A DNA stretch of 64,000 nt from Vitrella brassicaformis CCMP3155. Lineage: Eukaryota; Protista; Chromerida. The DNA lies in the NCBI GenBank assembly GCA_001179505.1, contig CDMY01000366.1, forward strand, positions 124,001 through 188,000, in the 5' to 3' direction. Shown here one piece after another: positions 1 to 64,000 of the stretch (position 1 is the first letter of the stretch; every line of letters begins with the position of its first letter). The position numbers and the translations under genes are program-made. The notes beneath the pieces are model-generated. The model saw only the letters and a list, made by a program, of their open reading frames with translations, had not been told where the DNA came from and made no database searches.

Positions 1-337
1 GCCGCTGCACTGGGAGGTCCATGCGATGGGTGGTAGTGCGTCACGGTGGCATGGCCCGCTCATGAAGACCAGCGATCACGCCGCCATCGCTCTGAAAACA
101 CAAAGCAGGCAGACAATGCATTGAAGCGGCCGTGCCCATCACCATCTTACCGGCCGAGGAGGAGCCCCTGCTGAGTCGTTGCTTGCGCCAGTCAGATCTG
201 CTCATTGCATTTCTTCGCTGTTGAGCCCAGATGGCCTACGCAGCAGCCACGTATACCACGGCAGCGAATCTCGTCCCTGGCACCGATGCAAGCTCAGTTG
301 CGATCTCGCCACTGAAACGGAGAAGGAAGGAGCGGAG

Positions 338-2530
338 ATGAGCAGCGCACAAACAAAGGTGTCGTTCGGCTTCACATCATGGCAGCAGGTGCGATCATCC
401 ACCTGTAAAAACAATCACAAGACAATCACTCTATCGACTCTCCGCTTCCTGCCTCCTGTCCTTTGTGCCTGCCTTTAATTCTGTGCATGCAATGCAGGGT
501 GCCCTGGTGGCGAGCAAGAAGTTCTACCCGCCGAATGCCAAGACGGGCGTCGACCAGCTGACCTTCTATGCGAATCAATACCCCTGTGTGGAAGTGGACT
601 CATCGCACTATGCCATGCCCACAGGTCAGGCAGGCCGCACACAAGAGCTTAGCTGGATGAATGCCATCCATTCCGATGCGTGCATTCATTCACTCATGAA
701 TGACTGGCTGCAGAGCGCCGCACCAAGGAGTGGGCGGCCGCTGTCCCCAAGGGCTTTCTATTCCACGTAAAAGTATTCGGCCTTTTTGCTAAGATGAAAG
801 TGCCCGTCGGCGCCATACCCAGAGAGGTCTGTTGAGCGAGCCACTGGCCAGACAGACGTGACATCACTATTTCTCACTGTGTGTCAGTGCCGTGAGGGTC
901 TGCCGGTGGCCGAAACGTCGGCCGCTGAGTCGAGCAAGGGCGAGGCGCAGCTCAGCTATGAAGATCTCGATGACGACACGCGCGACAAGCTGTGGAGCCG
1001 ATACGTCGAGGGAATGCGGCCGCTGGCCGACGCCAAGAAACTCGGATGCGTACTGTTCCAGTTCCAGCTGAATTTTGCGCCGACTGACGGCAATCGTGCT
1101 TACCTGGAGGAGTGTGTTGACCGACTGTCTGCCCTCAAGACCACCCTTGTGTGCGAGTGAGTGAGCAACACGATGACAGACAGACAGAGGAAAGGCGACA
1201 GAGAGAGAATTGTCCGTTACTTACTGTTGTGCCCATCAATCAGGTTTCGGCATAAGGCGTGGAGCGAACAGCAGGTGAGGAACAGACAAGGAAGGACGCA
1301 GACAGACATGCACAGACATTCCGAGTCACGATCGATCGTGTGTGTCGGGTGGGGGCAGAATTTGTCCTTCCTCTTGAAGAATGGCATCGGCCTGGTGCTC
1401 ACAGACGATGACTCGACATCCACGCAAAACGTAACTACCGTACGTCAATATGCTATGTACTGAGAGAATCAATCAATGTGTACATGATAATATGATTCCT
1501 GTCTGCCTGCCTGTACCTGTACCTGCCTGTGTCGATGGTGGGTGGGTGCTGCGGTGTCCGGCTCCATTAATGCCTGCAGGTGAACTTTCGGGATGTGCTA
1601 TCGACCACCAAGGACAGCTCCATCATTTACTTCAGGTGGGCTGCGCATCCCATCCATCTATACAAAAGCGACCACATCCGATCGGGCACTCTGTTCTGTC
1701 TGTTTTTCTGTCTGTCGATGCAGGTTGCACCGCCGGTATGGCGACTACCGTCTGCTGGACGACAGGGAGATCGGTGTGTGGCGCGACCTGCTCAAGGAGG
1801 CTTGCCAAAAGCCGACACGAAAAGTAGGTGATCGATCGGATCGATCCATCAATCATATATGCATACATACATACCGGCCTTTGGTTGGATGCTCCACGCC
1901 ACACCTGTGCCTGCTATGCGATGCCTGAAATGTATGCGATTTTATATATTAGGTTTTCGTCCTTGTCGGCACGTAAGCAACACGATGCACCGCACCTTGC
2001 TGTCTGTTGTTGTCATACTCACTCTCTGCCATCCCTCCTGCAGTGACGCTGAGGACCACACTCTCCTCAACACGCGGCGGCTGGAGCAGGCCATCGCGCC
2101 CGACGGACTAGCGGACGACTGGCGGGAGCAGCGCAAGCAGGCCAACCCCCTCCTGCGGATGCTCAGGAATGCCGCCGCAGCCAAGGCAGCCAAACAAGAA
2201 CAGACATCTGACGGACCTACTGCCGAGAGTGCTGCCGCCTCTGCTGGTGCTGGTGCTGCTGATGCTGGTGCTGGCGGATCACCAGGCGTCAAGCGAGAGC
2301 TTGAGGAGACCGACGAGGGGAGAGAGGGGGAGGCAGAGGGGGCTGGTGGTGATAGTGAGAAGAATGAGACAGCAGAGAGGCCAAAGAAGCAGGCCAAGAC
2401 AGCGAGTGTTAGCGGTGGGAAAGGTAGGAAGGGCGGGAAGGAAAAGGGAAAGGGCAAGGATGCCAAAGGCAAAGGTCAGCCAGACATCCGGGGCTTCTTT
2501 CTCAAGGGTGTCAACAAAGAAACACAGTGA
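338..2530 (+). CDS. DUF72 (UPF0759/YecE-like TIM-barrel) protein, multi-exon, with charged C-terminal tail ending in a PIP-box-like motif
   Basis: Spliced exons read MSSAQTKVSFGFTSWQQ | GALVASKKFYPPNAKTGVDQLTFYANQYPCVEVDSSHYAMPT | ERRTKEWAAAVPKGFLFHVKVFG | ...LGCVLFQFQLNFAP...LVCE | FRHKAW | ...IIYFR | VHRRYG..., which follow the DUF72 motif order. The start codon is uncertain. Confidence 0.8.
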
Positions 2531-2777
2531 CTGCCCGACGATCTGCAATCAATGGACCTCTCCCTCAATGCATTCGTAGCCTTCATTCTTGTTTTTTCAC
2601 CCAAGCAAGTGTGTCTCGTGTCTCTGTCTCTGTCTGCCCCGCGGCTGTGCGGTCATCCTCGACAAATCTCATGTACAGGAGCCTACACATGAACGATACG
2701 CATCCATCACACAGCTTGTTCGCAGCAGACACCAAACAAGGCCGCCGATTTCGGCAGGCAGGTAGGCAGGAGATCAA

Positions 2778-3750
2778 TCAACATGGCGGTGCCTCGGGAA
2801 AGTACCCCAGCACCCTGTTGTAGACCTGAAGCACGAAGTTGGCCGCCTCTAAACACACACGAGACAGAAAGAGAAATGCCTCATGTAATCAGTAGCGCTT
2901 CTGTGTCCGTCACTTACCAGAAAAGTCGAGTCTTCCGTCTTTGTTGGCGTCACACTCTTGGAACAGACCAACCCAAGTCTGCACACGCACAGATACACAC
3001 ACACACGGTGACGAACCATACACACAAATCAATGCCATTTCTGTCCTGTCCGTTGGCACCGACCGAATGTGGGAGTGGCGGCACGGCGAGGCCGTGGTGC
3101 AGGAAGATGCGCCGAATGAAGGCCATCATCTCACCAGTGGGCCACTGCAGGAACCCGTCGCCGTCCAAATCAACCTCGCGAATGATGTCCCACAAATTCT
3201 CTGTGTGCACCTGCATCGATTCTCACAGATGACAGACGAGCCTCTCTCCGGTCCCTGCACCCATACCCCATACAGTACATGTGCGCATGCTTACATCCCA
3301 CTCAGTCGTGTAGCTCTGAATGCCGTCAGTATGTGTCTCGAACACTTTCCACACCTCAGTCACCACATCAATGGCCTCCAGCTCGCCCCTCCCCCCCACA
3401 CTCATCGGCCGCACTCCACCACCAGACGCAGGCCCGGGAATGCCGCCCCCGAACGTGCCAACAGGACGGGCGGAATACCCGGGGGCGGCACTCACGGGGG
3501 GAGGAAGAAACGGCGCTGCAGGCGGACGAGCAGGGAATACGACGGGCGGTCTCCCAGGTATGGGAGGGAAAGGGGCGACGGGGCCGGTTGGCGGCCTGAA
3601 GGAGCCACTCGGCGGCATCAGAGGAGGGCGGACAGTCACTGAGGGAGGCGGCGGGGCGATGGGGGGACGGATGAATGGAGGACCTGGGGGGGCGCCAAGC
3701 GGTGGCCGAACAGGAGGGCCACTCCAATGACCTTGCGGTGGCAACAGCAT
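2778..3750 (-). CDS. Proline-rich, EF-hand pair calcium-binding protein (4 exons)
   Basis: Pro-rich N-terminus, then EVDLDGDGFLQW and ECDANKDGRLDFSE EF-hand loops. GT-AG introns join in frame. Stop TGA at 2778-2780. Confidence 0.75.
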
Positions 3751-3981
3751 CGTGAAAAAGCGACGATTGCGGCGATTGGATTCACACAGCAAAGCAATTG
3801 CGAGCTTAAAGGTGACGTCTTGAATTGGCGGTGACGAGAGAGAAGAAAATGGTGAGCCGTGCCACCCTCAGGACACACCATAGTCGGCATCTGATGAAAC
3901 GACGATAAATCTCTCCACTTCTGCATCGGCAACCCGAACCATTGCGTGTCTGCCTTGAAGTTGTCACGTGCTCTTTCGCCC

Positions 3982-5741
3982 ATGTGGAGTGATCCTTCGG
4001 CAGGGCGCTCGGCGTCCCTCGCTGCCCCTCCCTCATCGAGTGCGCAGGCTGCCAGCGGGCCGACGCCGGGCACGTCAGATCCCGGGCCTTCGAGCAGCAG
4101 CTCATCTGGGCCTCCCAAGAAGCCGCTGGTCAAGCTGCAGAGGTTCGGCGCATGCTTTGCCAAGGAAGCCGTCGACCTCAGTGAGTCAGTCGGAAGGAGG
4201 AAGGAAGAACACTCGACATGGGATGAGTGGGTATTACAGGGTTTTACCATGTGGCCTGCCTGTGTGTCATTTAGATGAGCTGCGTGAGCTGTTGTGGTCT
4301 GGTGTGCCCGATGAGGCGGATCCCAGCGTAAGGGCCAAGGCGTGGCAACTCATGCTGGTGAGTGAGCTTAGGAAGAGGGAGGGAGCCAAGATCTATGACG
4401 TTGCAACCGTCGATGCATTTGTTTGCTGTGTGTGCGCCTACCCTGCTTCACTCAGGGCTATCTTCCTGTTCACGTGGAGAGGCAAGTCACAGGTGAGCGA
4501 CAAGCAAGTGAAGTGTGTGGATTGATTGATCGGAAGCACTCTCATTCACTCACTGCAGGTCTCTCCAAGAAGAGGAGGGAATATCGGGAGCTTGTCAAGG
4601 TCAGACAGACAGAGCACACGGACGGCTGTGTGTGTGACTGATGTAGACAAACACAACCAGCAGTGGGTGGGTGATGGATGTTCTGTGTGCAGGATTACTT
4701 TGAGCGCTCGCCCGAGATGAGATCTGACAACGAGAACCAAATACTCAGACAGGTCGGCAATTGACCACTTCATTACCACCGCCACCGCCACCAGCAGCAG
4801 CAGCAGCGGTTTTCCTTCTCCCTCTCTGTGTGAGTGTCGGCCAGATCCGTGTGGACATTCCTCGTACGAATCCGGGTTTCAAGTTCTTCGGCGATGCCGT
4901 CATGCACGGCATCATGGAGAGGACGCTGTTCATTTGGGCGCTCAGGAACCCTGCAAGCGGATATGTGCAGGTAGGTGCACTGCACACGGAGGAAGGGGAT
5001 AGACAGACCATGGCAACAGAACTAAGACATCCATCCATTTGTTGCGCCGGCCTGTGTGTGCAGGGCATTAACGATTTGATCACCCCTTTCCTCGTGGTCT
5101 TTCTCGCCTCCTACCTCAACAAGAGAGGTACACACACATTTCCTTCCCATGGCGCGTGGCGTGTTGTGTGGTGAGCGATCCACGTATCCATCCATGCATA
5201 TGTATGTGTGTGCAGATGAGGATCTTCACGAGTTGGAGATCAGTGAGGTGCCGTCCGAGGTGCTCGAGCACATCGAGGCCGACGCATACTGGTGCCTCTC
5301 AAAAATGCTCGCAGACATACAAGTCAGTCAGTCTCCCAGGAAGGAGGGGACAGCTGCCGGAAGGAAGCAGCGCACTCCGACCCTATCGCCACAAATGTTA
5401 TGCGTGCATGTGTGTGTGTGTGTGTGTGTGGCTCAGGACCACTACACGTTTGGTCAGCCGGGGATTCAGCGGATGGTGCTGAGGCTCAAGGAGATCGTCA
5501 AAAGAATTGACGGTCGGTGGGCCGGCGACGCGACTCGCGCCACCGATGCGATGCACACACATCTGCATTGCTCTGTGTGTGTGCGGGTCATATATCTGCG
5601 CAGAGGCGCTGTACGACCATTTGACCAACAACGGGTTGGAGTTTCTCCAGTTCTCATTCAGATGGATGAACTGCTTTCTAATGAGGTAGGGAGGGACGAC
5701 ACACAGACTGACCAATGAGGCAAAAGCCAAAGATGCTCCCG

Positions 5742-5779
<38 letters not shown>

Positions 5780-6359
5780 TGTGTGTTGACTGACAGGGAG
5801 TTTCCGATGCGTTGTGTGATACGTCTGTGGGACACGTACATAGCCGAGCAAGCCAGCGGCTTCTCCAACTTCCATGTCTACGTATGCGCAGGTGGGCAGG
5901 CGGCACACACAGAGGAGGCAGGCCGGCCGCTTCACAGAACAGACGGACGATAGGTCGGTCTTTCCTCCTGTCCGTGTGTATGTATGTGTGATTGGCAGTC
6001 TTCTTAGTTTACTGGGCTCCTCAGCTCAAGATGATGGACTTTCAACAGGTGGGTGCTTACACACTCGATAGATCTCATATGCCTGTCTGTCTATCTGTCT
6101 GTCTGGGTGTCTGAGTGTATGTCTGGGTGTGTCGCACGTCTTGTGTTGCGTGTGGTGCAGATGATGTTGTTCATGCAGAAGTTCCCGACCGAGCAGTGGC
6201 GGCCGCAGCAAATCGAAACACTACTCGCCGAGGCGTAAGCCAGCGCGCACACACACTGCCCAAAGCCCTCCCATCCACTCCCTCCACTTATGCACTCGTG
6301 TGTGTGATAGGTATGTGCTCAAGAGTTTGTTCCACTCGTCCCCCAAGCACCTCTCGTAA
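3982..6359 (+). CDS. TBC1D22: TBC-domain Rab GTPase-activating protein (TBC1D22/Gyp1 family)
   Basis: Motifs LRELLWSGVP, AWQLMLGYLP, QIRVDIPRT (Arg finger), GYVQGINDL (Gln finger), IEADAYWCLSK, QFSFRWMNCFLMREF, IRLWDTY, ending YVLKSLFHSSPKHLS*. About 14 exons; the start is approximate. Confidence 0.92.
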
Positions 6360-6655
6360 AGGCCGGCCTCCAGTGAGTCAGTGGCTGGCTCGCTGCGTGG
6401 CTGCGTGCGCGGGCGGGCGGGTGGGTGGGCGGGTGTCGGGTGGGTGGACCTATGTAGCGACATCTCTTCCTGTGTGGACGAATGAATGCGTGGGCTGGAT
6501 GGATGGATAACAAAATACCGGGTCCCGTAGTTGGTGCATCGCCACGCAAAAGTGACCGTCCCTGTTCGGCACACACCATGCATGTGCGCACACACACATC
6601 CATAAACAGCCGGGATGAGTTCAAGGAGTGTGTAAATTCAAATGCAATCGCCGCG

Positions 6656-8131
6656 ATGGCGATGCATCTCTCTTCCTTTGCTGGGGCGCTCTTTGTTCTG
6701 TGGACTATCCCCTGTCACTATTGCCAGTCCCTTTGCAATGATCCAGAGTATCCCATGCAACAGACGCCGATCAGCCTGCCCGACCCGGCATCCATCGGCC
6801 GATCAGCAAAGGCGCTGTTCTACCGCCTTCCGCCGGTGCGAAACATGCCCGTCTTCAAGACCTCAGGAACGGAGCTGACCCTCACCTTCCCAAAGTACAT
6901 CGGAGGCTTCGGCTATGATGTGGCCTTCCCGCCCTCCGCCGCTTACCGGCTGTACCTCATCCGCATCCTCATGCCCTCAGAGCACACCTGGCAGGACGAG
7001 GAGAGGGCTGCTGAAGTGCAGCTATGGGGCAGGAGGGCCGGCGTGGCGCCAGGGCAGACCGACAGCATCGGTGTGGCCTCCTTTGGTGTGTCTGAGGGGA
7101 CGACGGCCAGCCCGTTCCTTCACGCCGTGGCCAAGGATTTGGCGCTTCATGTCAGCGATCTGCCTCATGCCTTCCGGGAGGGCCCCCTCAACCTATCGTC
7201 CCTCTTCGCTGCGGATGACACGACAATGAGCCACGACCAGGGCGTGGCGTTCTTTGTCTACAACGGGTCACTGACGGAGGAGCCATGCTGCGGGATGGTC
7301 AAGTGGTTCATCAGGGCTACGCCGGTCCGAGCACATGCGGAGCAGCTGATGATGCTGAGGAGGTTTGCTGCACAGAACATGACAAGCAAGCCGCCAGCCA
7401 TGCGGCGACCCATCCAGGTAGGCATGCCTCAAATTACAGAATCTTTATCATAACCGACCGACGTTTCCTTCTGTTTGTTGTCTGTCTGTCTGCCAGCCCA
7501 TCAAGTGCGGCATCCCCTCAGAGCGAGTGACTCTTGTTTCTGCTGTAGATGCCACCTCGCTGGGCAAGTACCAGCACACAGCAAAGGCCAAGGCGGCCCC
7601 GCCCGACCCCATGGCACGTCTGTCGATATCCGAGGTGACCGAGAAGGTCGAGGAGCTCAAAGAGGGCCTTGACACTGCCGAAATGGAGTTACGTCGCCCA
7701 TCCCATGCAAGGGAATGTTCTTTTCACTACATGGGTTCTTTGTCTGCGCAGGTGAAGTCGGCCACCGCACGATTGAAGCAGCGCGAGGACCACCTGAAGG
7801 CTTTGGAAACCGAAGACCAAGACGACACATCGACAGCCGAGTCCACGAAAACTTCGGTATGGAAGGCAAGAACGGGGATGACGAAGCTGCAATTTTGTCT
7901 CTCTCTTCCTTTTGTGTTAGTCATGGATTGTGGACTATGAAGGCGAGTCGAAGCCGACCAAGGCGCGAAACGAGTAAGCAGGGAGGGTTCACTTCAATGG
8001 ATGCCAAAGTGTCATTCTTGTGTGTCAGGTACAACGAAGTGTTGGCTGAGTTGGCTTCTGCGGAGGACAAGCTGCGCACCATCCATGCGCAGCTAAGGCG
8101 ATACAACGAACGGCTGAGGTGCCTCAATCAG
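6656..8131 (+). CDS. Secreted alpha-carbonic anhydrase-related protein lacking the Zn ligands, followed by a coiled coil (3' end of model unresolved)
   Basis: Signal-peptide-like MAMHLSSFAGALFVLWTIPC. Alpha-CA landmarks are QTPISL, PSEH, YNGSLTEEPCCGMVKW and RRPIQ. Downstream exons encode a coiled coil (EVTEKVEELKEGL..., YNEVLAELASAEDKL...). Confidence 0.65.
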
Positions 8132-8570
8132 GTGTGGGGCCAGGCAGGCATGAAAAGCAGAGAGTGCAAAAGGTTCGTGATGTCCGCCACCTTCGTTGCT
8201 GCATGTAGGAGGAGGACACAGGGCGCAAGCCGTGGCATTTTGAGATGCGAGTCCCTCCACACAGCCCCATCTATCCTGTAGACGCAGGTGTCTGCTTGCA
8301 TTCCCCATTTTCTCGTGTTCATGTATTGTCTTAAGACTGTCTCTCCCATGGGTTTCAGGTTGTTTGGCTGACCCCTACTGTCGCGTTGACGTAGAGGAAT
8401 GGTCCCCAACCCCCCCGCTCCCAGCGAGAGACTGGCAGCACCATCCGCTACGCGCCAACCTGATGCAGCCCGACCTTCCTGATCTCGAATACCCCACTTG
8501 TGTGGAGGTGGTGGACGCACCGCTACCTCAGCCCGTTCACGCCATCGAGAGGCCCAAGGAGGCTGTCGTT

Positions 8571-8610
8571 CGGTCTGACGTCACGTCGGGTCCGACGTGA
8601 CGTCAGACCG
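8571..8610. repeat. Perfect 19-bp inverted repeat with 2-nt spacer, containing two TGACGTCA octamers
   Basis: cggtctgacgtcacgtcgg-gt-ccgacgtgacgtcagaccg; the arms at 8571-8589 and 8592-8610 are exact reverse complements. Confidence 0.95.
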
Positions 8611-8617
8611 TGTGGCC

Positions 8618-11167
8618 ATGGGGATAGCCGAGAAGGGACAGTCGCTGGCTGATGCTATGGTCACCTTTGGGAGCAAGGAGGCCCTTAGCAAGGCCATCGA
8701 GAAGAGTATTGCCGGCACTCTTGGTGGGCGCCCAGATGCAGGGAACGGACGGCGGGAAAAATGGGTGAACACTTACTACTTTCTTGTGCTGCTTGTCTCA
8801 GGGGTGTCGTCTGCGGCTGTGGTTGTCCGTAATCTGACGGATTGTGTCATAGTGGACTTGAGCATTGGCAGCGACGTGGCGGGCTCCAATGTCACGGCAG
8901 CCATACAGGCCCATCTCGATGACCCCAATAGCCCTCTCCGCACGGGCCCTCTGGGGCCCTATATGTCAAAGGCCTTTGTCAAGGACGCCACACAGCCCAC
9001 AACAGCTGCAACAGCTACGAAAACTGCCAGTATGGGTGCACTACAGAAGACTCGGAGGTCATTCTGGTCGTTCCTTCAGCCGTTCAGGCATGTACATCAG
9101 GTGAGCAAGGGCATCCTGCCTTCTTCTTCTCTTCCAAGCTGCATCAAGTGTGTCTCCTTCTCCTGTCTGTCTTTGCAACAGCGTAGTGTGCAGCGCGAAG
9201 CCACCATCCGTCATGGCTTCTCTCAGCCCGCCCTGTCCGGCGGGCCACACAGCGTGGAGCTGCGTGTCAAAGACCAGACAGACGAGGACCTGCCCGCCAC
9301 CTTCCAAGAAAAGCTGATCGACGAGCTGACCAGGGCGGCTAACATCGCACATGTAAGTGGCGTGGACAGTCTGCCGCCCGCCCTGTGAATGTGCGAATGT
9401 GTGTGCTGGTCGGTCAGGATAGCATGAGTGTCGAGTCCACGTCTCCCGGTGTCGACGTGGATGTGGAGGTCATACCATCGGAAGAAGGACAGACTGCACA
9501 GCAGGTGGGTCGCAATGAGCCGCGTACACCTACCTCCTGCAGGCCATGGATAGATTCCAATGCATTCATTGATCAGATGGTGGAGGCGATTGATGCGGCG
9601 CTGGCTGATCCATCCAGCAGCATCCGCACTGAGGCCGAGGGATTCCTGGCGACCGCAGTCGTCGAGACGCGTGTCATTCCCGTAAGCCCGCTCGACCAAG
9701 TCTGGCAAGACCAGTCGAGCAGCCTTGCTTGCACATCCTTTGTGTCTCTGTGCAGCCCCCCGCATCAATATCGACGCACTCACCACCTCCAATGTCAGTC
9801 GACGTCACGCCAACAACGAGCCCGCTGGACAACAAGGGGACGCGCCCGTCTGAGGCTGCCTCGAGCATCGGATCTTCCAGCGGTGCCCCAATGCTGCTCC
9901 TGACGAGCCATCTGCCGACAAGTCCAGTGGGAGTTCGGGGGAGAGATTGCCGCAACAAGAGACGACTCAAGGGCCGCTTGTTGGAGGGACGGGACAGCCA
10001 CCGACAGCGAAGGCATCTGCATCGCAGTCTCCGCAACAAGACGGCGGGCAAACCACGACCCTATCGCCCCCCACAAATGCAGCGAGACTCGGGCCCACCC
10101 GCACCCCGTTGCAGCCCTCTCCAGCTCCACAAGGACGGTCTCGAGGTCTACCGCAAGGCACGAGTCAAGCCACACCAGGCGAGGCAGCAACAACGTCAGC
10201 ATCAACGTCAACATCAGCCCCCTCCGCCGCTTCCCCTTCCTCCCCTTCTCGCCCATCCCCTTCGTTCCCAAAGCAAGTGGCCGACCAGGTGCCGCAGGCG
10301 ATGCCGCCCGTCCAGGAGCCTGTCCCAAGCACACAGCCGCCAGCCGTCAAACAGCCAGTGGAGACACGCACACCCGACCCGGCTCACCAAGTCTCGGAGA
10401 CCACCACCCAGCCATCGACCCAAGACCGTGCTAAGACGGCATCTGGTGGGGGTGCAGCGACACGCACACCGACAGGAGTGGCCACAATGGCGCCTCCACC
10501 GGCAGCAGCTGGGACAAGACAGCAGGCTGCACATGGTGAGGTGGCATCGACCGCTGCCCCTCCGGCACCGACCAGCGGGACTTCGCCTCCTTCAAGCACC
10601 ACCTCTCTGCCGTCTGTGGAGGCAACGACTGTTGCCTCTCCGCCCGCAGCTGGTGCTGCCCCACCACCGTCAGGGGCCACCACCAACATGCCACAGACGC
10701 AGACGGCCTCTGGTGCATCCCCCGTCCCTACCCCCACACCGACAAGTGGTGCCGTGCCACAGCCGGTCCCAGGCGGCACGCCACAACCCGCTGCGGGTGG
10801 TGCAGCAGGGGGCGACTGGCGGTCATGGTGGCAAACCACTACCACCACACCCCAGCCCCCAGCAGCATCAGTGACAGAGCCTCTCTATCTCCCCCCAGCC
10901 ACCACCCTGTCGCCCAACGAGTCCGGCAACTACACACTAACGGACCCTTTAGGGCTGTCGTCAGGTCCGTCTCGGCCCGTCTTCCCGCCTTCATCCAGAC
11001 AAAGTAGCCATGGGAATCCACCCACACAGGAGCATGCCAGTGCCGACAGGGCCGCACATGCGGATGTGGGCGGGGGCGGGGGTAAAGGTGGCGCGACGTA
11101 TTTGGTCATGCGGAGTGAGAGAGTGTCGCATTCGAGATCGTATAGCGGGAGAAAGCGGCGCGCGTGA
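8618..11167 (+). CDS. Hypothetical protein with two related globular modules and a long Ser/Thr/Pro/Ala/Gln mucin-like region; possibly the 3' part of the upstream CA-like gene
   Basis: ORFs 8597-9388, 9385-9903 and 9947-11167 can be linked by GT-AG introns. The modules end HLDDPNSPLRTG and ALADPSSSIRTE. There is an unexplained frame switch near 9886. Confidence 0.45.
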
Positions 11168-11672
11168 GGCAGGCAGACAGACAGACAGATGTTTGTGGCA
11201 GCTTTTGGTGTATGTATTGTTTATGAGACCGAGAGGGCTTTGAGGCACGAGTGTCCCACACAAATGTGCACACATTGATTGCATTCCACATGGTCAAAAC
11301 TGTTGCATGTCAATTGTCGTTCCTGTGCAGACAGACGTATGGATGGTATGAATGAACGACACAATGCCATGCCTGTTCTTCGACAGACAGGGAGGAAAAC
11401 CCATCCATCACACACAGCACAGCACAGCACAGGCAGACACCACACCACCAGCACTCACTCACTGCACGTGTCACAGTGTGTGTGTCAGTCATGTCCTCCC
11501 CTTGACTACAAAGACGCTGCCATATGTGTGTGCATCATTATGGTTCGTGTATATGATATGCTGTGTGAAAGGCAACACAGACACACACACACACACACGC
11601 ACCCACAGCACGAACGGGCTGGGCTCTATACACAACCCAAAAAATCCCTCCGTCAAATCGGATGAATCCCTC

Positions 11673-11972
11673 NNNNNNNNNNNNNNNNNNNNNNNNNNNN
11701 NNNNNNNNNNNNNNNNNNNNNNNNNNNNNNNNNNNNNNNNNNNNNNNNNNNNNNNNNNNNNNNNNNNNNNNNNNNNNNNNNNNNNNNNNNNNNNNNNNNN
11801 NNNNNNNNNNNNNNNNNNNNNNNNNNNNNNNNNNNNNNNNNNNNNNNNNNNNNNNNNNNNNNNNNNNNNNNNNNNNNNNNNNNNNNNNNNNNNNNNNNNN
11901 NNNNNNNNNNNNNNNNNNNNNNNNNNNNNNNNNNNNNNNNNNNNNNNNNNNNNNNNNNNNNNNNNNNNNNNN
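11673..11972. other. Assembly gap (300 N)
   Basis: Run of n characters. Confidence 1.
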
Positions 11973-12078
11973 TGGCTGGCTGTCACACAACAGCTGGGCT
12001 GGTGCGACAGGCTTCTTCAGCCATTACATTAAACGTGTACCATGCACGAATGGTTGCAACTCTCCATCCATCCATCCA

Positions 12079-13938
12079 TCAGGCACTCTGACATGCCACC
12101 TCCGCCCCCCCCAGGCCCTCCCCGCTGTGCCGTCTCAACCACTTACCCATGTCAGGTAAGGCGTGCTTGAGGGTGTAGAGCGTCGTCATCAGGAGCACCC
12201 CGCAGCACAGCAGCAGCGCCCCGGCCCACCCGATTCCGCCCAGCAGGAGGCCGCCGCCCCCCGACCCAATGGCGGCCAGGCCGAAGACGCAAATCTCATT
12301 GAAGCCTTGGACCTTGGCCGTCTCGTCGTGCGGCTCCTTGCGATATGACGAGGCCAAGAGGGTCGTTGCCGAGACAAACATCCAGTTCCAAGCCAGGCCC
12401 ACACCACCTGATGTGAATGAGCCGAGCCGATATGTTTGCATGGAGAGCGGGTGGGTGGTGCATTCATTTCGTTGCTCACTCACCCAGTCCAGCGATTTGG
12501 CCGACTAACGTGCCTTTGAGGAAGATGAGAACCACAAGGCTCAACAGGAACACTGCATGCCATGCAGCACACAGCCACGCACGCAACGCAAGAGGAAGGG
12601 AGGGATGAGTGGATGACCGGTCGGTCCTCAGCTCGTCTCGTCAGTAAGTATGCATGTCATTGCCTACCGAGCTCTCCCGCGAGAACCGTCCCAATTGTGC
12701 CGAGCACCCGGTCAATCAAATACCCCGTCGCAAATGAAGGGATGAACATGCCTGCACACCGACACCACAACAACAGGAACACACAACATAGTACGTACTA
12801 TCATGTCTCCCTCCCTCCCTCCCTCCCTCCCTCCCGTGTTGGTTGTCTTTTGCGTAGTTTCCATACATGCAATGTGTGTCTGGATGACCACCGTCACCTC
12901 GCGGGCCGAAAAACCCAGCAGCTCCATGGCAATTGGCGTTGGCGTCATGACCAGGATCATCATGCTGTACGCCACAGCGGCAGTCACGACGCTCAGCCGC
13001 ACAGACGGGCTCTCCTTCAGAATGCGCCACAAACTCCGCGGCCCCTCTGGTGGTGACGCCGGAGTGGGCGTGGAGGCGTCAGAGTCGTCGAGACACGTGG
13101 CGGTCGACTTGTTGGACAGACCCACAACCGGCCCCTCGGCATCTTCTTCCTTGCCCGTGACCTCCTCGGGCTCTATCTCCACCACGCAGCCCGCCTCATT
13201 CTTCTCGTCTGTGTCGTCTCTTTTAAGCGGGCTGGGTAGCTGCTGCTTCTGAGACGCCAGCGGCTTTACCTTCAGCAGGAGCGTGCAGGCGAAGGCCAAC
13301 AGGTACGGGATGGCCAGAGCGGCATAGGCCGTGGCGAAGGCATAGTTGGACACACTCCCGATCTCAGGCTCCTCCTCAACCCCCCGCGGCAAGGCGTCAT
13401 ACACCTCCTCGCCCCCGATGGTCGAGCTGAACCTGCTGCCCCCCTGTGCCAGTTCAGGACCCAGGAAAGCCCCGAACACAGCGCCTCCCAGCACCAGCGA
13501 AATGGAGTACGGCCTGAAGGATGGCCGGCAGATGCGCGGGTCGAGCGAGGCAAATCGGTGCAGCTGGGCCGAGGCTTGCGCTACGCCGAAGAAGACGGCC
13601 CCCAGACAGAAGAGCAGAAACGAGTTGACGGCCATAGCGAGGCACGACACCGCCGTGGCGGGCACGCCCACGACGCTGGCGACGCCGAAGACCAGCCGAT
13701 AGCCGCGTGTGCGCGTGAGGTGTGCGAGTGGGAAGGACGCGAGGCAGTGGACAAGGAAGCAGGTGAAGTTGGGCAGCGTGGCGGCTGACTCATTCGGGTA
13801 GACAGCGAAGGCCGCGCGTGACGATGTGGCGAGGTTGCCGGCGACGACCGAGAAGTTGAGAGCGTAGCTGAGGACAAGCAGTGAGATGTTCCGTCCCTGG
13901 TGAGGCGGCGCAGCGTCCTCTTCGCCTCCAGACTTCAT
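12079..13938 (-). CDS. Major facilitator superfamily transporter, RfnT-like
   Basis: Many TM helices. Motifs AQLHRFASLD, ISLVLGGAVFGAFLGPELA, MILVMTPTPIAM, QTHIACMFIPSFATGYLIDR, VGLAWNWMFVSATTLL and KVQGFNE follow the motif order I recall for the bacterial RfnT-type MFS. Confidence 0.8.
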
Positions 13939-14146
13939 CGCGATCAACCGATGGAGCAGACGGACTCACTCACCGGGAAGAATCCCTCCGCAAAGTCACT
14001 CTGCTGGACGATGGGTGTGTTGTGCGTGATAATGTCGGCGAACAGCGACGGCATTTGCGAGCTCGCACTTTCTGCGAGCTTTTGATCTTCATTCCCCACG
14101 CGGACCGCATACGCCTCGTCCGTCGGTCCTTGCAAGTGAGAGGATC

Positions 14147-16864
<2,718 letters not shown>

Positions 16865-17113
16865 TGGGTGGAGGAACAAATGAACACAGAGGGAGGGATG
16901 AGAGGGGGAAAGGGATGAGACATCCATCCATCCATCCACCCAAAATGCGTGAGTCTTGACAAGGGCGAGAATGGCGGGTTGGTGCTAGTTGTCCACTGAC
17001 TCAGCGAGGGGAGGGAGGGAGGGAGGGAGGGAGGAGGGATCTCTGTGATGACCGTGTGGCTGTCTCTAATTTGGACGTAGTATCTGCCTGCCGTGTGTCA
17101 AGGGCCGGCCGAC

Positions 17114-19149
17114 ATGGCTTCTTGGCGACGCGTGGCTGCCTTCCGTCATGCCTGCCATGCTGCCTTTGCCTCAGGCAGGCAGTCGACAGACAGACAGACA
17201 CGCACGCATTTTTTCGCTGTCAACTGTTTCGTCCATAGATGCACCGTTGCGTGCGTCAGCCAGTCCACGGCGTGCATGTGCGTGTTGCAGTGCAGTCAGT
17301 GGCGGTTGTGACATGGACTCGATGCATGTGATATTATCGTCTTCAACCAACCGGCGCTCCACTCTCCGTGTGGCCCCAAGACGAAGTGGGGCCAGGGCCA
17401 AGCCAGGGGGGGAGGGATGAACGGGCTGGTACCTGCTGGCTGTTTTCAGCCGCGGGAGGTGTTTAGATCCATCAATGCACAGGAAGGGGCAACCAACCTG
17501 GTACGTACGCATATGTCACAACAACACAATGCGATGCCGCGCAGTGAAATGTGGCATGATGCAGTCGTTGGAGGAATGGCGATGGCTGGACTACAAGAGG
17601 GGGCGGACAGTGGCACCTGATAGGCCACGGGGATCTCCTCAAACGCCCTTTCGACCCAACACTGTGGCTGAGCCCGACGGAGCCCTTTCGACCTATCATT
17701 GCCTGCCATCTCAGATCTTTGAGGTAGGTCCGTCACGCTCAGCACTCCATGTGCATGCATAGTACACCTTTGCGCTTGCCTGTGGGTGGCATCCATGGGT
17801 CGATGGATGGGCGGATGCATTGCATGCAGAGTTGTGAGGAGGTACGATGGCGCGACTACACACTCGGAAAAAAACGTACGCACTCACACAAAAGACACAC
17901 ACGGCCGCCTCGATCACTTCCACTCTCTCTCTCTGTGTGTGTGTGTGTGTGTATAGCAGCAACGAAAGAACTGGTGGAGATCGTCTCTGTCGTGTACGTA
18001 CGCGGCAACACCATATAGCAGGCTGTTGTCGGCCGGGCCCCTTGTTTGTTGGCCTGCATGAACTGAGTGCAGGGACTGGGCAACTGCGAGATGGAAGGCC
18101 CACAATGACGAGTCTTCCTTCTGTCCGCCGAGGAAGAACGAGTGAGTGTACTGAGTGGGAGACAGGAGGACCGAGAGAAGTTGACTGACGACGTTCGTTG
18201 CATGTCTGTGTCCTGTGCAGTCACAAGGAGGTGATTAATCGTGTGGACAAGTGGTTCACCGCATCGCTCAAGCAAGCCAAGACAACGTACGCATGCCAAC
18301 CTCACTTATACACCCATCCGTCGCGAGACGCACATGCACGTTCTCTCATTACTTGTGACGCATGCATGCATGCATCTGTGCAGGAGGTCTGAGCAGCTGG
18401 AGTCTGCAGAACAGGACAGGTGAGCGGCGGCCTACTTATATCGCGCGTCTCATGCCTGCCTGCATCTGTCTGTATGCGCCTCTTCAGGCCATTCAGGCCC
18501 CCTGCCGCCGCCGCCGCTGCTGCTGCTGCTGCTTCTGCTGGCGACCTTTCAGACGACTCCCCCACCAGTCGGTTCATCAAGCGGCTGAATGAGCTGCTGG
18601 CCATGCTGTCACTCATGGAAAGCATCGCACAGACCCATATCAACCAGGGCGGCCTCTCGCCTGCCAGCCATGTCAAGGCCTCCCTGCTTGTCAAGGCCCT
18701 GCGGGTATATTGTAGTATGCACACCTGCAGAGCCTTCAGATCGTTCTACGTTGCATTCAGGAACGGAGCAAGATATTGGTCGCTGAGCTGTCCGACGCCG
18801 GCAAGGAGCAGAAGATACAGGAGACGGCTGGCGGAGGGGCTGGGAGGGAGGTACGCAGGGCACACACAAGGGAATGCATCAACCCACCAACCGGCGCGTG
18901 ACCCCTTCGTTGTCTCTTTTTCGCATTCAGAAGCCCCGGGAGTGTCCGGATCGCAGTGAGAGGTCGACGGTGCTGACGCCGTGCTCAACGAACGTGATAG
19001 AGAAAGAGCCTGCGAGACATCGCTTGATGTTCGCGCCGATGATATGCGAGGCGTGTCTGTTCATGTACCCCGTGTTTGGATACACGGAAGAGGCGGTGTG
19101 CATCTGTCCGAGATGCAGCTTTAACAGGTCACTCCCGAGAGAAACATAG
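17114..19149 (+). CDS. Hypothetical protein with two GLEBS-like repeats, a poly-Ala run and a C-terminal C4 zinc ribbon
   Basis: Spliced exons give FRSINAQEGATNL|SLEEWRWLDYKRGR and YHCLPSQIFE|SCEEVRWRDYTLGKK. The last exon has CEAC...CPRC before TAG at 19147-19149. The 5' end is uncertain (alternative ATG at 17417). Confidence 0.6.
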
Positions 19150-19385
19150 AAAAATCGATGGAGAATGGTCTCGGGAGTGTGCGTGCATGCATCAACAGAG
19201 CCGGCATGGTGTGCATGATTGAGGGACAGATGCGTGATCGACATTCTTGCCTTGAAAAGCTTGCCATTCACTGGTGGGGACACATGCAGTGGGTCTCACT
19301 TTGCCAATTCGGTGTGAACGAGCGTGCAGTAGACAAACAAAGAAACGCACATACCATCAGCTGGCTGACACGCAGTCTACGTTAC

Positions 19386-22300
19386 TCACTCTTCCATTGT
19401 CACATCTTTGAATGGCTCGTCAGGGGTGTGACCATCGCTGTTTACGGCCACGGCAGCTGGGGGCACTGTGGCGGTCTCTGCCGCCGCGGCAGCATCTCCC
19501 TCCTTACGTGCTGCGGGCTCTGGCTCCTCGGCGGGCTGCTGCTGCTCCTCTTGGGCGGGGAGCGCCCAGGTGTAGTTGGCGGCTTGACGGGGGTGCTGAT
19601 GCATATTAAAGAAGGCGTTGATGTAGCTCTGCACAGATACACACATACGTGTACGGAGTTCTCTGGCAGGGGTGGGTCAGTGATTGCGTATTACCGTGCC
19701 TTTGTAGTGGATGGGGCCGTACTCGAGAACCTCGGTGAAGAAGTAGGAAGTCTGCGGTTGACACACAAACAACATACATACCGCCGACGGACGCACACCA
19801 GGACGGATGTGTGTATGGATGTCTCGTGCTGGCTGTCTGGCCGTCTGTGTGGACCGACCGTCACAGTGCTGAGGACAGCTCCTGGGACATCCATCCATCC
19901 ACCCAGCCACCCACCCACGACACAAACAAGAGGAGACACAGCCACAGACGGAAGACAGACATATGATGCTTGCTGTAGGGACATGCATGTACATGTTCTC
20001 GGGCACTCATTCTTCACTCACCTGCGGGCCATCCCAGCAGATCTCCGTCGACCTTGTCCCCGGTCACGTCGTTGACGAGGTTATCGCGGAAGGTCATGGC
20101 GGGACCACTGTTGTCAAAACCATACGCTGCAGAGGGACACATGTACACAGATAGCCACAAGCACGCGGTGTTCTCCCACCCATCCGTTGTCCACCGACCG
20201 ACCTTGCAGCAAGCTCGAGACGAACATGGCCTGATCGAAGGAGTGAACAAAACATCAGCCTCACGTGTGGTGTGTGGGGAGGGGGCAGGTGTTCGTGTAC
20301 CTTGAAGCATGCAAAGTAGTTGAATGGATTGAGCTTCATGGACTGGTTGTTCTCCGGGTTGACCCACATATGGCCGTCCCTCAGCACCAGGTTGCACATC
20401 TTGGGCGCCCTCTCCTTGAAGTGGGGGAAGTTGTTTTCGAGGTCGTCCTGCCCTGTCTCAACCGCTGGCAGGATATCGGGTTTGGAGAAATCGGCCACTC
20501 CGGCGGCCTCCATTTCTCCCGCCAGGTAGCCTATCACGTTGCCCGTCTTCTGTATGTTGAAACGGACATTTCGTGCTATCTGACAACCACACACATCACA
20601 TGCCACTCACACAACTTGTGCTCGCAGGGCACGGAGGTTCGCTTTGCTTTGCTTGCCGTGATTTTCTCTTTGATGTCTCGTGGTATGGGGTATGCGATGC
20701 CGCCGTTGGATGGCAGGGTGTTTTGCATCAGGAACGTGTCGATGAGGGTCTTGCACTCGCGGTTTGTTCTCTTCACCTCATCGGGCGCAAGATCCGACCT
20801 CACCGCCCCCACCAGCTGACCGACCATATCAGAAAAAGGAAGTTTGCACGTGGCTACAATCAGAATGTGTCTCACACTGTCCTTCTGTCTGATTGCGCGT
20901 GTGTGTGTGTCTCCATCCATCCATCCATGTATGCGTGCATGCCTTGGTGCAGGGGATATCTTCCGCGCTTGGAATCCTGCGAGGTAGGTGTGTGTCACAC
21001 ACGGGAAATCCTTGATTTTTCCTTAAATTGCTCCGACTACCTGATCTTGTAGTCGTCGGACTGTAGGTCGGTAACATCGAAGCCCAGCCGCTTGCAGGCA
21101 CTAGAGGTCCCTTCCTGGTAGTGTCTCCACAGAACTCCTGCAGCCCGATGAGCTCGTTGTCGTTGGCGTCTACCACCTTGTAGCGGCCGCCCGACTTCTC
21201 GAAGGTGACGTCCCCGGCTGCACACGGCTGCTCCCAATCTGCACGCGAATACACACACACACACGCACACACACACACACACACAATGCAGGGAGGCATC
21301 CACGTCTATCGCTTGGCCTACTTTCGTTGAAGCATGGGTGTACGCACACTTCCTTGTTCGGCCCCTGTCGGAATTTCATGTTCGAACAGGCCACCTTGAT
21401 CACAATGGCACGCGCACGGTTGATGCTGCGAGACAGCCAGCGACACAGACAGCCAAGAGTGCAGCCATGGATCGATTCAAGACACACACACAGCACACGG
21501 CGCCACACTGGTGACTGACTGACTGACTGACCCACCCGAGGTTCATGAAGGATGTGGCGAAGATTGGAATGTCCTCTCTCAGGTAGGGCACCATGGCGTT
21601 CCGTCGATCGACGCCGCGGTTGACGTATCCTGTGTCCAGCAGACCTTGGTGGATGGACGAGCGCTGGCCTGTGTAGGGGAACGCTATCTGCGCACTGGCA
21701 CCACCGATCTCCATCATACCCACCTGCGCACCGCATCCACGCAGAGACACGCAGGCACAATGAATGGACAGTGAGCCAGCGACTGGCTGACCGACCGACC
21801 GACCGGCTGGAGATTGGCGGGCATGGTGATCTTGCGGTCATTTTCGACGAACGGAGATGACTCGAAGAGCCAGTCGCTGAAGGCCGGCAGGGGTGAGTGT
21901 GTCTTCTTGCTGCCTTTCAGCCCGCTCATGATCTCCTTGGCGGCGAGCTTCCACCCGGTCCCGGCGCTGTTCGCGGGGCTGTACTTGTATTGGCAGGGGG
22001 AGGTCGAGCCGCGACAGGCCCACTTGAGCAGCTCGCCGATGAACAGGTTGACGGCAAGGAACGCATACACTGCCTCCTGGCAGGTACACAGACACAGAGA
22101 TACTGCCGCTGTCTGTCTCTAAGTCAATCACTTGTTTACCTCTGATCCAGACACCCGACGGCCAGTGGACCTGAACAGGAAGCAAAGCAAAACAAAGCTC
22201 TTTGACAATGAGTGAGTCCATCCATCGGGCTGACTGACTGACTGACGGACTCGGTGCAGAAAAGGTTGATGCCCTTCAGGCTTGCATATTTGTTGATGAC

Positions 22301-23357
22301 GCTTCGCGCGGCCGAGAAGATCCGCTTGGATATGTCAGAGGGCAGATCACGGACACCTGCACTCAGTCATGCACTCGATCATTCGCTCGTTGACGGCAGT
22401 GGAGACAGACACACGAAGAGAGACAGACAGAGCGAGAGGCTTGTGACTGAGTGGCTGACCTGCTGTTGCGAAGATCATGACAGGAATGTCTGTGAATGTT
22501 GGAATCGGCCTCTCAACAGGAAGTATCGGCTGCACCCACCGACCCCACCCACTCGTGTATCAGACCACATATGTATGCATGTATGAATGGACATGTATGC
22601 ATCTTGTGTAATCCATACCTTGCTCACGACCTTTTCCATAAGGTCAACGATTTTGGTAAGGAAGCTGTCGAGGTAGTCCTGCAGCACCTTCTCGTCCCTT
22701 TCGGTGTGCCACACTGCCCCGTCAGCGGATACCAACGGTTTCTCGGCCAGATCGGCGTTCGTCTCAAAAAACTTGCGGATCCCCTGCGGTGTCCTGATGT
22801 CCTCCCCGGGGTCGATCGGCTCCAGAGTGTCCCACAGAACTTTGCGGCCCTCGAAATCCGCACCTGCAGGCAACAACCAGTCGAGCCGATTTGGACGACA
22901 TGCAGGCAGCGAGAGACACAAATGTACGCGAGTACATAGTAACGTATAATGCCGATCATGCAGCGCACAACAAGTAAGTACCTGAGATGAGATGTTGTGT
23001 GTTGGTGCATGTCTCGGACAGCGCCTTGAAGAAGAATGCCGCCGTCTTGCTGGAACCGGCGTCGAGCACCACGAAGTAGTGGCGGGCAATGTGGCAGCCG
23101 TGACGGGAACCGACGTGCTGATAGCTATAAGAGGGATCCCGATCGGAATATATACTCGGAACATATACTTGATTGGAACGCAGGGCCATCCCGGAAGGAG
23201 AAAGCGTTGGTGCCTCTGCGTTGGCAAATTGTGCTTCTGCTGCTTCGGGGGGCGGCGTATTGATGCTGAAAGCGACTGCAGATGAGTCGGGGGAGGAGAG
23301 AGCTACCACCGCAAGCAGCACAGACGGAAAGGCTCTCTGCTGCTTCATCATGGCCAT
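19386..23357 (-). CDS. Secreted GDA1/CD39 nucleoside triphosphate diphosphohydrolase, Toxoplasma NTPase-like
   Basis: Signal peptide plus apyrase conserved regions: VVLDAGSSKT, IPVMIFATAGVRD, VSGSEEAVYAFLAVN, MEIGGASAQI, TSFMNLG and DLLGWPAG. About 13 exons. Confidence 0.9.
22171..22250 (-). mobile_element. Introner-like intron, copy 1 (in the NTPase gene)
   Basis: 80-nt GT-AG intron made of GTCC (duplicating the first 4 nt of the next exon) plus a 76-nt core that is 72/76 identical to the intron core at 24961-25040. Confidence 0.6.
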
Positions 23358-23841
23358 TGCAGTGACAGGTGACACGGCCGTCTCGATTCCCGCGGTTTCA
23401 CGTAAGTCTGCCGGCAGGGCCGTCCATCAGGCCGTCACACCAGCGGCAGCGACACTCGCTGTTGTCTGAGAGACGGCGGGCTGCTCGCATGCTCGTGGGG
23501 GCCGCGATCGATTTTGAAATCGATAGTGGCCCAGAAGTGTCAGCACCCGACACAGCCCCACGGATCATGCCGCCGCGAGATGATGACCTTGCTTTACGGA
23601 GAGAAAGGGCGAGATGGAAGGATATGTGTGTGGGCAAGGCTGAAAAGTCCTGGCGGGGTTCAAGCTATACAGAGGCGTCGACGGAACGCAACACATATAC
23701 TACAGGTACACCCACTTTGGCACACATGAACTGTACAGATCGGAGACAATTGTCGTCTCTACAATCGAAAAACGAGATCATACATCACCAGCACAGCTAA
23801 GCTTCTCACAGTGCTGATCCATTCAGTGCCTCCATGGTCAC

Positions 23842-25204
23842 TTAGACCGGCCTGATGGCGCTCTTCCGTAGTAGTTGCCTGTAGTAGTCTCGTGTAGTAG
23901 TTGGCAGTGGCGCCAAGAGGGAGTCGAGGGCAGGACATATCCGCAGCGCCGACACGATGCACCTGCGCACATACACACGCAGAGAGGCTGTCGACCGCTG
24001 GGTGTGTTGTGTTGGAAGCTGGCTGTGCACTTGCATACATGTCTGTGTGGTGTTGTAGGGTGACGATGAGTTTCCGCCGGTGGACGGGGATGATCACCGC
24101 CTCATAAAGCTGAACCAACACTACACGCACCGCACAGCAACAACACACCACATGCTTCCCTCCCTCCTGCGTTCCGTTTGGTCCCTGAAAGTACTGTACT
24201 GCAAACTTACTGTCTTTGTCCACCGTATCCATCGGCGCATGCGATAACCTCTGCATTGATTGACACATCGCATATATCATGTGATGTGTCTGTCAATCGA
24301 TTGAGATCATATGATGTGTCTGTCAATCGATTGAGTGCCGACTGGCTGACCTTGTCTCCAAAGGGCAGGCTCATGACAAAGAAGAGGGGCAGGGTCCACA
24401 CATTGAGAAAAAACCACCACAAAAACCACAACTGAACAACAGCAGGCGAAGAAGAACAGCCCTTGGTATGGACAGTCGATCTTTTTCGCCATTGTCCATC
24501 CTGCTGGCCTACCGATGTGCGATATCGAAAGCCGAACACGAAGGTGAGAGCCTTGGCCACGGATAATACTGAGAGCGCATGCAAGCAGCAAGGAATAACA
24601 CCCACTGCGTCTGCTGCGCTGCGGCAGGTAGGTAGCTCTGGTGCTTACATGTCACTTTGCCAACGAACAAATTCACGGGATCACGCACTATGGGCTTGGG
24701 GTACCGGTGAATGCCGTCGAGAAAACCCCAGACATTGGTCACCAAGGCAAGCAGGATGTAGAAGCCACTCGTGAACCCCAACAGCCACATTGTCACCTCC
24801 ACCGCACACAGGACCTGACGGCAGGCAGCAACCATCAAGGCATTGCAAGGAATGGGGAGAGTCGGCTTGGTGTCTTCGCGTTCGGCTGCGTACCCACACG
24901 AGGTAGGTGAGCACCCGCTTGATGTCATCGATGTCGGCCTTGTCGAGAAAACAGCCATACCTGAACAGGAAGCAAAGCAAAACAAAGCTCTTTGACAATG
25001 AGTCCATCCATCCATCGGGCTGACTGCCTGACTGACTGACAGCCATACCAATACAAACCACCAGCTGAACAGGCAAAGACACGTACACCCACATGCATCA
25101 ACTTCATCTGCTATCTTTTGTTGCTCACCGATGAGCCCGACGATGACGAATGCGCCCAGCAGATAAGAGAAGGCGGCACTCAGCGCCCACCAAATCGCGC
25201 TCAT
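23842..25204 (-). CDS. TEX261: TEX261/Svp26 (Erv26)-like multi-pass ER-Golgi cargo adaptor
   Basis: Spliced protein MSAIWWALSAAFSYLLGAFVIVGLIAGGLYWYGCFLDKADIDDIKRVLTYLVW...ALVTNVWGFLDGIHRYP...WFFLNVWTLPLFFVMSLPFGDK resembles the TEX261/Svp26 pattern as I recall it. Confidence 0.6.
24276..24335. repeat. Intronic 30-bp tandem repeat, 2 copies
   Basis: atcat(g/a)tgatgtgtctgtcaatcgattgag occurs twice with one mismatch. Confidence 0.9.
24961..25048 (-). mobile_element. Introner-like intron, copy 2 (in the TEX261-like gene)
   Basis: 88-nt GT-AG intron made of GTATGGCT (duplicating the first 8 nt of the next exon) plus an 80-nt core nearly identical to 22171-22246. This donor keeps the AGGLYWYGCFLD frame. 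Confidence 0.6.
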
Positions 25205-25490
25205 TGCAGACCTTCGATCACGTACTCCTTGCCTCTCGAAACGCGCAGCTTGATTCGACTCTGGGCGGCAAATCAGCTGCGTAGATGCCGGAGGAGGAAG
25301 CACCTCTTCGCAGCTTTGTCAAACGCGAGCTCGATTCGAAGCTAAGCTCGCAATGGAGCGGACTCCTTCTTACGGTGGACGCGAGGTGCAGCAACATCTC
25401 ATTTGAGTGATCTTGTTGCCGATCGGACAAGTCCCCGCTGCTTGCTCGCCCATAAGGCCCGTGCCCTCATTCCTTCTTCTGGTTGGCGCC

Positions 25491-28400
25491 ATGAATGAGT
25501 ATTACTACATGTACACGAAGCTCCGCAAGGAGTTCGGGCGGCACTGCTATTTTGAGGACAGCGACCCCAAGATGCTCGGCGTGGTCGATGCACAGCCCGG
25601 CCTCAGAGACGGGTTCGTGCCGCAGAACCCACGACACTTCGTCGCCGACAACATACCACAATTCTCGGGTACGCAGGATTGCATAGCCTGGCCCCGCAGC
25701 TGGGGCATGCACTCATCTGCTTGTCTCTGTCTGCCCGTCTGTCCATCTTTCGTCCGCAGAGCATGCCGTCAACACGGAGCGAGTGAGCGTTGCAAGCAAG
25801 GGCATGAAACACGTCGAGGGGGGCTGGCCGAAGGAGGTGGATGCCACGGAGCACCAGGAGACGTCCAAGTGGCGCAAGCGGCTGGACAAGGACCCCGGAT
25901 TCGCCACGGCCGTCAAGCATTTGTGTGCAGACGCCACCAAGTACCTCGAGCAGAACAACACCATCGACATTTTTGAGGAGTACTTTGAGGGCGAGACGGT
26001 GCAGCACAGCACCGAGAACCTCTCCACCAAGACACTCATGCTCTTCAAGTCAGCCAGCTAGCCACCCTTACACATCTATGCACCTCTTGGATCGTGTCTC
26101 TCGTCCGTCCGTCCGTCCGTCCGCCCGTCCATCTGTCTGTCTGTCTGTCTCTGTGTGTCTCGTTTGTGAAGGGATGAGGTAGAGGGTGTTCGTCGCACAG
26201 CGACCAAGATCTGCTGGCACCCCGAGGGCCCGTCCAAGCTGGCGGCAGCCTACTCGATCATGCGGTTCCAGAAGATCCCCGACCCGATGCCCTCCATGGC
26301 CTTCGTGTGGGACACGTCCAACCCCAACCTGCCGATCGCCGAGCTGGCATCCCCATCGCCCGTCGTGACGCTCCAGTACAACCAGAAGAACACCGATGTC
26401 ATCGTTGGCGGATGCTACAACGGGCTCATCCGTAAGAAAGGAAGAAACAGAAAGACAGACAGCCGGCATCTGTCTGCGCTATTGATGTGCGCGGATTGAC
26501 AGAGTTGTGGGATGTGCGCAAGGGTTCTCAGCCGGTGGAGTCTTCGGCCATCGAGACATCGCATTACGACCCCGTATACGAGATATGCTGGTCGGTCGGT
26601 CACCTCACCTCGATAGGAATGCACATCACATCCATTCCATGCAGCACAGACAGACGCACATGTCACATGCATGCATGTGTCTCCATCCATCCATCCATCC
26701 ATCTTCCCATCCATGTATTGATTTGATTGTCAGGCTGCAGAGCAAGACCAACAGCGAGTGTGTCTCCGTCAGCACCGATGGCAGGTCGGTTTAGTCACTG
26801 AGTTTTCAATATATGTTTCACTCGCTTCCATGCAAATATATGTCGCAATCATGTATGTTTTTCTGATCCATCGTGTCAATGGCCGGCCACCAGAGTGTTG
26901 TGGTGGGATGTCCGCAACATGGCTGAGCCCATCGACACGTGTGAACTCACCGACGCAAACAAGTAAGAAAGGAAGAAAGGAGGAAACAAAGAAAGTCACC
27001 ACACACAGGCAGTAAGCTCCACCATGCACAAACAACAAAGTTCGTTCTCCGGGTGAACTCAGGGATGATCCCAAGTTGCTGGGCGGTGTCTCACTCGAAT
27101 GGGCGCTGGAGGCAGGGGTACGTACGCTTGAGACAGAAACTGGATGGGGCCGTCGTGTGATCGATCCCCGGGTTATCGAAACGTATGTGCCTGCCTTTGT
27201 TCCCTTTTGTTCTTCCAGCCCGGCAAGTTTCTGATAGGCACTGAGCAGGGAGTGGTCCTCTCGCTGAACAAGAAACCCAAGAAGGGTACAAACAATACGA
27301 AAGCGATAGACGCATTTGTGTTCTCGACGTGTCGTGTCGAGTATAACGTTTCTGTGGATATGTGTGTATGGTGGTCAGCTGTTGAGATCCAGACCCGTTT
27401 CGGGATGGAGAGCGGCAGACACTACGGCCCCATCTACGCCGTCAAGGTATCCATCCATTCGCTTCGCGCAGACAGACAGATATCTTCCTTGCCTTGCCTT
27501 GCATGTCTTGATGCCGACCTCTCTGTGTGCGCATGGCATCAATGACAGCGCAACCCGGCGCAGCCCAAGTTCTTCCTCACTGTTGGCGATTGGTGCACAA
27601 AGGTAAGTCAGGTGCCTCAACACACACACGTCCACGTGCACACACACGGGGCACAGAAAGGGTGTGTGTGGGGCGCCAGATATGGAATGAGGACCAGAAG
27701 ACCCCAATCATGTCGACACAATACCACTCCTCCTCACTGATGACCGGTCAGCCAGCCAGCCAGACAGAGAGAGAGAGACAGGATGACTCTTCCAGCCATC
27801 CAACTGCGCCTTGTCATTCCTCTCTGCAGGCCAGTGGAGCCCCACACGTCCCGGGGTCTTCCTGGTAAGGACAGGATTAATGACTTTAACACAGTTCGGC
27901 CTTTGCTGCACATGTGGGTGGGTCTTTTGCTGGCCTGGCCCCTTGCCGGCGTAATCAGGTTGGTCGTCAGGACGGTTATTTGGACTTCTGGGACTTCTTC
28001 TACAGACAAAACGAAATCGCATTCCAACACAAGGTGTGCACACATGCGCGCAGCAACGTGCAATGCTAGCCCCCTGTTGGATGGTATCAGGTTGGTGAGG
28101 CGGCTTTGTGGTCGATTGCCATCCAGAACCAAGGGCAGCTGGTGGCCGTGGGCGACACCGACGGTGCGGTGACGCTGCTGGAGCTGTGCGAGCCCCTCGT
28201 CGTGCCAACATCCGCTGAGAAGACCGTCATACAACAGGCAAGCCGAGAGACATCGAACAATCGTGCGCTTGACTTAACATCTGTCTGTTGTCCGCATGTA
28301 TGTATTTGTGCACATATATATCATACTGCAGATGTTTGACCGTGAGTCGAGAAGGGAGAAGAACCTCGAGACAGCAAAGAAACAGGCCGAGGGTCAGCTA

Positions 28401-28905
28401 CCAGAACACAACTGATCACATCACACCACACACGACAGCATACTCGCAGAAGAAAGAATGATATACACTTTCACACCCCAGGCAAGAAGGCCCAGCGAGA
28501 GGGCAGCCCCTCGCCAAGCGGCCCACCGCCACGCAAAGCTGAGGTCTGTGGTCCCACACACAGCCAGCAAGACAAGCCGCGCGATATCCCCGGCTCGTGT
28601 GTCTCTCTTGTGTGTCTCAGGAGGCAGCTCAGTTTGAAGAAAAGTTCTTCACCGAAGTCGGCATCTCGCCAGCGGCTGGCGGTGGTGCTGGTGCTGCGGC
28701 ACCCGTCATGACGAACGGGGAGCCCTCACACGAGCAGGAGAACGGCGTCCCGGATGCAGCAGAAGCCGTGGTCAACGGGGTGCCAACTGAGAACAGAGTG
28801 CCGGAGGCCGAGAATGGTGTGGCAGAGAATGGGCCGGTGGCGGACGGAGAGCCTGCTGTGGATGGGGAGGGGGAAGGGGAGGCCAGACGGCCCAGCAATA
28901 ACTAA
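25491..28905 (+). CDS. DNAI2: Axonemal outer-arm dynein intermediate chain 2 (IC2/ODA6), WD40
   Basis: MNEYYYMYTKLRKEFGR, HVEGGWPKEVD, QNNTIDIFEEYF, ICWHPEG, VWDTSNPN, GGCYNGL, SHYDPVY, FLIGTEQG and HYGPIY, followed by an acidic tail. Confidence 0.95.
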
Positions 28906-29457
28906 TGATCATTGATCGATGGAACGGGTACGTACATGTGTTCGTGTGTATGCCGGTGTGTTCGTATGTATGCGGTGCGTGCGTGGGTGATGGATTCACT
29001 TCACCCTCCCTGCCCTGCCCTGCCCTGCATGTACGTACGGCGGATCGATCGGCTCGTGTCTGTTTCGTTTCAAGTCACTCACTAATAATCCATAGATATG
29101 TGTCTCACAGTGTGGATCGGATCCCAAGACAGACAGACAAGACCCACCCACTGTCAACACCCCAGCACCGTACCATACGGACATAAAAGATACCGACAAG
29201 GACAGGCGGTCCCGAGTGCAGCGAGGGAGGCATGGCATACACACAGAGACATTTCTATACACACACACACACATGGATGCACGCACAGATCAAGAGATTT
29301 CCACTACCAAACACTTGTGAGTCCAGTCAATGGCAAGGCACACATATACACGAATTAGGTTTAGATACATACATGTATACACACACACATACATGCACAC
29401 GCATGCAGCGCACACCCATAGAAAACCCGAACGTCTCCCTTCCCTCATGCGGCCAAT

Positions 29458-32400
29458 CTATCGACCATTCGTGCCAGTCGTCTTGGTCTCCTCAATTGCC
29501 GACAGCAGCTGCTGCGTCAGGTCCACCTGCTCCTGCGCATTGTTCCTGGAAGCCGTCTCTGTCGACGTCTCGTTGTCTGGAACGAAGAAGTATGTGACGT
29601 TGCCGATGTTGTAGACAAATGTGCCGTTGGTTTCGAAAAGCTGGCCCTCCAGCGCCTCGTACTCGGGCAGCGACACGAGTGCGGCCCGGCCGGCCGTCGT
29701 GTTGACCCCCAACCCCACCGGCGGCAGGGGCGAGCCCGTGTAGGCCTCGGGCACATAGGGCGCCTCGTCGGGCGGCAGAAAGGCCAATGTCATGTTCTCA
29801 TCGTAGGCCGGCGGCAGACGCGACACGGGGGGCGGTGGGGGGAGGGTGTGAGTGGCGTTGTTGTCCTGCAGCTGTCTGTAGCCGTATGTGTGAGGGTTGT
29901 AAGCGCCATACGCTGCGGAGTAATCGAAGTAGGCCGCTCCACCTGAACAAGAGAGACAGGCAGACAGGAAGACACGGTGCACTGGGGCAATCCATCCATC
30001 CATCCATCCATTTGTGTGTTTGCGTAGGTGGGTACAGTACATGTGTATGCGCCGTCAATGCAGACGCCCGAGCAGCAGTCGGAGTTGTAGTAGCAGTAGG
30101 TGCCGCCAGTGACGCACGCGTTGGCGTAGTAGTCTCGGAGATGGTAATACGGATAATGATAGTAGGCCAGGTAGGGATACCTACACACACATAATGTACC
30201 CCATACATACCAACAGCACAACCCACCTTCAACACACACACCGACGCAGGCGAGACAGACAGACACCACACTCCCGACCCGACCCGACTCACCACCAGCC
30301 GCCCACAGAGACGCTGACGGACCAGCCAACAGCCACCCGCACAGGTACAGCGACAGGGTACCGGAACGCAGATCCGTAGACGAACTTCGGGTAGCCTACA
30401 AATGGCGGGCGGACCACGGGAGCAATATATGGCGTGCGGTACAGTGGAGGCACGAAGGGTGCCCTCCTCGGGAAGTAGCGGACGGCGGGGCGGGCGTTCC
30501 ACAGCGGGTCTCGGCCGATCCCGATGTTGATGCTGATGCCCACCTGGATGGGACGTTCCCGCTGACGTAAGGCCTCGTCAGCTGCACACGTGCACACACC
30601 ACACCACACCACACCACGCCACACAAGTGCACACAGACATGTCTTATATGATTCGCCTTGTCGTCTTGTCCGTACGGAATATGTCGTCCTTCCATCCACC
30701 CGGAGGCCCTCCAGGCCTTCGCAGTCCGCCGCCTCTTGGGAGGCTGATCCCAATGTCTCGCACTGTGTCTAGCGGCCACTTGTTGTCGTTGTCCGGCAGC
30801 CATCGAGGGCGGTCGAATGGCCGCCCGTCGTCATCGTCGCCGATCAGCCAGCCGGGGAGGCCACCCCCCGGTCTGTCACCGTCATTGTCCTCGTCTCCCA
30901 CTCCAGGCAGAACGTCGGGAAGGTCATCGCTGGTGCACGGAGAGAGATCTTGTCTTCGTGTGTGGCGGCTGTCTTCACCTTGTCCTCCTCTTACCCAGGT
31001 CTTTCGTCGCCATCCTGGTCTCCGGGAAGCCGAGGAACTATCGGCTCCTGGTCATCGTCAGGCCTGGTCGCGACACACGTCTATGTGGGCATGTCCGAAC
31101 GGCGTCCGTCACTCAATCGTGAACTCACCGTGGGATAATTGGTGTGTCGTCGTCGCCAGGCTGTTGAGGATTTATCGGCTGCAGACCTTCGTCATCTTCA
31201 TCGTCCCCTGCTCCAGGGAGAATGCCGGGATTCTCGTCGCTGCGGACACAGAGCATCATCCGAGCAGCCTGTGGCCGCCCGACCTTGCCATTTGCTTACC
31301 CTGGTTGTTCGTCAACATCGTCATCGTCCCGAGGTGTGATGTCAGGTCGAGGCAGGATCGGTCGGCGGTCCTCGTCTTCATCGTCACCAGGCGTGAGAGC
31401 AGGGCTGTCGCTGGAGGGCACAACATGCACACTTGGGGACCACCAGCAAAGAAGTGCAAAGCACTCACCCGGGATTCTCATTGGGGTCGTCATCGCCCGG
31501 TGTCAGTCCCGGAAAGGGAAAAATCGGCCGACGATTCCTCTCGTCGCCGTCTTCATCGCCTGGGCCATCGACAGGCGGGCCATTTCCCCCGGGCGGGAGC
31601 CTGCACACAGCAGCAAGGACACACCATTGCGTGTGCTCGCTACTGCGCGGTGTCTAGCAAGATCACCTGGGTCTGTCGCTGGCGTCGTCATCGCCAGGAG
31701 TGACGACTGGCTGGTCTGGGAGGATCTGACGATCGTCGTCGCTCGGACTGCTGCTGCATCGACGGCGAGTGGAGACAGCAGTGGCGCTAACGCACGTGCA
31801 TCTATCGTCCCTTACGGTGGCGCGCCGGGCAAGATGGGCTGCTGACTGTCATCGCCAACCGGGCGAGAGATCGGGCTACTACGTTCATACGAACGTTCAC
31901 ACACCACACCCACACAGATGCTCATGTGTCTTTGTCTTGGCACGTTCCTGCTGTGTGTTTGTGTGGGCAGGGCACCTGGGGGGGCTCCTTGGAAATCCCG
32001 GAATGCCAATTACGCGAGGGGGGTCATCCCGTGGGGGTGCGACAGGGCTGATGGGTCGGTCAGGGAGGGTGGGGCTGCATAGCGTAGCATAGCAATGGCG
32101 CCAAGTCAAACAGCGTGTGTTCCAATTCAAGGGCACTCCCTCCCACAGTCACCCAGCAGCAAACCATCTAGCTCAGCTCACCGGTCATCGCCCTCATCAC
32201 CTCCACCGAATCCAGGGAACCTCGGCCTCCCGCTGCCGCCGCCTGAAAAGCATCGGGGACAAAGCAACCCATATACACCTGATATATATACATCTGCACC
32301 GGCTGGCAATGACCTGGAAAAGTTGGCCGTCTTCCTCCGTTGCCAGGTCTGGGAAAACCCCCATCCCTGCCACCGAACTGGCCCACAGCGGCTGCAGACG

Positions 32401-32527
32401 CACAAACAAACCAGACACACAGACAAGCAGATAAAAGCGCTGCAGGACAAGAAGGGGCTGCTTTGTTACCCAACAGGAGATTGGCCGCCACGACAACGAC
32501 AACGAGATGATGTCTCAGGCGCCTCAT
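29458..32527 (-). CDS. Secreted modular protein A: acidic Asp/Pro/Gly repeats, Tyr-rich segment, knottin-like 6-Cys motif, shared C-terminal domain
   Basis: Signal MRRLRHHLVVVVVAANLLLA. About 13 exons that splice in frame. Repeats include TPGDDDASDRP and PGDDEDEDRRP, followed by YPYLAYYHYPYYHLRDYY, CVTGGTYCYYNSDCCSGVCIDGAYTC and LAFLPPDEAPYVPEAYTGSP... Confidence 0.75.
29566..29844 (-). repeat. 279-bp inverted duplicate of 35138-35416
   Basis: Manual alignment with the reverse complement shows about 7 mismatches and no gaps. Confidence 0.92.
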
Positions 32528-32879
32528 TTTTCGCGTGTCAGCCTGGCTGCGAGCGGACACACAACGGCTGGCCGGCTGGCGTTGGTCGAAGCGCCAAAGT
32601 GAGGTTCAGATTTTTATCGGCGCTCTGTTTCAAGTTGCCCCCTCATTCTGGGAATCTCAGACGAAAGGAAGGGAAACACACCGTAGGTGCCCAAGCACGT
32701 TGTCCCGTTGTACCACAATTTCTAACGGAACCGAAATTGTGGTACAACGTCCTTCTTTTCTCGTCTTCCTTTTCTTCTTTCCTCCTTTCCTTTCCTTTCC
32801 CCTCCACGTACAAGCAGACACAGAGGGCATCCAACCCCGACCACAGAGATTGTAATTATAATTGTACACTAGAGCCGCG

Positions 32880-35800
32880 ATGAGGCACCTACTCAAACTC
32901 GTCCTCTTCGTAATCACTTGTGTCTTCATCGGTGAGAGTGACAACCTCTCACTGTCTCATCCCCGTGTTTGGCATTGTCAGGTTGCGTCTCCGGAGATCC
33001 TGGTGGTGGCGGTGGCAGCAGAGGTGGCGGGAATGGGGGCGGCTCTCGCGGCGGCGGTCGTGGTAGTGGCAGCAGAGGTGGCGGGAATCGGGGCGGCTCT
33101 CGCGGCGGCGGTCGTGCTAGTGGCAGCAGAGGTGGCGGCTCTCGCGGCGGCGGTCGTGCCGGTGGATCCAGGGGGGGTGGATCTAGAGCAAGGGCATCAA
33201 GCTCCAGAGGGGGCGGCTCCAGAGGAAGGTAAACAAGCAACGAGCCACGTACTTGACTGGACGCCAGCCGTCAGCTGATGCTCGCCTTCAGGTCTGGCGG
33301 TTCGCGTGGAGGTGGGTCAAGGTCAGGCACTTTCGGGGGCGGCAGAAGAGGCAGGACCGCTGTGGGAAGGTAAGACCACACACACGCTCACTGGCTGGCT
33401 CGTCACAGTGGACACCGACAACGTCTCTCTCTTTCTGGTTGTCACCCAATTCTAGTCTCAGCCGCAGTAGGGGGTTCTCTGGTTTCAGCAGGGCAGGATT
33501 CGGTGGGCGACCTGGACGGGGCTCAGGGATGCGCAGCGGCACTGCGTTCGGGAGAGCTGCAGCCAGCAGATCTGCCTTTAGAGGGTAAGCAACAAAGAGA
33601 CCTACACCCACTGGCAGATGCGTGTCACTGTGGCTTCCTTTCACTAGCAGCAGCATGGGTGCCATTCGCAGCAGGGCAGCGGCAACTTCTGCTGGTGGTT
33701 CAAGAGCGGGCGGCAGGCGAGGCTCCATCGGCGGCAACAGGTGAGAGAGAGGCAGACACACGCCACGAACAAACTGCTGGTTTCTACGTCTGTATACGGG
33801 TGCTTTTGACGCGTCTCATCAAGGCGACCTAGCTTGGCTAGCATCGTGGCCAGCGCCGCTCGGGCTTCGTCTGCATCAAGGGCGCCACCCGGTCGGTCGT
33901 CGTTGAGCACCCTCAGCAGCAGCCGTGCCGGAGGGAGCCGCACCTCTCCCTCTGCCAGAGCAGGCGGGGCGCGAGGCGCACGAATGGGGGTCATCGGCTC
34001 CTTAGCGAGAGCTATCGGGTCCCCCCGCACGCCAAGGTGATACGATCGGTACACGCACACAGCCACACGCGAGTCTAATCTCACACCTCCCTGGCATGTC
34101 GTCTTTTCTTCAGAGGCGCCCCTGGGCTATCCGCTCATCCGGACCGTCCTCATTCCCTCCCGGCTGGTGGCAACAGACGGGACATCCCCACTTCGCTGAA
34201 TCGGGGCGGCGGCTCCAGAAAGCGTGGTGGCTCACCCAAAGGCATCAAAGACAGCGTCCTCTCATCAAGCGTCCGCGAGCGGCCGACGCGCCTGGGCCCC
34301 AGGAAGAACATCGGCATCCCGCGAGATCCCCTGGCCAACCGGCGTAGAGAGGTCCGTCACTTCCCTCGACGGCCGCCTGTCATCCCAGACAAGTTCAGGA
34401 CACCAGTCAAGGGCCGCAGACCAGAGAGGCCAGACGCCCCAGCCGCGCCCGTCTTCAACGGCCCGCCCCAGTTCATCAGTGGCCCTGCGATTCGGCAGCC
34501 TGTGCCGACGCCAGTGCGTGCACCGCCCGTCGGAGGGGATGTCGATCCTGAGAAGGATGGGTCGTTTTTGAATGGCGATGACGACGATTCGCGGCGCACA
34601 GGCATCGGCAGAGGGCCGCGGAACGGCTTGGGGTTTTTCGGATTTTTCGGAGGCCGCTATGGCCGCTATGGCTATGGCGGCGGATGGTGGTAAGCGGGAA
34701 AATATAAGGGAAGACCGACCATGGGACTTGATGTCCATGTGCGTGTGTGCAGGTATCCGTATATGCCCTACTACTGGTCAGGGAAGAGGGGAAAACCACG
34801 GCTCGTGCGGCGCGTTGTGGACGTCATTGAGTGTTTTGAATGCAGGTACCCTCGTTACCGGCTGGGCGGCTACCATCACAACCAGTGCGTCGCGGGCGGC
34901 ATGTCGTGCCACTACAACTCAGACTGCTGCTCGAATGTATGCGCCGAAGAGACATTTACGTGTAAGCACACAGCCACGCTGAAAGCCAACACATCTTCGC
35001 GCCAATTCGTGTGTGTCTTGTGTGCCTCGTGTGGCTGCACTCCAACAGGTGGCGCTGCATTTCTGGACTATAACGGGACCGATGCCTACTTTGATGAGCA
35101 TGACCCATCCGCATACAGGAGACTCCAGGCGAGCAAGCTCCCCCCACCGCCCCCCGTGTCGCGTCTGCCGCCGGCCTTCGATGAGAACACGACATTGGCC
35201 TTTCTGCCGCCCGACGAGGCGCCCTATGTGCCCGAGGCCTACACGGGCTCGCCCCTGCCGCCGGTGGGGTTAGGGGTCAACACGACAGCCGGCCGGGCCG
35301 CACTCGTGTCGCTGCCCGAGTACGAGGCGCTGGAGGGCCAGCTGTTCGAAACCAATGGCACATTTGTCTACAAAATCGGCAACGTCACATACTTCTTCGT
35401 TCCAGACAACGAGACGGATACCACACCGACATTCGCTGTCGAGCATGAGAAGCGCCGCCGGCTCGATGGCCGCAATGCCGATGACGACGACCAGGCCGAC
35501 ACGTCATGCGACATATCTGTCGGCGGCTGCCATCCTGCCTCCCCTCCGCCCTCATTCCTCTCTCGGACAGCCAAGCCCCGCCTGCAGGTGGAGGTCATTC
35601 CAGTAGAGGGCCGCATGTGGGCAGGCTGGTCGATCGTGACAAAGACCGGCAGCCGCAGTCCGTCCACCGACCACATCGAGCACTTCCGTCTCTACTGCGG
35701 CCCTGAACGAGACGTCAAGCGGAGCAAGCGCAACCTGATGGCGGTGGTACCCAACAGGCAGACGGGCAGGGCGAGGCGGGCGGGGGGGCGTCCCGGATGG

Positions 35801-35962
35801 TGGGAGACGGACATCCACGTGGACAAGGACGTGCATGCGGACATCAAGTACTGTGTGGTGACACCGGTGCGGCGGGGCAGGGGAGGGCGGCTCAAGGCTC
35901 TGCCGCAGTCAGCGACGAAGAAGGCGGTATGGGACCATACGCCCCTCTACTCGCCGAACTGA
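32880..35962 (+). CDS. Secreted modular protein B (paralogue of A): basic Gly/Ser/Arg repeats, Tyr-rich segment, knottin-like motif, shared domain and an extra C-terminal beta-rich domain
   Basis: Signal MRHLLKLVLFVITCVFIG, then GSRGGG repeats, GIPRDPLANRRREVRHFPRRPP, GGWWYPYMPYYWYPRY, CVAGGMSCHYNSDCCSNVCAEETFTC and LAFLPPDEAPYVPEAYTGSP... Stop at 35960-35962. Confidence 0.75.
33010..33230 (+). repeat. Coding tandem repeat (unit about 54 bp) encoding GSRGGG/RGG repeats
   Basis: tggcagcagaggtggcgggaat(g/c)ggggcggctctcgcggcggcggtcgtg occurs twice, followed by degenerate copies. Confidence 0.85.
35138..35416 (+). repeat. 279-bp inverted duplicate of 29566-29844
   Basis: About 97% identical by manual count to the reverse complement of 29566-29844. 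Confidence 0.92.
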
Positions 35963-36565
35963 GGGGGGTCAGGGAGTGAGACACATCAAGACACATGCGA
36001 CTGACATGGAAGTCTTTTTCTCTCATACGCGTACCGCACCGGGAGAGAGTGATGGGGTTTCGTGTCTCCATGATTGTGTGTCACGTGTGTAGCTGGCTGT
36101 GTTGATACTTTGTGTACATATTGTGCGTGTGGATAGAAAAATCGATCATGTCATGGTCGTACGTACATCATGATGTCGATATTGTCCCCGGCAGAAGAGA
36201 GCTGAGGTTGTTGTGGGAAGACAGGACTTTTTAGTAGGGGAGCTGGCGAGACAAGACGTATGACGGGCGCGGCACGGTGGCTTGTTGTGGATAGTGGTGA
36301 CTGTGCAGCTGATAGTGCATGCAGGGAAATCTTTCCGGCACATCGGCACTCTTCAACACTCATTGATGCATCTGAATGGTCCACGGGTTGCAAACGGAGA
36401 GAGACATACGTTCGCATTCAAGAAATACCACCGAACATGTGTCCAATGGAATGGATTCGTTCACCCATCCATCCGTCCATCCGTCCGTCCGTCTGGTGAA
36501 AATGTGTTTGATGGCGCAAAGTCCCAGCCAATTCACACAAAGTACGACAAGGTTATTCGCCACGA

Positions 36566-39373
36566 TTAATGAGTCCCAGGCCAGTAGTTCCTTCCCAACA
36601 GAGCAGAGCTGGTGTCGCAACAGCAGACATGACATCCATCACAAATCCAGGACAGTGTCAGAACAGACAGCTTCCCCTCGATCGTCAGCACAGTCGTCGA
36701 GGGGTCGCCAATGGCTCGATTTGGGTCCGCAGGCGGCTGATCTGGGTGTCCTTGAGCTGATTGTCTGCCCGGGCCCCCTGCAGGTCCGCAACGCGCCCAA
36801 TGAATGCTCTCCTTACATGTGTGGATGTATGTTTGTACCTTAAGCATAGCCCGCAGCATCTTGATTTCCGTGTCTCGCCTTTCACTTCCCTCTCGCAGCT
36901 CACTAATGGCACGTTTAAGTCGCTCATCATACCTGCCCTGGAGCCCATTGAGATCATCTTCCATCGCCTTGTTTCGCATCCTCGCCTCCTGCAGCAGCTG
37001 TCTCTCCCGCTTCAGCTGCTCGGCCACCTCGTCTCTTTCACGAGAGCAGCCGCGGAGCTTCCTCGAGAGGTCATCGATCTTCTGTCGGCTGGCGTCAAGG
37101 AGCTTCTCCTTCTCCTTCTCAACGGCCCCAGAATACTGCTCAGCCGCCGACGCCCTCCTCTGCATCTGCTCGAGTCTCCTCTGCTCGTCAGCCCGTTCGA
37201 TGGCATGCTTGTTCTGCAGATCCTTCAGCTGGGAAACGCACGATGAATACTTGTCATTAAGGGCCGCGAAGGCTTTCCTCGTCTCTAGCAAAGCGTCTTT
37301 GTGCATCTGCACCTCGTTTCCCAGGGACCGTTGTTGCTGTGCCATTTTTTGCTGTGCTATTTTGGTTTGAACGGATTCCAAGTCAAGCCGCAGGCTGTGG
37401 TTCTCGGCTCGTTGTGCGCCCTGCAGACGGAGGAAAAGCCTGACTGAGGGTGTAAATCGTCACGTCGTGCGCCTTGTGCTGACCAAAAGCTCGATGGACT
37501 CCTGCTCATTGGCTTTCGCGCGTCGGAGGCCCTCCTTGGCCTCAGCCAGCACCCCAACCATGTTCTCGAGCTCGTTGCGTAGTAAACGGTTGTCGCCTTG
37601 CAGTCGAGACGCCTCGCTTCTCACTCGGTCCAATTCACGGCTTTTCTCCGCGTCTTGTCGCTGGAGCTTCGCATGTTCTATTTGCAAGTCGTCAAGGACC
37701 TTCAGCTTTGCTCGCGACGTCAGCTCCATAGATGTCAGTTGGGCCATGTCCATCTCAAGCTGAGTGATGCGCTTGGCGGAGGCACGTGCTTGCTCCTCGG
37801 CGCGGGCAGCGAGCTTCGACGTTTTCGTCTCCAAGAGAGCCTTCGCATCCTCAGCCTCAGCGTTTTGGCCCTGCAGTCTCGATATATCGCGATTGAGAGC
37901 CTCAATCCGTGACTGCAGACCACCATGCTCCCTCTGCAGGCCGTCTCGCTCAGCCTGAGCCTTCGTGAGGTCCCGTTTGATACTGTCGATCTCATCCGCT
38001 AGCCGCTTGTTGTCTGCTTTCGCCTGTTTCATGGCTGCGGAGAGATCCTCAGCCCTTTTCCTTTCGCTGGCGGCAAGTTGGGTGGCCTGATCGAGCTGGG
38101 CACCGGACTTGTTGGCTTCTCGTGTTTTGTCGCGGAGGTCTCCTGTGAGTGAATCGACTTGGGGCTTCAGTGCCCTCACCTAAGATGTAAAATGAGGCAG
38201 GCATCCACACATCCAAACGAAGGAGACATGTGATCGTCACCTCTTTTCTGGCATTTTCGCACTCTTCATCGGCGAATGACTTGTCCGTCAACAAGTGGTC
38301 GTAGCTCTTCTTGAGGCTGGTCAATTGCTGGCTTAATTGGCGGAGCTCCTTTTCAAGAGCGTCATTGTCAGCTGTTAACTGAAAACACATGTATGTCGCC
38401 ATGTCTCCTCGTGGCAGCCAATATGTGAGTTCGCGCACTAGAGTACCTTTTTGTTCCCAGCCTTCAGGTCATCCGCTTGCAGCGAGAGCTCGGCCTGCAC
38501 AGCTTGGCTTGCATCCAGATCGTTTTGCAGCGAGACGACGGTCTGGCTCTTCTCCGTCAAACCCCTCAAGTGGGAGTCAGCTTCCTTGTCTAGGCGGCTC
38601 TTCACCATCTCCAATTCTTTGAGCGCTCCTGCCGAGGCTTCATCTCTTGCCTTCAGTGACTTGGTCAATCTGTCAATCGTCCGCTGTTTGTCCTGGACGT
38701 GGCCTTCTGAAGCCAAGAGCACCGCTTTCGTCTCGTCAAGTGCTGCCGCAGCCATGTCTCTCTCATGTGTCGTTTGTGTTAGCCCGCCTTCCAAGGCGAC
38801 TTTCTCGTCCGCGAGGCGTCCAAGGTCCGCATCTTTTTCGGCCAGCTGTTTTCTCAAAACCTCGATTTCGGTCTCCAGTGATGTCATCTGTGCGCTCACT
38901 TCCCCGCTCTGTTGATGAGAGGTTTCCTTTGCCTCCTCGAGCTCCAATGTGAGGCGCTGAATCTAATCTCGGCTTTGGATTGCCGATTGGTCAGCTCTGG
39001 CCGCCGTCAGGTCTTCCTCGTGCTTCTTGGCGATGGTCTCGATCTCCTTCTCCAGCTGCTGGATGCGTTGGGGGGCTTCGCCGTTTCTTTCAGCGGCATT
39101 CTTGGACAGCTGTTTCTGTTGGTTCTTGATTTCGGCCTTGAGGTTTGCCAGAGAGGCTGCCTTGTCCTCGAGCTCTGCATCGAGCTGTTTGATCCGATGC
39201 TCTTTATCCGCATGGCTCTTGATCCGCTCTGCAACGGGAGAAGGGACAACATCATGAAAAAGGGGATCCGGCACCGAAATGAGTGAGGCTCCCCCACCTT
39301 TGAGTTCTGCTTCTCGCGCTCTCAGCTGTTGCCATTCGGTATCGAGCTTCTTTCTCTCCTCCGAACCAGCCAT
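36566..39373 (-). CDS. Long coiled-coil protein (possibly cytoskeletal/flagellar) with an in-frame TAG at 38963-38965
   Basis: Heptad-rich E/K/L/Q/A ORFs 38963-39391, 38438-38947, 38049-38438, 37460-38179 and 36566-37381 join via GT-AG introns, except across the TAG. The 3' end is uncertain. Confidence 0.7.
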
Positions 39374-40999
39374 TCCGAGCCATTCAACCAACGGAGTCTA
39401 CGTCACACCGGCTGACGGTTGTGGACCGTTGCGGAGGCTTCATTTGCAGGGCTGCAGCCTTGGTGCTGGTCTGTGACGAGTTCATTACGCAGGCCATGTG
39501 GGGAATTCTGTGGTGTGCGGATGCTTGGAGGTGCCCCCGCGACAGGCTTTTCACGGGCGGATTTCTTTCGATGAATTAGCATCATTGAGTAGTGGTGGTG
39601 TGTACCGTGCATCGTCCGTATCACAAAAGATCAGAAGAGTCAGCCACCGTGCACATCAATCAGAAGAAATCGACTACCGTCGTACTTGACTCAGACACAT
39701 CACAGCCCATCCCTCCACATTGACGACTGACTACATGTAAGGATGGACATGCGCGTACGGTGCAGCAAGCCCAGACCCACGCGTACGTCGGTGTGAGCAT
39801 GTGGTGCATGTGTTGTGCGTGCGGGCGCACACTACCGAAGGAATGAAGGCTCCGTCACGGTGTGCTTTACGTGTGCATGTACCACGTATGCCGCATGGAC
39901 GCTGCACAACCAGAGAGCCAAGGGAGGGAAGAGACTGACTGACTGACACAGACAGAAAAGACGTGCCCGCAACTCCACGCAAGGGAAGGACGCGTGTGTG
40001 CGTGCAGCAGTCAATTCGCGTAATGTAATATTATTGCATGTATGTATGTGTAGGTATCATGAGTGATCGAATGAATGAATGGGTGAAGCATGTGCACACG
40101 CACACACACGTGTGTATCCCATCCCAGACAGTAGTACTTGTGTACATTATGGTATCCCAGTTGGTCGCCCGCCAACCATGCATGTACTGTATCCATTAAG
40201 CATATGTATAGAGTCACCACCCGCCCCCTCAGCGCATTCCATTCCTCGCCAGCCAAGATGAGATACATACACGAGTAGCATCAACTATCACCACACACAC
40301 ACAGCACACACAAGGCTGCGCACGACCGAGCAGAGAGGGGGCGCGACACAGATGGCAGGCAGGCAGCTATTTCTCCATCGGTATATCCTTCGCCGATCGA
40401 TCCATCGATGGCATCAAGGCCCGCCCTTCAAATGGTGACTCAGCCACACGCCAGACCTAGACGCAAACAGGCCAGCCATTTGTCGCGTCTCCCGGCCGCC
40501 ATTGCCATAGCATCAGGCCCAGGCAAGCCACCCTGCAGCCGCTCGGTCCGCTCACTAGGCACTTGTAGTACAAAAAATACCACCCTCAACGGCTGGCTGT
40601 CACACGACACGGTATCGTACGAACAGCAGAGAGATAGAAAATTACAGCAACAAAGACAGACACCGATAGGCTGGGAAGACGGACAGACGGACAGATACGG
40701 GGCGTCCATTCAAATGCGATCCAACCCATCAGTCAGCAGGAACAAGCCGGGAAGAGAAACAAGTCGTTTTCCGCAAGACCAAGCCAGGCCCCCTCATTAA
40801 TGCATCGTATATGGAGTCGTCAGCATGTATACACGCAGCATATTAACAAAACAACTACGTACACTGGAGTAAGTCGAATGGTCACGAGTCGGTGGTTCCC
40901 CATCCCTTTTGACGGAAACCCAGATAGACAGAGCCAGGCGATTCGTGAAGGTGATACATCTATCCATGTAATTACGAAGAGGCACGTCATATAGCATTC

Positions 41000-41149
41000 A
41001 CACACATACATATACATATACACATACACGTACACATACAGACGTAGACGTACACACGCACACACGTACATACATACATACATACACACATGTATGCATA
41101 TACACATACAGATAGTTGCACACATGGATGCGTGTACGTAAATACATAC
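41000..41149. repeat. Degenerate alternating purine-pyrimidine tract (CA/TA/TACA)
   Basis: cacacacatacatatacatatacacatacacgtacacatac... extends for about 150 bp. Confidence 0.85.
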
Positions 41150-41326
41150 TTCTCCCTTCCTTCCTTCCTTCCTTCCTCTCTCTCTGCGTCCGTGAGTGCG
41201 TGTGCCGGGCCGATCGACCGACCTGCGAGCAATGCAACACATCTTTGTCATGCAGCGTGAGCCTGCCTGCTCGTCCACCCAATCCAAAACGAGCGACGCG
41301 TCAATCACAAGGACAAACACACATGT

Positions 41327-41380
41327 GAGAGAGAGAGAGCGAGAGAGAGAGAGCGAGAGAGAGAGAGAGAGAGAGAGAGA
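41327..41380. repeat. (GA)n microsatellite
   Basis: Almost pure GA dinucleotide run. Confidence 0.95.
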
Positions 41381-43247
41381 CCCCCCACAAACCGACCAAG
41401 AGCGGATGAGAGACGGAGGCCACGGACAGCACCGAGTGAGTGAGAACATGTATGCAGCATAGCTCTCTGCATCTAAATGAATGAACGGTTGACCTTTGGC
41501 AAGAGAGGCACGTAATGAGCCAACGAACGAGGCCCGTGACAGACAGACAGACGGAGAGGCCCACGAAGGGAATGGGAAGAAGGTGTACGTACGAACATCC
41601 ATCCAGTCATCCAGTCATGGCACCAACTGGGCTCTTCTCTGCCTCTCAGATGTGTACGGTCGGTTCCAACATAGACACACACAAGAGAGATGGAACTAGG
41701 CGCATGAGAGAGCATGCACACAACAGAGAGACGGAGTGATGGGATAGAAACGAAAATGATCCAAGCCTCCGATAAGATAAATACATACACGGATGGCCGT
41801 AGCCGTACATGCAGCCACCATGATAACAAAGTCCGCACAGACAAGATAACAAAGTCCGCACAGACAAGACAGACAGACAGACAGCCAAGCAGACAGGCAG
41901 GCAATGATGCGCCAAACAAGCGGTGCAGCGAGGCAGCGAAGCCGACACCTAAGCGAGAGCGACAGACAGAAGGAAACAAGGGAATGCAAAGCGAGAGGCG
42001 ATTCATCATGAGACAGACAGACAGACAGGCACGCACATAGACAGATGAATAAGCGACGACGACCATCCCGTCCACGTTTGGATGCCATGCACCCCCGCAC
42101 ACGTAGGCAAGGCACGCACTGTCAGATAGATGATAGGGGCAACAGGGCAAGGAGGCTAGCTGCACACAAGAGGGAGAGCTGGCGGGCGAGAGGGCGACCG
42201 ATTTCGATCATTCTCTCCCACACACACGTGAGAGACAGACCCATCGACATCGACTGACTGACCGAGGAACCCACTGGCACCGACATGCTCCCTCCCTCAC
42301 CCAACACCACACGCACATTCATAATACACACACACACACACAGACACACACACGTGGATGGGCCGAATGATGAATGGGTGCAAATTATAAGCGGGGCGGT
42401 GGGCACGACACACAACAAACACAACACAAAACAGGCACACAAGCAGGAACACAGGCAGGCAGGCAGGAAGGTGGGCGGCATGGGCGCGTTGCGTGAATGC
42501 ATCCATGCACATCGACCTAGCGGAGCACGGCATGTGAATAATAAGGAAGATAACATAGCCAAGCCACAAAACAACCAGCCGCTGACCGACGCTTTTCTCT
42601 GTGGTGTTCGCTGTCAGCCAGCCCTCTTCCTCCCCTCGCGGACACGCACACAGAACCATGTCGCACGCTCAATGGGTGATGAGTGCATGACAAGGTTGAG
42701 TGTGGGTCTGCCACGACTAGAAGGAAAAGGAAAAGGCGGAGACACACAACACTGGACGTGGCCCGTCCATCCATTCATCCATCACCTGTCGGACCATCAA
42801 TTGTCGCGTGCACACAGGCAGGCCAACAGGCAGCTCCATGAGGCGGGCGATAAAAAAACACTCATGATGGGATGGGACGCGAGCTACCGTGAACTAGGCA
42901 ACTGTGCTGGGAGGCGGTGCTCCGGTGTGTCTCACCAGAGGCACGGCACTCATCAATCAATGAATGGATGGATGGATGAATGAGTGAGTTGACGCATGAA
43001 GACAGACAGGTATGTATCTGTGTGTGTGTGTGTGTGTGTATGTGTATGCAGGTACGTACGCATATACCGAAACAAATAGACCAGCGTGTGTGCCGTGCCG
43101 TGTCGGAACCGATATCGATGGACCCGACCCAATCAATGCAATGCATGTAATGGATGATGGGATGGTGAATCGCCCGCCACGCCATTCTGAAAGGCATGGC
43201 GAGGCCCACTCTCTCCTCATCGGTCTAGCTACTCACTGCTCTCTTGA

Positions 43248-43281
<34 letters not shown>

Positions 43282-43822
43282 GATGCCCTCCTCTCCACAC
43301 GCAGCGCCCCCCTCCCTCCCCCTCCCCTCCCCCCTTCCGTCAGTCGGCAGACATCTATCTGTCTAAGCAGCAAGTCAGCCAGCCAGCCAGCCAGTCCGTA
43401 TGGAGCTCTGCACACTCAGCAATTACCGAGATATATATTCACAGCAGGGGGCGCCCAACACCCGCGGCCCACCCGGCCCCACACGCACGCGATAATAGAT
43501 AGAATAGCGCGCACGAAGGGGGCCGTCAGGGGCCGTCAGGGGATGCGAGGGCGCCGCCAAGCTCTATCCGTTCCATTACATTCGATAGATCCATCCAAGA
43601 CGATAGGATGTCCATGCTACGATACGATACGATACGGTCGACCAATCCACCCACCCAAATGGGGTAAAATGCCCGCCCGCCCATATATGGCTGTCCATGC
43701 CTGCCTCTCCGTCGACATGTCTGCCTGCCCCATCCCTCCCTCCCTCCCTCCCTCTACATCTACATCTACATGCTGTGGGGGTGCGTGTATATGTATGGTG
43801 TCGATCCATCCATCCATCCATC

Positions 43823-46550
43823 TCACTGTCTGATGGTTGGGTATGAGTATGCCCCGCCGTACTGCTCGGGTCCTGGTGTGGGGTAGTGGGGGCCGCCCGG
43901 CATCATCTGGGCCGCACCCAGCATTCCACCCGCACCAGCCGCACCATGGTGCATCATACCTGCAGACCAAACACACACACACACACGCATTTCTGCTCTC
44001 CCTGTGAGTGAGTTCCATGTCTGTGCATGGCGTGGTTCAGCAGCTGACTGACCGGCTTGAATGTCGACAGGTGGCTGGTAGGATGGCGCCTGCGAGGAGG
44101 TGGCTGTGGGTGGGTGTGCGGCTGTGGCGAACATGTGGGGTGCGGGTGCTGCACGGGGGTCGCTGCAGAAGTGCTCCTCGCCCTTCTTGATCTGCACCTT
44201 GAGGCGCTTGCCAGCCACCGAGAAGCCGTTCATGCCGATGACGGCGTTGGCGGCAGACGCAGGGTTGTCGAAGCTCACGAAACCGAACCCCCTGTTGCGG
44301 CCCGTCGCCTTGTCCGTCGTGATGCGGGCACTGGGCATTGCATGCGTGAGACAGACAGACAACGGATGTGTCTGTGGTTGTGTGAGCGTGTTGGTTGTGC
44401 CGTGTGCACAGACCTGATGATGTGTCCGTAGTGTGCGAAGTGGTGGATGAGGTCATTCTCCGACCACTCGTTGGGGATGTGGAAAATAAACAAATTGCTA
44501 CCTGCACACACACACACACACACACACAACACGTGTGATAACCCACCCCTCTCTGTCTGTATGTCTGGTGGTTGTTTCTGACCTGGTGGCCCGTGTGTCT
44601 GCGACCCTGCTGCCGTCGGTGAGACGTTCAGCTGCACATTGCCCAACTGACACACCACACACACACACAGACAGTGGTCGTGATGACATAGCCGCCGTCG
44701 GTCGGTTCATGCGTGTGTGTGTCGGCATGTGGGTCAGTACAGTACCCTCATGGCGGTAGCGCCCCGCTGCGCGAGGTGGCTGCCGCCGTATTGCGGTGCC
44801 GGCCGGGGTGCGTCCATCTCGGGCGGCCTGTCCCACTGAGTCACGCCCGTCATCTGGTTGTGGTAATACGGACTGCATCACCCATCACCCATCACACACA
44901 CCACGCACACACACCACATTGACACACCCTGTCTGTTCATTCGATTCGGTAGCTGTCGCGTACCGTCCTTCGTGTGTGAAGTACTCGCGCCACGGCTGCA
45001 CATACAGACACACAGACACACACCTTCGGTTGACCGGGTCCGTGTGGTCCATGTGAGCGGGCTCACTTCACTTGATTTGCTGGCTTACCGACGGCGGTGC
45101 GGCGGGTGGTGTGGCCTGTGTGGGTGGGTAGGGCTGGATGGCCTCTGCGCCGATCTCCTGCATGCCGGGGAGCTGGCCGTACGGCGACCCGCCGTCCTTG
45201 CTCAGCGCCGTCCGCTTGTTCTCCGCAAACCTCACCTCGATGGGACGATCCGAATTCTGACGATATTTATATAGCCACACACACACGCATATAGAGGGGC
45301 AGAGAGGGAGAGAGAAGGAAATGAAGGCATCGTGAGCGCTGTGGTGTGTTGTGGTGTGGTGTGAGCATTTCCTTCGTACAGGGAGAGTGACTTTTCCGTT
45401 GAGTTGCTGGATGGCGTAGAATGCCTGCTCCTTGTAAGCGAACTTGACAAACGCACACCCTGCAAGACACACACACAGCACACGACACACAGAGAGATGC
45501 GCATGGGTGGCTCGGGAAGAGGGTGGACCGACCTTTTGACTGTTTGAGGTTGTCCCTCATAATGAAGACCTCTTCGATGGTGCCGTGCTCCTCAAACACC
45601 CGCTGGATGTCACTCTCAGTCGTCGTCTTGGGCAAACTACCCACAAACAACTTGGCCTATAGAATATGTATGCGCACACACACCCACACCCAATGGCCCG
45701 GCTCGCTGCGCCGCGTGTGGTGCGGTGTGTGTGTGTTGCAATTAATGCTATTTATCTACCTGGTCGACGCCAGGCAGTGCGTTGTCGAGTGGGAGCCCCA
45801 GCCGTTCGTGTTCGCCCACGGCATACTTGATGGTCAGCGGCCCCAGCGACTGGTCGAGCACCTTGATGTTGTTGAGCGCACGCACCGCAGCATCCGCACT
45901 CGTGATGCTCGCGTAACGAACAAACGCACAACCTGAATAGTGGGTGGACACACCATGTAGTAGAGCCAGACAGACAGGCAGGTGCAGACAATACTCATTT
46001 GTGTCTATGGATGGGGAGGTACGTACCCTTGTGCGCCTGTGTTTCCCGGTCCCGTATAATCGCCACATCGGTGATATCGCCATACGCACTAAAGATCTGC
46101 ACACATCCCACACAACACACGACACACACAGACACAACCAATCAGCCAGCCGCGCCCGCATCCATCCACCCATCCATCGACGTGCACAGGAGGTACCGTA
46201 CCACTCGTAGTGTGTCTTCGTTCATGGTCCGCGGCACTCGTCCGACGAACAGCTTGACCTCCACAGGCGGACACCCTGACCCACCCGCACCACCCGCACC
46301 AGGCGGCCCGGCCCCGTGTGGCGGGCCGCCCATCATGCCACCTCCAGTGGCGGTAGACGCCTGCTGCTGCATCGCCTCACTCGTTGACGGGGCTGTCGGA
46401 GGCACTGTCCGACCGAAGAACACACAACCAACACACACGACACATAGGTGTGAAGAGATGTGTCCGTTGTCCTGTGGTTGGTCAGCGCGTACCTTCGTGT
46501 GAGGCGCTGGTTGGCGGTGTGGGCATGTCAGAGGGGGGAGGGTGCATCAT
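43823..46550 (-). CDS. CELF: CELF/Bruno-like RNA-binding protein, 3 RRMs
   Basis: [15 protein letters not shown]; [22 protein letters not shown]; KLFVGSLPK...GCAFVKF...VRFAE; [13 protein letters not shown]...[39 protein letters not shown]. Confidence 0.92.
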
Positions 46551-47299
46551 CGCGCTGGACGGTCGGACAGCGAACCGAAGTATCCGACCACCAACAGCCG
46601 CCGCCCTGATACACCGAGAGGAGAAAACAGAAAACACGGCAGAGAAAGAAAGCAGCCACAAAGCAGAGCAGTTCACATCACATCTGGCAAAACACTGCAG
46701 CCAGCCGTTGTGTGCTCTGCTCTGTCTGCGGCCTCCCTGCCCTGTGTGTTCTTCCTCTTTTGTGTCGTGCACTGCACTGCACTCCACACCCACCAGGAAA
46801 CGAGGCGCGAGATGGCGGCTCAGCCGGTGTTGTAGTCGAATTGCTGGCGCGACGGGGAGAGCAGCGCCACTCGCTAAATGGTCGGTCGAGGTCAGAGCAG
46901 AGGGGCGCCGCCACGAGATGGAGACAGACAGACAGACGATATAGATAACGCAGAATAGAGGCCGGCTCCGACAGGGACGCAGGCAGCGAGATGGGGCAGG
47001 GCAGACACTTGGACACACTGACTGGGCAGACTGACGTACACACGACTATAGCACCAGCACCACTAACGCACGCAGGAAGGACACGGCAGCAGCGCCACAC
47101 GACAGCAGACGAGAGGAGGAGAAGAGCGAGATCGCCGCCGGCGGCATACGTCTTCCAACTCTTTCTCTGTGCCCTGCTGCTGCCCCTGCTTTAATTGTGA
47201 GATCAGCAGAGAAAACGGGAAGGAAGCGGCTAAGCTCGTCGCCCCGAAAAGCCCAGCCCTAACCCAATCCTAGTACCCCCCAAAGCCCCCAGGGAGAAG

Positions 47300-50200
47300 A
47301 TGGCTGGGACACTGACGTTCAAAGGCATCGGCGTTGACGTCCCTCAGATGCCCCTTTCAGCGTTTCTCAAGTCTGGCACGTCACCGGCGGGGAAAAGGAC
47401 CGGAGCTCCGTCGGAGCGTAAGGAGGTGATTCGGTCCGTCTGTGACACGCTGGGCTTCGAGGCCGAGAGCCTCTCGCGCCTCCTCGAGGGCGAGTGTGAC
47501 AATAACCACCTGCAAAGAGGTGAGGCTTCACGAGACGGCAGGAAGATTCGATGGATCTTTCGCCTGTGGTGCAGGTGAGTTCCTGAATGTGCTGGCGGAT
47601 GCGCTGGACGGTCTAGCCCGGATTTCCCGAGTTGGAACACCCAACCTGGCGAACACATCTATAAGTGAGAACGCGCCGCCGTCTCCGACTCCCCAGCCGA
47701 AGTCTCCTCCACCCACCCCCTGCTCCGTCTCATCCGCCACACATCTGGTGCCGAAGCCGGCCGTCGGGCTGTCGCCGAGAACAAGAGACCAGCCCGCCAT
47801 GTACTCCCCCTCCCCTCCCCTGTCAGCCACACTGCGAACGACGACTCGCGAGGGGACGCGAAGCACTCTCGGGTCACGGCTGCAGCAGCCCGTCACCTCC
47901 CCGCACCGCTGCGTGTGTGATGACCCCCTGATCTCCTCACCGTTCGCCAAGGAGGGGCCCTTCTTCTCTCCATCTCTCTCGTCATCAGCCACCCCTTTTG
48001 CGAGACTTCGTGCCCGACCCGTCGCCTCGGCGGCTGGCTGGAGTGACAAACACCGCGACAGGGAGAGGGTTTCAACAGCCGAGAGGACACTGCTGGTTCG
48101 CGAGGCACAGCTGCGGGAGATGGCTCGGAGGCTGCAGCAGAGAGAGAGGGGGGATCTGTCGGGGGCGTCATCTGCAAATGGTGGGGGTGGGGGGACTTCG
48201 GGAGGTTTAGGTGGGTGGGATGACGAGAGCTGCTATGGCGGTGAGAGGGACTTTGAGTTGGTGGAGGGGCTGGAGCGGGCGCTCAGCCGGCTGGAGCAAG
48301 AGAATGAGAAGATGCGCAGCATACTCATGCTCAAAGTGAGAGGAGAGGAGAGATGGGACGAGCTCCACATGACACACACAGGTCTCTTCCTGTCTGCATG
48401 TCTCTCTCTCAGACACAGCAGATCTCCCTTTTGCAGCAGGAGCTAGACCGCCGCGGCCCCTTTCCCTCATCATCCCCCTCTCGCCCTTCATCGGGCCGCA
48501 CCACACCCAAGAGACACAGATCCAAAACACCCCTACGCACCAAGAAAACTGCAAAGGGCACCACCACCATCAGGAAGCGCCCACCTGGCTCGGGTGCAAG
48601 CGTCTCCAGTCGCGCATCGAGTGCCAAGAGGGCCACTCTCGTCAAGAAGAAATCGCAGCAAAGGTGAGATGGCATTGAACGGAACGTGCCGGCCAAGTGT
48701 TGTGGTTGTTGGCACCTCTATCTGTGTGTCCATCTGTTGCAGGGGCGGGAAGGCCGCATCTCGCTCAGCGACGAAGAGGGCGGTGTCTCCCGTGACTCCG
48801 CGGCCCGACCCATCGGCTCAGGCAGCCATGATTGAGATGATGCAGCGAATTCGGTACCTGGAAGAGCAGCTGGCTGCCGCACAACAGCAACAGGTATCTA
48901 TCAATCAGCACATGCTCCGGAGAACCCACCACAAATTCTCGGCCCTTTCTTTCCACAGGTCGAGCAAGCCACGACCCCCGCACCAGTAACCACCCCAGCT
49001 GGTGTGAGCACGCCCTCCGTCTCTGTGCGTGTGCGGGCCACCCGGTCGCCCCGTGACGGCCCTCCGACCACGGTTCAGTCTCCCTCGATGAGCCCCTCTC
49101 TGCCGCATGGCACCTGCCAGTGGGAGCATCAGCTGAGTCCCACGAGCAATGTCAGAGTGCGTGTCAATGTGCATGGGAGGGGCGGCACACGGTCGGCAGC
49201 CGGCAGCCCCAGGAGGGGCGTCGATCGCACTGCTGCTTTTCCACAGTACACTGCCAGGTCTGGTGGCTGCCGTGATAAGCAAAGTAGACACACCCCTTAC
49301 GAAGGGTAGAAATGGTCTTGACTCTGTCTATATTTCAGGTCAGAGTCTCGTTCGCCGGAGACGGCGAGTATGGCCAGCCCTCTCACTGTGTCTCCGGGAC
49401 CGTCCCACATCCCGCAATACGGTGGAGACGTAGCAGAGCAGCTGCCCCCATCAATGATGACCCGGCACATGGATGCTGACGACAAATTGGCTCCACCCGA
49501 CGGCCTGTCGAGCAGCGGCGGCGTGGCCTTCTTTGTTCCCGTGGGAGCGGAAGCAGACGGAGGGGAGGCTCCCGAGGACGGACAGCGTCAGGCAGCTGCG
49601 GCTGACAGCGTCAAGACGCCCCTCTGGTGTTACTTTCAAAGGCACCAGGAATCGCAGCAGCGCAAGCCGCCGCCTGCGAAGAGGCAGAGGCCCCTGAAGA
49701 GGCCACTCCGGAAGGGGAAGAAAGCGGCCAAGACGCCCTTGAAGCTGCTGAGACGACACGTGAGGAAGCAGCCGCAGCCGCAGCCGCAGGCTGCGCCTCA
49801 GGAGAGAACACCGTCCTTCACCGACCAAAGAGACTCGCGACGGGTAGACGTCGACGTCGGGCCTCCTGCCGAACAACCACCGATACCCCCGCCAGAGCAG
49901 CCTTTTCCCTTCCCCCCTCTCACGCCACCCACAGTAGCCAAGTCAGCCAAGTCAGCGGCCGCCTTTCCCATCCCCCCCAATACATACACCTTCCCCTCCC
50001 CTCCCTCCCGGCTGAGGCCGCGCACCCTCGCTCCATCTCCCTCGGAGCCTCGCATACGCATCCTCAGCCCCGGCCACACGTCCGTTGGCGGCATATCCAC
50101 TTGGAGCGTGTGTCCGAGCATCAAGAGCCGCATCGACCCTATCATCAACGAGCTCGTCCCATACAAGTATCATGACTACTCCATGTGTCTCCCCAATGGG

Positions 50201-50938
50201 GTGGGGGGCGGTGCCGATGACATGGACCTGCTCCCTACGAGCCCCCCGCGGCCGTACCCGTTGCACCCGGGGGCGTCACGGATGGATGAGGGGCCGGCTT
50301 CGTCTGCGGCACCGGCAAGTATCGAGCTGTCAGATGATGATGAGCAGGAACATTTGGACTCATTTCAGCACATGCAGCCCCATGGTGTGAGGCAGGTGCT
50401 GGTTCCCCCGCCCCTGCGGCCCGAAGAGGCGAAAAAGGCCGCGTACGACAGAAGAAGGGAAGGAGACATGGCAACTGGGCAGCAAAGTGGCGGGGAATGG
50501 AGGGCTGAGAGGGACACAACAGGGGCGACACAACAGGGGCGACATCAGAGTGCTATGATGACTCCGCAGTCACCCCCACCAGCAGAATCACCACCAGCAC
50601 CCACTGGCACCCACGACGCAGCCCCCTTCATCTGGTGGTATCTGCCCCCGTCTGCCGCCCAGCCGTCTCGAGACAACACACCCACGCGAGAGACACGGAC
50701 GAGACAGATGCCGCACAGGCCTGTGGGTCTCTTCTCGCCCATGCACACGACAAGCGGGGAGGTGGAGAGGACCATCGCAGCCTCAGCAATGGCGGGGCAT
50801 CAGCAGCAGCCTGCGCATGTCAGTGGAGGTGCGGGTGTGGGTGTGGGTGTGGGTGTGGTTGAGGAGAGGAGGGCCCGCGTGGAGAGGTCAGAGTCTCTGT
50901 GTGAGGCAACGAAGAGCTGCCTCTTGTACTGCAAGTAG
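47300..50938 (+). CDS. Hypothetical low-complexity Ser/Pro-rich protein with short coiled coils
   Basis: Long ORFs 47300-47578, 47442-48446, 48594-48989 and 49370-50938 have plausible GT-AG junctions. Coiled segments include EGLERALSRLEQENEKMR and MQRIRYLEEQL. I recognise no family. Confidence 0.55.
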
Positions 50939-51659
50939 GTAGAGCCCAGGCGCATCTGCATGTGAAGGGCCGGCAAAGTGATTCGTGTAGCCATGGCTGT
51001 GTATGCGATGCCTGGACGGTCGTGTCAGTGTTGGATGTGTTCGCTTGTGCCTGAAACCACTCATCCATCGCAGAGTTGACGACGACACGGTACACAACAT
51101 TCTGGGCTGCAGAGGCGTCGGGGCGACAAACCGTGTTCTCCGTTCGGCCCGCTTCGGCCGCTGCTGTACACTGTACTTATCCAGGCACATAGCCATGGCG
51201 GAGTGAGTGATGGAGAATGCGTGCAGCCGGGTAAGGGGATGAGAGCACTCAATCCATCGAATGCACTGCACACACACGCACAGCGTCTCTTGCCCCAACC
51301 TCTTGCCGGCTCGCTGCTCATACGTACCATCGCTGTCCGACTTTCTTCGTCACGGACATCCGTGCATTTTCTTACGTGAGTGGCCCTGACTGACATTTGA
51401 GATGGATGGAAGTACTGCAGTACACTGCCTTCCCGGAGTAAAATATTAAGGGTTTGTCAATGCACTCGATCTTGTCAGTCACCCCGTCCCGTCCATAGAC
51501 AGACAATTAGTCCGGTCCATTCACTCTTCTCACGTCCAGACAGACCCACCAGCTTCGTTCGCACACATCAATGGTACCAACACTCGACGACCCGACCAGC
51601 CACACCACAACCCATTGATTTATTTGCTCGAGCCAGCCCTCATTCACTGTGTGCATGCA

Positions 51660-52182
51660 CTATCTCGAGAACTGCCTCTTGTCAGACGCCTCGCGCTTGC
51701 CTAACAGACACACACACCACACATCACACACAGCGAAGAGAGGGTGCAAAACAAATACATATCGGATCGGTCGGCTGCGCGTCGTTTGGTCTGGTCAGCC
51801 GGCATACCGTATGGATTGCTGGCTGAGAATTTGTGTCCCGACGTGGGCTTCTTGCCTTTGAATCCGCCGCTGGCCTTGAGGGTGTGGCGAGACGACTTGG
51901 CCTTGACGTTCAACTCAACCTGATCGATCATATGAACACACAAACACACACACGGTGCGTGGGTGTGTTGTGTGGGTGTGGGTGTGTCCGGTAGTCAGTC
52001 ACCTTGGGTGGCGCGGAGAAGCCGAATGACTGCATGAGACAGACAGCCATACAAGGAGCGACTAGATGCACGTGATTGTGTGTTGGTCTGTCTGTCTGTG
52101 GTGACCTTGGCCACTCTCTGGAGGTCCAGTGCCTGCACGTCGAAAATGTCTTTGAGCGAATGGGACGCATAAGCCTGACACA

Positions 52183-52217
<35 letters not shown>

Positions 52218-54772
52218 GTAGGTTTGAGTGTTGCTATCTTTCATTCATTCATTCGTCTGGTAGTGCATGTCAGTCATGTCATGTGCCGCTGTCTGAGCTG
52301 TCTGTCTTATTTACATACGTGGAGATATGATCGGTATGCGTCGCGCGACGACCGATGCAGGTGGTAGTTCTTCTCAATCAGACGCTCCATCTGGGACTGC
52401 ACATCACATCACATCACATCACATCCACACACAGCCAAACAACAGAGAGACTCCCATGCACCGCCCACCTGCACGTTGCTGATCTTGTGTGGCGGGAAAG
52501 TGTATTCGTTGAGCGGCACGTTGGCCTGCCTGAGGTAGCGCAGGAAGCCCAGCTCCTCCGGCATGAGGAACAGCAGCGCCTTCCCCTGACCACCCGCACC
52601 GCGAGCAGTGCGGCCAACGCGATGGATGTACTCCCTGTGTGAGTGGTGGGAGCAGGGCAGGGCACATACATACAGCAGACAGACAGACAGACAGACAGAG
52701 AGACAACCAGATGCAGTCAGTGTTGTGTTGTGTTTGCCCACTTGGGGTCATCGGGCGGATCGTACTGCACAATCCAGTCGACCTGCACACACACATACAA
52801 GCATACAAGCATCAGGCAGGTTGTTCCCCTGTTCTTTCTGTTCTTTCTGTTCTCTCTCTCCCAGACTCCCTCCCTCCCTCGCTCACCTTTGGTATGTCCA
52901 GCCCCCTGGCTGCGACGTCGGTGCAGAGGAGTACGCCCTTTTGTGCGCTGCAGAAGTCGTAGTAGGTGGTGAGGCGGGCGGCCTGCTTCTTCTTGCCGTG
53001 GATGCAGGTGGTGTGCAGGTCGATGTAGTTGAGCAGCTCGTCGTGGAACTTGACGCTGTTGCACGCCGAGAAGAACACCATCACCTTCTTGTCACGGTTC
53101 TTCTTCAGAAACGTGAATAGCAGCAGGAAACGCGTCTCGGCCGGACACACAACGTACCCCTGCTGCAGCCCCGCCACCGTCGCCACGCGAGCCTTCACCT
53201 GCGCAACATAACAACACAGACACGGCAATGCATTCAATGGGGGTGTGGTGTGTTGGCCGTGACTGACGTGATGATGTCGGATTGGCTATACCATACCTAC
53301 ACACCTGGATGTAGATGGGTTTCGTAAGTGAGAGTCTGGCGAGGTCCTGCACTTTGGTGGTCTGAGTGGCGGAGAAGAGGGCCGTCTGGCGCTTCTTGGG
53401 CAGCAGCCGGATGATCTGGTTCATCTCCTCCTCAAACCCGATCTCCAAAATGCGGTCCGCCTCGTCGATCACCAAGGACACCAGATTCGAGTACAGGAAA
53501 CCCTACACACACCCACACCCCCACACAAACATACATACATAGCGGTGCCCTGCCCTGCCCATGCATCGCATCCATCGTGTGTTGCTCACTCACTTTGGTG
53601 TTCTGCATATGGTCGAGTAGGCGGCCCGGTGTGGCGACTAGCACAGTGACGCCCTTGGCGAGCTTCTCAGCCTCGTTGCGGCGGTTCGCACCGCCCATCA
53701 CCAAGCCATGGGTCAGGGGCAGGTACTTGCAGAGGTCCTTGGCCACCTCATAGATCTGCAGGGACAGCTCACGGGTGGGCGATATCACCTGCACTCACAC
53801 AGACAACACACAAACAAACAAACATATGAATGTGTGTATGGCACAGGCGCTGCGCTGCGGCCGTGTGTGTGTTGGTGTGGTGCCTCCCTCACCAGCACGC
53901 CCGTCCCGCTCTTGGGCAGGAACTTGATCTCATAGAGGGTCTGCACGGTGGGGATCAGGAACGCCAGCGTCTTGCCGGAGCCCGTCTGCGCCGCTCCGAG
54001 CACATCGTGGCCCTCCAGCAGATGGGGAATCGCCTTGGCCTGACAGACAGACGGACACACACACACATAGCTTTCTCCCTCACTCCTTCACTCACCGCCC
54101 TCTCCGCCCTCTCTAAGTGGCTGGCTGGCTGACCTGTATCTCGGTGAGCTGTTCGAACTTGTTGTCCTTGAGAGCCTTCTTGAGCTGGTCGCATATCTCA
54201 AGCTCGTCGAACCGCATGTCGCTGAAGAACCCACCTGACATGGTCGTGGTGGTGCCAGACTGATCCCCTGTGGCTCCACACGAGGGGGCATCAGCACCAC
54301 CACCAGCCGCCGCCGCCGCCTCGCCAGTGCCGTTGGCCACTGCTGATGCTGCTGCTGCTGATTGGTCCTCATCGGTTCCATCTTGCATGGCTCCCTCGTC
54401 AGCCTCTTCCCCTCCCCCCTGCTCCACCACCTGGTCCTGGGCCTCTGTCGTCACGTGCTGCTGCTTCTTGCTCCGTTGACGCACCTTCTTTCTCCTCGGT
54501 TCAGCAGCATCGCCTGCAGACGGGGACGGGAATGCAAGACCATTCATGGCGTCGTCATCCTCATCTGCCGTCCGCTGCTTCTTGGCGACGACCCATGCTG
54601 ACTCATGCTCATCAGGGACAGCAGGCTGACTCCTCTTCGTGGCCTTCGGCACACCATCCGTCCATGAGGGACCGTCGAGATCAAGATCATGGCTCCCTTG
54701 CTGGCTTCGCAGTTGCCTGAGCTTCAGCAGCCTCTCCAGCTTTTTCTTCGCCTTTGCTGTGGGATCCTCCAT
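51660..54772 (-). CDS. HAS1: DEAD-box RNA helicase HAS1/DDX18 (ribosome biogenesis)
   Basis: [68 protein letters not shown] and [11 protein letters not shown], ending [19 protein letters not shown]. Confidence 0.97.
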
Positions 54773-55193
54773 CGTCGTCAGACCCTGGGAACTCCCGCTC
54801 CCCTTGCTTCGCGAGCTGTCAATCAGTCAAGGGTTTGCTAGGACATTCCGCGAAACCGCTTTCTTGTGAGGCAGTCGCCATTCCTGCCGGCGTTCCTGGA
54901 GGTCGCGGAAGGATCAGCCTACCATGCCCAGCCCATAAGCACTCCCAAGCACTCCATCGCCGTGTGTTGCGACGGGATGGGTGACTCCCACGCCCCTGCC
55001 AGCACCACCTGGTTGGGAGCGAGGGTGGCTGCTTGCGCCATCTTCGCTTCCGAGCCATTTTCTTAGCTCCTCTGTCTAAGCTGTGGTGGACGGGATCATC
55101 ACGGCCTACCGCACTCCCCTCTCGGCATCTCAGTCACGACCCCTCCCAGCCAAGCCACCCATCGCTCGTCTGTCTGTCTGTCTGCGTGAGGAG

Positions 55194-56672
55194 ATGATGA
55201 AGATGTTGCCCGCCATCCTATGCGACGACCTTCCGCCTCGCAGCAAGTCGGCTGAGTCGCCCTCCCCATCGGCCAGCAATGGAAGCAACGTAAGCGACAC
55301 TATTGGGACAGGCTGGGGCCATCTGCTCTGCACCTTTTGTTATGGTGGGTGTGTGATCGTTGGTTGTACCGTCCAGACGTCCAAGTTCATTCTGTATCTG
55401 GAGCCCGCGGCCACGAGCTCGTTCAAGAGCGTGTTGAACGAGACGTCTCAGGCGGTGGTGTGTGAGCACGGTGCGGACAGCACCCACTGCTACCCGCCGC
55501 ACGTGTCGCTGACGTCCTTCTTCAGCTGTCCGCCGCACCTGGTGGCGGCCCTCAAGGACGAGGTCCTCAACTACATGATGGAGAAGCTCGAGGACCTGCA
55601 GCAGTGGGAGGAGGGATACCCCGACTGCTGGACCGACGGCTGCAGCACCGCTCCCAGCTCTTACTGCAAGTCCCCACTCATGCGCGCCAAGAGCGTCGGC
55701 TTCGGGAACCGCCTGCGCGCCGGGTCCGACTCGTTCCTGATCCCAACCACGCCGAGCATGGCCTCCTGCGCCTTCACACCCAAGCTCAGCCCTGTGAGCG
55801 ACACATCCGAGGCCACCACAGTGCCCTGCTCCGACGACTCGTACTCCGGCCCTCTGCCGCCACTGACGCCCCTGTCGCCGGACCGGCTGCGCGGCGGCCG
55901 GTGTCTGTCCAACACGCACATCGAGCTGGGCCGCGAGGGGACGGATGAGGCGCTGCCGCATGAGGCCTCCATGTCAGGGATGCTGGTGCACTACTCGAGC
56001 CACCCGATACTGCCGTCGTGTGTGGGTGTGGGGGGCTTCTCGCCGCTGCACCCGTTCGTGCCGTGGGACTACTCGTCGACCAGTGGGCACCCGCCCCGCC
56101 TGCAGAAGCTGCCGGTCAAGGTCAACAAGGCCCTCGCCACACACGACGGATACGCCATACTGCCGATAGAGAGCCGGTAAGGAAGGCCACACACTCCTTC
56201 CTTGAATAGTTGAGGGCATTGTCTGTCAATTGGTGTCTTGTGCTGTGTGTTGACACACACGATCTGTCTGTCTGTCGGTGTGTGTGGTCATTTAGTTGGG
56301 TGAAGGATTTGGTGGACGATTGGGCGGATCGCGTGCAGCGCCGGACGAGCCGCGCCATCCGCATCCGCACCAAGCGCGCCAACCACATATCGCTCGCCTG
56401 CAAGCGGGACACCGACACGCTGCACCAAATACTCAAACTATACGAACGGGTGAGTGAGCTTCCCTCCCTTTGTTTCTGGATCCATTTGTGCGTTGATGTG
56501 ATTGATGTGTCAACCGTTGGTTGTGTCTGTCTGCCAGGTTCACGAGTACGCGATTGGCTGTGACTGGGACATCGTCCTGTACGAGTTGGTCAGCAGCTCG
56601 ACGTGCTTCGTGCGTGAGGGCCAACACCAGTTCAAGGAGGTGGCCCGACTCAGGTGGATTGCGACGTCCTGA
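55194..56672 (+). CDS. Stand-alone 2H phosphoesterase of UBASH3/STS-like type with a large Ser/Pro-rich insert
   Basis: FILYLEP...HCYPPHVSLTSFFSC (first HxS), ANHISLA (second HxS) and IGCDWDIVLYE match the UBASH3-type 2H domain pattern as I recall it. Confidence 0.7.
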
Positions 56673-58936
56673 CTTGACGTGGCCTGACGTGACCTGACGG
56701 GGGAGAGGTGGAGGTGGAGGGGGCGAGGGACGGACGGGAGAGGCGGGGAGGGAGGGGAGGGAGGTTATCTATCTTATCAATCCTTTGATGCCATCATCAG
56801 ATCTGCATGGCATGCGTCTGGCTATCTATGGATTGGATTGGATGTGTGTGGGTGGGGTGGGTATCATATGGACGGGAGAGAGTAACGTGCAGTGAGTGCA
56901 GCAGGCCAGGCGCGTCTGCCCCTCTGGTGGGTGGTTGGGCGGCTGGATGGATGGACGGATGGATGGCTGCCTGCCTGTACGAAATCCGTACGAGAGTGCG
57001 TCGTCGACTCGACCGTCGTGCTTGCCTTGCCTTGCCTGCTTTACTCTTTAGTGCTCGATGGGATGGATGGATGGTTCTCCGCACGGAAGGAAGGAACCTG
57101 TCGTGTCGGTCGCCTCACCGTCACTTTCTACACCGCGTCCCTCCCCCCCTCCCTCACTCTCCCCTCCCCCTCCCCCTGCCCCTCAAGTCGTCCTTGCCCC
57201 CATCTCGTGTCTATAGTCCTGAGGGAGAGTGTTGTGTTGAGCCTGAGAGCGAGTGCGTTGTTGTCTGCATGGCCATGCATGGAAGCATCACATCATTCAT
57301 GTCTTTGTGCTGTACGGGGGTGTGTGTGGGTGTTAGCGGCCGTGGATGGTGGGATGGCGTATCCGAATAAGATACCGACGACGCAGTCTGACAGCCAGAT
57401 ACACACAGACGGAACGGACTAGCGAGGTGACTGATGAGTGGATGGATGGATGATGGGACAGAGAGAGGTGTACATGTGGGAGGGTGGGTGGGCAGGGATG
57501 AAGGATGGTCATGTCTTGTGTTGTGTTGTGTTGTCGGTTTGTGATCGATGTGTCTCCATATTGAGACACGGGCCCCACTCCACTCCACTCCCTCTTCCCT
57601 CCTGTTTGCACCACACAGACAGACAGACAGACAGATGACAGACAGGACAGCAAAGACATGGTCGAACAGCCAGAAGGAGAGGGACAGCGGAGGCAGGGGG
57701 CGTCGATGGACATGGCTTGATGGACATATATGGCCTGCGTGGGTGCGTGCGTGCGTGCGTGAAAGTGCTGTGTGTGACGGTAGGTAGGTACGGGGAGAGA
57801 GATTTGTGGCTGATGGCTGATGGCTGATGGCTGCTATGGTACAAGGCGAGAGCAACGGGGCGGTGCATGGGGGTCTGGTGGGGTGGCTGAATGAATGAAT
57901 GGGCGCACGATTCGATTTGAAAGTGGCGTCAGTCAGTCAGGCTGGGGTTCGCGAGTTCGCCACCCGTGCGTTCGTCCGCCTGCCCTGCCCTGCCTGGCTT
58001 CGCTGCATTTTTTCAACGGTCGTGTTAGCCCCAAGCTTGGTTTGGTGTCTTCTCTCTATGCCTCTCCTCTTTTTTCTTTTCGTTTGTGGGATGTGGGATG
58101 TGGGGTGCTGGTTGGGGGGGGTGCTGAAGGAGAGCTGGCTGGCTGGCTGGTCGGTTGCTTGGTCGTTTGTTTGATGATGGACGACCAACTCACTCACTCA
58201 CTCACTGACTCACTCCTTCGATACATCCGTTGTCCTGTCCGTTTGTTTTATCACCCCCTCACGCCCATCGTGGGCGTCCCCTCCCCTCCCCTCCCCGCCT
58301 CCCCTGACTGTCTAGGTAGGTATCTGATGGATACATACGGCTATTTGTGAAGGAATCTATCTGACTCGTTAGTTAGAGGCAGGCAGGCAGGCAGGCCATG
58401 ATATCAGCGATCAATCAATGAATGCGACGGACGGACGGATGTGCTCTTTTTACGCGCGCAGACAGGCAGACAGGCTGGCAGACAGGCATACACCTATGAG
58501 TACGTCACGTGTGTGTAAGTCGAGTGCCCTTGTGGGTGCGTGCGTCTCGTCTCCTCTCCTTGCGTTGCGTTGCGTGGCTGCGTGCGTGCATGCGTCGCCA
58601 GATAGGGAGCAGTCGTCTCGTCTCGTCTCGTCTCGTCTCGCTTGTTTTGTTGTCCTGCCTGACTTGCCTCGCGTGTCGTTCGTGCCCACTGACTGACTGA
58701 CTGGATCGGCTGGCTTGGCTTGTTCTGCCAACACTACAGACACATCAATGGAGGGATGGATGAATGGCTGGATGGATGAATGGACACGTACGTACGTACT
58801 TGCATACGCATCGCAATCAAGCAAGCAAGCACACTCACTCTCACATCCATGTCTGTCATCCACGTCCACACCAACACTCCCTCACTCGACGCGACGCGCC
58901 TTTCTCGTTTCTATATTTTTGGTCTGCCCCCCCCCC

Positions 58937-59236
58937 NNNNNNNNNNNNNNNNNNNNNNNNNNNNNNNNNNNNNNNNNNNNNNNNNNNNNNNNNNNNNNNN
59001 NNNNNNNNNNNNNNNNNNNNNNNNNNNNNNNNNNNNNNNNNNNNNNNNNNNNNNNNNNNNNNNNNNNNNNNNNNNNNNNNNNNNNNNNNNNNNNNNNNNN
59101 NNNNNNNNNNNNNNNNNNNNNNNNNNNNNNNNNNNNNNNNNNNNNNNNNNNNNNNNNNNNNNNNNNNNNNNNNNNNNNNNNNNNNNNNNNNNNNNNNNNN
59201 NNNNNNNNNNNNNNNNNNNNNNNNNNNNNNNNNNNN
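58937..59236. other. Assembly gap (300 N) flanked by poly-C on both sides
   Basis: C10 lies before and about C20 after the N run. Confidence 1.
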
Positions 59237-60919
59237 CCCCCCCCCCCCCCCCCCTCCACTCTAACAGGCACACTGTTGATTGACAGACTGCTGCTTGCCT
59301 GCAACTGACTTGTAGTAAGGAAGAAGTGACTGGCTGGCTGTCCTTCGCTCCCTCGCTCGCTCGCTCGTCTGCACGTTCTTCTCCCTCGGCTGGCCAGCCA
59401 GACAGCTGCCTCACCACACGAGGCCGATGTCTGGTTGTTTGCTTGAGGAGGAGGACCGTGCAGACAGACAGGACGAAGCGGAACTTGTTGGTGGCCACTA
59501 CTTGCTTGTGTGCTCGTATCTATCGGTGATATTGACCCATGGAGGAGCACCGCACCGCAGCCCACACTCTCTGGGTCTCTCCACTTGAGTCTATCCACCA
59601 ATCTATAGCAGACCTGCCTGTCTGTCTGTCTGTCTGGGCGCCCTGGTTGGACGTATGGATGGATGGATGGATGTGTGGACGGTACGATACGAAGGAGTTA
59701 ACCAACTTTTTTGACACACTGACGCCTTTCCCACTCATACATACCACACCACCCATCCCATTGCCTGCCTGCCTGCCTGCCTTCTGTGTCTATCTAGCTG
59801 AAGTGACTATAGCCTACCTGCCTGCCTCCCTCGGATTGTTTGGATAAGCAAGTACTGTGTATACCTCTAATCTCGCTGACCGACATTGACGGACGGATGA
59901 TGGCCCCTCCCTCCCTCTCTCTCTGCTGGTGGTCCTGACTCTTGTCTTGCTGGCCCTGTGTGATTTTCTTCCTGGCCCTGTGTGTGAGTAAATGGATGGA
60001 TGCCATGCATGGATGCATGGATGTCTGTGAGTGAGGTGAGTGAGTATTGCTGCTGCGCTGCAGTGTCGACGGCATGCACACGACACAGACACAGACTCAG
60101 GCAGACGCACCACCGATTGCACGCCCCCTTTCTGCTTGCGTCAGGTTTTGTCCGTCAATGTGTGTATGTGTGTGTGGGCGATGGATGACTGGCTGGCTGG
60201 CTGGCTGGCTGGGAGGGAGGGAGGGAGGGGCCTGCCCATTCAGTGAGTCGTTGCGGGACCTCTCCCGGCCCAGCAGCTGGAACGCATGAATGAATGGACC
60301 ACAATGATCTGCCTGCCTGTCTGTCTGTCTGCGTGTCGTATGTGTGTCAGTCTGTCTGGCTGGCTTCTCTATCCACTGGGGCAGAGAAACGGAGGGGAAG
60401 TTTCAGTTCCCCCCCCACAACAATGACTGACTGGTTCATATCATCATATTATATATGGATCATGACTGAAACCAAACCGGACGGGAGGACTCGTGGGTGT
60501 GGTGTGTTACCTACCTACCGTGTTGAGAGAGGGAGTCTCATGCACTCGACTGACTCGCAGGCCTTTGAGGCTTCGATTCATGTGGAGTGGATGGGCGGAT
60601 AGATGCAACGAATGAATGGTCGGTCTGTCTATCATCAAGGCAACAGCCGATTCACATCTCACACATCACACATCAACACAAGCCTGCTACACACACTCTA
60701 CACACAGCTCTACCACCCACCCACCCACGGTCAGCCGGTCGCAGTCCTATGTCGGTCAGCACCCTCCTCAGTTCTCCGCACTCTCATTATCTCTGTGAAC
60801 ACGGTAATCCGAGAAGTTCGCCAGATGAACAGAGGAGCGCCACACGTGCGGACCCGGTTCGAATCAACCCGACCACCAATCAGTAACCATCCAGGCACTC
60901 AGCCAGTCAGTGAGTCGAG

Positions 60920-61687
60920 TCAGAAGCGCCCCTCTCTCATCCTTTCCAGCAGCGAGGACGAGTAGCCTCTATCGTCACGCACATCACGCTCCTCCCTCTC
61001 GTCATCTCCCCCCTGGCTGCTGCTGCTGATGGTGCTGGCCACCAGGGGGTCTTCTTCCAGTTGCGTCTGCAGGACGCCATGCCTGGCCAGCCGCCACTCG
61101 ACCGCATCGGCAGACAGCCGGGCCATCATCTGCCGCCCGCCCCACTCGGGCTCGCCCACCAGCTGCTTCTGGCACATACCATCCTTGTACAGCAACACCG
61201 TCGGCAGCTGGTGGTCGGGGTAGCCTGGGAGGACGTCCACAGAGATGCCCTTGCAGAACTTGACCGCCTGGTGCCGCGCGGCGAGCTCCGCCAGGCAGCG
61301 GTTGAGCACCCGACACATCTCAGAGCTGTCGCGGTAGAGGTGCACCACCACATGTCGGCCTCCCCTGCTGGCCTCGGTCACCTCGTCGACGAAATCCGCC
61401 TTGCCGATGTGCTGGATCTCCGAATACGCGGCCTCCTCCTTCTTGGCCCGCAGCTCCGCCAGCCGCCGTGCGCGGTATCTTCGCAGCACGTCCTCGTCCA
61501 GATCATCCTCTAGCTGGTCGAGGTCGTCGAGCTGCTTGTGCTCCAGGGGGTCGCTGCGCTCTGCGAGGTCCACAGCCAGCCCCGTGAGCTGATCTTGGGT
61601 CGGTTCCTTCTCCAGCGCCGAGAAGTTGCCGAACCTGCGCTGCACATCATCCCATTCTGTCGTCACGGGCCGATTCGTCGTGCTCAT
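60920..61687 (-). CDS. PDCL3: Phosducin-like protein 2/3 (CCT co-chaperone), single exon
   Basis: TTEWDDVQRRFGN, LRRYRARRLAEL, FVDEVTEAS, VVVHLY, LAARHQAVKFCK and YPDHQLPTVLLYKDG. Confidence 0.92.
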   Translation of the reverse strand: MSTTNRPVTTEWDDVQRRFGNFSALEKEPTQDQLTGLAVDLAERSDPLEHKQLDDLDQLEDDLDEDVLRRYRARRLAELRAKKEEAAYSEIQHIGKADFVDEVTEASRGGRHVVVHLYRDSSEMCRVLNRCLAELAARHQAVKFCKGISVDVLPGYPDHQLPTVLLYKDGMCQKQLVGEPEWGGRQMMARLSADAVEWRLARHGVLQTQLEEDPLVASTISSSSQGGDDEREERDVRDDRGYSSSLLERMREGRF

Positions 61688-61803
61688 TCTGCGTGCGAGC
61701 TGATCTCGCGATAGCCGTTTTTGTAAACAGTCCTGTACGCTGTGCAGCAGGGTGTCTGCGGTTGGGAGGTCTCTTCCACTCACTCTTTCTGTCGAAATCA
61801 CCC

Positions 61804-64000
61804 ATGCAGAGGCTTCAGGTAGTGCTCGTGCTTGCGTCGCTGTGCTGTCTGGGCGCCTACACGCCGGTGCCATGTGTGGAGGAGGGCGTGGACTACGCTC
61901 CCAATGACGCCGATGCTGACATCCGTGTGGAGACGCCCATCTCCTCGCCCGAGGCCTGCCAGAGGGCATGCGAGAAGGAAACCCAGTGCTTCTTCTTCAC
62001 CTATGACACCCAGCGAAAGGCATGCTTCCTCAAGCGCCTCCAGGAGCCGCGCGTTGAGGCTGCCGGCCTCGTCTCGGGCACCAAGGCCTGCGTCAAGACC
62101 CACACCGCCGCAGTGCAGGAGGCCGACCTGCCCACGGGTGTCAAGCACAGGGGCGCGCTCTCAGGTGCGCTGGCGAGGCTGGCAGAGGCGGTGGCCTTTG
62201 AGGAGGAGGGAGCGGTGCGGCCGGAGGGCAGCAAGCCGTACCCCTTCTGGGGCAAGGGCCACGTGAGCCGGGAGGACAGGCTGTCTTTGGAGCAGCGGCT
62301 GATGGCCACCCGCGGCCCCCACCACGTCAGGGACAGGCACGTCCTGGTGGAGGTGGTGCCCTCGGCCCCACCATCTGAGGGCGAGGAGGGCGGCGGACAG
62401 ATGGAGGAGCTCAAACAGGTGTTGTTGGACAAGGGGCTCAAGAATGCCACCGTCGCGCGCAGGCTGCTCACCGGGTGGCTGCCTCTCGAAGCCCTCAAGG
62501 AGGTCGACTCACTCAAAACGGTCAATTCGGTCCGCCCGGCGCTCTACCGCACCAACAGAGGCCTCGTCAGCGCCCAGGGGCGCAAGTCGATGCGGGCCGA
62601 TATGCTGACCAAGCGGCTGAATGTCACGGGCAAGAATGTCAAGGTCGGTGTGGTGTCCGACACGTACGACAACTTCTGCTGCGGCGAGCATCTCACCAAC
62701 GCGCAGCAGGACATTGAGAACGACGATCTGCCGGCTGACGTGGACATTCTGATGGAGGGGGGGTATTCTCTTGCTGGCGGGAGCGACGAGGGCCGTGCGA
62801 TGCTGCAGCTCATCTACGATATCGCCTCCGACGCCAAGCTGGGCTTCCACACGGCCGACGGAGGCACCGCTGTGTTTGCACAGGGCATCAGAGGTCGGTG
62901 AGAAAGAGATAGACGGACGAGGAGTGTCCCAAAACAAGCAGGGCTCACCTGTCCTGTGGTGGTGCTTCTCTTGTTTTGTCTTTTCTTCCAGCGCTTGCCG
63001 AGTGGGGAGCCGACGTCATTGTCGATGTAAGTAACCAACGAACGCATCACCAACACAAAATGCCTCCACCCACCCACCCACGCCCTTGCATCATTCTGAC
63101 CGCTCCCGTCTTGTGTGTGTGTGTGTGTGTCAGGACATAGTCTATTTCACCGAGTCGTTCTTCCAGGACGGCGAGGTGGCGCAGGCGGCGACAGAAGTGT
63201 ACAAGCAGGGCGTGGCCTACTTCTCGGCTGCCGGCAACATGGCCGACGAGTCGTACGAGAGCGTCTTCAGGGACAGCGGCGAGGAGGGCCAGCTCGGAGT
63301 CCTCCACGACTTCGATCCAAGCGACGGCGTCACCGTTTATCAGCCCATCAAAGTGCCGGTGCGTGAGTGAGTGAGTGAGGCAATGCATGAGCGGGACGAC
63401 CTGCATCGCATCTTTCGCTGTGTATGCTATGCGTGTGCGTGTGGTTGGTGCACTCGCTGCGCGTAGGTCGGTGAGTCGTGGATGGCGATTCTCAACTGGG
63501 ACCAGGCGTGGTTCTCCGTCAGCGGGGGTGAGGGCAGTGCGAGCGATCTCGACATGATTGTCTACGACGCCAAGAAGACGCCTGTCTACTACCTGCTCGC
63601 AGGAGGTGCATTGCCCTGCAAACCAAACACGCCCACCTCACGCATTGCGGATGTTCCATGAATGTGTCCGTCTGTCTGTCTGTCTGTCTGTGGGCGGGGT
63701 GTGTTGTGTGCGCCAGGCGGCGATCCCAACATCGGTAGAGACGCATTGGAGGTCACTGCTTTCTTCAATGACGTAGGAAGCACCAACTGCAGGCACCGCA
63801 CCCACACACCCACGCCATTCACCTTTAATGTGTGTGTGCGTATGTGGATGCGTGTGTGTGTGTCGTGTGTTAGGGTACGATTGACGTGGACGGCAAGCCC
63901 GGTCCCGACACAGACTTCTTTCTGGCCATCGAGCTGCACCAGGGGCCGGCCCCCGGGCTGATGAAGTACATCATGATGGAGGGCGAGGCGCCCAAGGAGC
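61804..64000 (+). CDS. Secreted PAN/Apple-domain plus S8/S53-like subtilase, truncated by the window end
   Basis: Signal MQRLQVVLVLASLCCLGA. Apple domain C-x27-C-x3-C-x5-C...CFLK...SGTKAC. Protease motifs VGVVSDTYD, GGSDEGRAMLQLIYDIA, ALAEWGADVIVDDI and YFSAAGN. Confidence 0.85.

Follow-up and report, generated by a model that had tools for sequence, protein, structure and literature searches.

The chromerid Vitrella brassicaformis, an alga related to the apicomplexan parasites, is very rich in introns, and the genes checked here contain, on average, one for every 90-140 coding bases. Within the 64-kb window, that is, the whole stretch of DNA that was analysed, two genes of the minus strand carry introns with a common sequence, 22171-22250 and 24961-25048, which lie 2,790 bases apart (Table 1). 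The first gene encodes a GDA1/CD39 NTPase (P0002; Pfam GDA1_CD39, 82.4 bits), the closest solved relatives of which are the Toxoplasma and Neospora NTPases; the product of the second (P0001) resembles Erv26/TEX261 and scores 22.5 bits with Pfam Erv26 against a cut-off of 22.2. A very short exon adjoins each of the two introns, of 31 nt in the NTPase gene and of 16 nt in the TEX261-like gene.

Table 1. Positions in the window of the two host genes, their similar introns and the repeats at the intron borders
Feature	Position	Strand	Basis or remark
GDA1/CD39 NTPase gene, coding region as annotated (P0002, 787 aa, 18 exons)	19389..23189	-	
GTCC opening the 31-nt downstream exon; a second GTCC opens the intron (22247-22250)	22167..22170	-	
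80-nt GT-AG intron of the NTPase gene	22171..22250	-	annotated model and homology
43-nt identical block on the acceptor side	22171..22213	-	in the genome only here and at 24961-25003
Erv26/TEX261-like gene, coding region (P0001, 234 aa, 9 exons)	23842..25204	-	
Downstream copy of GTATGGCT, first 8 nt of exon 3 (codons W-Y-G)	24953..24960	-	
80-nt insert in the TEX261-like gene, co-extensive with the NTPase intron	24961..25040	-	75/80, ungapped
Upstream copy of the 8-nt candidate duplication GTATGGCT, its GT being the donor in use	25041..25048	-	cDNA contigs, repeat anatomy
16-nt micro-exon between an older intron (25065-25128) and the presumed new intron	25049..25064	-	cDNA alignment

The TEX261-like intron measures 88 nt, and all but its first 8 nt align without a gap with the complete 80-nt NTPase intron, as MAFFT, BLAST and direct comparison agree; 75 of the 80 positions are identical, among them all of the 43 nt at the acceptor end. 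The initial annotation had both introns and the exact 43-nt match rightly placed on the minus strand, yet its gapped alignment with 72 of 76 identities has to be replaced by the ungapped one. A 40-nt pattern from the acceptor side occurs exactly twice in the window, and none of 100 shuffles contained any match to it; the pair is the sole unique intron-sized duplicate in the window. The similarity stops at the intron borders, the flanking exons having none, so that the TEX261-like gene holds what amounts to a full-length sense copy of another intron.

The diagnostic portion of both introns is their 3' two thirds only, the 5' third being made up of microsatellite, (GTCA)n and (GGAT)n, of a type common in this genome. 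The (GTCA)n array makes the 5' end of the copied segment ambiguous in steps of 4 nt, and the copied block corresponds to exactly the 80-nt NTPase intron, with two ambiguous bases (GT). The body of the TEX261-like intron matches the intron of the neighbouring gene and not TEX261-like exon sequence, for which reason a tandem genomic duplication of an AGGT-containing exon segment was discarded as its origin. That gene conversion made two old and unrelated introns alike, or that their identity is an artefact of assembly, is scarcely credible, close together and on the same strand though the copies are: conversion requires prior homology and would neither stop exactly at the intron borders nor make a target duplication, and the copies differ at five positions and by the 8-nt repeat, each of them lying in unique flanks that are confirmed by cDNA. 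A look-up of the genomic read-through ORF, as an independent check of the assembly, found nothing on record.

Splicing of the TEX261-like intron occurs exactly as predicted, for position 25049 is joined to 24960 in four RNA-derived contigs (L035-L038) from four samples. The intron interrupts the Trp codon of GLYW|YG in phase 2, and the donor in use sits 8 nt upstream of the GT that the copied intron brings along. One splice site is thus provided by the insert and the other by the duplicated target, as cDNA contigs and repeat anatomy together indicate; splicing from the outer GT to the AG of the insert removes exactly the insert and one copy of the repeat, and thereby restores the original reading frame. 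The insert likely carries the branch region and the pyrimidine tract as well as the AG acceptor. Splicing of the NTPase intron was taken from the annotated model and from homology: once the intron is removed, the protein aligns without gaps from ACR2 to ACR3 with the T. gondii NTPase 4a5b. The pattern of the exact NTPase junction had no match in metagenome and transcriptome contigs, and an exact-protein look-up of P0002 returned neither a match nor a transcript contig. The initial view that the donor comes from a duplication and the acceptor from the shared core, with the target restored, is therefore borne out by RNA in the TEX261-like gene, and in the NTPase copy agrees with the annotated model and homology.

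The additional 8 nt of the TEX261-like intron, GTATGGCT, are also those with which the following exon begins. Taken with the edge bases G and GT, which are common to insert and target, they form an exact direct repeat of 11 nt, found at 24951-24961 and 25039-25049, 88 nt apart. Controls were 39 other introns of the window, annotated or verified by cDNA; among them, the repeat between intron start and next-exon start reaches at most 2 nt and the total boundary repeat at most 6. The 11-nt repeat is a clear outlier, since none of the 39 controls exceeds 6, and it corresponds to a direct repeat of the adjacent exon's end longer than those of established introns. In Daphnia, the footprint of intron gain at staggered breaks consists of 4-12 bp repeats that copy the end of the adjacent exon (PMC4202315; review PMC3443670).

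The boundary repeat of the TEX261-like intron weighs against a classical intron transposition. In that case the TEX261-like mRNA would have taken up the excised NTPase intron by reverse splicing, reverse transcription and recombination would have come next, and the boundary repeat would be a coincidence. The copy does run in sense orientation over the full length from GT to AG, and does lie in a transcribed neighbouring gene; reverse splicing, however, predicts precise insertion without target duplication (PMC3443670) and use of the copied intron's own donor, whereas here the GT of the insert is left unused, and an 8-11-nt repeat, which has a chance probability of about 1e-5 or less, lies far beyond the 39 controls. 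Such a transposition must be deemed very remote.

The 4-nt GTCC repeat at the NTPase intron is statistically marginal and may be due to chance or be a real 4-nt duplication. A simple model gives it about 1%, and a total boundary repeat of at least 4 nt is found in 5 of the 39 controls; a 4-nt match on the side of the intron start and next-exon start is found in none. Because the whole 80-nt NTPase intron matches the insert without gaps, GTCC can also be read as GTCA with one substitution, and may thus be a variant unit of the array and not a duplication. Both boundary repeats had been reported in the initial annotation, GTCC and the 8 nt of GTATGGCT each repeating the start of the downstream exon; the latter extends to 11 nt, and it is the former that is weakened. 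Copying by local repair does fit the data better than a transposon with a fixed duplication length, as was first proposed, but the argument from the unequal lengths of the two duplications loses force, since GTCC may be a GTCA variant.

The core was sought throughout the 72.7-Mb genome by BLAST of the 80-nt intron and with patterns of 22, 23 and 29 nt allowing up to three mismatches, and only two copies, those of the present pair, were recovered. A 17-nt match on C285 is of microsatellite type and not homologous, and about 39 matches of a 16-nt motif from the 5' side represent generic (GGAT)n-type intron repeats. No terminal inverted repeats were found at the ends of the insert and, the candidate duplications measuring 4 and 8-11 nt, a fixed duplication length is likewise wanting among the hallmarks of a transposon; a hAT-like MITE was rejected, for despite the 8-bp duplication it would have neither terminal inverted repeats nor more than two copies. 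A snoRNA or miRNA host intron was rejected too. Neither intron has a match in Rfam, and their RNA folds are no better than those of shuffled sequences (z 0.1-0.4). Gozashti et al. 2022 set an operational minimum of four introns for an introner family (PMC9860276), which two copies do not reach, the threshold being at least four similar introns in unrelated genes, and V. brassicaformis CCMP3155 was scored in that survey as having no introner family (ie = 0; PMC9860276, Supplementary Table 4). The recent intron-generating family that had been suggested for this pair is accordingly given up.

A more modest version of it, that both introns are insertions of a small and short-lived introner-like element with a (GTCA)n ... 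CAG layout and variable duplications of 4 and 8 nt, of which only two copies survive or were ever made, is possible if doubtful. The opening nucleotides of each intron do recur at the beginning of the following exon, no control having a 4-nt match on that side, both lengths lie within the 4-12-bp range of staggered-break repeats, and a short exon (31 or 16 nt) stands beside each copy. Yet the copies number no more than two, separated by 2.8 kb, where at least four introns define an introner family (PMC9860276), terminal inverted repeats are lacking, the alignment, ungapped over 80 of 80 positions, lets GTCC be a GTCA unit with a single substitution, and total repeats of 4 nt or more recur in 5 of the 39 controls.

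The TEX261-like intron is probably a recent gain that resulted from a single local event, namely the repair of a staggered break with filler copied from the NTPase intron, which is the probable source copy. According to this model, a staggered break in a coding exon of the Erv26/TEX261-like gene would have been repaired with a copy of the 80-nt intron that lies 2.8 kb downstream on the same strand, and fill-in of the stagger would have duplicated 8 nt of the target (GTATGGCT), or up to 11 nt, given the edge bases that insert and target have in common. The duplicated segment would by chance have started with GT, so that its upstream copy could act as splice donor, and the branch region, pyrimidine tract and AG would have arrived with the copied intron. 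As filler, cDNA or RNA of the excised intron may be favoured, since the copy is co-extensive with its source; DNA synthesis templated on the neighbour, with microhomologies of 1-3 nt, would be another option. Directly observed are the similarity of the two introns, the repeat, the presence of just two copies and the precise splicing of the TEX261-like intron; the direction, from NTPase to TEX261-like gene, is inferred, and so are the repair of a break and the kind of filler.

Word-index searches with P0001 and P0002 matched the query proteins alone, a metagenome search for the locus recovered no relative, and protein searches of the genome itself returned no paralogue. On C894, a distant GDA1/CD39 paralogue lacks an intron at the twin position, and the ACR3 intron close by is shifted by 5 nt relative to that of the NTPase gene; intron positions are too poorly conserved for this comparison to indicate polarity. 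A reversed direction, in which the TEX261-like intron would be the older and the NTPase gene would have received a copy of its 3' 76 nt together with a duplication of 4 nt, appears improbable. Selection requires exactness at the 3' end of the insert only, and a copy starting inside (GTCA)n is therefore conceivable, but the strongest footprint of insertion, the 11-nt repeat, belongs to the TEX261-like intron, and the reversed direction thus needs another, unexplained insertion from a source now gone from the genome.

The single gain by break repair has its own difficulty in that the NTPase intron, too, may be an insertion, because it starts with a 4-nt copy of the downstream exon, unlike 39 of 39 controls. 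It is conceivable, though unlikely, that staggered breaks in nearby DNA take up whole excised introns, as RNA or cDNA, and that the duplications left behind, of variable length (4 and 8-11 nt), supply the donor; both introns would then be products of a route outside the standard list, by which Vitrella would still be acquiring introns at a low rate.

Few new spliceosomal introns allow source and product alike to be recognised unambiguously in the sequence; a review of 2012 counted 14 gains of the transposition type and 5 of the break-repair type (PMC3443670). The Vitrella pair joins a full-length intron copy, as in transposition, with a target duplication that gives the donor, a feature of break repair and of introners. 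Should relatives show the empty site, it would be a clean example of how a ready-made acceptor and a lucky GT in the duplication yield an instantly functional intron, and also a test case for RNA-derived against DNA-templated filler; being a single event, it leaves the picture of intron evolution unchanged.

To sum up by comparison with known systems, the case shares with the neo-introns of Daphnia pulex (Li et al. 2009; PMC4202315) a one-off insertion without a family and filler DNA turned intron. It differs from them in that the filler can be recognised as an entire spliceosomal intron that was already present in the neighbouring gene, its acceptor signals ready-made. With intron transposition in Oikopleura and Mycosphaerella (PMC3443670, Table 1) it has in common a near-identical, full-length sense copy of an intron from an unrelated gene; canonical reverse splicing, in contrast, leaves no target duplication, whereas in Vitrella 8-11 nt are duplicated and contain the donor. 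Introner elements of Micromonas, Aureococcus and many aquatic protists (PMC9860276) occur in tens to thousands of copies, as against two here with neither terminal inverted repeats nor genome-wide dispersal, but the anatomy is alike: the insertion gives one splice site, the target duplication gives the other, and splicing restores the target.

Sequence similarity between the GDA1/CD39 NTPase gene and its neighbour, an Erv26/TEX261-like gene, is confined to one intron of each, at 22171-22250 (80 nt) and 24961-25048 (88 nt) on the minus strand, and none is seen between the flanking exons. The entire NTPase intron corresponds, without gaps and at 75/80 identical positions, to the last 80 nt of the TEX261-like intron (MAFFT, BLAST and direct comparison agree). 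Two of the five differences are single substitutions within a (GTCA)5 array, the remaining three are adjacent (CTC vs TGG, where a (GGAT)n run meets a (CTCA)n run), and the final 43 nt are identical. A 40-nt acceptor-side pattern has two matches in the window vs none in 100 shuffles, and sub-patterns of 22, 23 and 29 nt, with up to three mismatches, find homologous matches in the whole genome at the twins only, control matches being zero.

The TEX261-like intron opens with 8 nt, GTATGGCT, that lie outside the homology and recur at the very start of the next exon; the site thus consists of 80 nt matching the neighbour's intron from end to end, flanked by two copies of an 8-nt target. Since the GT at the start of the insert and the G at its end also occur next to the duplicated segment, the direct repeat extends to 11 exact nt (24951-24961 and 25039-25049). 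The sharing of intron sequence by two unrelated genes, which the initial annotation had noticed, is hereby confirmed and sharpened. Splicing from the GT of the upstream target copy to the AG of the insert restores uninterrupted coding (GLYW/YG), as had been claimed: four RNA-derived contigs from four samples (L035-L038) join 25049 straight to 24960 and carry the uninterrupted 705-nt reading frame. The last 9 nt of an older intron just upstream in the same gene (25065-25073), CCTGTTCAG, equal those of the twins (24961-24969), an identity probably due to acceptor consensus and chance.

Boundary repeats were compared with 39 control introns, 23 verified by cDNA contigs and 16 from the annotated NTPase model. 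In these, intron start and next-exon start agree over at most 2 nt and the total boundary repeat is at most 6, the longer ones being made of the CAG/GT consensus; the TEX261-like intron, scoring 10 + 1 = 11, clearly stands apart. For the NTPase intron the score is 4 + 0: a 4-nt match on that side occurs in none of the 39 controls (about 1% under a simple model), and a total of at least 4, its own total, in five. Since arrays of (GTCA)n or (GTCG)n type open roughly one in four of the controls, the GTCC of the NTPase intron is readable as a variant first array unit. Hence, of the two boundary duplications initially proposed, the 8-nt one of the TEX261-like intron stands, whereas the 4-nt one of the NTPase intron may be an array unit. 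Tetranucleotide arrays in donor register, (GTCA)n, (GTCG)n or (GCCA)n, open about 10 of 41 checked introns, and a possible GT donor recurs with every unit; the intron bodies consist mostly of patchworks of such microsatellites, and a locus on another contig (L058 on C285) has the same building blocks.

Host genes, short exons, GC-AG introns and examples, among others, of array-starting introns
Feature	Position	Strand	Remarks
NTPase host gene		minus	downstream of TEX261-like gene; product P0002, 787 aa
Erv26/TEX261-like host gene		minus	upstream of NTPase gene; product P0001, 234 aa
16-nt exon	25049-25064	minus	TEX261-like gene; cDNA-verified; very short
12-nt exon	20876-20887	minus	annotated NTPase model only; very short
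GC-AG intron	28238-28331	plus	verified by cDNA contig L035
GC-AG intron	20889-20942	minus	annotated NTPase model only
GC-AG intron	20580-20656	minus	annotated NTPase model only
Array-starting intron	21724-21803	minus
Array-starting intron	26591-26733	plus
Array-starting intron	20127-20202	minus
Array-starting intron	27747-27829	plus
Array-starting intron	26049-26171	plus

The NTPase product matches Pfam GDA1_CD39 (82.4 bits), its best solved relatives being Toxoplasma and Neospora NTPases, and the TEX261-like product matches Pfam Erv26 (Svp26/TEX261 family) at 22.5 bits, barely above the cut-off of 22.2. Protein searches of the own genome found both genes to be single-copy, the other GDA1/CD39 genes being very distant. 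The NTPase intron is present in the annotated gene model, and models of this genome were built using RNA-seq intron hints (PMC4501334); once it is removed, the product aligns without gaps to T. gondii NTPase 2 between the ATAG (ACR2) and GSEE...Y (ACR3) motifs, both included. No transcript contig was found for its junction, by junction pattern in metagenome and transcriptome contigs or by exact-protein look-up. The annotated NTPase model may begin too late, for an in-frame stretch upstream (23190-23375) resembles a signal peptide. Along 23601-29595, L035 spans a spliced WD40 beta-propeller gene (plus) and the spliced Erv26-like gene (minus), head to head, reflecting either overlapping 5' ends or divergent transcripts merged by the assembler.

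The simplest history would be one event, in which an old NTPase intron was copied into the TEX261-like gene. Given its GTCC repeat, the NTPase intron may itself have been an insertion, through a two-step history or as a tiny abortive element. A distant GDA1/CD39 paralogue on contig C894 (locus L059, 3440-3850), whose ACR2 and ACR3 motifs are canonical, lacks an intron at the corresponding place; its introns are close to the NTPase ones without coinciding in position, and the 5-nt offset of its ACR3 intron indicates that intron positions are too fluid to infer polarity.

The initial annotation had regarded the twins as a recent intron-generating (introner) family. In the 72,700,666-base assembly (1,064 contigs) the core exists in two copies only; the twins have no terminal inverted repeats, fold no better than shuffles (z 0.1 and 0.4) and have no Rfam match. 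With the whole 64-kb window as query, BLAST against the window itself and the genome returned no further unique, intron-sized, high-identity duplicate, the other hits being microsatellites, one 279-nt repeat and diverged exons. Gozashti et al. accepted a family only from four similar introns upwards, and their survey lists Vitrella_brassicaformis_CCMP3155 with marine = 1, introner = 0 (PMC9860276). Taken together, these results leave the introner reading unsupported. The self-BLAST also returned a near-perfect 40-nt palindrome (95%) at 8571-8610.

Repair-type local copying, a secondary inference of the initial annotation, is instead supported by the footprint. A staggered break in the TEX261-like gene would have been filled in, duplicating the target segment, with a copy of the neighbouring NTPase gene's whole intron as filler. 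The new intron would have been functional at once, since the filler brought a branch region, pyrimidine tract and AG with it and the duplicated segment had GT at its start by chance. The excised NTPase intron may have been captured as cDNA or RNA, in favour of which the copy begins where the source intron begins, give or take the array's 4-nt periodicity; Class I (retro) elements, a possible source of reverse transcriptase, are reported in the Vitrella genome (PMC4501334). Alternatively, the neighbour, at a distance of 2.8 kb, may have served as template for DNA synthesis, with switches at microhomologies of 1-3 nt, as the short distance and same orientation would favour; such microhomologies (G, GT) are visible at both insert junctions, and selection would retain an insert only if it ended precisely at the AG on its 3' side.

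Precise reverse splicing, the classical route of intron transposition, should leave the target unduplicated and keep the donor of the copied intron in use; here a duplication exists and the donor is the outer GT, so that neither expectation holds. The anatomy of the TEX261-like intron is what has been described as the mark of intron gain at staggered double-strand breaks, the fill-in of which duplicates the adjacent exon end, by 4-12 bp in Daphnia (PMC4202315; PMC3443670), yet here the filler is unusual in being a whole pre-existing intron. The twin pair is a new, clean case of a known kind of event, combining the marks of intron transposition and of break-repair intron gain.

Follow-up and report, generated by a model that had tools for sequence, protein, structure and literature searches.

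The cement of the sandcastle worm is a complex-coacervate bioadhesive made of oppositely charged secreted proteins, the Pc proteins, in which the anionic charge comes from phosphoserine. Plant class II glycine-rich cell-wall proteins consist of a signal peptide, a Gly-rich region and a C-terminal Cys-rich domain. Among chromerids, Vitrella possesses a multi-laminated wall that is absent in Chromera (PMC6379472), while only the polysaccharides of Chromera have been analysed so far with regard to chromerid walls (PMC9293442). Presented here are two genes, A and B, which lie back-to-back in the coral-associated alga Vitrella brassicaformis CCMP3155 and are both expressed. Positions (Table 1) refer to the window, i.e., the whole analysed stretch of 64,000 nt. 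A literature search on accession numbers found no paper, and one for Vitrella life-stage data yielded the wall description only.

Table 1. Features of the A/B locus in window coordinates.
Feature	Position	Strand	Description
Gene A	29458-32527	minus	ATG 32527, stop 29458; 14 exons, 678 aa
Gene A exons 1-7	32527-32470, 32391-32314, 32242-32182, 32074-31976, 31878-31816, 31753-31667, 31600-31469	minus
Gene A exons 8-14	31410-31300, 31239-31129, 31063-30995, 30929-30676, 30581-30293, 30180-30041, 29942-29458	minus
A exon 1	32470-32527	minus	signal-peptide exon, MRRLRHH and Val/Leu core, ends in phase 1, splice verified
A exons 4-11	30676-32074	minus	Pro/Asp/Gly-rich acidic arm, repeated PGDDD and RPI.P motifs
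A exon 12	30293-30581	minus	conserved RDPL..FPRR Pro/Arg/Val motif region, ends at GGW/W
A exon 13	30041-30180	minus	Tyr-rich block and six-Cys unit; sixth Cys codon split by next intron
A copy of conversion tract	29566-29844	minus	aa 551-643
Divergent spacer	32528-32879		352 bp, presumed shared promoter region
Perfect palindrome, mid-spacer	32706-32749		17-nt arms, 10-nt loop
Gene B	32880-35962	plus	ATG 32880, stop 35962; 10 exons, 813 aa (our model)
Gene B exons 1-5	32880-32931, 32982-33228, 33292-33369, 33456-33584, 33648-33740	plus	our model
Gene B exons 6-10	33824-34036, 34114-34689, 34753-34776, 34846-34961, 35049-35962	plus	our model
B exons 2-6	32982-34036	plus	Gly/Ser/Arg-rich basic arm, frame model-dependent; exons 3-6 symmetric, phase 2
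B exon 7	34114-34689	plus	RGGGSRKRGG, RDPL..FPRR motif, Gly/Phe/Tyr run, ends at GGW/W
B exon 9	34846-34961	plus	Tyr-rich stretch and knottin-spaced six-Cys unit
B copy of conversion tract	35138-35416	plus
B-specific C-terminal extension	35417-35959	plus	181 aa, 4 Cys

The divergent pair and its shared core

Judged by an identity of 54% over A329-645 / B281-634 (BLASTP, E = 1e-116), A and B are true paralogues. The coordinates, the divergent layout and the spacer given by the sequence-only reading of this DNA are right, and the arrangement is tentatively best explained as an old inverted duplication whose copies would be transcribed outward from one 352-bp spacer. The palindrome in the middle of the spacer occurs once in the window, is matched by 0/100 shuffles (DNA fold z -5.9) and was not found upstream of a third paralogue, C, where it was also looked for.

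Common to A and B are a signal-peptide exon and an extended low-complexity arm, the RDPL/FPRR motif (RDPLxNxRxxVRxFPRRxP), the Tyr/Trp block GGWWYPY, the six-Cys unit and, C-terminally, the motif NGT..Y...NVTY..VPD. The RDPL/FPRR, GGWWYPY and six-Cys elements had been recognized before and are indeed found in both, as are two conserved intron positions, at GGW/W (phase 2) and at the last knottin Cys (phase 1); the signal-peptide intron is likewise in phase 1 in A and B, provided that our model of B is right. Each protein has six NxS/T sequons, and two are invariant across all three paralogues. Tyr residues make up 25% of A467-518 (13 Tyr in 51 aa) and 14% of the B counterpart. The cysteines are spaced C-x6-C-x5-CC-x3-C-x6-C in A and B, and identically in C except for x4 in the last loop, with the CC in the middle and loop lengths compatible with ICK (inhibitor cystine knot, knottin) peptides. 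Concerning Pfam, UPF0506 matches the unit of A with 8e-5 (23.4 bits, cutoff 23.2) and that of B with 1.7e-4 (22.3 bits, just below the same cutoff), while the conotoxin/omega-toxin families gave below-cutoff matches (omega-toxin 1e-3 for B); a PDB sequence search matched the unit of A with the spider ICK peptide 5fzv at a borderline E of 0.006. Pfam searches with seven exon-level pieces led to no matches beyond the six-Cys unit, and an ESM Atlas look-alike search with the core gave nothing usable. AlphaFold, run on a three-sequence alignment of the Tyr/knottin/C-terminal region, reached a pLDDT of 32 (~53 at best in the knottin region) and gives no fold-based support.

Gene A is verified throughout, as 13/13 introns appear as joints in the transcript contig L002 (4647 nt) and the runs X8, X1 and X2. 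Additionally, ORF P0009 of MMETSP, a public marine-protist transcriptome set, bears out the exon 12-14 junctions, and the public assembly likewise annotates this span with a product of 678 aa. An apparent 19-nt insertion in exon 12 of L002 is an N10 scaffold gap. The exon 1 leader reaches a maximum Kyte-Doolittle value of 2.95 (11-residue window), and exons 4-10 start and end in phase 2 throughout and are thus symmetric. The arm of A (aa 20-396) has a net charge of -45 and a pI of 4.05, its core (aa 100-330) a net charge of -49 with 23% Asp and 20% Pro; the strongly acidic arm described earlier is therefore confirmed within a fully transcript-verified model.

Spliced mRNAs of both genes (for B, of the 3′ half) occur in two of the three RNA-type culture data sets, X8 and X1, and X2 contains A without an unambiguous B contig. 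All three consist of contigs and hence hold neither expression levels nor life stages. As to the co-expression previously suggested, both mRNAs are present in the same cultures, but with X2 showing only A unambiguously, tight co-expression is no more than possible. Secretion, also part of the earlier reading, is likely for both proteins because they have N-terminal hydrophobic leaders and are otherwise free of membrane spans, their six-Cys unit is of the disulfide type and their N-glycosylation sequons are conserved.

The C-terminal domain had been regarded as near-identical in the two proteins. Near-identity there is, but it belongs to a tract of 279 nt with sharp borders (A 29844-29566, B 35138-35416), where the two copies differ at 7 positions (97.5% identity) and dS is 0.06 while the flanks are saturated. 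By this pattern the tract is a gene conversion between A and B. Its copies are collapsed by assemblers, giving a joint between opposite strands, and short-read assemblies falsely join A and B through it. The extension that follows in B has no Pfam match and no sequence relative. The leads from an ESM look-alike search, of fn3/Ig type, were weak (score 0.88 or below), AlphaFold modeled the last exon alone with a pLDDT of 41, and VIA-align on this low-confidence model found generic Ig/FN3 sandwiches (Z 5-6.5); as a weak lead, the extension is possibly an Ig/FN3-like beta-sandwich. A PDB sequence search with the last exon of B gave chance matches to ricin only (E ~1).

A three-member family and its possible role

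The third paralogue, C (CEM13232.1), is unlinked to A and B and combines the same core with a basic arm and with a solute-binding domain (PF00497, SBP_bac_3). Its arm (net +95) is more basic than that modeled for B, and transcript L001 proves part of it to be in frame with the core. With C in the family, the A/B pair is not exclusive. Such a set agrees equally well with a reusable module for anchoring or targeting and with a two-component material, and the solute-binding domain of C suggests that the part common to all three may serve as a general anchor and not as a material component.

Relatives outside Vitrella were found neither among 1.84 billion representatives nor in word-based searches. 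Specifically, an exhaustive HMMER search with the last exon of B and word-based searches, including the Tyr block, led to no apicomplexan match within a limited length window and sensitivity, and the same searches found no family member in Chromera. A 2241-aa protein, P0003, was rejected as a relative, as it looks like a bacterial repeat protein whose 14 weak repeat matches are apparently compositional. By these searches, A, B and C form a family of three that is confined to Vitrella, and their modular proteins are predicted to be exported.

We propose, with some reserve, that the three proteins are building blocks of an extracellular wall or matrix. In each member a signal-peptide exon is followed by a long charged low-complexity arm encoded by small symmetric exons, and then by the Pro/Arg motif, the Trp/Tyr block, the knottin-like six-Cys unit and a short motif in which two N-glycosylation sites are conserved. 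The aromatic and Cys module would act in binding or cross-linking, and the arms would supply charge, that of A being Asp-rich and polyanionic and those of B and C Arg/Gly-rich and polycationic; A could thereby associate electrostatically with B and/or C. A Vitrella-only wall family fits the laminated wall found in Vitrella and not in Chromera, which is a correlation only. Should A and B (and C) indeed belong to the wall, no protein constituent of a chromerid wall would have been named before them, and they would be a genetically compact model of charge-paired extracellular material in an apicomplexan relative.

The same architecture could also mean that the shared core is a reusable module for surface or wall anchoring or targeting of unrelated cargo, with the arms as spacers and A and B not being partners. 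The cargo does differ per member (the PF00497 domain in C, the putative beta-sandwich extension of 181 aa in B and the acidic arm only in A), and a family of two basic members and one acidic, with C unlinked, agrees with such a module. However, A and B lie head to head across one short spacer with a palindrome at its centre, which suggests that they are controlled jointly, and arms of opposite sign, several hundred residues long and with a net charge of ~50 or more, would be extreme for mere spacers; we consider the spacer reading rather unlikely.

Reading frame of the gene B arm

A two-component polyelectrolyte (complex-coacervate) material, as suggested earlier, would call for two secreted proteins of large opposite net charge; the -45 of A is verified and the +57 of B (pI 12) holds in our model only, the public frame giving -17. 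From exon 6/7 on, B is verified by RNA contigs (joints 34034>34112 and 34961>35049; X8 contig 34112-34633), and a loose contig end at 34845 supports the 69-nt intron 34777-34845. The public Augustus model CEM06377.1 (758 aa) differs from ours in exons 1-6: it uses junctions 32909^32982 and 33740^33944 in place of 32931^32982 and 33740^33824, and reads exons 2-5 in an Ala/Val/Glu frame. No readable spliced contig (X8, X1, X2 and the JGI contigs) covers exons 1-6, and there is no transcript for the 5′ half because exact-pattern scans of the JGI contigs for exon 1 and the end of exon 5 gave no match. The X8 bin depths over 32700-33300 are explained equally well by an unspliced contig and by one from which precisely 50 nt (intron 1 of our model) have been spliced out.

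Were the public frame right, the B arm would not be basic, charge complementarity would vanish and the pair would be two diverged duplicates. Augustus models of this kind did in general use RNA-seq intron hints (PMC4501334), the two disputed junctions are not crossed by a spliced contig, and a general codon log-odds score sides with the public Ala/Val frame for exon 2. The same score, however, fails on the verified arm of C, and a synonymous-codon test slightly prefers our frame; when the arms of A and C, whose frames are verified, served as controls, the true frame was not singled out by codon log-odds, by GC3 or by the synonymous-codon test. Against the public model, it requires a 203-nt intron, whereas every other A/B intron measures 50-112 nt, and it interrupts the core of the signal peptide in phase 0 after only 10 codons, whereas in A (verified) and C this exon runs for 18-19 codons and ends in phase 1. 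Moreover, the same public annotation is at odds with transcript L001 in C, GGGS(G)R-type motifs recur in the verified exons 2-3 of A and in the frame-certain exon 7 of B, and Ala would be written as GCC in 1/51 codons compared with 39% in verified genes. We therefore regard the public frame as improbable. By analogy with the family members A and C, the Gly/Ser/Arg frame is quite probably the right one, and the strongly basic, GSRGGG-rich arm proposed earlier for B remains the likelier reading, but its charge of +57 is tied to our model. The public models of B and C apparently misread the Arg/Gly-rich arms, and proteomic or comparative studies using them would miss these regions.

Proposed wall building and known systems

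Within the building-block reading, acidic A and basic B and C might be deposited in turn, as in polyelectrolyte films built layer by layer, with Tyr/Cys cross-links and the aromatic knottin module locking them in place, giving rise to the up to a dozen wall layers that set Vitrella apart from Chromera. We hold this to be a long shot; if true, this lineage would have invented the family for a wall that is laminated and chemically impermeable. That A and B are instead precursors cleaved to small Tyr-rich knottin peptides with antimicrobial or signalling roles, the charged arms being pro-regions, is very improbable, since the weak match of the six-Cys unit to venom-type ICK families and the KR sites after the shared motif in B are set against the lack of dibasic sites flanking the unit in A, its position between conserved non-toxin motifs in 3/3 paralogues and the length of the arms, whose several hundred residues far exceed what is usual for pro-regions.

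With ICK peptides (spider and cone-snail toxins, UPF0506) the family has in common the spacing C-x6-C-x5-CC-x3-C-x(4-6)-C, with borderline HMM and PDB matches; the Vitrella unit, however, is an unusually Tyr-rich internal module of 700-1000-aa proteins rather than a free peptide bordered by cleavage sites. Concerning coccidia, the sequence-only reading had seen in A and B a possible forerunner of oocyst-wall chemistry, an idea to which homology gives no support, and as no relative was found in Apicomplexa or Chromera, the likeness to the Tyr-rich precursors is analogy only. Like Eimeria GAM56/GAM82 and Toxoplasma TyRPs, to which we found no sequence homology, A and B are (predicted) secreted proteins with local Tyr-rich blocks in an alveolate that makes a resistant wall, but their Tyr residues adjoin a knottin-like unit and long charged arms.

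Plant class II glycine-rich proteins resemble B and C in the order of their parts, a signal peptide followed by a long Gly-rich and then an aromatic/Cys-rich region, and homology is not expected; the Vitrella arms differ in being Arg-rich and strongly charged, and that of A is Asp/Pro-rich. Finally, the sandcastle-worm Pc proteins are like A and B (predicted to be secreted, B as modeled) in that one organism secretes one polyanionic and one polycationic protein containing Gly and Tyr. A and B differ from them in that the anionic charge of A comes from Asp/Glu and not from phosphoserine, and in being paralogues that share a folded module.

A divergent gene pair, its transcripts and a third paralogue

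Introns are frequent in the window, a stretch of eukaryotic DNA from Vitrella brassicaformis CCMP3155 with 55-62% GC, and both models of the head-to-head paralogues A and B were built from six-frame translations. Their start codons lie 352 bp apart, as the sequence-only reading had measured, and the flanking genes, of which one encodes WD40 repeats and is convergent and the other encodes a coiled coil, are unrelated to them. The common layout that it had proposed is real: the motifs are present in both proteins. BLASTP aligns them with E = 1e-116 (54% identity, A329-645 and B281-634). Two intron positions are likewise conserved in place and phase, one after GGW (phase 2) and one within the codon of the last knottin Cys (phase 1).

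Features of A, B and C (window positions unless marked L003, the DNA contig carrying C)
Feature	Position	Strand	Description
Gene A	ATG 32527 to stop 29458	minus	14 exons, 678 aa
Gene B	ATG 32880 to stop 35962	plus	10 exons, 813 aa (our model)
Leader, A and B			hydrophobic, in short first exon
Arm, A and B			long low-complexity region after leader
A arm	aa 20-396		net charge -45, pI 4.05; 19% Pro, 18% Asp, 16% Gly
B arm (our model)	aa 23-339		net charge +57, pI 12; 29% Gly, 19% Ser, 18% Arg
Pro/Arg motif, A and B			RDPLxNxRxxVRxFPRRxP
Trp/Tyr block, A and B			GGWWYPY
Six-Cys unit, A and B			C-x6-C-x5-CC-x3-C-x6-C
C-terminal stretch, A and B			ends NGT..Y...NVTY..VPD
B private C-terminal extension	35417-35959		181 aa, four Cys
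Near-identical tract	A 29844-29566, B 35138-35416		279 nt, 7 differences
Spacer palindrome	32706-32749		perfect; 17-nt arms, 10-nt loop
Palindrome with CT-rich tract	32706-32798		tract about 50 nt, directly after palindrome
Rebuilt C	L003 8434-12613		about 1028 aa: signal peptide, 360-aa Arg/Gly/Ser arm (net +95), core, family-3 solute-binding domain

Public runs containing this DNA were aligned over 29900-35899. Joints at the A introns occur in three RNA-type contig sets (X8, X1 and X2), with CT..AC ends equivalent to GT..AG on the minus strand, and a single X8 contig of 1751 nt already carries most of A in spliced form. All 14 exons are found exactly as modelled in an independent JGI transcript contig of 4647 nt (L002), which starts 6 nt upstream of the ATG; a 19-nt "insertion" in it was dismissed as an N10 scaffold gap. 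The last three junctions are confirmed by ORF P0009 of MMETSP, a public marine-protist transcriptome set, and in the public assembly this span is annotated with a product of 678 aa. Because these sources agree, the model of gene A is settled. For B, joints were observed at 34034>34112 and 34961>35049, a 69-nt intron (34777-34845) is supported by a loose contig end, and exon 7 and the last exon are also covered by X8 and X1 contigs. Both genes are expressed in the same cultures (X8, X1), while in X2 A alone is unambiguous. Over 28616-29458 and 25359-28905, L002 continues without a break from A into the convergent WD40-repeat gene. With about 550 nt between the two stops, the 3' UTRs either meet or overlap, or else the two were joined by an unstranded assembly. 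Two A introns contain microsatellites (ATCC x5.5 at 29990-30011, CACAC x6 at 30595-30624), at which contigs are reported cut when reads are aligned.

When the last exon of B was searched exhaustively with HMMER against 1.84 billion representatives, four matches were returned. Two are the pair's own products (B, and a fragment of A); a third is a bacterial repeat protein, whose match looks compositional and was set aside. The fourth, P0004, belongs to the cluster of CEM13232.1 (C), which is a Vitrella protein with the annotation solute-binding family 3. Located on a different contig, C presents an FPRR-type motif, GWWYPY, six Cys and the NGT/NVT motif, followed by PF00497; it matches A by BLASTP (6e-13) and shares the GGW|W intron with both genes. 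In C, no intron interrupts the codon of the last knottin Cys. A transcript contig (L001) proves part of a GSRGKG-type basic arm to be in frame with the C core, contradicting the public C model just upstream, where an annotated intron ends at about L003:9436. When C was rebuilt from its signal-peptide exon via the Arg/Gly frames, the transcript-verified frame was reached. Word-based searches, family profile included, found no relatives outside Vitrella. The gene pair is real, expressed and lineage-specific.

Charged arms and the reading frame of B

The A arm is as strongly acidic as had been claimed. Its exons are small and symmetric, each with phase 2 at both ends, and the motifs PGDDD and RPI.P recur in it. 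Such exons make up the low-complexity arms of both genes (30676-32074 and 33292-34036), and their symmetry would permit exon duplication or skipping without frame shift. Tyr is confined to the C-terminal halves; in A, the 51 aa surrounding the knottin unit include 13 Tyr. Each protein bears six NxS/T sequons in its C-terminal region, two of them invariant across all three paralogues, and neither has a second hydrophobic span besides the leader.

The strongly basic B arm of the same reading stands in our model and fails in the public frame, where exons 2-5 encode an Ala/Val/Glu-rich stretch of net charge -17. The public Augustus model (CEM06377.1 / A0A0G4F3H3, 758 aa) has identical exon 2-5 boundaries, read one base off; its first-intron donor is at 32910 and its fifth intron spans 203 nt, against 32932 and 83 nt in ours. 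No readable spliced contig covers either disputed junction, and exact-pattern scans of JGI contigs for a B 5' transcript gave no match. By a general codon log-odds score the public frame comes out ahead; the same score cannot separate true from shifted frames in the verified arm of C. A synonymous-codon test leans toward the basic frame, with noisy controls. Exon structure favours the basic frame indirectly: the verified exon 1 of A has 19 codons and a phase 1 end, directly behind the hydrophobic core, and the probable first exon of C ends likewise after 18, as does B exon 1 in our model after 17. In the public model the hydrophobic core is interrupted in phase 0, only 10 codons from the start. 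All other A and B introns measure 50-112 nt, which argues against the 203-nt one. Further support comes from GGGS(G)R-type motifs in the verified exons 2-3 of A and the frame-certain exon 7 of B, and from the transcript-backed basic arm and rebuilt model of C. The basic frame is quite likely the correct one, and a striking charge inversion between A and B is probable. The public models of B and C both appear to shift Arg/Gly-rich exons into an Ala/Val/Glu frame (32880-34036; L003 8434-9489), regaining frame in B through an unusually long intron and in C through a mini-exon.

Gene conversion and the intergenic spacer

Only one tract of A and B is nearly identical at the DNA level. Codon analysis gave a dS of 0.06 inside it, against saturated synonymous sites in the flanking homologous regions (dS 1.2 to unmeasurable), which indicates an old duplication and a recent gene conversion between inverted copies. 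The near-identity ascribed to the C-terminal domain therefore holds for this tract and ends with it, and is not evidence for exceptional constraint. The tract also makes assemblers fuse A and B ("opposite strands" joint). The spacer palindrome is unique in the window, beyond chance, and absent upstream of C; we regard it as a candidate element for bidirectional control.

Possible roles and likeness to known modules

With their leaders, disulfide-type module and conserved sequons, A and B are very probably secretory-pathway proteins. No mention of the accessions of these proteins was found in the literature. Our best guess is a structural wall or matrix role, because the arms extend over several hundred residues of extreme composition, aromatic and Cys modules are present and the family is Vitrella-only. 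Vitrella has a multi-laminated wall and Chromera lacks one (PMC6379472), a distribution matching that of the family, which we count toward this role; the Chromera wall is largely cellulosic, and what has been analysed of chromerid walls so far is its polysaccharides (PMC9293442). A serious rival is that the core (FPRR-type motif, Trp/Tyr block, six-Cys unit and N-glycosylation motif) serves as an anchor module, as the C core also carries a ligand-binding domain. The earlier proposal that the oppositely charged arms would form a coacervate is compatible with the data; the suggested role as a forerunner of oocyst-wall chemistry is supported by no homology.

Structure predictions were unusable because of too few relatives. 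The B extension has beta-strand predictions resembling an Ig/FN3 sandwich, a weak lead, and none of the collections searched contains a sequence relative of it. Pfam recognises the six-Cys unit alone: UPF0506 reaches its cutoff in A and narrowly misses it in B, and conotoxin and omega-toxin families give weak matches. Among PDB sequences the unit is matched best by an inhibitor cystine knot (ICK) peptide of a spider (E 0.006). By its spacing the unit is knottin-like, a putative member of that class.
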